Part shown: in pieces, positions 1-42,696 of the stretch | How positions within the stretch are numbered: position 1 is the stretch's first letter | Layout: every line of letters starts with the position of its first letter | DNA from: a virus | Taxonomy: Duplodnaviria > Caudoviricetes | DNA length: 42,696 nt | Direction: 5' to 3' (one strand) | Virus record (IMG/VR): IMGVR_UViG_3300048564_000016 | Span: 1-42,696 of that record | The notes under the pieces: generated by a model | Databases searched by the model: none | Told to the model about the DNA's origin: nothing | What the model saw: the letters and a program-made list of their open reading frames with translations, nothing else | Position numbers and translations under genes: made by a program

Positions 1-127
1 CTCGGGGGTCATGATCTAAATAATCCCCGTGAGTGCCGCCGTGCCGTAAATCGTTGATGCGTGCGCGTCGCCTTCCCACCCGATCGGCATCCGAAAGCCG
101 CTGGCATTGCGATGACCGCCGCCGCCG
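1..127. repeat. Terminal direct repeat, copy 1 (circular assembly overlap)
   Basis: 1-127 is identical to 42570-42696. The DHH stop (16-18) and VRR-NUC start codon (10-12 = 42579-42581) read continuously across the join. Confidence 0.95.
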
Positions 128-939
128 TACCTCTTGGCAATCGCGCTCACATCGACGCCGTCCTCACGGGAGCGCAGCGAGAACACGCGGCCATCGGGCG
201 TGTCCCAATAACAGGCCGCGAAAGGCTCGCCGGCTGCCATCAGGCTCCCGGCGTCGCTCGTCAGCGTGTAGGGCAGATTGGCGACCGGAACGCTGATACC
301 GCCGATGATCATCCGGCGCTTGGTGACGCCGACAAGCTCGGCGATATCCTTGTGGTGTTTGCGCTCGATTGCCTCGCCCTGCTTCGCCATCAATTCGAGA
401 TCGGCGGCGAAAAGCTCGTCCCAAACCGTGAAGTCATAGGGGTAGCTGAAAACTGCGGCCTGAATCTCGCGCGTGTGAGGCAGCAAAAACCGCCACAGGT
501 CGCGGTCTTCGATATGGTCAAGCAAGCGCGGGCGTGGCTGGCCCGGATGGAAAAAATCCCACGCGATCCCCGCGCCGCTGCGATTCATGTCGAACACCGC
601 GCGGACGGGTTCGGCATTCTCCATGTCGTCGAGCGCTGATTGTTCCACATGGTCGAGCCACGTCTTTGGAGCCCTCAAACCTGCCAAGTCATCGGCTGCC
701 GTCTTGTGGTGATCGAGGATCAGCACCGATGATGCTGCGCGGCCGATCGCGTCGATGACGGGCCGCTTGTAGCTAAAATCCACAAGCACCACGTCGCGCC
801 CGCGAACATCTGGCGGGTCGTTGCCATAGATGCCGGGGTGAAATTCGACATCGGCATCACCAAACCGCTGGCGCACGGCCCACGCCGCCCCGAAGCCGTC
901 AGCGCAGTTGCCGTGGTAGATGCAGAGAGTCTTGTTCAT
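16..939 (-). CDS. DHH/DHHA1-family phosphoesterase
   Basis: Start at MNKTLCIYHGNCADG. Motifs: D-x-D-like CADG, LVDFS, LDHH, EDRDLW, FSLRS, GGGGHRNASGF. Confidence 0.9.
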   Translation of the reverse strand: MNKTLCIYHGNCADGFGAAWAVRQRFGDADVEFHPGIYGNDPPDVRGRDVVLVDFSYKRPVIDAIGRAASSVLILDHHKTAADDLAGLRAPKTWLDHVEQSALDDMENAEPVRAVFDMNRSGAGIAWDFFHPGQPRPRLLDHIEDRDLWRFLLPHTREIQAAVFSYPYDFTVWDELFAADLELMAKQGEAIERKHHKDIAELVGVTKRRMIIGGISVPVANLPYTLTSDAGSLMAAGEPFAACYWDTPDGRVFSLRSREDGVDVSAIAKRYGGGGHRNASGFRMPIGWEGDAHASTIYGTAALTGII

Positions 940-949
940 TCTTGCCTCG

Positions 950-993
950 AAAAATCGGCCGCTGCCGCCGGGCGCTCCGGGCTTGCAGCGGCC
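950..993 (-). terminator. Intrinsic terminator-like hairpin in the early leftward operon
   Basis: GGCCGCTGC (957-965) pairs with GCAGCGGCC (985-993), followed on the minus strand by GATTTTT. Confidence 0.5.
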
Positions 994-1060
994 AGTTGAC
1001 ACACGGGAGGTACCGGTGGGCGACCGGCGGCGCCTCGCCTTGCGGCAAGCTCGGGATGGG

Positions 1061-1279
1061 TCATAAGCTCGGAGGGCCTTCGGCCCGCTTGGCGTCTGCG
1101 GCGCGCGCGAGAGTCGCGGAGCGGTCGAAACCGCCGGGCTCGGTGCGCGCCAAGTCCAAGCACGCGAAATACAGCGCGAGGTTAGCCAACCCCTCGCCCT
1201 CAAGATGAGGCGCACAGCCCTTTGCCTCCCTCTTGAGACGATCAGCCAATGCGGTTGCGCGATCTAACACGCTCACCAT
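1061..1279 (-). CDS. Hypothetical protein
   Basis: 72-aa ORF overlapping the stop of the upstream CII-like gene. Confidence 0.5.
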   Translation of the reverse strand: MVSVLDRATALADRLKREAKGCAPHLEGEGLANLALYFACLDLARTEPGGFDRSATLARAADAKRAEGPPSL

Positions 1280-1653
1280 CCGCGCCTCGCTGCGTAGGTC
1301 TGCATGAGCTTCTGAAAGTCGCGCTCAAACTCGGGATCGATGTCGTTGTGCATCCCAGTGAGCCGGCGCACTTCCGCTGCGAACTCGGGAACCGATGCGA
1401 TCAGCTTCAGCATCACCAACGCGGACGGCGCTGAGCGGCCCGCCATCAGGTTCTCAGCCGTGCGAACGTTGATGTTCGCCGCACTGGCGAGGTCTTTGAC
1501 CGGACTCGCCCGCCCACTGAACGCCCGCTGGAGCGTATCGGCGAAACTGCCGACCACGCCCCGGTAGTCGTCGAGATAGGCGAGTGCAGCCGTCACGTTC
1601 TCACGCTGTTTCCCGTGAAGTAATTGAGCGATTGCTTGCGATGATGCGCGCAC
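1273..1653 (-). CDS. HTH regulator, CII-like by position
   Basis: HTH-like segment VKDLASAANINVRTAENLMAGRSAP, GGAG RBS, located downstream of cro. Confidence 0.6.
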   Translation of the reverse strand: MRASSQAIAQLLHGKQRENVTAALAYLDDYRGVVGSFADTLQRAFSGRASPVKDLASAANINVRTAENLMAGRSAPSALVMLKLIASVPEFAAEVRRLTGMHNDIDPEFERDFQKLMQTYAARRGW

Positions 1654-1858
1654 GTCCGTTCTCCATGCTTGTGGGCATGGAGCGAGACAGACAGAAGCGC
1701 ATCAGCAAGCAGCGCCCGCGAGCGGACCAGGATCGGATCGGCCTCGGAAACCAGCCGGTCCAGGTCACGCGCGAAAGCGTTGCGAACGATCAGAGAGACG
1801 ACCGGGCGCGGCGGCTCCGCGCGCTCGGCGAGGTGGTGGCGGATTTGCTCGCTCGCAG

Positions 1859-2092
1859 TCATCGGGGCGAGCCGTGAGACGGTTGTGGTGGCGCGTGTGG
1901 GGTCGGCATTTCACCGGCCGTGGCGTTTTGAGCGTCAAGATTCACAATCGAAACGCCGGGGCCGTTGTGAATGACGGCCACAAGGCAACTTTTTTCGCCA
2001 TACAGGCATGTAATTTCTGTTCCACGAATAACGCTTTCGGCCCTAACGGCGAAAGGTTTAACGTTCGGGGCGCGCACCATATAAATTGCCAT
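1859..2092 (-). CDS. Hypothetical protein
   Basis: ORF MAIYMVRAPNVK... within a tightly packed operon. Confidence 0.45.
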   Translation of the reverse strand: MAIYMVRAPNVKPFAVRAESVIRGTEITCLYGEKSCLVAVIHNGPGVSIVNLDAQNATAGEMPTPHAPPQPSHGSPR

Positions 2093-2096
2093 CGCC

Positions 2097-2240
2097 TCAT
2101 CCCCCACGCTGCGCCGCGCGCGTCAGTTCCTTCGCCCGCGCCAGCTCCGCTTCCCGCTCAAGCCGAGACTCGCGGCCGAACAGACCGCACAGCACCCAGC
2201 CGAGACAGAACGAACCGATGCACGCGAGAGTGAGGATCAC
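2097..2240 (-). CDS. Small membrane-anchored protein
   Basis: GTG start overlapping the LexA-like stop; hydrophobic N-terminus ILTLACIGSFCLGWVLCGLFG followed by a charged tail. Confidence 0.5.
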   Translation of the reverse strand: MILTLACIGSFCLGWVLCGLFGRESRLEREAELARAKELTRAAQRGG

Positions 2241-2596
2241 GCGGGCGCGCCCTGTAAAACACGAATAGCGCGGGCTGCACGCTTCGTGCGCTCGATGTAG
2301 CCGCGTTTTTCGAGGATCGAGAGAATGCGATGGATGGAGCATTTAGAGGCGTAGCCGGTTCCCTCCATGATCTCCTCGAACGAAGGGCCGATTCCTTGAT
2401 GCTCCGCGACGTAGTCTCGAACGAATTTAAGAACGCGATGCTGGGCTGCGGTGACCGAGAACACCGGCCGCACCGCGCGCGTTTCTCGCAAGCGCTCGAT
2501 CTCAGCGACAGCATCCAGCGCCATCTGGCTCGACGGCATGCCGCGATGAAGCCGTGCGTGGACGAGCAATCGCTGGGTTATGTCCATCTCGCTCAC
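2237..2596 (-). CDS. LexA DNA-binding-domain (winged-helix) protein without peptidase domain
   Basis: TAAQHRVLKFVRDYVAEHQGIGPSFEEIMEGTGYASKCSIHRILSILEKRGYIER..AARAIRV matches the LexA N-terminal domain. GTGA overlap with the cro stop. Confidence 0.8.
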   Translation of the reverse strand: MSEMDITQRLLVHARLHRGMPSSQMALDAVAEIERLRETRAVRPVFSVTAAQHRVLKFVRDYVAEHQGIGPSFEEIMEGTGYASKCSIHRILSILEKRGYIERTKRAARAIRVLQGAPA

Positions 2597-2802
2597 GCCG
2601 CCCTCCCCTGCCCGCGTTCGGCGATGCGTGGCCCGAAGTCCGCGTCGCTGATCGCGCGGCCCTCCGTGTGTGCCGCTCTCAGCGCAGCGGCCTGCAACCA
2701 ATGGGGCGCGCCGCGCTGACGCCACTTCGCCAGCGTGCGTTCGGAGATGTTGGGCCGCTCGCGCCGGGCCACATCGCAGATGAATTTCCAAGAGTCCGAC
2801 AT
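2593..2802 (-). CDS. Cro-like small HTH protein
   Basis: 69 aa, divergent from the repressor; ISERTLAKWRQRGAP is HTH-like. Confidence 0.65.
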   Translation of the reverse strand: MSDSWKFICDVARRERPNISERTLAKWRQRGAPHWLQAAALRAAHTEGRAISDADFGPRIAERGQGRAA

Positions 2803-2808
2803 GTCGGC

Positions 2809-2837
2809 ATACTAGCCAATTTGTCTCCCCGCGACAA
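2809..2837 (-). promoter_or_regulatory. Leftward (PR-like) sigma70 promoter, probably leaderless
   Basis: TTGTCG-17 bp-TAGTAT on the minus strand; the cro ATG follows after 6 nt. Confidence 0.6.
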
Positions 2838-2850
2838 GAGACAATTTGGC
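2815..2850. promoter_or_regulatory. Operator pair (OR-like)
   Basis: GCCAATTTGTC (2815-2825) and GACAATTTGGC (2840-2850); the same 11-bp palindrome recurs at 3250-3302. Confidence 0.7.
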
Positions 2851-2865
2851 GTTCTATAGAAGTTC
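2851..2865. promoter_or_regulatory. Alphaproteobacterial LexA (SOS) box
   Basis: GTTC-TATAGAA-GTTC is an exact GTTC-N7-GTTC, within the divergent control region. Confidence 0.6.
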
Positions 2866-2892
2866 TGTTTTACGCAAAGATAACAGCGGGTT

Positions 2893-3207
2893 ATGTCGAA
2901 TCCGGTGATACTGCGCCCGATGGCGAAGCAGCTTACACCTTTCGAAATATCGGTCGCGCGCCGGGCCGGTTCGGCCGTCCGGGCGATGAGGGAGGCCCGC
3001 AAGTTAACGTGCGAAGACTTGGCGGTCCTGCTTCAAACCTCTGCCGATGCCGTGGCAAAGGCTGAACGCGGCACCCGCCGCTTTTCGCTCGCCGATATTG
3101 CGCGCCTCGCGCTTGAGTTTGATTGCTCAACCGATGATTTAATCTTTGGCCCTGGCCCCCGCCCCGCTATCGTTCGCAGCTCCAAGGTTGTGTGGGCTGC
3201 AGACTAA
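2893..3207 (+). CDS. Cro/CI-type (XRE) HTH repressor, no S24 peptidase domain
   Basis: VRAMREARKLTCEDLAVLLQTSADAVAKAERGTRRFSLADIARLALEFDCSTDDLIFG. A leaderless start at ATG 2920, after GATACT (2907-2912), is also possible. Confidence 0.85.
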   Translation: MSNPVILRPMAKQLTPFEISVARRAGSAVRAMREARKLTCEDLAVLLQTSADAVAKAERGTRRFSLADIARLALEFDCSTDDLIFGPGPRPAIVRSSKVVWAAD

Positions 3208-3249
3208 GTAACAGCCCTGATTCATTAATTTGGTAGCGTAGTTGCATGC

Positions 3250-3302
3250 GGCAGATTGTCGCAGGCACCCAGACATTTTGGCTTGACCAGAGACAGATTG
3301 TC
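3250..3302. promoter_or_regulatory. Three operators (OL-like) overlapping the rightward promoter
   Basis: GGCAGATTGTC 3250-3260, GACATTTTGGC 3272-3282, GACAGATTGTC 3292-3302; -35-like TTGACC at 3283-3288. Confidence 0.7.
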
Positions 3303-3339
3303 TGCGACACTCTCCCCATACTGAGAGGGAGACGCAGCG

Positions 3340-3606
3340 ATGACCGACCGGACACCCGAACCCCAGACGGCTGACCTCGTGAAGCGGCTGCGGAACGGCT
3401 TCGACAACATTCCGACGGTTCTGGAATGGGAGGCCGCCGACGCCATCGAAGAACTGACGGCGGCGCTGCGGGACGGCGCGAACGCTTTCGATTTTATCGG
3501 CGACGTTTTGCACACGCAGAAATGCCCGGCGACGGAGCGGGCGGCGCGCGCGCAATCCGCCAACCTTCGCAATCTCCTCTCGAAGTACGAGGCCTCCAAT
3601 GGCTGA
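3340..3606 (+). CDS. Hypothetical early protein
   Basis: GGAG RBS; DLVKRLR...EAADAIEEL motif typical of small phage proteins. Confidence 0.7.
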   Translation: MTDRTPEPQTADLVKRLRNGFDNIPTVLEWEAADAIEELTAALRDGANAFDFIGDVLHTQKCPATERAARAQSANLRNLLSKYEASNG

Positions 3607-3823
3607 CCTGATCCCGTTCCCGCGCACATGGGGCAACCGGATGCCGCGCGCAGCGCAGTCTACAGCCGATATGGTCTCTGAGTGGGCGACGTATGACCAC
3701 AACCGCGAACGTGCCCGCTGCGCCAACGGGATGCCCGGCCATCCGCCCTGCCGCTCGCCCGCCGAGCTTGAGGCCCTGCTGAGGGCGCGGGCCGATGTCA
3801 CGGCCGCACGGGAGGGCGTGTGA
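3599..3823 (+). CDS. Hypothetical protein
   Basis: Coupled ORF in the operon. Confidence 0.55.
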   Translation: MADLIPFPRTWGNRMPRAAQSTADMVSEWATYDHNRERARCANGMPGHPPCRSPAELEALLRARADVTAAREGV

Positions 3824-4050
3824 TGGCTGAGATCAAGATCGACAAAGGCGCGCCGATGCCGAAGGGCGTCCGCACCGTCGAAAACTATAAGTACCCGTGG
3901 GCAGAAATGGAAGTCGGCGACAGCTTTTTGGCGCCGAAACATTTGAAGTATTTCAAAAATTTGGTGTCACATCCCAACAAGCGATACGCCCCGCGTCGTT
4001 TTACTGCCCGCAAGACGCCCGAGGGCTACCGCATCTGGCGGGTCGCATGA
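3820..4050 (+). CDS. Small phage protein (IDKGxPxP...KYPW..MEVGDSF...RIWRV type), putative DNA-binding
   Basis: Recognisable widespread phage motif; GTGA coupling. Confidence 0.7.
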   Translation: MMAEIKIDKGAPMPKGVRTVENYKYPWAEMEVGDSFLAPKHLKYFKNLVSHPNKRYAPRRFTARKTPEGYRIWRVA

Positions 4051-4403
4051 CCGCCCTCTCCGCTGTCCTCTCCGCCATGCCCGCCGACGAGCCGATGCGC
4101 GGCCGGCGCGTCGATCTCGACGAGTGCTTCAACAGGATCGAGCGGCTGTTGGAAGCTGCAGCGACCGAAACGCCGGCAGACAGCAAGGGCTCGGACATCA
4201 TCGACGTGATGATGGGCCACGTCGATAGCTGGCGGCTGTGGCTGGACGATCAGGAGCGCGCGCGGGAAGCGGCGCAATGCACATGCCGGCCGCGCGCGGT
4301 TCGTCCGACCGATATCGACCCGCCGGACATCCGGCGCGACCGCAACTGCCCGATACACGGGATCGACCCGGACCGGGCCTACGACGAACGGAGGGACGCA
4401 TGA
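4047..4403 (+). CDS. Hypothetical protein with Cys/His motif
   Basis: ATGA coupling; CTC...CPIHG. Confidence 0.6.
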   Translation: MTALSAVLSAMPADEPMRGRRVDLDECFNRIERLLEAAATETPADSKGSDIIDVMMGHVDSWRLWLDDQERAREAAQCTCRPRAVRPTDIDPPDIRRDRNCPIHGIDPDRAYDERRDA

Positions 4404-4681
4404 AGAAGAAATCAAAGACCATGTGCGCCGGTTGCCGCAACGACTTCTACAACGAAGGCAACAACACGCTCGGCGTGACGGAATGCTGGTCATTCAAGAA
4501 TGCGGCGGTCTGCACGCGCTGGAAACTGCCGTGGTGGACCGCGCCCACTGTGGACGGCGCATTCCAGGAAGTGACGACGCTCGATTGCCACTATCGGCCG
4601 GGGCAATACGCCTTCTACAAGCAACTGCCTGACTTTGCCGTGAACCCACGGAAAGAACGCGGCGCAGGGAGGGACGCATGA
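4400..4681 (+). CDS. Cys-rich hypothetical protein
   Basis: GGAGG RBS, ATGA coupling; CAGCRNDFYN...CWS. Confidence 0.65.
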   Translation: MKKKSKTMCAGCRNDFYNEGNNTLGVTECWSFKNAAVCTRWKLPWWTAPTVDGAFQEVTTLDCHYRPGQYAFYKQLPDFAVNPRKERGAGRDA

Positions 4682-4938
4682 GCGAGACGAAGCATACCGC
4701 TGGACCGTGGGTTGCACTACGCAGCATACCCGAAGAAGGGTGCGACGGCTGGTGGATCAAAGCGCAGCCGCACGCGGCGTTGCGCGGATTTACTCACGAC
4801 CTCGCTTGGGTGAACGGAGGCCAAGAGAACGAAGCCAACGCTCGCCTGATCGCCGCCTGTCCAACGATGTACGCATACATCGCCAAAAAAGCCCAAGATG
4901 GAGACGCCGATGCCGCGCGCATCCTCGCCGCCCTTTGA
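4678..4938 (+). CDS. Phage protein (HTxGPW...ANARLIAAxP type)
   Basis: Characteristic motif KHTAGPW / EANARLIAACP. Confidence 0.75.
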   Translation: MSETKHTAGPWVALRSIPEEGCDGWWIKAQPHAALRGFTHDLAWVNGGQENEANARLIAACPTMYAYIAKKAQDGDADAARILAAL

Positions 4939-5353
4939 TGGGCTAACGGACACATGGGGGCGCCGCAATCGCAAGCTCGCCAATCGTGTCTGTCCGAAAT
5001 GCAATACCACTTTCCGCCCGACGCGGGAGACAAGTCGGTACTGCTCTCGTCCCTGCGCATGGGCCAACAATGGCGGCCGAAACAAAAAACCAGAAACGTG
5101 GTGGAAGTCCACGAAAGGCTACATCAACGGCCGTATCTGGATCGGCGGGGTGCAGATGCACGTCAAGAAGCACCGACGCATCATGGAGCAGCACCTTGGT
5201 CGAGCGTTACGGCCGCATGAAGACGTGCACCATGTCAACGGCGACAAGAGCGATAACCGCATTGAAAACCTAGAAGTCATTGCGCATGGGGCGCACTCAA
5301 CGATGACAAATTTGAAGCGGCACTCTCGCGCCAAAGCGGAGGGCCGGTCATGA
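4898..5353 (+). CDS. HNH endonuclease with N-terminal Zn finger
   Basis: CPKC...YCSRPC; HRRIMEQHLGRAL...VHHVNGDKSDNRIENLE. Start uncertain. Confidence 0.85.
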   Translation: METPMPRASSPPFDGLTDTWGRRNRKLANRVCPKCNTTFRPTRETSRYCSRPCAWANNGGRNKKPETWWKSTKGYINGRIWIGGVQMHVKKHRRIMEQHLGRALRPHEDVHHVNGDKSDNRIENLEVIAHGAHSTMTNLKRHSRAKAEGRS

Positions 5354-5616
5354 CCCCGGAAGAGCGTGCGAAGCGAGTGATGTTCGGCAACAACGCGCCG
5401 TTCATGGATGACGACATTCTGACTGCATCGCATGGCTACATCATCAGCTATCCGCAATTGGTCGCCGCGATCCGCGAGGCCGTGATGGCGGAGCGGGAAG
5501 CGTGCGCGAAGATCGCCGATGACTCCGCATCCAGATGGGACAGCCAGCCGGATGACGACTGTGCATCCATCGCGTGCGGCGACATCGCCGCCGCCATCCG
5601 GGCTCGCACGCCATGA
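5350..5616 (+). CDS. Phage protein (AEREACAKIAD...IAAAIRAR type)
   Basis: Common phage motif; ATGA coupling. Confidence 0.7.
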   Translation: MTPEERAKRVMFGNNAPFMDDDILTASHGYIISYPQLVAAIREAVMAEREACAKIADDSASRWDSQPDDDCASIACGDIAAAIRARTP

Positions 5617-5828
5617 CCGGCATGAAGCCAACGCGCAAATTGATCGCGACCCTTCCAACTTGGGCTGCTGACCACATTCATAATCAGCGCCGCACCCTGC
5701 AAGCCGTGTATGGGGCGCTCGCAAAGGCTCAAGCCGAACGCGACACATTTGAGCGATCGGTTCGCGAAATGCGTCTGGAATTGGACCGCGCTAGGGCTCG
5801 CATCGCTGAATTGGTTAGCACGCGATGA
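5613..5828 (+). CDS. Hypothetical coiled-coil protein
   Basis: ATGA coupling at both ends. Confidence 0.55.
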   Translation: MTGMKPTRKLIATLPTWAADHIHNQRRTLQAVYGALAKAQAERDTFERSVREMRLELDRARARIAELVSTR

Positions 5829-6058
5829 GCCTCGCCGACAATCTCACCGAGAAAGATCGGCGCTGGCTTCGTGCGTGCGAAGCGGCCGTCACAGTCGATC
5901 CGGGCGTGGCCTGGGAGCGCGCCCCGATGCGGTTCCGCAAGCTCGAACGCCTTGGGCTGGTCGAGAAATACTTTCTGCACGGCGATAAGCACCAACCCCG
6001 AGCGGTGCTGACAACGATGGGATTTGCTCACATCAGAGCAGAAAGCAGGAACGCATGA
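5825..6058 (+). CDS. Hypothetical winged-helix-like protein
   Basis: FRKLERLGLVE...AVLTTMG pattern. Confidence 0.55.
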   Translation: MSLADNLTEKDRRWLRACEAAVTVDPGVAWERAPMRFRKLERLGLVEKYFLHGDKHQPRAVLTTMGFAHIRAESRNA

Positions 6059-6165
6059 GCCTCAACCGCCTCTCCGCCGACACGGTGATCGGCATCGCGT
6101 TCGCAGCTATCGCGCTGTACCTGCTCTGGCAGGGCGTGCGCGCTTTTTTGAGGATCGCGGCATGA
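6055..6165 (+). CDS. 36-aa single-TM membrane peptide
   Basis: MSLNRLSADTVIGIAFAAIALYLLWQGVRAFLRIAA; ATGA-coupled on both sides; too short for the ORF track. Confidence 0.55.
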   Translation: MSLNRLSADTVIGIAFAAIALYLLWQGVRAFLRIAA

Positions 6166-6674
6166 TGAACAAGATCGATGAACAGCTACGCGACGACCTG
6201 ACCGCCACGTTGCAGGCCGGCATCACGGACGAGGCCCTTAAGGCGATCAAGAAGGCAGCCGATGACATCGTCCAGCGCATTGAAGACGACATTGAATGGC
6301 GCGTGAAGGATGACTTGGCGGGGAATCTGTCGTGGTACGTCGCCGACATGGCGAGCCGCGCCGTCACTGCATTGCTAGACGGCAACTGGCAGATGATGCG
6401 GCGCTACCTGACTTGCGAACAGGGCGGATGGAACGGCCGCAGCGACGGCGCCAGCATCGCCCCTAAGGATATCGAGCGGCAGCACCCGGTCATTCACGGC
6501 GCGTTGTTCGAGGGCGAATGCATCGCGCTGCGTCGCAAGATCGCTGAGGCGCACCGGGACTTGCTGACCAGCGAACGCATTCTTGACCTTGAAGATCAGG
6601 TCAAGTCGCTGGTCGCGCAAGTGAACAAGTTGGAGCGCGAGAAAGAGGAGATTTTTGAGAGGTATCGCGCATGA
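6162..6674 (+). CDS. Hypothetical protein
   Basis: Start MMNKIDEQL with GAGG RBS; C-terminal coiled coil. Confidence 0.7.
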   Translation: MMNKIDEQLRDDLTATLQAGITDEALKAIKKAADDIVQRIEDDIEWRVKDDLAGNLSWYVADMASRAVTALLDGNWQMMRRYLTCEQGGWNGRSDGASIAPKDIERQHPVIHGALFEGECIALRRKIAEAHRDLLTSERILDLEDQVKSLVAQVNKLEREKEEIFERYRA

Positions 6675-6853
6675 CCCGCCCCACCGACGTAATCATCGCC
6701 CCCGGCGTCGAGTTCAACGGCACCTTCGGGTTCACGAGCTGGGAGCAAGACCAAGCGCAGCGCGATCAGATCGTGCGGGCGCGTCGCATCCGTGCCGAGC
6801 GGGACGCGGAACAGCGGGCCGAGCGGATGGCGATGCTGCGGAGGGCGGGATGA
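6671..6853 (+). CDS. Hypothetical protein
   Basis: Coupled ORF. Confidence 0.55.
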   Translation: MTRPTDVIIAPGVEFNGTFGFTSWEQDQAQRDQIVRARRIRAERDAEQRAERMAMLRRAG

Positions 6854-7116
6854 CCCGCGACTCTCGCCGTGTCGATCAGCCGCGCCCCGGCTACTTCCGC
6901 ATGCGTCTGGTCCGTGGCGGACCCTACGTCGCAGCGCGCATCTGGCAGGGCAAGACCGGACTGTTGGCCCACGTCAACGGCACGCCGACCAATCTGGACC
7001 GCGTGTGGCTGTTCGGCCACGAGATCGACCTTGCCGAGTACCAGAAGCTCATGGGGCGCGTGCTGGTCAATGCCGGCGAGGCTCCCGATCTGATGCGACT
7101 CCCTTCTCCATTTTGA
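6850..7116 (+). CDS. Hypothetical protein (PRPGYFRMRLVRGGPYVAARIW motif)
   Basis: ATGA coupling; motif of a type seen in alphaproteobacterial phages. Confidence 0.65.
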   Translation: MTRDSRRVDQPRPGYFRMRLVRGGPYVAARIWQGKTGLLAHVNGTPTNLDRVWLFGHEIDLAEYQKLMGRVLVNAGEAPDLMRLPSPF

Positions 7117-7123
7117 GGTTCCC

Positions 7124-7831
7124 ATGCCAGACGATACGATGATTGGACACAATCAGCCCCCCTCGCCAGTCGATGCGCTGCTGCGCGAGATCGAGGCCAC
7201 GTCAAGCGATCTGACTGAGCGCGCATCCGAACTTGCCGGCGGGGCCGAACGGTGCGTCGTCAACGATGACGACACCGCCTCGCGCGCGACCCTGCTTGCC
7301 AAGCAGATCAACGAGGCGATCAAGGTCGCCACAGATCGGCAGAAGGCCGCGAAAGAGCCCTATCGCGTTCTCGCCGATGCGGCGTTCAACTGGTTCAAGC
7401 CGACGCTCGACAAGCTCGACACGGCCAAGCGCGCGACGCTCGGCAAGCTGGACGCCTACCGCCGCCAGCGCGAAGCCGAGGCCGAGGCCAAGCGCAAGAC
7501 CGCCGAGGACGCCGCCAGGAAGGCCGCGGAAGAGGCCGCGAAGGCGAAGACCTTGGATGACGCCTTCGACGCCAAGGTGCGCCTGGAGGCCGCCCAAGCC
7601 CAAGCGGCGGCGGTCGTGGTTCCCGAGGTTCGGTCGGCATACGGCCACGTCGCTACCGGCCGCAAGACGTGGGACTACGAGGTCGCCAATCCCGAGGCTG
7701 TGCCGCGCCACTTCCTGCAGATCAATCACGACGCCATCAAGGCGCACATGAAGGGCCGGCCGAAGGACAAGCCGCCAACGCCGATCCCCGGCGTCACGTT
7801 CTTTGAAAAAACCACCACGGTTGTGAGGTAG
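7124..7831 (+). CDS. Coiled-coil protein of recombination module (Gp157/Gam-like by position)
   Basis: IGHNQPP N-terminus, long Ala/Lys/Glu helix, C-terminal IPGVTFFEK; immediately upstream of ERF. Confidence 0.6.
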   Translation: MPDDTMIGHNQPPSPVDALLREIEATSSDLTERASELAGGAERCVVNDDDTASRATLLAKQINEAIKVATDRQKAAKEPYRVLADAAFNWFKPTLDKLDTAKRATLGKLDAYRRQREAEAEAKRKTAEDAARKAAEEAAKAKTLDDAFDAKVRLEAAQAQAAAVVVPEVRSAYGHVATGRKTWDYEVANPEAVPRHFLQINHDAIKAHMKGRPKDKPPTPIPGVTFFEKTTTVVR

Positions 7832-7833
7832 CC

Positions 7834-8532
7834 ATGCAGTCGGAAGCCATCAACGAACTCGCCGCCGCGCTGGCAAAGGCGCAAGGCTCATTCACGGCGA
7901 TCAAGAAGGACAAGACCGCTCGCGTTCGCATGAAGTCCGGCGGCGAGTACCAATACAGCTACGCCGATCTCGCCAGCGTTTTGGAGGCGGTGCGAAAGCC
8001 TCTCGCCGACAACGGGCTTGCCTGCGTCCAGGCGATCAATCTGACCGACAATGGCCTGATCTTGCAGACGCGCATTCTGCATTCATCCGGCCAGTGGATC
8101 GGATCGACCTATCCGCTCCCGGCTGGCGGTGCCGCGCAGGAAATGGGATCGGCGCAAACCTATGCGCGGCGGTATGCGCTATGCGCGCTGGTGGGGATCG
8201 TCGCCGAAGATGACGACGATGGTGCGGGCGCGGAAGAGACGAAGCCGCGTCAGAATAAGCCGCACGACCCGTCGCCGCCGCCGGAGCCGCCGCCGACTGC
8301 GCCGACCTACCAACTCATGCACCCAAAAGGGCGCGTCGCGTCGCGGCACGAGCGGCCTAGTCTGTTCCTGTCAGCGCTTGAGGAAGAGATGCGCGGCGCG
8401 AAAGACCCGCATGTCTGGTGGGCAATCAACGGCGCACAGGCCAAGGCCATCGCCGAGCAGTTTCCGCAGGCCAAAGAGAAGGTCGCGGAACTCGAAGAGG
8501 CTGCATCGTTCGGCCGGACCGCGGCGGCGTGA
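7834..8532 (+). CDS. erf: ERF-family single-strand annealing protein
   Basis: INELAAALAKAQ...YSYADLASVLEAVRKPLADNGL...HSSGQWI...QEMGSAQTYARRYALCALVGI..DDD. Confidence 0.9.
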   Translation: MQSEAINELAAALAKAQGSFTAIKKDKTARVRMKSGGEYQYSYADLASVLEAVRKPLADNGLACVQAINLTDNGLILQTRILHSSGQWIGSTYPLPAGGAAQEMGSAQTYARRYALCALVGIVAEDDDDGAGAEETKPRQNKPHDPSPPPEPPPTAPTYQLMHPKGRVASRHERPSLFLSALEEEMRGAKDPHVWWAINGAQAKAIAEQFPQAKEKVAELEEAASFGRTAAA

Positions 8533-8605
8533 GGAATAGGCGCGCGTTCTGTCCCGAACCGCAAGCCTATGCCGGCCGGGGCGTGGTGTCCCGGCCGGCT
8601 TTCCT
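8532..8605 (+). terminator. Two-hairpin structured intergenic element / possible terminator
   Basis: ATAGGC/GCCTAT stem and GCCGGCCGGG/CCCGGCCGGC stem, followed by TTTCC. Confidence 0.45.
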
Positions 8606-8617
8606 GGAGGGAGATAA

Positions 8618-9016
8618 ATGAGCGATCTGTTTTGGTCTAACCGAAATTGGGATTTGTGGCGCTGCTACAAATGCGCCGTCGAAATCATGGTTCCGTCAGG
8701 ATGGAACACAGCGCGGCGAAACGATGTTGGGCAGATGTTCTGCATCAACGGACACCCGCAGGTCTATTGCGAGTCAACGGCAGACAAGCTGCGCCGCGAA
8801 CGGGATACGCTCAAGCAGCAAATGGCGCGGATCGAAGAGGAAAAGCGCGACGCGGAGAAACGCGCCGCTGCCGCCGAAGCCGCAACCAACCGTCTGCGTA
8901 AGCGGGTCGCGGCTGGAATCTGTCCATGCTGCCATCGCTCTGTCAGACAACTCGCGCAGCACATGAAGACCAAACACCCAGACTTCGGCCCGCTGCCGTT
9001 GAAGGCCGTGTCGTGA
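8618..9016 (+). CDS. Zn-finger / coiled-coil hypothetical protein
   Basis: CYKC...CINGH and CPCCHR...HMKTKHP; strong GGAGG RBS. Confidence 0.7.
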   Translation: MSDLFWSNRNWDLWRCYKCAVEIMVPSGWNTARRNDVGQMFCINGHPQVYCESTADKLRRERDTLKQQMARIEEEKRDAEKRAAAAEAATNRLRKRVAAGICPCCHRSVRQLAQHMKTKHPDFGPLPLKAVS

Positions 9017-9396
9017 TTCTTCCGAAGAAACGCGAGCGCATTCGCAGCGGGATAGCCAGAGCGCCGCAGCGCGAGTGGCCGAGACACCGCCGCTGGATAA
9101 GGTCGCTGGAGTGCGTGTGCACCGAACGCCGCGAAATGGTGACCGGGCGGTGGACATGCCAGGGCCGTGTTGAGTGCTGCCATCTTCGCCTTGGGACGCA
9201 TGGACCAATGAGCGATCGGCCGCACGACTGGTTCACCTTTCCCGGCTGTGCCGTGCATCACATGCAGGCTCATCAGATCGGCGAGGCGTCATTTCAAGCG
9301 CTGTACAAGCTGGACCTGCGCGCGATCTGTCTGGCCTTGGCCCGTCAGTCGCCGGACGTGGAAATGCGGAAGGCGATGAGGGAGGCGGGGATATGA
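9013..9396 (+). CDS. DUF968-like (HNH-like Zn) protein
   Basis: HRRWIRSLECVC...CHLR...PHDWFTFPGCAVHHMQAHQIGE. Confidence 0.65.
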   Translation: MILPKKRERIRSGIARAPQREWPRHRRWIRSLECVCTERREMVTGRWTCQGRVECCHLRLGTHGPMSDRPHDWFTFPGCAVHHMQAHQIGEASFQALYKLDLRAICLALARQSPDVEMRKAMREAGI

Positions 9397-10073
9397 CCCC
9401 CATCTGCGCCACGTTCTCGGACTTCCGCTTGGTCAAGGGCCGCAAGGTCTGCCAGCTTGTGTGCGAAGTGCCTCTAGAGCAAGCCGACGCGGCACTGGCC
9501 GCGCTGGGCGGGCTCCCGAATCCCCATGCCGAGCGGTGGGTTGGTATCGTGCCGCTCAAAGCGCAACCGCAGGGCCAAGACAATAGCGGGTCGGCGCCGT
9601 CCCCCTCCCTCGCCGACGCGGCAGACTCGCCCGCTGCCGCTCCCATGTCGCCGTTGCACAAGGCGATAGCGCATTTGTATGAAGATGGGGGCAGCACAGA
9701 GCGGGAAGCGGAGTTCTATCCTTCTGATCCGCGCCCCGCACGGCAAACGCTCCAGGCCCAAGCTCGCGGTGCTACCGAGCCGGCCACCAAACCCAAGAAG
9801 CACTGGGACGAACTCAAGCCGAGCCAGCAGGCGGCAATCGCGGGCCAACGTGCGGATTTCCACGGCTGGCTATGGGACGCCGGACCGTCCGCGCGCTGGG
9901 ACGGCCAGCGGGTTGTTGACGCAACCGAATTTGTTACGCCAGCCGCGTATATCCGCTGGTACTGCGGCGTATCCAGCCGCTCCGACCTCGACACCAACCC
10001 CGAAGCCGCGAAGCGATGGCGCGAACTCCATTCGATGTTCACAGCCGATACGCAATATGGAGACAGGCGATGA
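9393..10073 (+). CDS. Hypothetical phage protein
   Basis: ATFSDFRLVKGRKVCQLVCEVP...AAYIRWYCGVSSRSDL; GGAGG RBS. Confidence 0.7.
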   Translation: MTPICATFSDFRLVKGRKVCQLVCEVPLEQADAALAALGGLPNPHAERWVGIVPLKAQPQGQDNSGSAPSPSLADAADSPAAAPMSPLHKAIAHLYEDGGSTEREAEFYPSDPRPARQTLQAQARGATEPATKPKKHWDELKPSQQAAIAGQRADFHGWLWDAGPSARWDGQRVVDATEFVTPAAYIRWYCGVSSRSDLDTNPEAAKRWRELHSMFTADTQYGDRR

Positions 10074-10255
10074 ACAGCACACTCGACATCTTCGGCGCAT
10101 GTCCAAACTGCGGGTCTGAATGGGGGTACTTGGCGCCAGTGTGGCCGGACGATGCGTGGCGGCCATTTTCTCGACTGATCGGCGTCGTCGATCGCGACGA
10201 AGATCGCGTTGCATGTTGGCGCTGCCCTGATTGCAAGACGGAGTTACCGCGATGA
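10070..10255 (+). CDS. Zn-ribbon protein
   Basis: CPNCG...WRCPDC. Confidence 0.65.
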   Translation: MNSTLDIFGACPNCGSEWGYLAPVWPDDAWRPFSRLIGVVDRDEDRVACWRCPDCKTELPR

Positions 10256-10491
10256 CGAAGGCAAAGACGAAGACGAAGACGAAGCGCCTGCGGGTGTGGA
10301 TCGTCTTCGATAGGAACGGGCGGTGCTATTTGGACAACACGCGCGATACGCGCCGCGCTGCCATCGCGTCGCTTGTTTACGATACCGCGACGCCGTGGGC
10401 GCTTCTCGCTCGTGATGGCTGGCATGTCCGCCCCGCCACCCTCACCTGGACCCCGCCGGCCAAGGCCAAGAAGCGGAGGGCGAAGCGATGA
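10252..10491 (+). CDS. Basic hypothetical protein
   Basis: Coupled ORF. Confidence 0.55.
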   Translation: MTKAKTKTKTKRLRVWIVFDRNGRCYLDNTRDTRRAAIASLVYDTATPWALLARDGWHVRPATLTWTPPAKAKKRRAKR

Positions 10492-11360
10492 GCGAGCCGA
10501 TCACCCTCACCGAGCGCGAGCGGGCGGTGTTCGGGTCAATGATCGAGTACGTGCGCGAACGGTGCAGGAACAATGCACGCGACGGAAATCAGGCATCGGG
10601 CAACGCGGTTTCCCGCTGGATGGAAGATTGGCTCGCCAGCCAGCCCACAGAGTCGGCATCCCCTCCGCGCGTCCCCGGAGCGAGCGCGCAACTTGCCAGG
10701 GAGGGGGTTCAAAGTGGACCGGGCCAGCCGACAGACATCGTGGAACGACTGGAGCGTATTCGCAGCATGATCGGGAAGATGTGCCGCGAAGGACGCCCGC
10801 CAGCAATGACGGTTCCTGCTGATCCGACGCGCGACGAAGACCTGTTTATCGCCGACGCGGCAGACGAAGCCGCCGCCGAAATCCGTCGGCTGCGCGCCGC
10901 CATTGACGAATGTCTGGAAGCCGCTGGCATTCCGGTAGGCCAAGCGGAGCATTATGTTACGGTGCCGGCTCTGATTGCCGACAAGATTGGCGATATGGAA
11001 GACTATGCTGCGATCAGATACCGCGCTGGCATCGAGGCGGCGGCTCGCCATCTAGCTGCAACAAAGGTGACGGAGCATCTGGCTGATGAAGTCCGCGCGC
11101 TCGCCGACAAGCCGGCGCCCGATGAGCGAAAACGGTGCCTCGAAATCGTGCAGCGGCATATCGACGCCGAGGTCCGCGCAACATTTGCGAATGGCGCGAC
11201 GCTGCAAGACGCCTTCACGGCCGGATGCGAAATGACCGCCAAGGCGATCTTCGACGACATCGCCGGCACGCAGCGGTTCGCTACGCCCATTGTGAACATC
11301 GACGGCGACGTGAAGCAGGAACGTTTTGACGCGCCGTTCGCAGCACGCAAGGGAGACTGA
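10488..11360 (+). CDS. Mosaic hypothetical phage protein
   Basis: 290 aa; TDIVERL...EAAAEIRRLR modules. Confidence 0.65.
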   Translation: MSEPITLTERERAVFGSMIEYVRERCRNNARDGNQASGNAVSRWMEDWLASQPTESASPPRVPGASAQLAREGVQSGPGQPTDIVERLERIRSMIGKMCREGRPPAMTVPADPTRDEDLFIADAADEAAAEIRRLRAAIDECLEAAGIPVGQAEHYVTVPALIADKIGDMEDYAAIRYRAGIEAAARHLAATKVTEHLADEVRALADKPAPDERKRCLEIVQRHIDAEVRATFANGATLQDAFTAGCEMTAKAIFDDIAGTQRFATPIVNIDGDVKQERFDAPFAARKGD

Positions 11361-11361
11361 C

Positions 11362-11670
11362 ATGAAGCTAGACCGCAATACCAACAAGGACGGCGCGGGC
11401 AAATACGCGCTCGTACGCCTTCGCGGCACCTTGAGCGAGGACGCAAAGTACGCGCTCGCGCTCTTGCAAGAGGAGGGCGTCCTTGATTGGGGTCGCCGCG
11501 GCGACGACGACGAGTTTTTCGTCATCAGACTCAAGGACAAGTACGCGGCCGACGCACTGGCTTCATACGCGCGCGCTGCACGCAATGATGACGCCGAGTG
11601 GGCCAACGAGGTGGATGCGCTCGCCGCACGATCTGGACCGAACCATCCGCTTTGCAAACGACCTGACTAG
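11362..11670 (+). CDS. Hypothetical phage protein (FVIRLKDKYAxxAL motif)
   Basis: GGAG RBS; recurrent phage motif. Confidence 0.7.
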   Translation: MKLDRNTNKDGAGKYALVRLRGTLSEDAKYALALLQEEGVLDWGRRGDDDEFFVIRLKDKYAADALASYARAARNDDAEWANEVDALAARSGPNHPLCKRPD

Positions 11671-11680
11671 GGAGTCGGCC

Positions 11681-11860
11681 ATGACCAAGGGGAAGCCGTC
11701 GCACTTCGAGCGCGCGCAGGTGGTGATTCGTCAGATGGTCGACATGGAGCGCGAGTTGACCGAGATCGGATTGCACGCGACAGCGCGTAAGGTCAACGCG
11801 GCGCAGCAGAAGATCGGGTGGGAACTCGCCGAGAAGACCGAGAAGGCTAAGGGAGGCTGA
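11681..11860 (+). CDS. Hypothetical protein
   Basis: GGAG RBS, 59 aa. Confidence 0.55.
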   Translation: MTKGKPSHFERAQVVIRQMVDMERELTEIGLHATARKVNAAQQKIGWELAEKTEKAKGG

Positions 11861-11861
11861 C

Positions 11862-12152
11862 ATGACCGCCCTATCGCCATACGAGATTTGTGTAGTCGAG
11901 CGCGGCGAGTTGCGCGCAGCCCTCGACACCGAGCGCACTGCCCGGCTCGCGGCTGAGGCGCAGGTGAAGGTGTTGGAGACTGCCATCGACAACTTCAATG
12001 CATCTATCCAGCAAGAGTGCTGCGGCCAGGGCGCAGGACCGCCTGACCGTGAACCCGAATGTTGCGGACAACCCGATCTCATAGTCGATACGCAAGCAAT
12101 GTGTGCGCTTATCAATGTCCGCGCCGCCCTCAAGGAGCCCGCCAATGGCTGA
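11862..12152 (+). CDS. Hypothetical protein (ECCG repeat)
   Basis: QECCGQG...PECCGQP; GGAGG RBS. Confidence 0.6.
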   Translation: MTALSPYEICVVERGELRAALDTERTARLAAEAQVKVLETAIDNFNASIQQECCGQGAGPPDREPECCGQPDLIVDTQAMCALINVRAALKEPANG

Positions 12153-12510
12153 CCTAGACCCTGCGCTGATCGAGAAGGCGGCGCGCGAAATTTTTGAATT
12201 TGATGACGTATTGCAAACTCCGGCCCATGAGCCATGGGAGCAAATGTTCTGGGATGAATTGAGCGACGATGCGCGTGTCAATTATTGCAGTCGTGCATCC
12301 GTCGCCCTCCTCTCCCTCGGCATCCCCGCCGCCGCGCTCAATGCGCTCGTGCGAGGGGAAGCGAAAATCTGGCCCGTCGAGCCGACGCGGGAAATGTGGG
12401 CCGCTGGCGCCAATGTCGTCGTGGACCGGCGCCGGTTGCATCACGACACCGTAATAAAGCGCGTCATCACGGCGATGGACGCCGCCAGCCCCTACGCCGC
12501 GAAGGAGTGA
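12145..12510 (+). CDS. Hypothetical protein (PVEPTREMWAAG motif)
   Basis: AGGAG RBS; common phage motif. Confidence 0.65.
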   Translation: MADLDPALIEKAAREIFEFDDVLQTPAHEPWEQMFWDELSDDARVNYCSRASVALLSLGIPAAALNALVRGEAKIWPVEPTREMWAAGANVVVDRRRLHHDTVIKRVITAMDAASPYAAKE

Positions 12511-12513
12511 CCC

Positions 12514-13101
12514 GTGACGACTGCGTATCCGCTGCATTGGCCGATGGGGTTTCCTCGCACGAAGTTCGCCGAATCCGCGCGGTTTCGCACCGGCTACGAT
12601 CAAGCTGTCTCGAATGTCACGAAGTCCTTGCGCGCTTTTGCCAGGGACAGCGGGAAAGACGTAATGAACCTGACGATCAGCAGCAACGTCACGATGATGA
12701 AGCAGGAGCCGCCAGATGGCGGCGTGGCGGTCTATTTTCGCTGGGACAACTTGGATTGCTGCGTTGCGGTCGATCGATATCGGACGCCAGCCGACAACCT
12801 CCAGGCCATTATGCATGTCCTTGAAGCCGAGCGCACCAAGTTGCGTCATGGCGGGCTCAACATCGTGCGAACTGCATTTCGTGGCTACGCCGCTCTACCG
12901 CCCCCGAAGGGGCCCGACGGCCAACTGGCGCCGCCGTGGTGGGACACTCTCGGACTGCCGCAGGGGTCCGCTCTGAGTGCTGCCGAAGCCCGCTATCGCG
13001 AACTCGTGAAGTCTGAGCATCCAGATCGGGGCGGCGACCCGGCACGGTTCAACGTGATCACCGACGCGATGCGTAAAGCGCGCGAAGAGCTGAAGGAGTG
13101 A
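12514..13101 (+). CDS. J-domain (DnaJ-type) protein
   Basis: N-terminal AYPLHWPMGFPRT; C-terminal WWDTLGL...YRELVKSEHPDRGG with the HPD motif. Confidence 0.88.
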   Translation: MTTAYPLHWPMGFPRTKFAESARFRTGYDQAVSNVTKSLRAFARDSGKDVMNLTISSNVTMMKQEPPDGGVAVYFRWDNLDCCVAVDRYRTPADNLQAIMHVLEAERTKLRHGGLNIVRTAFRGYAALPPPKGPDGQLAPPWWDTLGLPQGSALSAAEARYRELVKSEHPDRGGDPARFNVITDAMRKAREELKE

Positions 13102-13104
13102 CAG

Positions 13105-13353
13105 ATGGCCGACTGGATGCCGATCGAGACGGCGCCGAAGGATGGGACTGCAATACTATTCGCGGGAAAGTGGCGCCCGTTTGACGCCAATCCTGGCGGA
13201 ACATGGCATATCGCTATCGCGAGATGGTCAACGTTCATGTCGAACCACACCGGCTATCAATGGATACTCGAACCACTGAATACACTTGATAACATCAATG
13301 TCGAGTTTACCCACTGGATGCCCCTCCCTCCCCCGCCAACCGAGGACCGATGA
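13105..13353 (+). CDS. DUF551-like protein
   Basis: WMPIETAPKDGT...THWMPLPPPP. Confidence 0.85.
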   Translation: MADWMPIETAPKDGTAILFAGKWRPFDANPGGTWHIAIARWSTFMSNHTGYQWILEPLNTLDNINVEFTHWMPLPPPPTEDR

Positions 13354-13680
13354 ATGGTTGACCCTGTGAACCTGACCGGATTGGATGCCGAGATGATCAA
13401 GAAAACCGGCGTCCGGCCCGACCACGAATTGACCGGCTCCCACTTTACGCTCAAGGACGCCGGGTTCCCCTCCCTCGTCCGCCTGGAGCTGCCACTTTCC
13501 ATGGCGCTCGAAAGTGACATCCTCCAGGAACTTGCCAGACTTCAGGGCGATATCATCGAATTGCGCCGCCGTTACGGCACTTCTCAAATACAGTGGGCGT
13601 TTGAGTTGAAAATTCTGATATCGGCTGCCAACGCCAGACTAAAACAGAGATCAAGACTTAGTAGTCAGAACAAAATCTGA
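13354..13680 (+). CDS. Hypothetical protein
   Basis: 108-aa ORF whose 3' end is lower in GC. Confidence 0.5.
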   Translation: MVDPVNLTGLDAEMIKKTGVRPDHELTGSHFTLKDAGFPSLVRLELPLSMALESDILQELARLQGDIIELRRRYGTSQIQWAFELKILISAANARLKQRSRLSSQNKI

Positions 13681-13863
13681 GGCAATATACATTATGCGAC
13701 AGTAATAATCTTACCTACGGGTAATATTGTTTCTGCCGCATTGATTCAAAAAGAACCTTCGACTTCATCCCCGCAATCCACAGCCTTAAAAGCGTTCTCG
13801 CTTGTTCTATACCACGGATTGAGGCCCTTGACGAGCGCGAGCGCAACCTAGCAGGAGTCGCCA

Positions 13864-14964
13864 TTGAGTACCCTTCTCGACCGCCTCCGCGCCATCGTCG
13901 CCCGGTTCTGGCCGTTCGCCGCACCCCCGCAACCTGTCCTGCCGGAACCGCCAGCGGCGCCGCACAAGCCAGAATCGGACGAATCTTTCGGCCGTCACTT
14001 CACCTTGGATGGCCTGTTGGATCGCCTCGACAACTACCATGATGCACTCAGCCAACTAAGGACACGCGACCCTGAGGGGTTCCGATTCTATCGCCACATT
14101 GGCGGCCAAGTCCTGCCGCGCTCGATGCTGTTTGAGATTGCCGAAAATCCCACCGCGAACGTCTTTCGGCCGGCGTTCGGAATGATCCATTTTCTCGATG
14201 ACGAAGACGACAAAGACACCATCGCACCATCGTTGCTCTATTACCGTAAATACGCCGCTCGGCCATATGTCGAGCCGACAAATGATGAGCTTTATGAAAT
14301 CACGATGTATTATCGCGACACGAAACGGCGAAACTTTTCCGCATTCGTCATCTTCCATGTCTCATTCGGGAACGGTCAGGCGCGCTTATTGCGTGAACGG
14401 CATGTCGTCCCGCAACGGCTGCCGCGTGGTGGGACGATTCATCACCACAACTGGCAACACCCGCCAGTATTCAAGGACATGGTCGAGGATAGGCGGCGGC
14501 GTTATCCACATTTGCGAGAAACGCCGGAAAGTCTGGCGTTGGGTCTGTTTAGGTTGATTATTAACGCCACAATCAACGCATCCGATGGCCTGCTAGTCAT
14601 TGCAGCCAAAGACGGCATAATGGCGCGGTTCTCGGTCGATATGCTACGCACACCGTACTTTTTCCGAGACCGCGAAAAAACCATTACGGAAAGCGGCAAG
14701 ACGCGCAAGATTTTCCACATCGCGCGCACGCATAAGCGACGGCTCGCGGATGGCCGTGAGATTTATGTAAAATCTCACTTCCGGGGCGAACGAAAGTTTA
14801 CATGGAAAGGCTATCAAATCACCATCACGATGCCCGGCCTGCACCACGCGCCGATTGAAGCGTTTGACGCCCCGGCACATGAATTTGAGAACGACGAGCC
14901 GCCGCCGGGCTTTGTGGACTCAACCGTGGCAGCCAAAAAGATCGGGGTCGCGCTTCGGCACTAG
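13864..14964 (+). CDS. Orphan 366-aa protein with His/Arg-rich C-terminal motif
   Basis: AGGAG RBS before TTG; C-terminal FHIARTHKRRLADGREIYVKSHFRG; lower GC than flanks. Confidence 0.75.
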   Translation: MSTLLDRLRAIVARFWPFAAPPQPVLPEPPAAPHKPESDESFGRHFTLDGLLDRLDNYHDALSQLRTRDPEGFRFYRHIGGQVLPRSMLFEIAENPTANVFRPAFGMIHFLDDEDDKDTIAPSLLYYRKYAARPYVEPTNDELYEITMYYRDTKRRNFSAFVIFHVSFGNGQARLLRERHVVPQRLPRGGTIHHHNWQHPPVFKDMVEDRRRRYPHLRETPESLALGLFRLIINATINASDGLLVIAAKDGIMARFSVDMLRTPYFFRDREKTITESGKTRKIFHIARTHKRRLADGREIYVKSHFRGERKFTWKGYQITITMPGLHHAPIEAFDAPAHEFENDEPPPGFVDSTVAAKKIGVALRH

Positions 14965-14984
14965 CCCCGCGCCTCGCCGCGCGC

Positions 14985-14990
14985 TATAGT
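14985..14990 (+). promoter_or_regulatory. -10 element TATAGT upstream of the putative ncRNA
   Basis: GCTATAGT lies 4 nt before the first hairpin. Confidence 0.45.
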
Positions 14991-14994
14991 GGAA

Positions 14995-15149
14995 GGGCTG
15001 CGGCGGCAACAGCCCGGTCAGTTGCACAGACCGAAGTAGCGCCGGCCGTCAATGTGCATTCCGGCACGGCGCGAGTTGGGTAATAGAGCGGGGGAAATTC
15101 CGCGTGGCCCGCTGACCCGAAAGGGTACCAATGACGGTGTCGCAGCTAC
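14995..15149 (+). ncRNA. Putative structured non-coding RNA
   Basis: Multiple stems: GGGCTG/CAGCCC, GGTC/GACC, GTAGC/GCTAC, GCCGG/CCGGC, AGCGGG/CCCGCT, ACCC-GAAA-GGGT. No credible ORF. Confidence 0.55.
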
Positions 15150-15192
15150 CCCCGCCCGGCTGGATCGATGTGATTTCGACCGCCGGGCGGGG
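15150..15192. terminator. Strong hairpin between the converging arms
   Basis: CCCCGCCCGGC/GCCGGGCGGGG is a perfect 11-bp stem abutting the o-spanin stop. Confidence 0.6.
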
Positions 15193-15426
15193 TCAAGTTT
15201 GCGCTCGGCACGCCCTGACCTGATCGCGCAATCGGCCGTAATCGGCGAACATGCCCGGAAGCTCGGCAGTCGGCGGCATGGCTCGCAATTCAGCGCCCGC
15301 CCTCGCCTGCCGCTCGCGGCTGTACTCGACGATAGACGGGCAGACGGTGACCGTCGTGCTAGAAGGTGCCGTCGCGCATCCGGTCAGCAGCATCGTTGCC
15401 AGTGCGAGGGCCACGGGAATCCGCAT
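15193..15426 (-). CDS. Outer-membrane spanin-like lipoprotein (Rz1-like)
   Basis: Signal peptide with lipobox LLTG-C, CPSIVEYS, C-terminal RDQVRAC; overlaps the Rz-like gene. Confidence 0.75.
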   Translation of the reverse strand: MRIPVALALATMLLTGCATAPSSTTVTVCPSIVEYSRERQARAGAELRAMPPTAELPGMFADYGRLRDQVRACRAQT

Positions 15427-15604
15427 CGTTCATTCTCCGTTGGGTTTCGGCGCCTTTGGTGGCGTGGCGGAGGTCGGACTTCATTTCGCCCTCGCGCTTG
15501 CCCGCCCGGTAGGCCGACCACACGGCCAGCGCCTTGCCGAACAGGTCGATCAGCGGCACGGCGACTGCCCTCAGAAGCCCGCCGATAATGGCTAGACCGC
15601 CCAT
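15359..15604 (-). CDS. Inner-membrane spanin-like protein (Rz-like)
   Basis: N-terminal hydrophobic segment, YRAGKREG, helical tail ending RMRDGTF; TGATG coupling. Confidence 0.65.
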   Translation of the reverse strand: MGGLAIIGGLLRAVAVPLIDLFGKALAVWSAYRAGKREGEMKSDLRHATKGAETQRRMNDADSRGPRTGNDAADRMRDGTF

Positions 15605-15876
15605 CACAGGTACCTCGTTCGATGCCACGGCATCCGGTCGCGGAACCACAACGCCCACGGCTTCCGCCTTCCAATGGCGCGGCGGTAGAGCCAGTTGAGC
15701 CCGGTCAGGATGCCGATCACGATGCACGCTAGCCCGAGATAGGGCAGCGTCCACTCGACGCCGAAGTTGACCGCGACCTGCCGGACGTGGCCCGACGACG
15801 CCGCGATCGGCACCGTGGTCGCCAGCAGGTTGAGCATCGGCGCGTATGGGTTGTCGGGGGTGTTGTCGTCTGCCAT
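15604..15876 (-). CDS. Membrane protein, holin candidate
   Basis: TM LPYLGLACIVIGILTGLNWLY followed by a basic tail; TGATG coupling. Confidence 0.5.
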   Translation of the reverse strand: MADDNTPDNPYAPMLNLLATTVPIAASSGHVRQVAVNFGVEWTLPYLGLACIVIGILTGLNWLYRRAIGRRKPWALWFRDRMPWHRTRYL

Positions 15877-15992
15877 CACACCACCAGATGGCTCGCCAGC
15901 CCGACGAGGATGCCGGCCGCGAAGATGATCCACCGCTTCCGCGTCTCGCCACCATCGGTGTAGACGTGTGCGGCTTGGCTCAGTTTGGACAT
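15876..15992 (-). CDS. 38-aa single-TM peptide
   Basis: AAGGAGG RBS; MSKLSQAAHVYTDGGETRKRWIIFAAGILVGLASHLVV. Confidence 0.6.
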   Translation of the reverse strand: MSKLSQAAHVYTDGGETRKRWIIFAAGILVGLASHLVV

Positions 15993-16171
15993 GGGGGCCT
16001 CCTTAAGGGCCTGTTAATGCAGCCCGTGCTGACTCGCGCGGGTGCTGTGGCTCTACCGCCTCGATCCTGCCGAAGCGTTCATCAACGCCGCGTCGGCGCT
16101 CGCCCTCGTGGCGCTGATCTTCGGAACCGGCGACCTCGCCGGGCTGTCCGTCGACATGACCGTGCATGCGA

Positions 16172-16354
16172 TCAATCATCGTTGCCTTTGCCGCTCTTGA
16201 GCCGTTCGATCTCGATCGCGTGGGATTCCGCCTTTTCCTGGAGCTTCGTGATCATGTCCAACAAGCTCGCGATGCGGAGATTGAGAACCCAGAACCCGCC
16301 CATCACGATGGTGACGCCGATTCCGAGAATGCCGGTCAAGTCGCTGATGCTCAC
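16172..16354 (-). CDS. Small TM + coiled-coil protein
   Basis: LTGILGIGVTIVMGGFWVL followed by heptads. Confidence 0.6.
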   Translation of the reverse strand: MSISDLTGILGIGVTIVMGGFWVLNLRIASLLDMITKLQEKAESHAIEIERLKSGKGNDD

Positions 16355-16674
16355 GGGGGTATCGCCGTTCTGAGCGCGCGGACCACCATCGGGCCGAACT
16401 GGAACACCATTCCCATCAGCGCCCCGCCCGCTCCGCCCGCAAGCAGGAGCACCTTGTATCCGCCGTCCTGGCTCGTGAACTTGTCTTCCATGCTCCGCAA
16501 TCTCGGCTCGATCTTTTCCATTCCGTCGACAATGGCGTCCTTGATCTCGACCAGATCGGCGCGGTTCTGCTGCCGCTCCCGAATGCAGTCGTCGACGTGC
16601 CTGGATAGGTTATCCTGCACATTTTCTATTTTGCTTTTCAGGTAAGCCACCTGTGCGGTCAACTCCGTAGTCAC
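16351..16674 (-). CDS. Coiled-coil + C-terminal TM protein (holin/XhlA-like architecture)
   Basis: GGAGG RBS; C-terminal VLLLAGGAGGALMGMVFQF. Confidence 0.6.
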   Translation of the reverse strand: MTTELTAQVAYLKSKIENVQDNLSRHVDDCIRERQQNRADLVEIKDAIVDGMEKIEPRLRSMEDKFTSQDGGYKVLLLAGGAGGALMGMVFQFGPMVVRALRTAIPP

Positions 16675-16688
16675 GCCCCGCCTCCCCG

Positions 16689-17759
16689 TTAGACCTGACG
16701 GACTTGAAGGATGTTATCGAGCGCGCACGGCACCCACAGCCGGCCCCACTGGTCAGCGTCCATGAAGGCCGGATCGCGGTTGACATAGTAGGAACCGACC
16801 TCGGCGCCGGTCGTGGTGTCGTGGCCCTTCAGGTAATGCGTCGCGCTGCACGTCACCCAAAGCGTATTGCCGACGCGCCGGCCCTCGTGAAGCCCAGCAT
16901 TCGCCATGACCGGCCATACGGCGACAACCGTATCCGTGGCAGGGTCGATCACGGCGATCGTGTCGCCTGATCCGGCGGAATTGCCGTAGTTGTAGACGTA
17001 GACGCGGCCATTGACCGGATCGACCGACACGTTGCAGGGCTGGATGCCCTGCGACGGGATCGATGCGATCACCGTGTTGGTCGCTAAGTCGATCACTCGC
17101 ACGCAGTTTGCGGAGAAGCACGCGACGAACAGCTTATCCTGTGTCACGGCGCAGCCACGCGGGCTGCCAGCGCACGCGATCGGACTGCCGATCTTCGTCA
17201 TCGTCACGGGATCGACGATGACAACCGTCCCTGCGTCGCGGTCCGGGACATAGATTTTTCCGTTATACTCGGCGATGCCGCTGAGAACGTGTCCGGCGCC
17301 GATGACGAGGCGGGTCAGGATGGTGGGGCCGGCCGTGGCGACCTTGAGCAGTTCGCCGCGATGCTGATCGAGGGCGAACAAGTCGCCGCCCCATTTCACC
17401 ATCCGGCCACCGCCATAATTCGGGTACGAGCCGTATGGACCGATAACGGCTTCGCTGATCTTCGTCCCCGTTGTGAGCGAGAACTTTTCGATCTTTGCTG
17501 TCCCGCTCGGCTGCCCGTTCGAGGAAACCCAGACCACGTCGCCATCAACAAGCGCGGCGTATGGAAATAGGTTGGCCGCGCGCGTGATCGGCAGCGGCGG
17601 CGGCGGCTCCGGCGGCGGTGGAGGCGGTGAAGGCGGTGGAGGCGGTGGAGGCGGTGGAGGCGGTGGCGGCGGCGGGGGTGGCGCCCCGCCCTCGTCCTGC
17701 GCCTCGATCCACGCGCGGGCGAGGTCGATCGCTGCCAACGCTTCGGCTTTCGTGGTCAC
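16689..17759 (-). CDS. YVTN/YncE-like beta-propeller protein with polyproline linker
   Basis: Repeats VIDLATNTVIASIP, VSVDPVNGRVYV, VIDPATDTVVA; Pro tract near the N-terminus. Confidence 0.75.
   Translation of the reverse strand: MTTKAEALAAIDLARAWIEAQDEGGAPPPPPPPPPPPPPPPPPSPPPPPPEPPPPLPITRAANLFPYAALVDGDVVWVSSNGQPSGTAKIEKFSLTTGTKISEAVIGPYGSYPNYGGGRMVKWGGDLFALDQHRGELLKVATAGPTILTRLVIGAGHVLSGIAEYNGKIYVPDRDAGTVVIVDPVTMTKIGSPIACAGSPRGCAVTQDKLFVACFSANCVRVIDLATNTVIASIPSQGIQPCNVSVDPVNGRVYVYNYGNSAGSGDTIAVIDPATDTVVAVWPVMANAGLHEGRRVGNTLWVTCSATHYLKGHDTTTGAEVGSYYVNRDPAFMDADQWGRLWVPCALDNILQVRQV
17589..17681 (-). repeat. Polyproline-coding microsatellite
   Basis: GGC/GGT/GGA triplet run with a GGAGGCGGT unit. 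Confidence 0.9.
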
Positions 17760-18919
17760 GCCTTGATCTCCGTGATGGTGATCGACGACGCCATAACGCC
17801 GCCGAAGAGTCGACCGCTCGACCGGCCGTTGAACGTCGTGGTACCGGCGCCGTTGCCGCCCGCCCGCACCTTGAACGTTGTGGCGCTCGTCGTGCCCGCC
17901 GTCATCTTGTGGGTAAGACGCACGCTCATCATCTGGCCCGAGTCAATCGCGCCCTGCGCCACCGCAGCCAAGGCCCCGGCCGTCGAGTCCTGAAAGAGCG
18001 CGACCGAGAACTGCGATGCAGCGCCAACAGTCGTTGCCGCGTTCAACAGCACGTCAATATAAAGGATGTTGCTTGCGTTCGTCGGCGTGATCGCCAACGT
18101 CATGTACTCGTCGCCCTCGGTGTTTTGCGGGATCGTGTCGTCAAGCGGCATCTGCGTTGTGCCCGTGGAGACCGAGCCCGTCTGCGTGTTCACGCGCTGG
18201 ATTACGGACCCGGCCGGCTTCTGACTGGCAGCCAGCGCATAGTTGACGAATGCCACCTTCTTGACCGCAGACGCCGAATTGTCCCACGACAACAGGAAGT
18301 CCGCAGACTCGTCCGGGTTGGTATCCTCGGTCAGCGCGTTGACGACCTTGAGGAAGTTCGCCACCGTCATCTTGTTCGCCGCGTCGCTTTCCGACGTGTC
18401 GGTGATGACGATCAGGTCATCCGTGGCGATGGTCGTTTCTGCAGTCAGCGCGCCGATGGTAGTCGTCAGCGACTGGACATAGCCCTGATTGAGCCACACG
18501 AACCCGCCCGACCCGCCGTCCAAGGCGGTGTCATACGAAACAATGACGCGGGCATTCGCCGGCCACGCCGCGGAGCCGAGCTGTGCGCTGCCGTAGAAGT
18601 CATAGACCTTCTTCGCCCCCAGCGTATTGACGTTGAGTGTCACGCTTCCGCTCGGCGTCGCGTGCGCCTTGAAGGCGAACATGTGGCCCTGGACGTAGGC
18701 GCCGGGCGAGGTCGTGTAGGTCAGCGTGAACGCCGGCTCTGTGCCCGCGCTGGTGACCGTTGGCGTGATGCGGTTGCGGAACCGCTTAACCCCGCCCCAA
18801 ATCTCGCGAAGGATATTCTTCGTCGCCGTGCGCGCGAAATTGTTGGGGGCGCCATCTGGCGCCGCCGCCGTGTTGCTGGCGGCAGTTTCGCTTACGGTAC
18901 TATTTTCGATATCGGCCAC
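17756..18919 (-). CDS. Tail fibre / tailspike-like protein
   Basis: N-terminal head-binding-like region, FAFKAHATPSGSVTLNVNTLGAK, C-terminal GSVIQRV...SSITITEIKA; follows the ejection genes. Confidence 0.7.
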   Translation of the reverse strand: MADIENSTVSETAASNTAAAPDGAPNNFARTATKNILREIWGGVKRFRNRITPTVTSAGTEPAFTLTYTTSPGAYVQGHMFAFKAHATPSGSVTLNVNTLGAKKVYDFYGSAQLGSAAWPANARVIVSYDTALDGGSGGFVWLNQGYVQSLTTTIGALTAETTIATDDLIVITDTSESDAANKMTVANFLKVVNALTEDTNPDESADFLLSWDNSASAVKKVAFVNYALAASQKPAGSVIQRVNTQTGSVSTGTTQMPLDDTIPQNTEGDEYMTLAITPTNASNILYIDVLLNAATTVGAASQFSVALFQDSTAGALAAVAQGAIDSGQMMSVRLTHKMTAGTTSATTFKVRAGGNGAGTTTFNGRSSGRLFGGVMASSITITEIKA

Positions 18920-18926
18920 GGTCGTA

Positions 18927-18960
18927 TCCTTCTACGGGACGCCCGCGCCATCACGGCGGG
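18927..18960 (-). promoter_or_regulatory. Late-gene leader RNA motif (fibre gene)
   Basis: CGCCGTGATGGCGCGGGCGTCCCGTAGAAGGA; matches the capsid and scaffold leaders. Confidence 0.55.
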
Positions 18961-19063
18961 GGTGGATTGTCTCGGCGGAGCTATCCTGATAGGGTTGCTG
19001 GCATGACGTTTACCCCGGTCTGGCGCTCGCGCATCAAAAGAGCGGCCCTCAATGTCGGGCTGT

Positions 19064-21160
19064 TCATTGGGTTCTTTCTCGTCTCATATCTTGTCGTCGT
19101 GGTGCGCCAGCAATGGCCGGGATAGCAGGCTCCGCAAGACGGCCTGCCATCGCCGTCCGCCGGATGATATCGACGGCGGCGCTCACGTTCTCGGGCGTCG
19201 CGTTGTTCACGAGGCGGGCGGCGAGGTCGGGATTCAGCATCGCCTCCGCAAGCAATTCCTGAATACGCTGGTCGCCGCCGCGATAGAGCCACCGGAGCGG
19301 CTTTAGGAGTGGGTTCGTCTCGAACCGTGCGGGATCGATCATGCCGCCCGTGACGGCGCGGATCACCGCCGCCGTCGAGAAGTTCTGCACCGTGTTCGAG
19401 CCGATCGCCCGGCCGACGTTGTCGACCATCTGCCGCGACGTGAAGTCGCGCGCGATGCTTTCCAGATGCTGCACACCTTCCGCGCCAAACAGGATGCGGG
19501 CCTGTTCGCGGTTGTCCCGCAAGAGATTGTGAAAGCGCGCCGGGCTGAGGACGGGATTGCCCTGTGCATCCGGTGTCGTCGTCTCGATCGCGCGGCGAAG
19601 GCGATCCACGAAGGCGCCTTGCATCGCCTGCCGCGCCACCGGATCGGCCCCGGCCGCCGCTTCATACTGGCGGATCGCAGTCGGGCCGGCCATCAAGGTG
19701 CGCGGCACGTTCTCCGTGGGCATGATTGGGCGGCCGAACTGGTTGGTGTCGAGAACGCGGCCCGTCGCCCCTTCATCGAACACGGCCCCTTGGTTGCGAC
19801 GGAGCGCGGAGCCGACGCGAAGCGCCGCCGTATCGACTGGAGACAGCCCTTGGGCACCGCTGGCCGCAGCGTCGTCAAGCGCCCCCTGGAGGGCCTGCCG
19901 AACGGCGCCAGCGGTCCGGGCAAGCATCCCGTCGTTTCTGACCTGCGCCTGACCGGCGATGTTGCCAGTCTCCCGGATCATCGCCTGAAGATCGCCGACC
20001 GAGAACGTCTCGGCGCGAAGGCGGTTGATGATGTCGACCAGTTCCTGCGGCGCGCCATGCGTGGCGCGGCCGTACATGTCATTGACCGCGCGCGCGGCGG
20101 TTTCCCAGATCGGGCGGCCGGGAATGGCTCCGGCGTTCGGATCGACCGCACGATAGGCCCGGCTCACGTCTTCGGCGCTGTTGCGAAGGGAGCGGGTCAG
20201 CCGCTCCCGCACGATGTCGCCGGCCGCCGACTGGTCAAGGCGCGGCGCCATGCTTTCGATGGCAGCGCCACGGGCGGCGTTGCGCGATGCGTCGCGAAGG
20301 GCGAACTCCGCCCCCTCACGGGGTCCGATGCTGCGGACGCCGCGTTCGAGCTGCATCAAGCCGGGGTCGTTGGCGACCTCCGCCGTCGAGCGGAGCGAAC
20401 CGGGGACGATCTCCCGCTGTCCGGTCGCCAACCTGTCCTGTAGCGCGCCAGGGTTCTGCGCCGTCTCGCGGATCGCGGTGCCGACGATCCGCTCCTGTCC
20501 TGGCCGGGTGACGGGGCTTGCCGCCGCGCGGGCGACGTTGATCCCGTAGCGGGCCAATTCGTGCGCCGCCAGCCCGCCGACGCCGCCCGCCGCCGAGCCG
20601 ACAAGATCGGCGACCGGGCTGTCCGGGTACATCTCGGTTGCCATTCCGCCGCCGGCATCCATGCCGAGCACCGCCGAAACCTGGGAGCCGGGATTGGACG
20701 TGATGGCGCTTGAAAGCGTCGCCGCAGCGGGTCCAAGCCCCGCCGCCGACTGTGCGGCCCCCATGCCTGTCGCGAGCGAAGTCAGGCCCCGGCCCATGCG
20801 GTTCACGACGCGCTCCGTCGCGTTCTCCGGGCGTGGGGTGTAGCGGTCGATCAGGTCGCGTATCGCGTCGGACGGGCGGCCCATCTGAGGGATATCCGTT
20901 CCCGTGGCCGCGTTGACGCCCCGGACCCCGAGATTGACCGCTCCTGCCGTGGCATCGGCGAGCATGTTGGGCAGGTGGACGACGCCCTCGGTGATTGCGC
21001 GGCCAGTCAGCCCGAGTTGGCGCAACAGGCTTTGCAGCGCGGTGCGCTCCGAAGGCTGCGCCGCCTCGACCAACGCGCGCACGTCGTCGGGCATGTCGGC
21101 GGAGCCGCCTACCTGCGACAACATCCCCCGGATGTCTTCGGGCAACTGCTCCGTAGGCAT
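19064..21160 (-). CDS. DNA ejection (internal virion) protein, P22 gp16-like by position
   Basis: 698 aa, Ala/Gly/Arg-rich helical, GSNT motif near the C-terminus; last of three large genes. Confidence 0.65.
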   Translation of the reverse strand: MPTEQLPEDIRGMLSQVGGSADMPDDVRALVEAAQPSERTALQSLLRQLGLTGRAITEGVVHLPNMLADATAGAVNLGVRGVNAATGTDIPQMGRPSDAIRDLIDRYTPRPENATERVVNRMGRGLTSLATGMGAAQSAAGLGPAAATLSSAITSNPGSQVSAVLGMDAGGGMATEMYPDSPVADLVGSAAGGVGGLAAHELARYGINVARAAASPVTRPGQERIVGTAIRETAQNPGALQDRLATGQREIVPGSLRSTAEVANDPGLMQLERGVRSIGPREGAEFALRDASRNAARGAAIESMAPRLDQSAAGDIVRERLTRSLRNSAEDVSRAYRAVDPNAGAIPGRPIWETAARAVNDMYGRATHGAPQELVDIINRLRAETFSVGDLQAMIRETGNIAGQAQVRNDGMLARTAGAVRQALQGALDDAAASGAQGLSPVDTAALRVGSALRRNQGAVFDEGATGRVLDTNQFGRPIMPTENVPRTLMAGPTAIRQYEAAAGADPVARQAMQGAFVDRLRRAIETTTPDAQGNPVLSPARFHNLLRDNREQARILFGAEGVQHLESIARDFTSRQMVDNVGRAIGSNTVQNFSTAAVIRAVTGGMIDPARFETNPLLKPLRWLYRGGDQRIQELLAEAMLNPDLAARLVNNATPENVSAAVDIIRRTAMAGRLAEPAIPAIAGAPRRQDMRRERTQ

Positions 21161-22863
21161 CAGCGCTGCCCTCGCAACTCTTGCGTGATGGCCTGAAGCC
21201 GCGCGCGGACCGCCGCCTGCTGTTCGGCGTTGAGTTCCGACCAGCGGTTTGCGAGCGCAACGATGTCGTCGCGCTGGTTGACGCCCATCATGCTGATATC
21301 CCGCGCGGGCGGAATAGTGCCGGTGCGGTAGCGGCTCGGGCCTGGCTGCCGGTTTTCCGGCGCGGTGGTGTCGCGACGCGGTACGGCCGGGGCCGATCCG
21401 CGCGGAGGAACCGCGCCCGGCGCCGCCTGCGGCTGGTCGATGACCGGCTGCAACGGCTGGCCGGGCTGCGTCTGTTGTTGGAGCGACCCTCTCTGGCGAG
21501 CCAGAAGCGTTTCAATAAACCCCTTGATCTGATTTAGCTGCGCCGTGCGGGCTTCCGCCGTCGTCAACGCCCCTCGCAAGCTCGACGGATCGCGTAGCAT
21601 CCTTTCAAGCATCACCATCTCGCCCGGCTGCAAGACGCCCGTATTGAGGAATGCCGGCGATCGTAGTGACGTCACCATATTGTCATAGGCTTGCTGAATC
21701 TCGGCAGCTTCCGGGCTGGTCGGATCACGCAGCCAAGCGCGGAATCTCGTCAATCCACTAGCTGAGTTTGCTAGACGCTCGAAATTGTTGACAGCATCAA
21801 GAACTTTGCCGGCTTCCATTTCGATTGTGCGGACTTCCCGAGCCGCCTGTGCATCAACTCGCGTCGGGCCGACAGGCACGATGCGCGGCGTTCCCGGCGA
21901 CGGCGGGGCAGCTGGTTGCGGCGTCGCTTGTGCCATCTGCGGCGGCTGAACTGGCGCCGGGGCAGCCAGCGGCGCGGCCAGTGGCGCGGCCGGCGCCGCC
22001 ACCTGCGGAGCGTCGGCCGGCTGTAGCGTCGCCTGCGCCCCACCGGCCACGTAGCCAGTCGGATCGGCCGCCACGGGCGCCTCGGGCTGCCCCGGCGTCG
22101 GATGTCGGAACGTCGGCGGCCGGAACGGCGACATATCGGGATAGACCAGCGACGGGACGAGATTCCCGCTGGCGTCCGGCGCCACCGCAACACGCGGCGC
22201 CGCCTCTCGCGCATACACCGCCGCGTATTCCGGCGATGCCGGGTCGCCACGGGTCAGGATATTGAGGCTCTGGGCTTCCATCGAAGTGCCGCGGAACATC
22301 CCGCCGGGGGCGCCCGCCCCGCCACCGGAACCGCCCGCTCCGCCGCCGCCCATGCCCGGACCCTGCACAAGCTGCGGATTGCCGTCTGGCCCGATCCGGT
22401 AGATGCCAGTCCGTGTGGTGATGAAGTTCCGGCGCGGGTCCGGCGGCTCGCGGGTCAGCGTCCGGGCAAGCACCTGCTGTCCGACCTCGCGCGGCAGTCC
22501 GGCCAAGGCGGGGTTGCTGGCCTGCAACTCGGACCAACGCCGCTCGGATTCCTCTTCCCGCTCTTGCTGGCGCCGCTGGTAGGCCGTGAGCATCGAACGC
22601 GACACGGCACCGGAAACGTCGCCCATCTGCCCTGTAGGGGCTCCTACGGGCCTGCGGCGGTACTGTTCGGCGAGGTTCTGCCCGAACTGCCCGAGACCGG
22701 CCAACGCGGCCTGAATCTGGATATTCCGGTCGCCGCCGAGCAACGGGTTCCCGGTGCGCGGCACCGTCGCCGGGATCGGCTGCGGAACCGCGCCCTGGGG
22801 AACCGGCGGGATCGTCTGCGCCTGAGCGCCGCCGCCGAACAGCCAATCGAGAAAGCCGGCCAT
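21160..22863 (-). CDS. DNA ejection protein, P22 gp20-like by position
   Basis: 567 aa, Pro/Ala/Gln-rich; starts MAGFLDWLFGG. Confidence 0.6.
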   Translation of the reverse strand: MAGFLDWLFGGGAQAQTIPPVPQGAVPQPIPATVPRTGNPLLGGDRNIQIQAALAGLGQFGQNLAEQYRRRPVGAPTGQMGDVSGAVSRSMLTAYQRRQQEREEESERRWSELQASNPALAGLPREVGQQVLARTLTREPPDPRRNFITTRTGIYRIGPDGNPQLVQGPGMGGGGAGGSGGGAGAPGGMFRGTSMEAQSLNILTRGDPASPEYAAVYAREAAPRVAVAPDASGNLVPSLVYPDMSPFRPPTFRHPTPGQPEAPVAADPTGYVAGGAQATLQPADAPQVAAPAAPLAAPLAAPAPVQPPQMAQATPQPAAPPSPGTPRIVPVGPTRVDAQAAREVRTIEMEAGKVLDAVNNFERLANSASGLTRFRAWLRDPTSPEAAEIQQAYDNMVTSLRSPAFLNTGVLQPGEMVMLERMLRDPSSLRGALTTAEARTAQLNQIKGFIETLLARQRGSLQQQTQPGQPLQPVIDQPQAAPGAVPPRGSAPAVPRRDTTAPENRQPGPSRYRTGTIPPARDISMMGVNQRDDIVALANRWSELNAEQQAAVRARLQAITQELRGQR

Positions 22864-22865
22864 AG

Positions 22866-23894
22866 CTACGCGACCTTGCTGTAATCGACCATCTTGATCC
22901 CGAACGGGTGACGCTTCACCGCCGCCGGGTTGGTCTTTTCAACGTCCTGAGCCATCACGCCCATCTGACGCGGACCACCCCACTTGTAGCGGTAGGTGTA
23001 GATCGGCGTGCCTTCGTCAGTCTTGCCGACGCGCTTGATGTCCTCTTTCACCCGGCGGTCGGAAAACAGCATCATGCCGAGCGACGCAAGCTGGCTCGCC
23101 GTCCCGATCCCCTGCCCGAGCGTCGAGAGGAAGTTGTTGCCCTGCATCGGGACGGTCTGCGTCGATGTGGACGTGCCGCCGCCGTTCTGGCCCCGGATGA
23201 TGTCCGAATACTGCTGAAGCTTCGCCGCTTGGAGGTTCTGTTCGAAGTTGTGCCGGGCAATCGCAGCGTCGATCGCCTGCTGGCTGTAGCCTTCCTGCGT
23301 CTGGCCGGCTGCGGCCAGTTTGGCGAGGTCGCTGTAGTCCGCCTCCGCCAGTGCGGGGGCCTGACCAATGGCCGCGTTCTGATAGCCGCGCTCGGTGTTG
23401 TAGGCGTTGCCGTACATCGTCGCGGCGTTGCCGGCCAGGGTCCGATTGAGCGAGTCCTGAGACTGCGTCTGGGCATCCACATGCGCCCCGGAGCCGTACC
23501 GGCCGGCGAGCGAGAACCGCGCGTCGTTGCTCGGCGCGATGTTCTTCATGTAGTTGTCGATGACCGGCTGATTGGCGTAATCGACCGAAGCCCGCAGGTT
23601 CGGATTGCTCGCCGGGTCCAGATACTTGCCCTGGAGCGTGTTGAGGTTGACGTTCTGCGCCGCCGGCAACAGCGGGTTGCCGTTCGAGGCGCGGTTGATC
23701 GTCCCCGTAAGAGCCGTCGAGGTCGGCGTGCTCATTCCGGCGTAGGTCTGGCCGGGGAAATACGTCGGCGACGCGGACTTGTAGTTCGCCTGCGCGCCCT
23801 GCGCGACCTCGGTGAGATACGGTTGCAGATAAGCCGGCGGCTCGTTCGTCGTCTTCTGCGTGACCGTGCTTGGCGCAGATGGTCCGCTACTCAT
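22866..23894 (-). CDS. Ejection/pilot-like protein with C-terminal Peptidase_S74 (intramolecular chaperone) domain
   Basis: Q/N/A-rich body; FSDRRVKEDIKRVG...IYTYRYK...GVMAQDVEK...VDY. Confidence 0.75.
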   Translation of the reverse strand: MSSGPSAPSTVTQKTTNEPPAYLQPYLTEVAQGAQANYKSASPTYFPGQTYAGMSTPTSTALTGTINRASNGNPLLPAAQNVNLNTLQGKYLDPASNPNLRASVDYANQPVIDNYMKNIAPSNDARFSLAGRYGSGAHVDAQTQSQDSLNRTLAGNAATMYGNAYNTERGYQNAAIGQAPALAEADYSDLAKLAAAGQTQEGYSQQAIDAAIARHNFEQNLQAAKLQQYSDIIRGQNGGGTSTSTQTVPMQGNNFLSTLGQGIGTASQLASLGMMLFSDRRVKEDIKRVGKTDEGTPIYTYRYKWGGPRQMGVMAQDVEKTNPAAVKRHPFGIKMVDYSKVA

Positions 23895-24310
23895 AGCCGC
23901 ACTCTCCATTTCACGCCGACTTTCTCGGCGCCGGGAATGATCTTCCAGCCTTCGCGACCCTCGAACCGGACCTCTACGCAGTTCTGCTGCTTTGCGTAAT
24001 CAGTGAGGCGCCAGCATTCGTCAATCCAAGAGTTCATGTTCGAGCCGCCGCAGAAAAGCACCGTCAGGACGTTGCCGATCTTCTTGCGGGCGATCTCGGT
24101 CAAAAGCACCGCCTCGATCGGCCCGCTCGGCGCCGCTACCCAAAGCTCCATCTCGCCAATCGCCACCGCGTGGCGGACATCGTTCGTTCGGTACTCTTCG
24201 CAGGTGCGGTCAAGGATGGCCTCGATCGGCTTCCACACGGCCGGGTTCTCGACCTGATAGGCCGGGACCGAGTACCAGTTGGATGTGGGTTTGAGGTTCG
24301 TCGCCATCAT
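23891..24310 (-). CDS. GNAT-fold virion assembly protein (P22 gp14-like position)
   Basis: VLFCGGSNMNSW...YAKQQNCVEVRFEGREGW. Confidence 0.6.
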   Translation of the reverse strand: MMATNLKPTSNWYSVPAYQVENPAVWKPIEAILDRTCEEYRTNDVRHAVAIGEMELWVAAPSGPIEAVLLTEIARKKIGNVLTVLFCGGSNMNSWIDECWRLTDYAKQQNCVEVRFEGREGWKIIPGAEKVGVKWRVRL

Positions 24311-24627
24311 CCGACAATCACCACTTTGAACGTCTTGTCCGCGTTCGCATCGTTGGCGTGGTTCAGCGTTGCGCTTTCGTCCGTCTGATTGGACGGGTAC
24401 GGCAGCGCAATCGCCTGCGCGTTCGCGGTCAGGGGCGTCAGAATCAGCGCCGAAAAAGGGTTGATCAGCGGATGGGTGAGCGTCGTCGTCGCGGAATTAG
24501 CCGTCAGCGTGATCTCGGTCACGTTGTTGGTCTTGCCATCCCGAACCTCATTGACCACGCGCGAGACGTTTGGTGGCGTGTCTCCCCGCGGGGCCAAGCG
24601 AGGAAAACTCTCGACGTGTAGAGTCAT
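24307..24627 (-). CDS. Small tail protein (needle/plug position)
   Basis: ATGA coupling to the tail hub; GKTNNVTEITLTANSATTTL. Confidence 0.6.
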   Translation of the reverse strand: MTLHVESFPRLAPRGDTPPNVSRVVNEVRDGKTNNVTEITLTANSATTTLTHPLINPFSALILTPLTANAQAIALPYPSNQTDESATLNHANDANADKTFKVVIVG

Positions 24628-26132
24628 CGGTTCCCCGCCGCGCTGTACACGATCTCGTCCACGCCCTGGATGTGGTCCCAATCCTCGCCGGCCGGGATCG
24701 AAATCCGGCCCCGGACGTAGCGGGCCTTCGTGCGAAACTTGCACAGCTTGTCGCCGCTCGACGGGGTGGACTCGGACGTGAAGGTGACCGCGTCGCCGAG
24801 CGTCTGGCGATAGCCGAGCGACAGGCGGACATCCGTGTCGTTGCCCTCGACCACCGGCCGCGCCGCACGGATGAATGACTTCTGACCAATGGTCGGCTGT
24901 TGTTCGTTCGTATCGACCGTCGCCGCCAGGGCCGCGCCGTCCGAGAACATCAACTCGTGCGACGTGTTGAACGCCGCCAGTTTCGGCACCACGGTCCCGG
25001 CGTAAATCTCGCTGTCCAGGGACGGAGCGCCAGCCGCGTCGATATCATCCGCATACCCGTCGTCGTCATCGATGCCGAGCGAGTTCTGTGCACTGCCGGT
25101 CGCGATCATTTCGTGGTCGCCGATGCCGGTCACCGGAGCCCACCGGCCGACCTCCCACTCATAGGCCCAGACCGTGTTGGGCGTCCCGCTCGAAGCCCCG
25201 CCATCGGGGAATGAGATCAGGTACAGCTTGTTGAGCGGATCGATTGCCGACGTGACACGGGAGAGGTAGTTCTGATCGACCGTCTCCCAGAACGTCCGGT
25301 CCACCTTCCCCGCCCCGATGGCTTTCAACCCGGCGGTGTCGCCGTTGGCGAGTTCGTAGAACCCGGTCTTGTGGACGAAGAACACGCGGTTGCCGTGCGA
25401 GGCTACGGAACCCTGGATCGAGCAACCGATGCCCGTGGCGATCTCGTCGCGCTGGAACTTCGTTGGCGGTCCGACGAACGAATAGCGCTGGATCGCGTCG
25501 TCCTGGAGAACGATTCCGAACTCTCCGCCGGCCTGGCCCCGGATGTTGCCCCCGGCCGGGATGACCTGGGAATCCGCCATCGTGGTTGCGGAGGTCGCCC
25601 AAGACTCGGCGTTGTTGATTGCGGACCACTGGTTGGTACTCTTGGCGCTGTCCAGTTTGCCGGCAAAGGCGAAGTCGCGGACCACAGTGATAAATTCCGC
25701 AGTCGGCGGAGTACCACCAAGGGCCACGAACTTGACCGACCCGTCCACGACATCCGACAGGGTGAAGACCTGCGGCGCGTCCGTTCCATTGAACGCAAGC
25801 AACAGGTCACCGAACTGGACGAACGACCATTGCGCCTCATCGCCGACCGCGTAGTCGCCGCCGGATGCCCTGGTAACATCGTTCCACGCCGTCCCGGACA
25901 GCGCGTACAGCTTCGTGGCGGTTCCGGCGAACACCCGCGCCGACCCGTCGATCGCGCGGCCGTACCAAAGCCCGCGAGCGCGGGCGCCGAGCGCATTCGT
26001 GGAATGCACCGTCATCGCCTTGAACGGGCGATAGCTCAACGCGCTCGGCAGGACGTTCGCCACGGACGGCGTTCCCGGCGACTGATAGGGCGCCTGATCG
26101 GGCATCCATTCGGCGACGGGAATGAGCGGCAT
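24624..26132 (-). CDS. Tail hub / nozzle protein (P22 gp10-like)
   Basis: 502 aa, beta-rich; WMPDQ...NVLP, WSFVQFGD, QWSAINNAESW; synteny. Confidence 0.75.
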   Translation of the reverse strand: MPLIPVAEWMPDQAPYQSPGTPSVANVLPSALSYRPFKAMTVHSTNALGARARGLWYGRAIDGSARVFAGTATKLYALSGTAWNDVTRASGGDYAVGDEAQWSFVQFGDLLLAFNGTDAPQVFTLSDVVDGSVKFVALGGTPPTAEFITVVRDFAFAGKLDSAKSTNQWSAINNAESWATSATTMADSQVIPAGGNIRGQAGGEFGIVLQDDAIQRYSFVGPPTKFQRDEIATGIGCSIQGSVASHGNRVFFVHKTGFYELANGDTAGLKAIGAGKVDRTFWETVDQNYLSRVTSAIDPLNKLYLISFPDGGASSGTPNTVWAYEWEVGRWAPVTGIGDHEMIATGSAQNSLGIDDDDGYADDIDAAGAPSLDSEIYAGTVVPKLAAFNTSHELMFSDGAALAATVDTNEQQPTIGQKSFIRAARPVVEGNDTDVRLSLGYRQTLGDAVTFTSESTPSSGDKLCKFRTKARYVRGRISIPAGEDWDHIQGVDEIVYSAAGNR

Positions 26133-26135
26133 CGC

Positions 26136-26801
26136 CTACCCCGTGCGAATATCGTAGGCGTCGCCGGCCACGAACGGCGCATCGACGCGGAGAACCTTGA
26201 GGCTGCGGCGGCGGCGCGTCTCGCTCTTGAGCGCCTGGAGCAGCATCGGAATCCGGCGCTCCATGCGTGCGGCCATTCCATCATCATTGATGACGTTCGT
26301 CGCCAGATCGTGCTTGGCGTGGCAGCGGATCAATTCTTCCGCGTCCGTTGTCCAAGCGTTCGAGTCGCCATCGGCGGACAGCGCAGTCAGGCGGTAATGA
26401 TCCGACATCGTCACCGTGCGGACGGCCGAAGGGATCGGATACATCCTGAGTTGCTGGGCGTGATAGGCGTAGCGGTACGGCGGATCGCCCGTCATCCCGC
26501 CGTCCTGCATTGCCGCGATCTCGTCGAACGTCGCCGGCAGAATCTGGTACCGAGTCGTGCCGATGGTCGCGTACATATCGTCGATCTCGATCAGGTTCGG
26601 GATCGCGGCCAGGGCTGCCGATCCGTAATATTCCTGATTGGCAACCAGCGAAAACGTGTCGGTCACGCGGCTGTTGAAATAGAACCGCTGGCGCTCATAG
26701 AACGCGATGGCGCTCTGAATGGCAGCATTGATCTGCGACGTGAGATTGCTATCCGAAATCTCATCGGCGATCCGCGAGCGCATTGTCGCGTACGTGGTCA
26801 T
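26136..26801 (-). CDS. Head-tail adaptor protein
   Basis: MTTYATMRSRIADEI...LRMYPIPS...DSNAWTTDAEELIR; synteny. Confidence 0.75.
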   Translation of the reverse strand: MTTYATMRSRIADEISDSNLTSQINAAIQSAIAFYERQRFYFNSRVTDTFSLVANQEYYGSAALAAIPNLIEIDDMYATIGTTRYQILPATFDEIAAMQDGGMTGDPPYRYAYHAQQLRMYPIPSAVRTVTMSDHYRLTALSADGDSNAWTTDAEELIRCHAKHDLATNVINDDGMAARMERRIPMLLQALKSETRRRRSLKVLRVDAPFVAGDAYDIRTG

Positions 26802-27025
26802 CAGCCGGCCTTTCGCGGACGGCCCGGCCGGCGCCGCTCGCCGTAGACCTCACCCGTCACAGTCGGCAGGCGCGGCCCCTCGGGCGGCCCCATCGGGCCG
26901 TCCACGGCGCCGGGAACCTTGTCCGGCGAATCGTAGTGAGCCGGCGGGAACTGATCGACGCCGTCGAACCACCGCCAGCCGATGCGGCCGTGTTCGGTCC
27001 GGTAGTAGCCTCTCAGCATGGCCAT
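26801..27025 (-). CDS. Small protein with C-terminal AT-hook-like motif
   Basis: TGATG coupling; ends RRRPGRPRKAG. Confidence 0.6.
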   Translation of the reverse strand: MAMLRGYYRTEHGRIGWRWFDGVDQFPPAHYDSPDKVPGAVDGPMGPPEGPRLPTVTGEVYGERRRPGRPRKAG

Positions 27026-27702
27026 CAGGCCGCCTCCGCCAGTTTGGCTTTGATGTCGGCCAGGAGCGACGGCCCCCAGTTGCCTTGGAATACGCGGCCG
27101 TCCTTGTCGACATGGCGCATCGGCATGTTGGCGACGCCCCACAGTTTCCCGCCGGCCTCGTGCCAGAGCCGACAGAACTCGACATCCTCGCCCCAATACT
27201 TCCTGCCCCGGATGTCGGTCTTGAAGTAGGCGCGCATCATCGGGCCGCCGGCCACGCTGTATTCTTCGACGCGGTCTTTCAGCGTCTCGAACACCTCACG
27301 GCGGATACGCATCAGGCCCGTTGGGATGACAAGGCACTGAATCAGCCCCTCGGAATGAACCTCCGGGTTGGGCGCCAGATCGACCGGCCAAAGGATCGGA
27401 TCGCACTTCTTGGGATAGATGCCCGCCACGATCTCGGGCGAGAAGTCACGCAGCCGCGTCAGCGCGTCGCGCGGGAACCCGACATCGTCATCGACGAACA
27501 CCATGTCGTCGGCCTTGCTGGCGAGGAACTTCTGCACCAGCATGTTGCGCGTGTTGTCGATGTAGCAGTTTCCCGCGATGGCCACGAAATCGTAGTCGTA
27601 CTTGCTGCCCAAGCCTTCGAGCGCGGCCTTCAGCGACCGCTGCGTCTCCGGCATCGCAGTCCCGGAGTAGGTCGCCATCGCGATAAAGAGACGGCGCCTC
27701 AT
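27025..27702 (-). CDS. GT-A fold glycosyltransferase (GT2-like), copy 2
   Basis: LFIAMATY, IDNTRNMLV, FVDDD (DxD), PTGLMRIRREVFE, GEDVEFC. Confidence 0.8.
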   Translation of the reverse strand: MRRRLFIAMATYSGTAMPETQRSLKAALEGLGSKYDYDFVAIAGNCYIDNTRNMLVQKFLASKADDMVFVDDDVGFPRDALTRLRDFSPEIVAGIYPKKCDPILWPVDLAPNPEVHSEGLIQCLVIPTGLMRIRREVFETLKDRVEEYSVAGGPMMRAYFKTDIRGRKYWGEDVEFCRLWHEAGGKLWGVANMPMRHVDKDGRVFQGNWGPSLLADIKAKLAEAA

Positions 27703-28433
27703 GCGGCCCCCTTGTGGTCGCTCATCTGCACCACGCGGTTCGGATCGTTCGCCCCGCCCGGCTGTTCCGAAAGCCACTGATGGAAGTTGCCGGGATACGG
27801 CGTATCGCCGTCCCAATGCGTCAACTCCATGTCGGGAACGACCCAAAGCTGCTTGCCCATGTCGTTCCACCGCTGCGAGAACGAATAGTCCTCGCCGAAC
27901 CACGTCCCGCCACGCGCACCGTGGTTGAACAGATCGACATGCGGCCCCCACAGCGGGCCGTAGGTCAGATCGGGATAGGCGCGCATGAAGGCGTCCACTG
28001 CCTCGTGCGTGACCTTGAGGAAGCCGGCAGGAACCCACTGAGCCCGCACCGCCCCGTCCTCGCGCACGATCGGGCGGCCGTCATGACTCGGATAGAGTTT
28101 GCCCATGTACGGGCATTCGCCGCCGGTCTGTTCCGGCGGAATCTTGAAGCGGTACGTTCCCGCGACAACCCAACCGGGCGTCTTGATCAGCTTCACGAGG
28201 TCTTCCGGCGACCAGCTCAGATCGTGATCGATGAAGATCACCATTGAGCACTTGTCGTCAAGTGCTCGCCTCAGCATCTTCGATCGCGCGTGCGAGATAT
28301 ACGGCGAGCCGATCTCGAACGTGGTGCGGTGTTCCCAACCCTCCGCGTCGAGCGCCGGGACGCTGGCCTCCAGCGCCTCCAGATACTTCGGATGCGGCCT
28401 GGTGATGGTCGGGGTGGCAATGACGATCTTCAC
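27699..28433 (-). CDS. GT-A fold glycosyltransferase (GT2-like), copy 1
   Basis: IVIATPT, ISHARSKML, FIDHD (DxD), PAGFLKV, GEDYSFSQRW. Confidence 0.8.
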   Translation of the reverse strand: MKIVIATPTITRPHPKYLEALEASVPALDAEGWEHRTTFEIGSPYISHARSKMLRRALDDKCSMVIFIDHDLSWSPEDLVKLIKTPGWVVAGTYRFKIPPEQTGGECPYMGKLYPSHDGRPIVREDGAVRAQWVPAGFLKVTHEAVDAFMRAYPDLTYGPLWGPHVDLFNHGARGGTWFGEDYSFSQRWNDMGKQLWVVPDMELTHWDGDTPYPGNFHQWLSEQPGGANDPNRVVQMSDHKGAA

Positions 28434-28969
28434 TTTGATCCGGCCCCGATGAGATTGTGTCCTGACGCGCGGTTGACGACGTGCCGGACGAAACCAGCCG
28501 CCACGAACGCGCGCTCAAGAGTGGATTTGATGTACCCGCAGCGATGCTGCATCCACGGGCTGCTTCTGACGTTGTGCCCGTAAATCATGTCGAGCCCCGT
28601 GATCGGACCGGCCGGCGATTCGTAGACCGGAACATCGGTCGGCTCGATGCCCTCCAAATCCGGGACGATGACCAGCGCAAAGCCACCCGGCTTGAGGATG
28701 CGGTGAAACTCCCGCAATGCCTGTGCCGCGTCATGCGTGTTCAAATGTTCGAGCGCGTGCGACGTGTAGACCGCGTCGAACTCGCCGTCTCCGATCAGGT
28801 CGAGATTCGCCATGCTGCCCACCATGTCGGGGTAGCACTCCGGGTCGATGTCGAGCCGCGTCTCTGCCCAATCCGGGAAGATGTCCCGGTCGATCTCGCG
28901 CCGGCCGCAGCCGGCATGCAGGACGCGGCGCGGCTCCACCTTGACGGCAAGAGCCGCGCCGCTCTGCAT
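28430..28969 (-). CDS. Class I SAM-dependent methyltransferase (Methyltransf_11-like)
   Basis: VLHAGCG, RLDID, FDAVYTSHALEHL, EFHRILKPGG...VPD; ATG 28969 overlaps the upstream TGA. Confidence 0.88.
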   Translation of the reverse strand: MQSGAALAVKVEPRRVLHAGCGRREIDRDIFPDWAETRLDIDPECYPDMVGSMANLDLIGDGEFDAVYTSHALEHLNTHDAAQALREFHRILKPGGFALVIVPDLEGIEPTDVPVYESPAGPITGLDMIYGHNVRSSPWMQHRCGYIKSTLERAFVAAGFVRHVVNRASGHNLIGAGSK

Positions 28970-29229
28970 CAGGCCGACCCCTTCCAGAGCGAGACGGCCG
29001 TGAGCGTGTTCATGATCTCGATCACCGCCGCCTTGAAATCGGACGTAACGTCCGCGCTCGAAGCCGTGCCGACCGTGGACGTGGCCTGCGCCGCGGCGGC
29101 GCGCTGCGAAACGGCCGTGGCAAGACCGTAGAACCCAAGCTTGTCGCTTGTCGCGATGCCGAGGATCGTGCCGTCCGGGTTGCCGTCGGCAAGTTGCTTC
29201 TGCTGCGTGGCGCTGTACGAAGTGCCCAT
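28969..29229 (-). CDS. Small Ser/Thr/Ala-rich capsid-associated (decoration-like) protein
   Basis: AAGGAGG RBS directly after the capsid gene; DKLGFYG motif, C-terminal helix. Confidence 0.65.
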   Translation of the reverse strand: MGTSYSATQQKQLADGNPDGTILGIATSDKLGFYGLATAVSQRAAAAQATSTVGTASSADVTSDFKAAVIEIMNTLTAVSLWKGSA

Positions 29230-29241
29230 GTGATTTCCTCC

Positions 29242-30426
29242 TTACGCGGCGTTCTGAAAGCGCACGGCCCACTCGGGACGAATGCACTTGTAGCCGTAAA
29301 GCATGTCGATACGAGTGGCCATCACGTCGTTGGTGATCTGGTAGTCGCTGATCACCCGCATGGACAGGTTGTCCAGGCGCTTGCGCGCGGCCATGTGCGT
29401 CCCGCCCGGCAGCGGAAGGTCGGCCGTGACGAACGTGAAGGCGTCCTTGTGGTACAGCATCGACAGCCCATGCTGGACCGACGCCGTGCCGATCTTCGTC
29501 ACCGCGCCGGTATCGGTCGGCGATGCAGAGCAGTTCTGCGTCGGGCCGGTGATGACGATCGACGGGCTGATCGCAATCGACGTGCCCGAAGACGTAACGG
29601 CCGTGGTCACGACGAACTGCTGCAATTCGCCGGTATCGACCTTCGTTTCGGGATGCACGCGATTGCACCCGGCGAAGGTGATGATGTCGCCGACAACCAG
29701 CGTCTTGGACGTGGTGTTGGTGACCGTGACCGACGCGCCGGTCTGGTTGGCGCCGTTCACGTCCATCTCGTTCGTGGACGAGCCCGTGGTGTGTGTCGGC
29801 CAGAGCGAGTTGGCGTAGAAGTCGAACCCGAAGGCGTGGCCCATCGCGCCGTCGAGATACTGCTTCTCGATCTGCTTCTGGGCATGGAACAGCGCCTGGA
29901 GCGAGCCAACCAGCTTGACCTGGTCCTTGTTGTTGAGGTTCGCGATCAGCTCGTTTCCGGGCACGAGGTTCTGGCGAAGAATACGCAGGCCGTCGAGCGC
30001 CTTGTCGGCGGTCGCGGTCGTGGTCGTGTTGTCCACGGCATTGAACACGTCGCGATACATCAGCATCGCGTCGTATTCGATGTTCGCAGCCAGGACCGAC
30101 ATCGCCGGTTCGATGTAGCGCTCGCGGAACTTGTCCAGCGAGAGGGCGAGTTCGGTCATGGAAAAGTCCATGTCCACGCCCTTCTGCGTCGCCAGAGTGA
30201 GCGTCTGGCTGTCCTCCGTGATGCCCTGCACGTCCATCACGCGGCCGGTGCGGACCGAAAAACGGTTGGGCATGCGGATTCGCAGCGTCGATCCGATCTT
30301 GGAGCCAGGCTTGGCAAACTGGTCGTCGTACTGCGTGTTGATCGTGCCGATGAAGTTGAGCTTCTGATGAAGCACGGTGAGGGCTTCACTCGTGATCATG
30401 TCGATGGTGAGCTGGGTATTGCTCAT
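29242..30426 (-). CDS. Major capsid protein (P22 gp5-like)
   Basis: MSNTQLTIDMITSEAL...KIGSTLRIRMP...RYIEPAMSVLA...RIDMLYGYKCIRPEWAVR. Confidence 0.92.
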   Translation of the reverse strand: MSNTQLTIDMITSEALTVLHQKLNFIGTINTQYDDQFAKPGSKIGSTLRIRMPNRFSVRTGRVMDVQGITEDSQTLTLATQKGVDMDFSMTELALSLDKFRERYIEPAMSVLAANIEYDAMLMYRDVFNAVDNTTTTATADKALDGLRILRQNLVPGNELIANLNNKDQVKLVGSLQALFHAQKQIEKQYLDGAMGHAFGFDFYANSLWPTHTTGSSTNEMDVNGANQTGASVTVTNTTSKTLVVGDIITFAGCNRVHPETKVDTGELQQFVVTTAVTSSGTSIAISPSIVITGPTQNCSASPTDTGAVTKIGTASVQHGLSMLYHKDAFTFVTADLPLPGGTHMAARKRLDNLSMRVISDYQITNDVMATRIDMLYGYKCIRPEWAVRFQNAA

Positions 30427-30436
30427 CGCATTCGGT

Positions 30437-30470
30437 TCCTTCGAGGGACGGCGGGCGCCTCACGGCGCGC
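30437..30470 (-). promoter_or_regulatory. Late-gene leader RNA motif (capsid)
   Basis: GCGCC-GTGA-GGCGC hairpin, then CGTCCCTCGAAGGA. Confidence 0.55.
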
Positions 30471-30485
30471 GCGTCGGTTGCGGGT

Positions 30486-31370
30486 TTAGCGTCGCGCTCC
30501 GTTCACCTGCTTGTTGCGGGCTCGCGCATAGGCCGAGATGTCCTCGGACCGAGCGAGGCTCCGCAAGTCAGTGCCGGGCGTTCGCTGGCCGCCCACCTGG
30601 GGCGGGGCCGCGACGGGCGCCGGCTGTGACGGGGTTTGACGCTGTTGATTGGCCTGGAGTTGGCGCCAGTTGTAGGCATCCATCAGGACACGCACCGCGC
30701 GGGGGTCGCTCACGCCGGACCATTCCTCCGGGGTGAAGCCATACGTGGTCGCGTGCGACTTGAGTTTGCCGTCCAGTTCCTGGGACCATCCGGGAATCGC
30801 CGCAATTGCCTTCCGGCCCTCTTCGACCCGCTTGGCGCTTTCGCGCTGCGATTCGACTTGCCATTTCTGCTCTTGGGCGTTTAGTTCGCCGACCAACGCA
30901 TCGCGCTGGTCGCGTAGTTTCTGATAGTGAATCCACGCGGTCGAGGCTTCCCCCGGCCGATCCACCGAGAACCGCTGCCATGCGTCTGCGTCGAGCTTTT
31001 CGTAGGGTTCGATCTGCTCATTCAGTGCATACAGCCGGCCGACCTCCTTGGCGTGCCGCTGAAAGGTCTGAGCTTGCTCCGCCAGAGTCGCCTTTTCGGC
31101 CTCGATGGCCTTGGCGCGCTCGGCAGCTTCCTGCGTTTTGCGGGTGTAGTCCGCTTGGCGCAGATACCCGTCTTTCAGGGCCTTGGAGACCTTGCCCCTC
31201 TTGCCGTCAACCTCGATTTCTTCAAGCTCATCCTCGGCGGCTTGGCCCTCGATTTCCGGGGGCTGCTCGTCGGACCGCTCGATAACTTCGGTGTCAGGCT
31301 GGGCGGCGAGTTCCGGCGCTGGCGTGGCGGTGTCCACGGGCGCCGGATTGTTCGCGATGTCGTCGGCCAT
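30486..31370 (-). CDS. Capsid scaffolding protein
   Basis: Acidic N-terminus, GYLRQADYTRKTQE, coiled coil; directly upstream of the capsid gene. Confidence 0.85.
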   Translation of the reverse strand: MADDIANNPAPVDTATPAPELAAQPDTEVIERSDEQPPEIEGQAAEDELEEIEVDGKRGKVSKALKDGYLRQADYTRKTQEAAERAKAIEAEKATLAEQAQTFQRHAKEVGRLYALNEQIEPYEKLDADAWQRFSVDRPGEASTAWIHYQKLRDQRDALVGELNAQEQKWQVESQRESAKRVEEGRKAIAAIPGWSQELDGKLKSHATTYGFTPEEWSGVSDPRAVRVLMDAYNWRQLQANQQRQTPSQPAPVAAPPQVGGQRTPGTDLRSLARSEDISAYARARNKQVNGARR

Positions 31371-31377
31371 TCAGTCA

Positions 31378-31414
31378 TCCCTCTAGGGGAAAGCCCGCGT
31401 CGTCACGACGGGGG
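31378..31414 (-). promoter_or_regulatory. Late-gene leader RNA motif (scaffold)
   Basis: CGTCGTGACGACGCGGGCTTTCCCCTAGAGGGA. Confidence 0.55.
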
Positions 31415-31422
31415 TACTTTCT

Positions 31423-31452
31423 CGTTAAGTGAGGATTTTAGCGTGTCAAGCG
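31423..31452 (-). promoter_or_regulatory. Late promoter 2
   Basis: CGCTTGACA-N12-CACTTAACG; shared with 38638-38667. Confidence 0.6.
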
Positions 31453-31462
31453 ATTTCCGACC

Positions 31463-31969
31463 TCACGACAACAGAAACCACTCGTCGTCATCCCGGAGCA
31501 GCCGCAAGCGGCGCTCCAGTCCGATCTGGATCGACCGTTCGACCTCAAGCGCGCGGAGTTGTTCGCGCAATTTGACCCGGCCCCGGCGCGACCGCTGGAT
31601 TTGCTCGCCGAGTGCCGCAATCCTGGCGTCCAGTGCCGCGATATCGACCCGATCTGGCACGGAAACCGGGACAGTTGGCGGCGGCTCGTCCTCATCGTCG
31701 CGGCGTCGGCGGCGGCGGGAATATGGATCGTAGACCCACCCGCCGGATGGCGCCGTAGGCGTGGGAGTCGGCGTCGGGGTGACGCCGGACTCTTCCTTGC
31801 CCGCAAAGGTGCCGTACCGACCGCCAGGGCCGGCATAAGGGCGAAGCTGCGTGATCGTGCCCGGATTGTGCGGGCCGGGCGGAACGCCGCTGTCAGCCTC
31901 TTTGCCGGCGAAAGAGCCGTAACGCTGGCCGGGGCCGGCGTGCGGAGTAAGTTGAGTGAGCGCAACCAC
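31463..31969 (-). CDS. Repeat-containing hypothetical virion-associated protein
   Basis: Two 20-aa repeats, a (PT)n linker, a coiled coil and DDDEWFLLS at the end. Confidence 0.65.
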   Translation of the reverse strand: MVALTQLTPHAGPGQRYGSFAGKEADSGVPPGPHNPGTITQLRPYAGPGGRYGTFAGKEESGVTPTPTPTPTAPSGGWVYDPYSRRRRRRDDEDEPPPTVPVSVPDRVDIAALDARIAALGEQIQRSRRGRVKLREQLRALEVERSIQIGLERRLRLLRDDDEWFLLS

Positions 31970-31970
31970 A

Positions 31971-33020
31971 TCAGACGATGATGAAGGTGTCGCCCGACGC
32001 CGGAGCCGTCGTGAGCGCCGTTACAGTGAAGGTCTGCGTGGCGTGGACGAAATCCGTGATGTCCGTGGCCTGATTCCGCAGCGCCGCCGTCGTCGTGTCG
32101 CTGTTGAAAATCATGATGCGGCCGTTGAACTGGTCATTCACCGCAGACGCGGGCGACAGCGCCGACGCCACAATCGAGGTCGTGCTTCCGCCCGTGTCGC
32201 AGGTACCGGTGCAGATCGCTTCGGTGGACAGTTCGAGCGTATCCGCCGCCGCCGTGCTGCCGCTGATCGCGAGCGCATCGGACTTCATGTTGCCGCCGGC
32301 CGTGAGCGCGGCCGGCAGGCGGGCCTGAATGTCCGCAATCTCGGTGTCGATGAAGTTGTCGATCGCGTCGATCTTGCCGTCCAGCGTCGTGCCGGTGTCG
32401 ACGAGGATCGCCGCCGTATCGACTTTCACGGCCGCGATATCCGCGCTGACCGAAGCGCCGGCCGGCGTGCCGAGCTTCGGCTGCATGTCCGCCGTGTCGG
32501 TCAGGATCGCGTCAACGTTGGTCGCTAGCGCCGCGACGTTCGTGGTCGCTCCAGCAACGTGCGTCAGATCGACCTCGGGCACGCCGGCAACTGATGGCGT
32601 CGCGGCAGCCGTGCCGAGCCATGCGTCCACGTCCACTTTCGGCTTGCCCGCGATGGCTTCGGCCGCCACGATGCGGAACGTCGCCGCGATGAAGTTGACC
32701 GTCTGGCTGTCGATCGTCACCGACGACACGACAACCCAATAGAACGAGCCGACCGCGTAGAAGCTGGCGTCCGTGTTGTCGCTCAGATCAATCGAAAACC
32801 CATGGATACCGGTTAAGCCGTCGAAGTCGATGCCGTCCGTGTCCAGGAGCGTGTAACCCGCGTCGCTCGCGCGCTGCGTCACCGAGCCGTTCTTGTAGAT
32901 TTCGATATCGGTCACGGCGAGCCCGGTCAGCGTGATCGACTCGCCGTTCGTCTTGCCGTAAGACGCGAAAGGGATATAGAGCGTGCTGTTGGCGGGCACG
33001 TTCCCGAGATGCAGCGTCAT
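31971..33020 (-). CDS. Thr/Asp-rich putative head-fibre protein
   Basis: 349 aa with ILTDT/ILVDT/FIDT heptad-like repeats and terminal beta domains. Confidence 0.65.
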   Translation of the reverse strand: MTLHLGNVPANSTLYIPFASYGKTNGESITLTGLAVTDIEIYKNGSVTQRASDAGYTLLDTDGIDFDGLTGIHGFSIDLSDNTDASFYAVGSFYWVVVSSVTIDSQTVNFIAATFRIVAAEAIAGKPKVDVDAWLGTAAATPSVAGVPEVDLTHVAGATTNVAALATNVDAILTDTADMQPKLGTPAGASVSADIAAVKVDTAAILVDTGTTLDGKIDAIDNFIDTEIADIQARLPAALTAGGNMKSDALAISGSTAAADTLELSTEAICTGTCDTGGSTTSIVASALSPASAVNDQFNGRIMIFNSDTTTAALRNQATDITDFVHATQTFTVTALTTAPASGDTFIIV

Positions 33021-33784
33021 GCCGCGAGCCTTCCACGCACGAGGTTAGGACGGATGAGGTTGCCGCCGATGAGTTTTGGCGTCGCGGCTGCCCCACCGGA
33101 TGATGTGAACGCGCCTGGCCACCAGTTCGCGCCGTCGAACGGTCGCGCAACGGGTGGGTGATCCTTCAGTGACGTTCCAGTCAGCGCACCGCTGTTGCCG
33201 TTGCCGCTCCAATCAGGCTCCGGCGACGCCGCCCCAAAGATTGGCAGATAGGCTCCGAGTTCGAGCCCCAATGCGAACGGCCCCTTGCGATATACGGTCT
33301 GCACTTGATCGGCAGTCCACGCCGCGTCGTCGATCGCGACTTCCGCTATACCGCCGTCCCAATATCCGCCTCCGACCTCGGACCCAAGAATGACGTTGTT
33401 CGTCAAGACCCGGCTGCCCGCGCCGAGCGAGGCTGAAGCGCCGGCAGAATCGACGCCATCGATGTATATCTTCGATGCGTCGTTGCCCGATGCGATCCCG
33501 ACGATGTGGTGCCACGCGCCCGTCGTCGGCGTTGCGGCTTCCACGTACTTGAGATTGGTCCCGTCCCACCAGATGAACCACAGACGCGCTGTGTTCGGAC
33601 CGACCACGTATTGCTGGCGAAGGATGTAATTGCCGTTCTTGCGGACGATCTCGCGATTTCCCGTGCCGCCGATGTTCGTGTCGGCCCACGCCCACACGGA
33701 AACGGTCAGCGCCGAGGTCGAGTCAAGCGACGCGGCATCCGTCACCGTGATGTAGTCGCTCGACCCGTTGAAATCGCGCGCCAT
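33017..33784 (-). CDS. LamG / concanavalin A-like lectin domain protein
   Basis: FNGSSDYI...LTVSVW...WHHIVG...IYIDGV...WDGGIAEVAI. Confidence 0.85.
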   Translation of the reverse strand: MARDFNGSSDYITVTDAASLDSTSALTVSVWAWADTNIGGTGNREIVRKNGNYILRQQYVVGPNTARLWFIWWDGTNLKYVEAATPTTGAWHHIVGIASGNDASKIYIDGVDSAGASASLGAGSRVLTNNVILGSEVGGGYWDGGIAEVAIDDAAWTADQVQTVYRKGPFALGLELGAYLPIFGAASPEPDWSGNGNSGALTGTSLKDHPPVARPFDGANWWPGAFTSSGGAAATPKLIGGNLIRPNLVRGRLAA

Positions 33785-33786
33785 CG

Positions 33787-34290
33787 TCAGGCGTCCGCGT
33801 ACTGAAAGATCAGATCGAACAGCACGGCCGTCGCCGCAATCGTGTCCGACGATGCGCCGTCGCGGCCGAACAGGAACTCGACGGTCTCGCCGGCTGCGAA
33901 GTTCGCCGCGGTTGCCGTCATGCTTGCCACCATCCGGCGCAACGCCGCGCCGGGTGCGGCGTCGGTGACGGTCAAGGCTTCCTCGGTGCCGGACTGGTCG
34001 AGACTGTTGGCGTCATCGCCCGCAACGGTGCGGTAATCCAAGTCCCAAATCGCGTTACCGCTCGTCGCCGTCGTGGTCCAGATCACCTTGAACACGCCAG
34101 AGCCGACGTAGTTCTGCGGAACCGTGAACTGCCCATAGACCAGATCGCGCGTCGATGTGTCCTTGAACGCGATGACGAGATGCTTCCACACGTCGTTGGT
34201 CGCGAGCGTGTCGAACATCGTCGCGTAGACGTTGCCAGACCCGCCGAGCGACAGCGAGCCGTTGAGGATGCTGATCTGATGCGTCGCCAT
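33787..34290 (-). CDS. Putative structural beta-sandwich protein
   Basis: GGAGG RBS; beta-rich sequence in the head accessory cluster. Confidence 0.65.
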   Translation of the reverse strand: MATHQISILNGSLSLGGSGNVYATMFDTLATNDVWKHLVIAFKDTSTRDLVYGQFTVPQNYVGSGVFKVIWTTTATSGNAIWDLDYRTVAGDDANSLDQSGTEEALTVTDAAPGAALRRMVASMTATAANFAAGETVEFLFGRDGASSDTIAATAVLFDLIFQYADA

Positions 34291-34291
34291 G

Positions 34292-34540
34292 TCAGCCTCC
34301 GACCTCGAACGTCACGCGCGCCCATTCGCGGAACAAGCGCTTCTTTTGCCCCGCCGTGAGCGACAGCGGCGATACTGCCGCATCGATGGCCTGCGACATC
34401 GCCGTCTGCACCGTCGCGCCGCGCATCGTGTCCTCGATCGCCTGAAACGCGGCGTTGGCCTGCGGCTTGGTCCACGGCACCGAGCCGTTCTGGGCGCCCT
34501 GTCGGCACTGTTGGAGTTGCGCTGCGGTGAGAACTGCCAT
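34292..34540 (-). CDS. Hypothetical protein
   Basis: 82 aa with GAAGG RBS; first gene of the accessory cluster. Confidence 0.6.
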   Translation of the reverse strand: MAVLTAAQLQQCRQGAQNGSVPWTKPQANAAFQAIEDTMRGATVQTAMSQAIDAAVSPLSLTAGQKKRLFREWARVTFEVGG

Positions 34541-34594
34541 TTTTCAACCTTCTTTTCGCGTGCGCTGGACGGCGCGTTTTGCTACCATCCGCGC

Positions 34595-34705
34595 ATGGAA
34601 TGGATCGTGGCCGCTGTCGTCGCCATCGCCCTCGCCGCCTTCGCGACGCGTCACATGTGGATCGACAGCACCGGCGAAGACCATCACGACTCCCGCGAGT
34701 TCTAG
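34595..34705 (+). CDS. 36-aa single-TM peptide, antisense moron
   Basis: MEWIVAAVVAIALAAFATRHMWIDSTGEDHHDSREF; extended -10 TGC-TACCAT 6 nt upstream. Confidence 0.55.
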   Translation: MEWIVAAVVAIALAAFATRHMWIDSTGEDHHDSREF

Positions 34706-34707
34706 GC

Positions 34708-35496
34708 TCATTGCAGCGTCGCTCCGGTGGGCTGGGCTTCGTCTATCGGCTCGTCGATCGATTCCACGATGAACCCGTTTTGATCGCGCACCGGGCGGCG
34801 CTTCATGCGCGGCATCGCCACGTTGATCTTGACCTGCGACAGCCCATCCTTGACCGCCTGCGCCACGATCATTGCGATGTCTCGATCCGGGTTCGCGGCC
34901 TTCGCCGCCTTTTCGTTCGAGGTGCGGATTTCTCGCTCGGCCTGTTGGTCAGCAGACTTGTCTGCCAGTTCCGCCTGCTTGCCGGCCTTCCATGCCTCTA
35001 GCTCGGCTTCCCACATGGCCTTGTCTCGCGCCAACTCGTGGTCCGCCTTGGCCTTGTCGCGCGCAAGAATCGCGTCGTTCTTCAGCTTCTGCTGTGCAAG
35101 GATCAGGTCGTTCTGAGCCTTCTGCTTGTCCGCCTCAAGCTGCGCGGCCATCTCCGCCATCTTGACCTTGGCCGGGTCTTGCGGTGCCGATTGAGCGGCC
35201 AGCGCCTCGATCTTCTTGGTGATTTCTTCGATGCCGGGAACGTCGAGCGTCTTGAGCAAGAGCGGACCGAGCACCGACGCGAACTGCGGATTGCCGCGCA
35301 TCGCCTCGGTTAGAGCCGCCGCAGTCTCTTCGCGCCGCGTCGTGAACGACGGACCGGCTTGGACGACGAGGTCGTACTTGCCCGCCGTGAGGTCGAACAC
35401 CTCGGGGGCCGGTGTCGCTTCCTGGCCCGGCGACACCGCGTCCATCTGATCTTGCGGGCCGGGCATCCCCGGAAGCGGCAGATTGGTCGCCATCAC
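34708..35496 (-). CDS. Portal protein, C-terminal part (crown/barrel)
   Basis: FDLTAGKYDLVVQAGPSFTTRREE corresponds to the P22-type portal segment; long coiled coil follows. Confidence 0.8.
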   Translation of the reverse strand: MMATNLPLPGMPGPQDQMDAVSPGQEATPAPEVFDLTAGKYDLVVQAGPSFTTRREETAAALTEAMRGNPQFASVLGPLLLKTLDVPGIEEITKKIEALAAQSAPQDPAKVKMAEMAAQLEADKQKAQNDLILAQQKLKNDAILARDKAKADHELARDKAMWEAELEAWKAGKQAELADKSADQQAEREIRTSNEKAAKAANPDRDIAMIVAQAVKDGLSQVKINVAMPRMKRRPVRDQNGFIVESIDEPIDEAQPTGATLQ

Positions 35497-37052
35497 ATGC
35501 CCCCGATCTGCGGCGGCATTTGCATCTGCGCTCCGGGGCCGGGCATCTGCGGAGGCGGCATCTGCATCTGTGCCGGCGGCCCCATCGGCTTAGGCCCGAT
35601 CTGCACCGTCTGCGCCTTGCCGTCCTCTCCGAGAATGCGAACCATCCGCTGCCCGCTGTACACCTTCGGGATGAGGTCCAGCATGATCACGCCGGCATGG
35701 CGGATCGCGCGGTTTAGGTTGTCCGCGAAATGGAACGTGGCAACGTCGCCCTCCCGCTGACGCGCCATGATCGCGCGGCCGGACGTTTCGTTGCTCTTCG
35801 CCCCGAGACTGGCGTTGTACATGCCGAGCGACGCTTTGATGTCGTCGTTCGCCAGCATCGCCTGGTTGAGCGCGCCCGCAGGGATTCCAGCAAAGGGCTG
35901 GCGCTGCGGCATTTCATCGCCCTTGTATTCGAGAAATGGATGATTCTCGCTGTTGGCAGTTGCCCACCGCTCGTCGATGTCGAACGCCCCTTCTTTCCCA
36001 ATGAATGGCGCCTTGGGGGCGAGCGCGATCAGTTCCGTGGCAGCCGACCGCCAGAAGTTGAAATTGCACTGGGCGTCCTTGGCGTCGCGGATCAGGCTCT
36101 TGAAGATGCGCTTGCCGTCAAGCACCACTTCCTCGCCATAGACCGGGATGATCGGGATGTAGCGGCCGGGCCACGGGTTGCGCTCAAGCACGTCCGCCCC
36201 GGTCATCAGCGTGTTGGTCACCTTCATCGAAGGCGCCATGCGCTCGGCAACGACCGTAATTCCCGCGATCTGCGCCACGGCCTGCTTGCTCGATCCGTCC
36301 TCGAACTTCCGAACGAAGTCCTCTTCGGCAATCACAGTCCCGTCGCTCAGTCGCAGAATCTTGCGCTGCACCTTTTCGCGCCGCCACCACAGCGCAACCA
36401 TGACCTCGTCGCCCTTGTGCCACGGGGCCTCAAGCAGCTTGTGATCGGCATCGTCCCAATTCACGCCGTCCGCGCCGGGGAAGCGTTTGGCGAACGTCGC
36501 CTTGTCGATGATCTCGGTCTGAAAGGCGTTGTTCCAGTCCGACGAGTCCGCCTCGGTGCTGTAGGGATCGCCGTAGATCGTCAGCGGATTGGCGACGCGC
36601 TTGAGCCGGATATCCTGGTCGAACGTGTCGTCGCAGGAATACTCGACCGTGACCGTTGCGTAGCCGAATCCCCCAGCGATGGCGTTGTCCGCCGCCGTGT
36701 CCCACACTGTATCAGCGTGGCTCTGCTGTTCGATGTTGCGGATCAACCCGGTGAAAACGTCCGCCGTCTTGATGTCGGCTCCGCTGTCGACCGGACGCAC
36801 CTTGATCGCGGGGCGATTCTGGCGGATGTCGTTCATCACCTGCCGCTGAAACTGCGGCAGCATGTTGATCGTCAGCGTCGGGCGGCCGGCGCGCTTCGCC
36901 GCCCAGTTCACGCCGCCGACCGTCCATTGATGTTCCCCACCGATGCGGGCGAACTCGACATCCTCGACGAACGCTGCGCGGTTGTCGGCTTCCGCCTCGC
37001 TGGCGAGTTTGAACGCCTCCAGGGCTTCGTCGAGAGTGTCGCGGTCAGCCAA
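35493..37052 (-). CDS. Portal protein, N-terminal part (P22 gp1-like)
   Basis: TTG start after GGGGG overlapping the terL stop; GRPTLTINML...RQNRPAIKVRP, WPGRYIPIIPVYG, SNETSGRAIMARQREGD. Confidence 0.88.
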   Translation of the reverse strand: MADRDTLDEALEAFKLASEAEADNRAAFVEDVEFARIGGEHQWTVGGVNWAAKRAGRPTLTINMLPQFQRQVMNDIRQNRPAIKVRPVDSGADIKTADVFTGLIRNIEQQSHADTVWDTAADNAIAGGFGYATVTVEYSCDDTFDQDIRLKRVANPLTIYGDPYSTEADSSDWNNAFQTEIIDKATFAKRFPGADGVNWDDADHKLLEAPWHKGDEVMVALWWRREKVQRKILRLSDGTVIAEEDFVRKFEDGSSKQAVAQIAGITVVAERMAPSMKVTNTLMTGADVLERNPWPGRYIPIIPVYGEEVVLDGKRIFKSLIRDAKDAQCNFNFWRSAATELIALAPKAPFIGKEGAFDIDERWATANSENHPFLEYKGDEMPQRQPFAGIPAGALNQAMLANDDIKASLGMYNASLGAKSNETSGRAIMARQREGDVATFHFADNLNRAIRHAGVIMLDLIPKVYSGQRMVRILGEDGKAQTVQIGPKPMGPPAQMQMPPPQMPGPGAQMQMPPQIGGM

Positions 37053-38325
37053 GCCAGGCCCCCTGCGTTGGCGCGCGGTCATGGCGCGGGCGTACCGCCC
37101 TCGGCACATCGCCCCCGGTCGCGCCCGTGCGGAACGCATCCGCGCCGTGGCTCGCCCAGTTGTGCATTGGCCGCGTGCGGAGAATCTTGTTTTTCTCGTC
37201 CCAATCGGCGCGGTACTGCCGCAACGCTTCGATGCCGCGCTTGCACTTCTCAGCGTCGAACCAACAGCGGGGCAAGAGCAGCCGCGCCGCGTTGATTCCG
37301 TCCATGATGTCTTGGGCCGGAACGACCTTGATGTTCCGCAGGCCAAGCGCTGCCAGCGTCTCGCGCCGCGTGCGGCCGGTGCCGAGTTCGTGCGCCTCGA
37401 CATCGTGCGGCAGGATATGGTCGCTATAGCGATAAGGCCGGGCGTCGAGTTGCTTGACGTAGTGCGGCAAAGCCTCGCCGCTGGCCTCGTGGTAGTCGAT
37501 CACGCGGAGTTCGCGTCCGACGTACTGCACAAACCAGATCGAGGTCGAATCGTCGTAACCCAAATCCCACCACGTCTGGACGCTGTGGCCGGGATCGTGC
37601 GGAACCTTGGTCAGCCGGCCCTCGCGCTCGGCCTCGTTCAATTCCTTGCCGAAGTAGGCACCGATGATCGCAGCCTCAAAGCTGCACTCGAACTCCTGGG
37701 CGTACTGTTCCGGCGTCATGTCCTTGCGGGCGGCTTCAAGTTCGCCCGTGCTGACAAGGCCGGTTTCAGACGCGCGGAGCATGAGCGACATCCAATCCGG
37801 GTCGGTTCGAGCCCGGTCGTAGATGTCATGAAACTGGTTGCGCCCCTTCGGCGTGCCGATGAACGTCGCCCAACCCTGCCGATCGGTCAGAAGCGGACGG
37901 ATCACCTCCCCCCAGATGGACGGCGCCATGTCGGCGTACTCGTCGAGCACGACGCCGTCGAGGTAGATACCCCGGAGCCGATCCTGATTGTCGGCGCCGT
38001 AGATGCGGATGCGCGCGCCGTTGATCAGGTCGACGCGAAGTTCGGTCTCGTTCGGCTCGGATGCAAGGAGCGGTTGGGCGTAGCGCTTGAGGTAGGTCCA
38101 AGCGACGTCCTTGGCCTGGTTGAACAGCGGGGCGATGTAGGCGAAGCGGCCTTCGGGACGCTGGCAGAGCGACGCGGCCTTGATCAGTTCGTTCACGCAG
38201 GCGACGGTCTTGCCGGCGCGGCGGTGCGCGACGATGCAGGCAAAGCGGGACTTCCGGTTGTGGAACGGAAGGAACTGGCGCCGGGGGGCGTACTCGATCG
38301 TCAGGCGTCTGGCGACGGCAGCCAC
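37045..38325 (-). CDS. terL: Terminase large subunit
   Basis: HRRAGKT Walker A, LRGIYLDGVVLDE Walker B, GTPKGRN, WDLGYDDST nuclease, SHGADAFR. Confidence 0.95.
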   Translation of the reverse strand: MAAVARRLTIEYAPRRQFLPFHNRKSRFACIVAHRRAGKTVACVNELIKAASLCQRPEGRFAYIAPLFNQAKDVAWTYLKRYAQPLLASEPNETELRVDLINGARIRIYGADNQDRLRGIYLDGVVLDEYADMAPSIWGEVIRPLLTDRQGWATFIGTPKGRNQFHDIYDRARTDPDWMSLMLRASETGLVSTGELEAARKDMTPEQYAQEFECSFEAAIIGAYFGKELNEAEREGRLTKVPHDPGHSVQTWWDLGYDDSTSIWFVQYVGRELRVIDYHEASGEALPHYVKQLDARPYRYSDHILPHDVEAHELGTGRTRRETLAALGLRNIKVVPAQDIMDGINAARLLLPRCWFDAEKCKRGIEALRQYRADWDEKNKILRTRPMHNWASHGADAFRTGATGGDVPRAVRPRHDRAPTQGAWLG

Positions 38326-38543
38326 GAGATCACCACGGGTCCGCCGCCCTCGCCGGTCAGTTCGACCGATGCCAGATCGGGAAGCGATTTCTTGAGAACG
38401 CCAAGCGCAGCCGTGACTTGGCTGCTGTCCATCAACGGCTTGTCGCTAAAAGCGTGGGCCGTAAGACGGTTTATGAGCTGACTGGTTTTGATGCGCCGGC
38501 GTGTTTCGTCGTCGTGTCGGCGCTTCCGCGAGCGGGCGGCCAT
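38301..38543 (-). CDS. terS: Terminase small subunit
   Basis: RRRIKTSQLINRL...LLKK-type LKKSLPDL..VELTGEGGGPV; directly upstream of terL. Confidence 0.75.
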   Translation of the reverse strand: MAARSRKRRHDDETRRRIKTSQLINRLTAHAFSDKPLMDSSQVTAALGVLKKSLPDLASVELTGEGGGPVVISWLPSPDA

Positions 38544-38553
38544 GCTGCGGTGA

Positions 38554-38598
38554 TCAGCAGCCGCGCTTGCCGGGTCGCTTGGTGCTCTTCTTGGCCAT
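38554..38598 (-). CDS. 14-aa basic micropeptide MAKKSTKRPGKRGC
   Basis: GGAG RBS within a hairpin; lies between the late promoter and terS. Confidence 0.4.
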   Translation of the reverse strand: MAKKSTKRPGKRGC

Positions 38599-38637
38599 AT
38601 CGACGTCTCCCGACGTGGATGTTGCAGGTGATTTGGA

Positions 38638-38667
38638 CGCTAAGTGTGGTTTTTTCGATGTCAAGCG
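38638..38667 (-). promoter_or_regulatory. Late promoter 1
   Basis: CGCTTGACA-N12-CACTTAGCG upstream of the terminase genes. Confidence 0.6.
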
Positions 38668-38759
38668 AAAACGCGCGTCGGTGAGAAAGTCGCCGAGCGG
38701 TGCAGCGGGAACCGTCGTGCGCGGCGACCGCAACGCCATCAAGAGCATTCGGAAACGGT

Positions 38760-39155
38760 TCAGCACCACGGTTCGCGGCGCCCTCGCCATTGCCGGGCGA
38801 GTCCCCTGGCGATGAGTTCGTGCCCGATGTCGGCGCCGTCCGATGTGTGCGCGAATGCCAGCGTGCGGCGGTAGCGGTCCAAGCCGGTGCGGGTCAGGGC
38901 CACGCCGTTGACGGTCAGGCGGTGCAGCCAGCGCTGGGCTTGTGTGCCGATGTCGCATTCGCGAGCGCAGCGGCAGGGGTGGATTTCGGGGGCGTCGATG
39001 CCCTGAAGGCGGATGACCTCGCCGGATGCGAGCATAAGCGTATCGCCGTCAACGGCCCGCTGGACGCGCTCCAGCGGTTGGGCGGGCGCGGGAGCGGTCA
39101 GAAGCGCCAGGGCGCATCCAAGGGCCGCTGTGAGGCTACGATTGCCCATTCGCAT
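38760..39155 (-). CDS. Thermonuclease (SNase family) with signal peptide
   Basis: AVDGDTL...IRLQGIDAPE...DRYRRTLA...LIARGLA; Sec-type signal ending APA. Confidence 0.88.
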   Translation of the reverse strand: MRMGNRSLTAALGCALALLTAPAPAQPLERVQRAVDGDTLMLASGEVIRLQGIDAPEIHPCRCARECDIGTQAQRWLHRLTVNGVALTRTGLDRYRRTLAFAHTSDGADIGHELIARGLARQWRGRREPWC

Positions 39156-39312
39156 CCCGCGCTTTGAGTGTCTTAACTTGACGTTCGAGTTCTACGATAC
39201 GTATTGCCAATAGAGAAATAGCGTCCGCAAAACTCAGCCGCCCAAAATCCCCACCCCATGACACCTCTTTCAGCGCCTTCATGCGTTGAAATTTCAGAGA
39301 TTCGTCAGTCAT
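39136..39312 (-). CDS. Hypothetical protein
   Basis: ATGA coupling; C-terminal coiled coil. Confidence 0.5.
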   Translation of the reverse strand: MTDESLKFQRMKALKEVSWGGDFGRLSFADAISLLAIRIVELERQVKTLKARDANGQS

Positions 39313-39668
39313 TTCGGCTCGCTTGGATGGTTGAGGGCGGCGTCGATCATGGCGCGCCAAATGTTGAGCACGCCGTTATATCCAAACGGGCGGCCACCAT
39401 TGCACCATGCCGCACACTCTCCGGCGTTTAGCATGTCAGCCGTCAATCTCGACTGCTTCCACTCCCGGTCCATGTTTGAGATATCCTCGAACACGGGCAC
39501 CGCATCACCGCGCATGGCCTCGATTGCGGCGCGCATTGCCCGCATCCACGCTTCCCGCGTAGCTGGCCCCATGCGCTCCCACTCGGCGGCCATTGTCGCG
39601 TTGTCACGGGGAACGTTGTTCCAGCCGCACAAGGCAGCGCGACCAGCACGCTCGATCATGTCGGTCAT
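39309..39668 (-). CDS. Hypothetical phage protein (MIERAxRA...WRAMIDAAL motif)
   Basis: Common phage motif. Confidence 0.7.
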   Translation of the reverse strand: MTDMIERAGRAALCGWNNVPRDNATMAAEWERMGPATREAWMRAMRAAIEAMRGDAVPVFEDISNMDREWKQSRLTADMLNAGECAAWCNGGRPFGYNGVLNIWRAMIDAALNHPSEPK

Positions 39669-39910
39669 GCGTGCGGCCCCTCAAGCTCCCAGTGGCGGGC
39701 GTAGTCGTCGGGAGGGATGTTGAGCGTCAGTCGCTCGCCAATTTTCACGCCGCCTCGGTATACGTAAACCGCAAGCACTGAATATTCGGGTTTGGGCATG
39801 ACAAATATGCGCGGCGGAATTTTTCCCAAGTCAATCATTCCGCCCCCGGAATCCTTCGCAGGATGGGCCGTGGTGCGTTTGGGGGTGCGGTCCGCCGTTG
39901 GGGTGCTCAT
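39665..39910 (-). CDS. Hypothetical protein
   Basis: Coupled ORF. Confidence 0.5.
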   Translation of the reverse strand: MSTPTADRTPKRTTAHPAKDSGGGMIDLGKIPPRIFVMPKPEYSVLAVYVYRGGVKIGERLTLNIPPDDYARHWELEGPHA

Positions 39911-40263
39911 TCGGGCTTACCCCCACTCAGCGGCCCGCTGGCGGGCGTAGCGCGGCGGTTCCAGGCGGCGGCTGCATCGGCTTCGTCCGTGCCCCATGGG
40001 CCGTAGATTTGGCAGTTTTGGCAGCAGACACGGCGCATCCCGGTGCGCTCAAACAGTGGCGGCGCTACGCTCACTTCCACGTCTCCCCCGCACCACGGGC
40101 ACCCGTCCAGCTTCGGGCGCTCGGGGTACTTGGCGAGCAGCGCAAGCGCCTTCTCTTTCCAGATTGGCCCACCGTTGATCGATATGAAATCGCGCTCCGG
40201 CGCCATCCGCAGCACCGTCCGCAGCAGCCGGATCGCTTCGGCGAGGTCGGGGTTGTCGGTCAT
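39907..40263 (-). CDS. Lar-family restriction alleviation protein
   Basis: CPWCGG...CQNC...GP...AAAAWNRRA. Confidence 0.75.
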   Translation of the reverse strand: MTDNPDLAEAIRLLRTVLRMAPERDFISINGGPIWKEKALALLAKYPERPKLDGCPWCGGDVEVSVAPPLFERTGMRRVCCQNCQIYGPWGTDEADAAAAWNRRATPASGPLSGGKPE

Positions 40264-40481
40264 GGCAGGTCTTCTACCAACGCGCGGGCGCGGGCGCGGC
40301 CGGCGTCGGTCAGGCGGAAACTCGTGCTGCGAATATCCGCACAAGCCATCGCGTAGCCCAACGCCCGCAGCTCGTTCATCGTTGCCGGCATCCAGCGATA
40401 CGGCCGTCCAATCCGCTCCTGACGCAGCAGATCGCACAATCCTAATTCCTGCCGCTTGGTCAGCTTCGGCTCGTCGCTCAT
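40260..40481 (-). CDS. Small winged-helix-like protein
   Basis: LRALGYA...FRLTDAGR; ATGA coupling. Confidence 0.55.
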   Translation of the reverse strand: MSDEPKLTKRQELGLCDLLRQERIGRPYRWMPATMNELRALGYAMACADIRSTSFRLTDAGRARARALVEDLP

Positions 40482-40939
40482 CCCGTCGCTCCTTCCGCCG
40501 CCGACAGGGCGGCTGCCTCGGCCTTGCGCTGGCGCTCCCGCTCCATCCATTCAGCTCGCTCGCGCAGTTGCTCGGCAATGTCCGCCTGACGCTTGACGCG
40601 GTCCGCGTGGAACCGCTGGCGCTGGTCCCAAATCCCCCGCACCGGTTCGCGAAGCTCGGCAGGCTTGGGGAAAAACTTGTAGTGCGTGCGGGCGTGCTTC
40701 AGTGCCAGTTCGACCAGATCGGTCGGCAGATCGGCCAGCGCTTCGCGGTACCAGTCAGCCTGTGCCGCCGACCACGTATCCGGCGTTTTCCAAAGGCTCA
40801 GGGTGTCCGCGAGCTTGACCGCCAGAGCCTTCGCGTCGATCGGGTGCAGGTTGGCCGGCAACGTCGGCGAACGCGGCTGCAATCCCGGCTTTGAGCCGAT
40901 CCGAATCACTTGGCCGATGCCCGTTAGTTCGCTGGTCAT
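40478..40939 (-). CDS. Replication accessory protein (helicase loader/inhibitor-like, lambda P position)
   Basis: YREALADLPTDLVELAL....KFFPKPAELR; follows the initiator. Confidence 0.65.
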   Translation of the reverse strand: MTSELTGIGQVIRIGSKPGLQPRSPTLPANLHPIDAKALAVKLADTLSLWKTPDTWSAAQADWYREALADLPTDLVELALKHARTHYKFFPKPAELREPVRGIWDQRQRFHADRVKRQADIAEQLRERAEWMERERQRKAEAAALSAAEGATG

Positions 40940-41732
40940 AACCGCCTTCCATCAATTTCGTGAACTGCCTCTGGGTGACGATGAAATCGAAATCAGCCCG
41001 CCAATTGGGATGATCCTTGCCGTTCTGCCGGCCGAGCAAGAACGGGCTGCCACGGATTTTTGCCAGCGCCATCCGCCAGCCTTCAAGCCCGCCGGCCTCG
41101 GTCAATCGGGCCTTCAGGGCCTTGCGCCGAGCCGCGCTCCGGTTGTGAACCGCTGCCAGCCCGACCTGTTCGGCGAGCGCGTTCCATTCGTCGAAAGCCT
41201 CGTCGAGGGGGGGCGGCGCGTCAGCGCCGGCATCCACCCCTCCCTGGTCCCGGTCATGGTCATGGTCATGGTCCTGTTCCAGGACAGGTCCCGGAGTTTC
41301 GAAAGGCTTCGCCAAGCCTTCGAAAAGGCTTCCGAAGTCATTCGACAAGGCTTTCAGATGGCCGATGACTGCTCGCGTGCAGGCTTGGCGAATGCTTTCG
41401 GAACCGATTTCGTTCGCCGCTTTGGCGAGCGAGCGCACTTGGTTCGGGTTGGTCGGCGGGTCGTACTTCACCTGATTGATGATGCAGAGCCATTCCGACT
41501 GTCTGTCCCAGACAATGAAACCGGCCCGCTCCATTTCGAGCAAGCCTTGCTCAATGCGAGACTCTTTCCAGCGCAGGTCTGACACGATGTAGCCGATCGG
41601 GAGGCGCATCGCGCCGATAGCCGCCCGATGCGGGCCGCTGACGAGATAGACCGCCAGCAGCTTGGCGTCGTCGCTGAAGGCCCGCGACTTCGGATCGGTC
41701 CAGAACGTCTGATGCACTTTGCCGTAGCTCAC
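40755..41732 (-). CDS. Phage replication initiator (lambda O position)
   Basis: YGKVHQTFWTDPK...KLLAVYL N-domain, (DH)n linker, C-domain SPFLLG...WRADFDFIV...KLMEGGY. Confidence 0.8.
   Translation of the reverse strand: MSYGKVHQTFWTDPKSRAFSDDAKLLAVYLVSGPHRAAIGAMRLPIGYIVSDLRWKESRIEQGLLEMERAGFIVWDRQSEWLCIINQVKYDPPTNPNQVRSLAKAANEIGSESIRQACTRAVIGHLKALSNDFGSLFEGLAKPFETPGPVLEQDHDHDHDRDQGGVDAGADAPPPLDEAFDEWNALAEQVGLAAVHNRSAARRKALKARLTEAGGLEGWRMALAKIRGSPFLLGRQNGKDHPNWRADFDFIVTQRQFTKLMEGGYDQRTNGHRPSDSDRLKAGIAAAFADVAGQPAPDRREGSGGQARGHPEPLENAGYVVGGTG
41298..41351. repeat. Iteron-like array (putative replication origin)
   Basis: TTCGAAAGGC, TTCGCCAAGCC, TTCGAAAAGGC, TTCCGAAGTCA, TTCGACAAGGC at ~11-bp period inside the initiator gene. 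Confidence 0.6.
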
Positions 41733-42094
41733 GCGCGCCCCTCCGCACTCGAACGCAGCAACCTTTCAATGCCGGCCACGATTTTCGCGTAATCCGCGTT
41801 TCTCGCCCGCGTCGCGGCAGCCTTGCGGAATGCGTACATGACGGACGTATGGCAGGACCGCTTGAACAGCCGCGCGATGGCCGGCAACGTGAGGTCGGGG
41901 CGCATCCGAACGGTCAGGTACATCGCGGCATGACGGGGCTGGACAAGATGACTAGCCCGTCTTGGCGAGACGATCAGATCGACACTGACACCCCACGCAT
42001 GGGCGCAGGCCGCGATGATGTCGCGTACCGGCACCGCCGCGATCTGCGGCGAGATGTCGGATCGGCTCAACGCATCCAACCCGTCCATGTTCAT
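41729..42094 (-). CDS. DnaA C-terminal HTH domain protein
   Basis: IIAACAHAWGVS...RHAAMYL...LTLPAIARLFKRSCHTSVMYA. Confidence 0.85.
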   Translation of the reverse strand: MNMDGLDALSRSDISPQIAAVPVRDIIAACAHAWGVSVDLIVSPRRASHLVQPRHAAMYLTVRMRPDLTLPAIARLFKRSCHTSVMYAFRKAAATRARNADYAKIVAGIERLLRSSAEGRA

Positions 42095-42231
42095 CCGCGC
42101 ACCTTCGCCTTGAGAATCGCCGTGGTGCAGTCCCGCAGCGCGCGCCAGATGCGCGTCTTGTCCCCGCCCCGTGCGGAGCGGTGGAGGCGCTTCAAGCGGG
42201 CGTGATGACGGTAGAGCGTGCGGAGGGTCAC
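42091..42231 (-). CDS. 46-aa basic hypothetical protein
   Basis: GTGA and ATGA coupled to both neighbours. Confidence 0.5.
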   Translation of the reverse strand: MTLRTLYRHHARLKRLHRSARGGDKTRIWRALRDCTTAILKAKVRG

Positions 42232-42581
42232 GCTGCCAGCCTCCCCTTCAACGGAATGATCGTCGCCAGAAACCCCTGTACGTCCTCAAGACTGCGGCAC
42301 ACGTTGACCACAGCCCCGGCCATCGTCAGGGCCGAAAGCATGTCGGACTGCGTTGATTTGACGCGCCCGCCCTCGCTCTTGAGTTCGATGAAGATCACGC
42401 GACCGCGCCAGACGATGCAGAGATCGGGAATGCCCGGCTTCACGCCCATGCGCTTGAGCTTGGCCCCCACACGCACACTAGTCTGCCGCTGATTGGCGAT
42501 GTGAAACCACACCGCGCCAACGGGCAGCGACACGTCGAGGAAGCGCGCGACCGCGATCTGGAGGCGGTCCTCGGGGGTCAT
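42228..42581 (-). CDS. VRR-NUC domain nuclease (PD-(D/E)xK)
   Basis: EDRLQ...GVKPGIPDL...FIELKSEGGR...Q. Confidence 0.88.
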   Translation of the reverse strand: MTPEDRLQIAVARFLDVSLPVGAVWFHIANQRQTSVRVGAKLKRMGVKPGIPDLCIVWRGRVIFIELKSEGGRVKSTQSDMLSALTMAGAVVNVCRSLEDVQGFLATIIPLKGRLAA

Positions 42582-42696
42582 GATCTAAATAATCCCCGTG
42601 AGTGCCGCCGTGCCGTAAATCGTTGATGCGTGCGCGTCGCCTTCCCACCCGATCGGCATCCGAAAGCCGCTGGCATTGCGATGACCGCCGCCGCCG
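42570..42696. repeat. Terminal direct repeat, copy 2
   Basis: Exact copy of 1-127; a 127-nt length is typical of a k-mer overlap. Confidence 0.95.

Follow-up and report, generated by a model that had tools for sequence, protein, structure and literature searches.

Virion glycosylation is known from the mycobacteriophages Che8 (gp108-110), Corndog/cluster O and Myrna, where, as summarised in papers citing Freeman et al. 2023 (PMC12363180, PMC11600133, PMC13445384, PMC12619734), capsid and tail tube proteins are modified and the glycans shield particles from antibodies. In the cluster O arrangement reported there, three glycosyltransferase (GT) genes come after one for an O-methyltransferase; in Corndog, genes 35-38 are immediately followed by the capsid maturation protease gene. 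The archaeal double-jelly-roll virus STIV encodes A197 (PDB 2c0n), a minimal stand-alone GT-A enzyme proposed to glycosylate its own virion, with the STIV coat as the putative acceptor (PMC10551542). The GT42-like Maf enzymes are described as acting on Ser/Thr residues of a filament protein that is dedicated to them and often encoded nearby, and PF01973 is the Maf_flag10 domain of such flagellin Ser/Thr glycosyltransferases (10.1101/2020.06.03.131540). In DNA glyco-hypermodification clusters of phages, a GT stands beside a 5mYOX/C5-methyltransferase or thymidylate synthase gene. The gtrABC system of P22, responsible for O-antigen conversion, consists of a membrane flippase, a membrane-anchored GtrB and a polytopic GtrC.

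We analysed a 42,696-nt stretch of viral DNA (IMG/VR record IMGVR_UViG_3300048564_000016; hereafter, the window) from a P22-like phage, related prophages of which are found in Proteobacteria. The region of interest contains the following genes:

29242..30426, minus strand: P22-type major capsid (coat) protein, 394 aa (PF11651, E 4e-35; phrog_283; composition)
28969..29229, minus strand: S86, an 86-aa protein with a weak head-fibre likeness (alignment, model helix, Atlas, PHROG, co-occurrence)
28430..28969, minus strand: class I SAM-dependent methyltransferase, 179 aa (Methyltransf_11, PF08241, E 1e-10)
27699..28433, minus strand: GT1, predicted soluble A197-like GT-A glycosyltransferase, 244 aa (phrog_1574, E 7e-14; model)
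27025..27702, minus strand: GT2, putative second GT-A enzyme of another subfamily, 225 aa (phrog_1574, E 4e-13; sequence)
26801..27025, minus strand: 74-aa Pro/Gly-rich peptide with a basic tail and a GRPRK motif at its end
26136..26801, minus strand: head-tail adaptor, the right border of the cassette (PF24175, E 7e-13)

All cassette genes, from coat through adaptor, are on the minus strand, and S86 begins 12 nt past the stop codon of the coat gene, which anchors the cassette. Open reading frames and profile matches confirmed the gene order given in a preliminary description of this DNA, and the overlapping junctions that it had reported after the 86-aa gene were found as well (1, 4, 4, 1 and 1 nt). 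Since similar overlaps are present elsewhere in the late operon, the overlaps alone are weak evidence. From the terminase gene to the tail genes, coverage by RNA-library contigs is even, X5 being one contig over 26975-38500; this coverage is indistinguishable from DNA carry-over and was therefore not used as evidence of transcription. As the preliminary description had stated, none of the three enzymes has a membrane segment (best 19-residue hydropathy 0.57-1.01). The locus shares with P22 gtrABC the presence of GT genes in a P22-like phage, but it lacks membrane segments, a flippase and a membrane transferase and lies within the head operon; neither Pfam nor PHROGs gave a gtrABC-type family match in the window. 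No sugar-synthesis genes were seen within the window.

We consider that the coat-adaptor interval may be an optional module that pairs S86, a small fibre protein likely bound to the capsid, with soluble enzymes of its own, and that these would decorate Ser/Thr residues of S86 with a short O-linked glycan, which is likely methylated. We assign a probability of about 0.6 to a capsid fibre that carries an O-glycan made by the phage and, in this case, methylated; that some virion protein carries a glycan appears highly probable.

In order to follow the association of the enzymes with structural genes, a coat-anchored survey was compiled: of 120 rows, 14 were dropped for having less than 1.2 kb downstream, and the rest fell into 85 clusters at 90%, a set that includes the copy from the window. 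Among these dereplicated coat loci, 15 had S86 and an enzyme, three S86 only, one an enzyme only and 66 neither, S86-less loci having been screened with our own profiles and by eye. A transferase is therefore found behind S86 in 15/18 S86 loci vs 1/67 loci without S86 (16/85 sampled P22-type coat loci overall); since the Maf label discussed below was assigned after inspecting loci, we also give the count for A197-like GTs alone, 12/18 vs 1/67. Each of the two traits, S86 and enzyme, changed 11 times on the coat tree, and in nine independent pairs 7.5 went the same way and 0.0 the opposite way on average (median p 0.008). Two loci counted as having neither carry related genes nearby, a GT2-TylF fusion beyond the adaptor (L115) and a methyltransferase-like gene behind the coat (L306).

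Anchoring on other genes gave the same picture. Of the dereplicated GT loci, 59 had 1.5 kb or more of upstream sequence; among these, the coat gene was just upstream in 56 and an S86 relative in 57. An A197-like GT was found in 51/60 informative coat-adjacent loci anchored on the S86 motif (not dereplicated). S86 without an enzyme occurred in 3/18 loci of the coat-anchored dereplicated set and in 8/60 of the S86-motif-anchored set, which is not dereplicated. The enzymes are strongly linked to structural genes, as the synteny check proposed in the preliminary description had asked, and they are tied to S86 and not to the coat alone. The earlier proposal of a "capsid or decoration protein" as partner can accordingly be narrowed, the counts favouring the 86-aa protein over the capsid. 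S86 and the enzyme are gained and lost together among relatives, so that a capsid fibre coated with sugar is the likely product of the unit, with the caveat that adjacent genes can co-travel without acting on each other.

The same counts bear on the alternative that the major capsid protein, or a set of several head and tail proteins, is what the enzymes glycosylate, S86 being a co-travelling decoration protein or one acceptor of several. Residues about 200-315 of the coat are 30% Ser/Thr here, and the Ser/Thr content of this region had a median of 0.246 in enzyme-positive vs 0.217 in enzyme-negative loci (16 vs 69; p 0.006, ignoring kinship). In locus L347, a GT and a methyltransferase lie directly behind the coat without S86, and both the mycobacteriophage GTs and, by proposal, A197 act on coat proteins in the accounts cited above. 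However, in 11 hand-picked sister pairs the coat of the member with the enzyme was higher in Ser/Thr in six, lower in four and equal in one, and the enzyme is absent from 66/67 coat loci without S86. We regard this alternative as unlikely.

In three of the 15 coat loci with S86 and an enzyme, the slot behind S86 holds a PF01973-like (Maf-like) gene, which is unrelated to the A197-like GT; across the relatives surveyed, such a gene either replaces the GT or joins it. Among 54 dereplicated Maf-like loci, the coat gene was present in 47 and an S86 match upstream in 46 in the tabulated results. The phage Maf-like proteins, none of which is encoded in this window, are about 250-270 aa long and fall below the Pfam cut-off (for L088, PF01973 18.5 bits vs the curated 34.6); in the Atlas they scored 0.95-0.96 to clusters with 26-94% PF01973, and 10/10 named matches agreed. 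The Maf-like profile had no match in PDB or in cultured phages. In locus L163, the gene behind S86 is of a third kind, GT2-like as judged by eye.

The methyltransferase is optional, being present in 21/59 dereplicated GT loci, and it depends on the GT: in methyltransferase loci a GT stands alongside in 37/37 and S86 in 36/37. Locus L099 has its GT fused to a methyltransferase of a second family. The methyltransferase of the window likely methylates the glycan. Were the enzymes instead to act late on a host target (a surface polymer precursor, pilin or flagellin, a defence protein or a small molecule), with the head-operon site serving only for strong expression, the shared position of the three enzyme types and the methyltransferase behind S86 would be left unexplained; moreover, there are no membrane partners and the GT family is found almost exclusively in the S86 slot. 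That reading, with which the polysaccharide and glycolipid GTs among the structural neighbours of GT1 (Z 11-13), the reported action of Maf domains on host flagellin and the inclusion of MptE kinases in PF01973 are consistent, appears improbable.

The Foldseek check suggested earlier was run on the GT1 model (pLDDT 94.7), which has a GT-A alpha/beta fold and resembles A197 and protein glycosyltransferases. The top match was 2c0n (E 1e-7), and comparison with A197 (VIA) gave Z 17.1 and rmsd 2.3 over 163 of 191 residues; the next-best Z was 13.9, with Mnn9, LH3, COLGALT1 and mimivirus R699 as the matches after A197. Sequence identity to A197 is 14-17%, and no S86 or methyltransferase partner is described for it in the available text on STIV. 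A PDB sequence search with GT1 gave no match, while a search with the GT profile retrieved COLGALT1 alone (E 0.02). Residues D69-x-D71, E181-D182 and R50 of GT1 are invariant, the catalytic-type residues being kept in 50/50 aligned sequences; the DxD pair forms the metal motif and the ED pair the acceptor-site motif. By sequence, GT2 retains intact DDD and GED motifs and is a GT-A homologue of GT1 from the same family. The two proteins, described earlier as paralogous, both match phrog_1574 but share 23% identity and are set apart by a 100/100 branch in the tree; they are paralogues only as two distant subfamilies, and the branch rules out a recent tandem duplication.

GT-fold proteins might also be non-catalytic components of the virion, acting as sugar-binding parts or S86 folding helpers. 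They are tightly linked to S86, and a GT-fold viral envelope protein exists (vaccinia H3, Z 9.8); yet the catalytic-type residues are invariant, and the obligate dependence of the methyltransferase together with replacement by another transferase fold argues for chemistry, which makes a non-catalytic role very improbable. Still less credence goes to hypermodification of phage DNA at packaging. The R..DxD..ED motifs do occur in DNA-glycosylating phage GT-A enzymes (10.1101/2023.12.21.572611), but members of the GT family, unlike a DNA-binding enzyme, tend to be acidic (median pI 5.4; pI above 8 in 2/50), and the family's neighbours are head genes in 56/59 loci. As claimed earlier, no DNA-modification genes, including 5mYOX, thymidylate synthase or C5 methyltransferase, were matched among the scanned ORFs (Pfam, 39+60 ORFs; PHROGs, 30+69 ORFs); a six-frame Tet_JBP search had no match, and its control was likewise silent.

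The mycobacteriophage precedent invoked in the preliminary description holds in that both are phage-encoded clusters of soluble/cytoplasmic GTs, with or without an O-methyltransferase, and that the Corndog cluster lies among head genes. The sequences are unrelated: our GT profiles scored at most 5.8 bits on Che8 gp108-110 and Corndog gp35-38, and no mycobacteriophage was among the seven tblastn records. Whereas the mycobacteriophages are reported to modify capsid and tail tube, the enzyme here tracks a small separate fibre-like gene.

S86 contains 24% Ser+Thr, and the alignment of its family shows a conserved G-F-Y-G..P..Q-R motif, a Ser/Thr/Ala-rich segment and a C-terminal helix; the low-confidence model (pLDDT 63) places a helix at 61-78 and had no Foldseek match. 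S86 weakly resembles phage head-fibre proteins (PF11133), which are likewise encoded by a small gene directly behind the coat and have a C-terminal helix. The nearest Atlas family is PF11133 (score 0.93, a lead only, the cluster having 17% PF11133 members), and distant S86 relatives alone match the PHROG head-fibre families phrog_4366/6994 (E 0.006-0.03), but none of 52 family members had a Pfam match at E 0.1, PF11133 included. S86 had no match in PDB or in cultured phages, and the short L125 form likewise had none in the latter. Judged from these features and from its co-occurrence with the enzymes, S86 is likely a capsid fibre and likely the glycan acceptor. The Ser/Thr content of the S86 loop separates enzyme-positive from enzyme-negative loci only weakly (37 vs 6 sequences; count p 0.10, fraction p 0.04, densest window p 0.014), and this comparison is flattered by the removal of L283 and L331 by the motif filter, L283 having S86 without an enzyme despite a very Ser/Thr-rich loop. 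As a predictor of the enzyme, Ser/Thr richness of the S86 loop or of the coat insertion domain is weak or absent.

In the proposed scheme, the enzymes would be co-expressed late with the head genes, and the capsid would carry S86 as a fibre or spike. The first sugar, taken from a nucleotide-sugar of the host, would be added by GT1, which is the common enzyme and often the only one; GT2 would likely add a second sugar and the methyltransferase would cap the glycan. One can speculate that the glycan serves to shield or tune the surface of the particle with respect to stickiness, proteolysis, grazers or host contact. A broader and more tentative proposal, which we hold at somewhat less than even odds, is that P22-like phages of Proteobacteria share a widespread swappable glyco-fibre module, which pairs one small fibre with a transferase drawn from three or more unrelated kinds (A197-like GT-A, Maf-like and another, GT2-like), with optional methyltransferases; virions would then wear variable glycans, which in Maf-like cases may be host flagellar nonulosonic acids.

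If the proposed function is correct, no dedicated protein O-glycosylation pair known from phage would be smaller than that of the minimal locus version, a 77-aa S86 with a 221-aa GT between coat and adaptor in a prophage of the cultured Rhizobium ecuadorense CNPSO 671, and tailed-phage virion glycosylation would extend to a large group of environmental Gram-negative phages. It would also give a testable function to phrog_1574, the unnamed small protein family and the viral Maf-like family; the locus would offer a tractable route to the acceptor chemistry of A197-like enzymes, and the two-gene pair of acceptor and enzyme a compact glyco-display tool. Within the literature covered, to which subscription papers largely do not belong, we found no paper on the cassette, on glycosylated P22-like virions or on a sugar-coated capsid fibre in Gram-negative phages; genomes of this kind may appear in the supplements of a bioRxiv GT survey (Table S4, Fig. 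S13).

The "AT-hook-like peptide" placed earlier within the cassette did not hold up as a part of it. In the GT-anchored loci, a relative of the 74-aa peptide was seen in one close relative only, and basic-tailed small genes follow the coat in 5/15 loci with enzymes vs 21/86 without (a crude motif count, not dereplicated). Since such genes occur with or without the enzymes, the 74-aa peptide is not cassette-specific and is probably a generic head-gene companion.

The 42.7 kb window carries direct terminal repeats at the record ends (CheckV estimate 58%), and it was assigned to the P22-like podophages from its terminase, portal, scaffold, coat, adaptor and ejection genes. The cassette lies among the head genes as follows:

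29242-30426, minus strand: coat gene
28969-29229, minus strand: S86, 86-aa Ser/Thr-rich protein
28430-28969, minus strand: class I methyltransferase, 179 aa
27699-28433, minus strand: glycosyltransferase GT1, 244 aa
27025-27702, minus strand: glycosyltransferase GT2, 225 aa
between coat and adaptor genes, minus strand: 74-aa peptide
26136-26801, minus strand: adaptor gene

Genes downstream of S86 overlap by 1 or 4 nt and no hydrophobic segment is present in the cassette enzymes; the gene order, overlaps and lack of TM segments had been correctly reported in the preliminary description. The GC and GC3 of the cassette equal those of the adjoining head genes.

GT1 and GT2 matched no Pfam or NCBIfam family, their sole match being phrog_1574, a PHROG family of unknown function; 1950 of 2140 candidates were relatives of GT1. 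The predicted GT1 structure (pLDDT 94.7) was closest to A197, the glycosyltransferase of archaeal virus STIV described in PMC10551542 (PDB 2c0n; Foldseek E 1e-7; Z 17.1, with 163 residues superposed at rmsd 2.3). Mnn9 (Z 13.9), LH3 (13.8), mimivirus R699 (13.5) and an entry with its sequence listed as procollagen galactosyltransferase (13.2) followed. Many more GT-A enzymes matched at Z 10-13, and the acceptor is therefore not fixed by the GT1 fold. In the viral library, uncultured phage proteins ranked top, and a PBCV-1 protein (E 1e-9) and a putative SFV1 glycosyltransferase (E 7e-9) were also retrieved. R50, D69, D71, E181 and D182 were invariant in all 50 aligned GT1-family sequences (out of 121 at hand). 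GT2, 23% identical to GT1, falls in a separate subfamily together with methyltransferase-fused forms (25-row tree; GT1 clade 100/100). DNA-modifying GT-A enzymes share the motifs of the GT1 family, but modification of DNA is unlikely, since partner genes are absent among the scanned ORFs of the window and the enzymes are acidic.

Linkage was assessed with four anchors. Those based on GT, the S86 motif and the methyltransferase lean towards linked clades, because they derive from alignments of S86-linked genes; the coat-anchored set is free of this lean and provides the fair test. It comprised 120 rows, 14 of which were left out for short flanks, and gave 85 clusters: 15 with S86 and an enzyme (the window's own copy included; in three the enzyme is a Maf-like gene, labelled after the loci were inspected), three with S86 only, one with an enzyme only and 66 with neither (Fisher p 7e-13, kinship ignored). 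Among nine independent pairs on starred branches of the coat tree, on average 7.5 changed in the same direction and 0.0 in the opposite one (median p 0.008, range to 0.07). Locus L347, with an enzyme and no S86, and L283, where S86 has a Ser/Thr-rich loop and the enzyme is absent, count against strict one-to-one pairing.

The GT-anchored set (101 loci: the best 79 viral of 554 relatives besides the window's own copy, and 22 from genomes) formed 63 clusters. Fifty-nine had 1.5 kb upstream: 56 contained coat, 57 S86 (13 in two copies) and 21 the methyltransferase. Tally misses included L035, where S86 overlaps the GT start, and L267, which lacks head genes. Two GTs occur in a single true relative, L007; L266 and L268 each look like one frameshifted gene. 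Flanks were available for 80 of 120 S86-motif loci (not dereplicated), 64 of which sit behind coat; the 60 informative small ones had an A197-like GT in 51 cases, another GT2-like gene in one (L163, by eye) and none in eight. Seventy-nine methyltransferase-anchored metagenome loci gave 61 clusters, and the 37 with both flanks contained GT in 37, S86 in 36 and coat in 36. At L115:8266-9705, a P22-type locus without S86, a GT2-TylF (sugar O-methyltransferase) fusion lies amid structural genes.

In L088, L285 and L315 the gene behind S86 is PF01973-like (below the Pfam cut-off; Atlas 0.95-0.96). According to 10.1101/2020.06.03.131540, PF01973 is the GT42-related Maf_flag10 domain of flagellin Ser/Thr glycosyltransferases; MptE kinases also fall within this family. 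These three genes retrieved 79 loci and 54 clusters with 1.5 kb upstream, of which 47 had coat and 46 S86 in the printed table (41 in the coded tally, five matches overlapping the enzyme's start); one more locus, L368, has an S86-like gene by eye. An A197-like GT accompanied the Maf-like gene in six of the 54 and the methyltransferase in none. The presence in this slot of transferases with two unrelated folds argues for a functional relation between enzyme and S86, beyond hitch-hiking. In four loci (L406, L423, L424 and L425), from an unrelated phage group, the Maf-like gene occupies the same slot, preceded there by a 160-190-aa gene and a capsid gene of another type.

S86 has no Pfam match; among named families the head-fibre family PF11133 is nearest to it (Atlas 0.93), its relatives weakly match PHROG head-fibre families, and its monomer model is poor. 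The G-F-Y-G..P..Q-R motif and C-terminal helix are constant and the Ser/Thr/Ala segment is variable in the alignment. Position and likeness suggest a capsid-bound fibre. Outside the coat neighbourhood, the motif also terminates long fibre-like proteins (L133, L147, L148, L177, L191, with the helix), mostly without GT, and therefore looks like a general fibre module. In L134, L206 and L271 the coat gene is followed by one for a long protein (208 to >500 aa) with the module as its N-terminus, an arrangement to be expected if a capsid anchor carries longer fibres; acetyltransferase-like and GT2-like genes follow in L206 (by eye).

Judged from sequence, the cassette is real, widespread and coherent, with a predicted glycosylation function. 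Most likely, its enzymes would be made together with head proteins and would O-glycosylate S86 using host nucleotide-sugars. GT1, usually found alone, would add the first sugar, GT2 would extend the glycan and the methyltransferase, never found without GT, would cap it; in L099, GT is fused to a methyltransferase of a second family. We put the probability that S86 is the main acceptor at roughly 60%. Its Ser/Thr content tracks the enzyme weakly (L283 and L331 left out), and that of coat, the acceptor in an improbable alternative (alone or mixed), showed no tracking between sister pairs, being higher with the enzyme in six, lower in four and equal in one. Non-virion or non-catalytic roles of the enzymes are likewise doubtful.

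Literature searches retrieved no report of this cassette. Glycosylation in mycobacteriophages provides the functional precedent (PMC12363180, PMC11600133, PMC13445384 and PMC12619734). Corndog genes 35-38 also lie among head genes, but the enzymes are unrelated in sequence to those of the window.

Related loci were found in Rhizobium ecuadorense CNPSO 671 (an isolate), Phenylobacterium, Hyphomicrobiales, Rhodocyclaceae and further assemblies, most of them MAGs whose binning may be wrong; our guess for the host is an alphaproteobacterium. DNA near-identical to the window is present in bioreactor and wastewater runs. Distant GT relatives occur in two cultured pelagiphages, HTVC023P and Pelagibacter phage HTVC027P; in the latter (L005, 6893-7804) the relative lies in the structural region, beside a gene annotated as a glycosyltransferase.

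Elsewhere in the window, LexA- and HTH-type regulators and an Erf recombinase lie at 2237-3207, with no integrase match among the scanned ORFs, and a low-GC island (0.55; 13000-15000) holds an unannotated 366-aa ORF (13864-14964). Five genes between portal and scaffold (31463-34540), encoding among others a 255-aa LamG lectin-like protein and Ser/Thr-rich proteins of 349 and 167 aa, are possible further head decorations and acceptors. The P22-type portal gene (34708-37046, minus strand) consists of two overlapping frames (profile positions 2-467 and 476-586) joined by TGATG at 35495-35491 within a Pro/Gln/Met-rich stretch. Since a contig of another run has identical letters, this is not a single-assembly error; it is a natural split or a frameshift in this strain.
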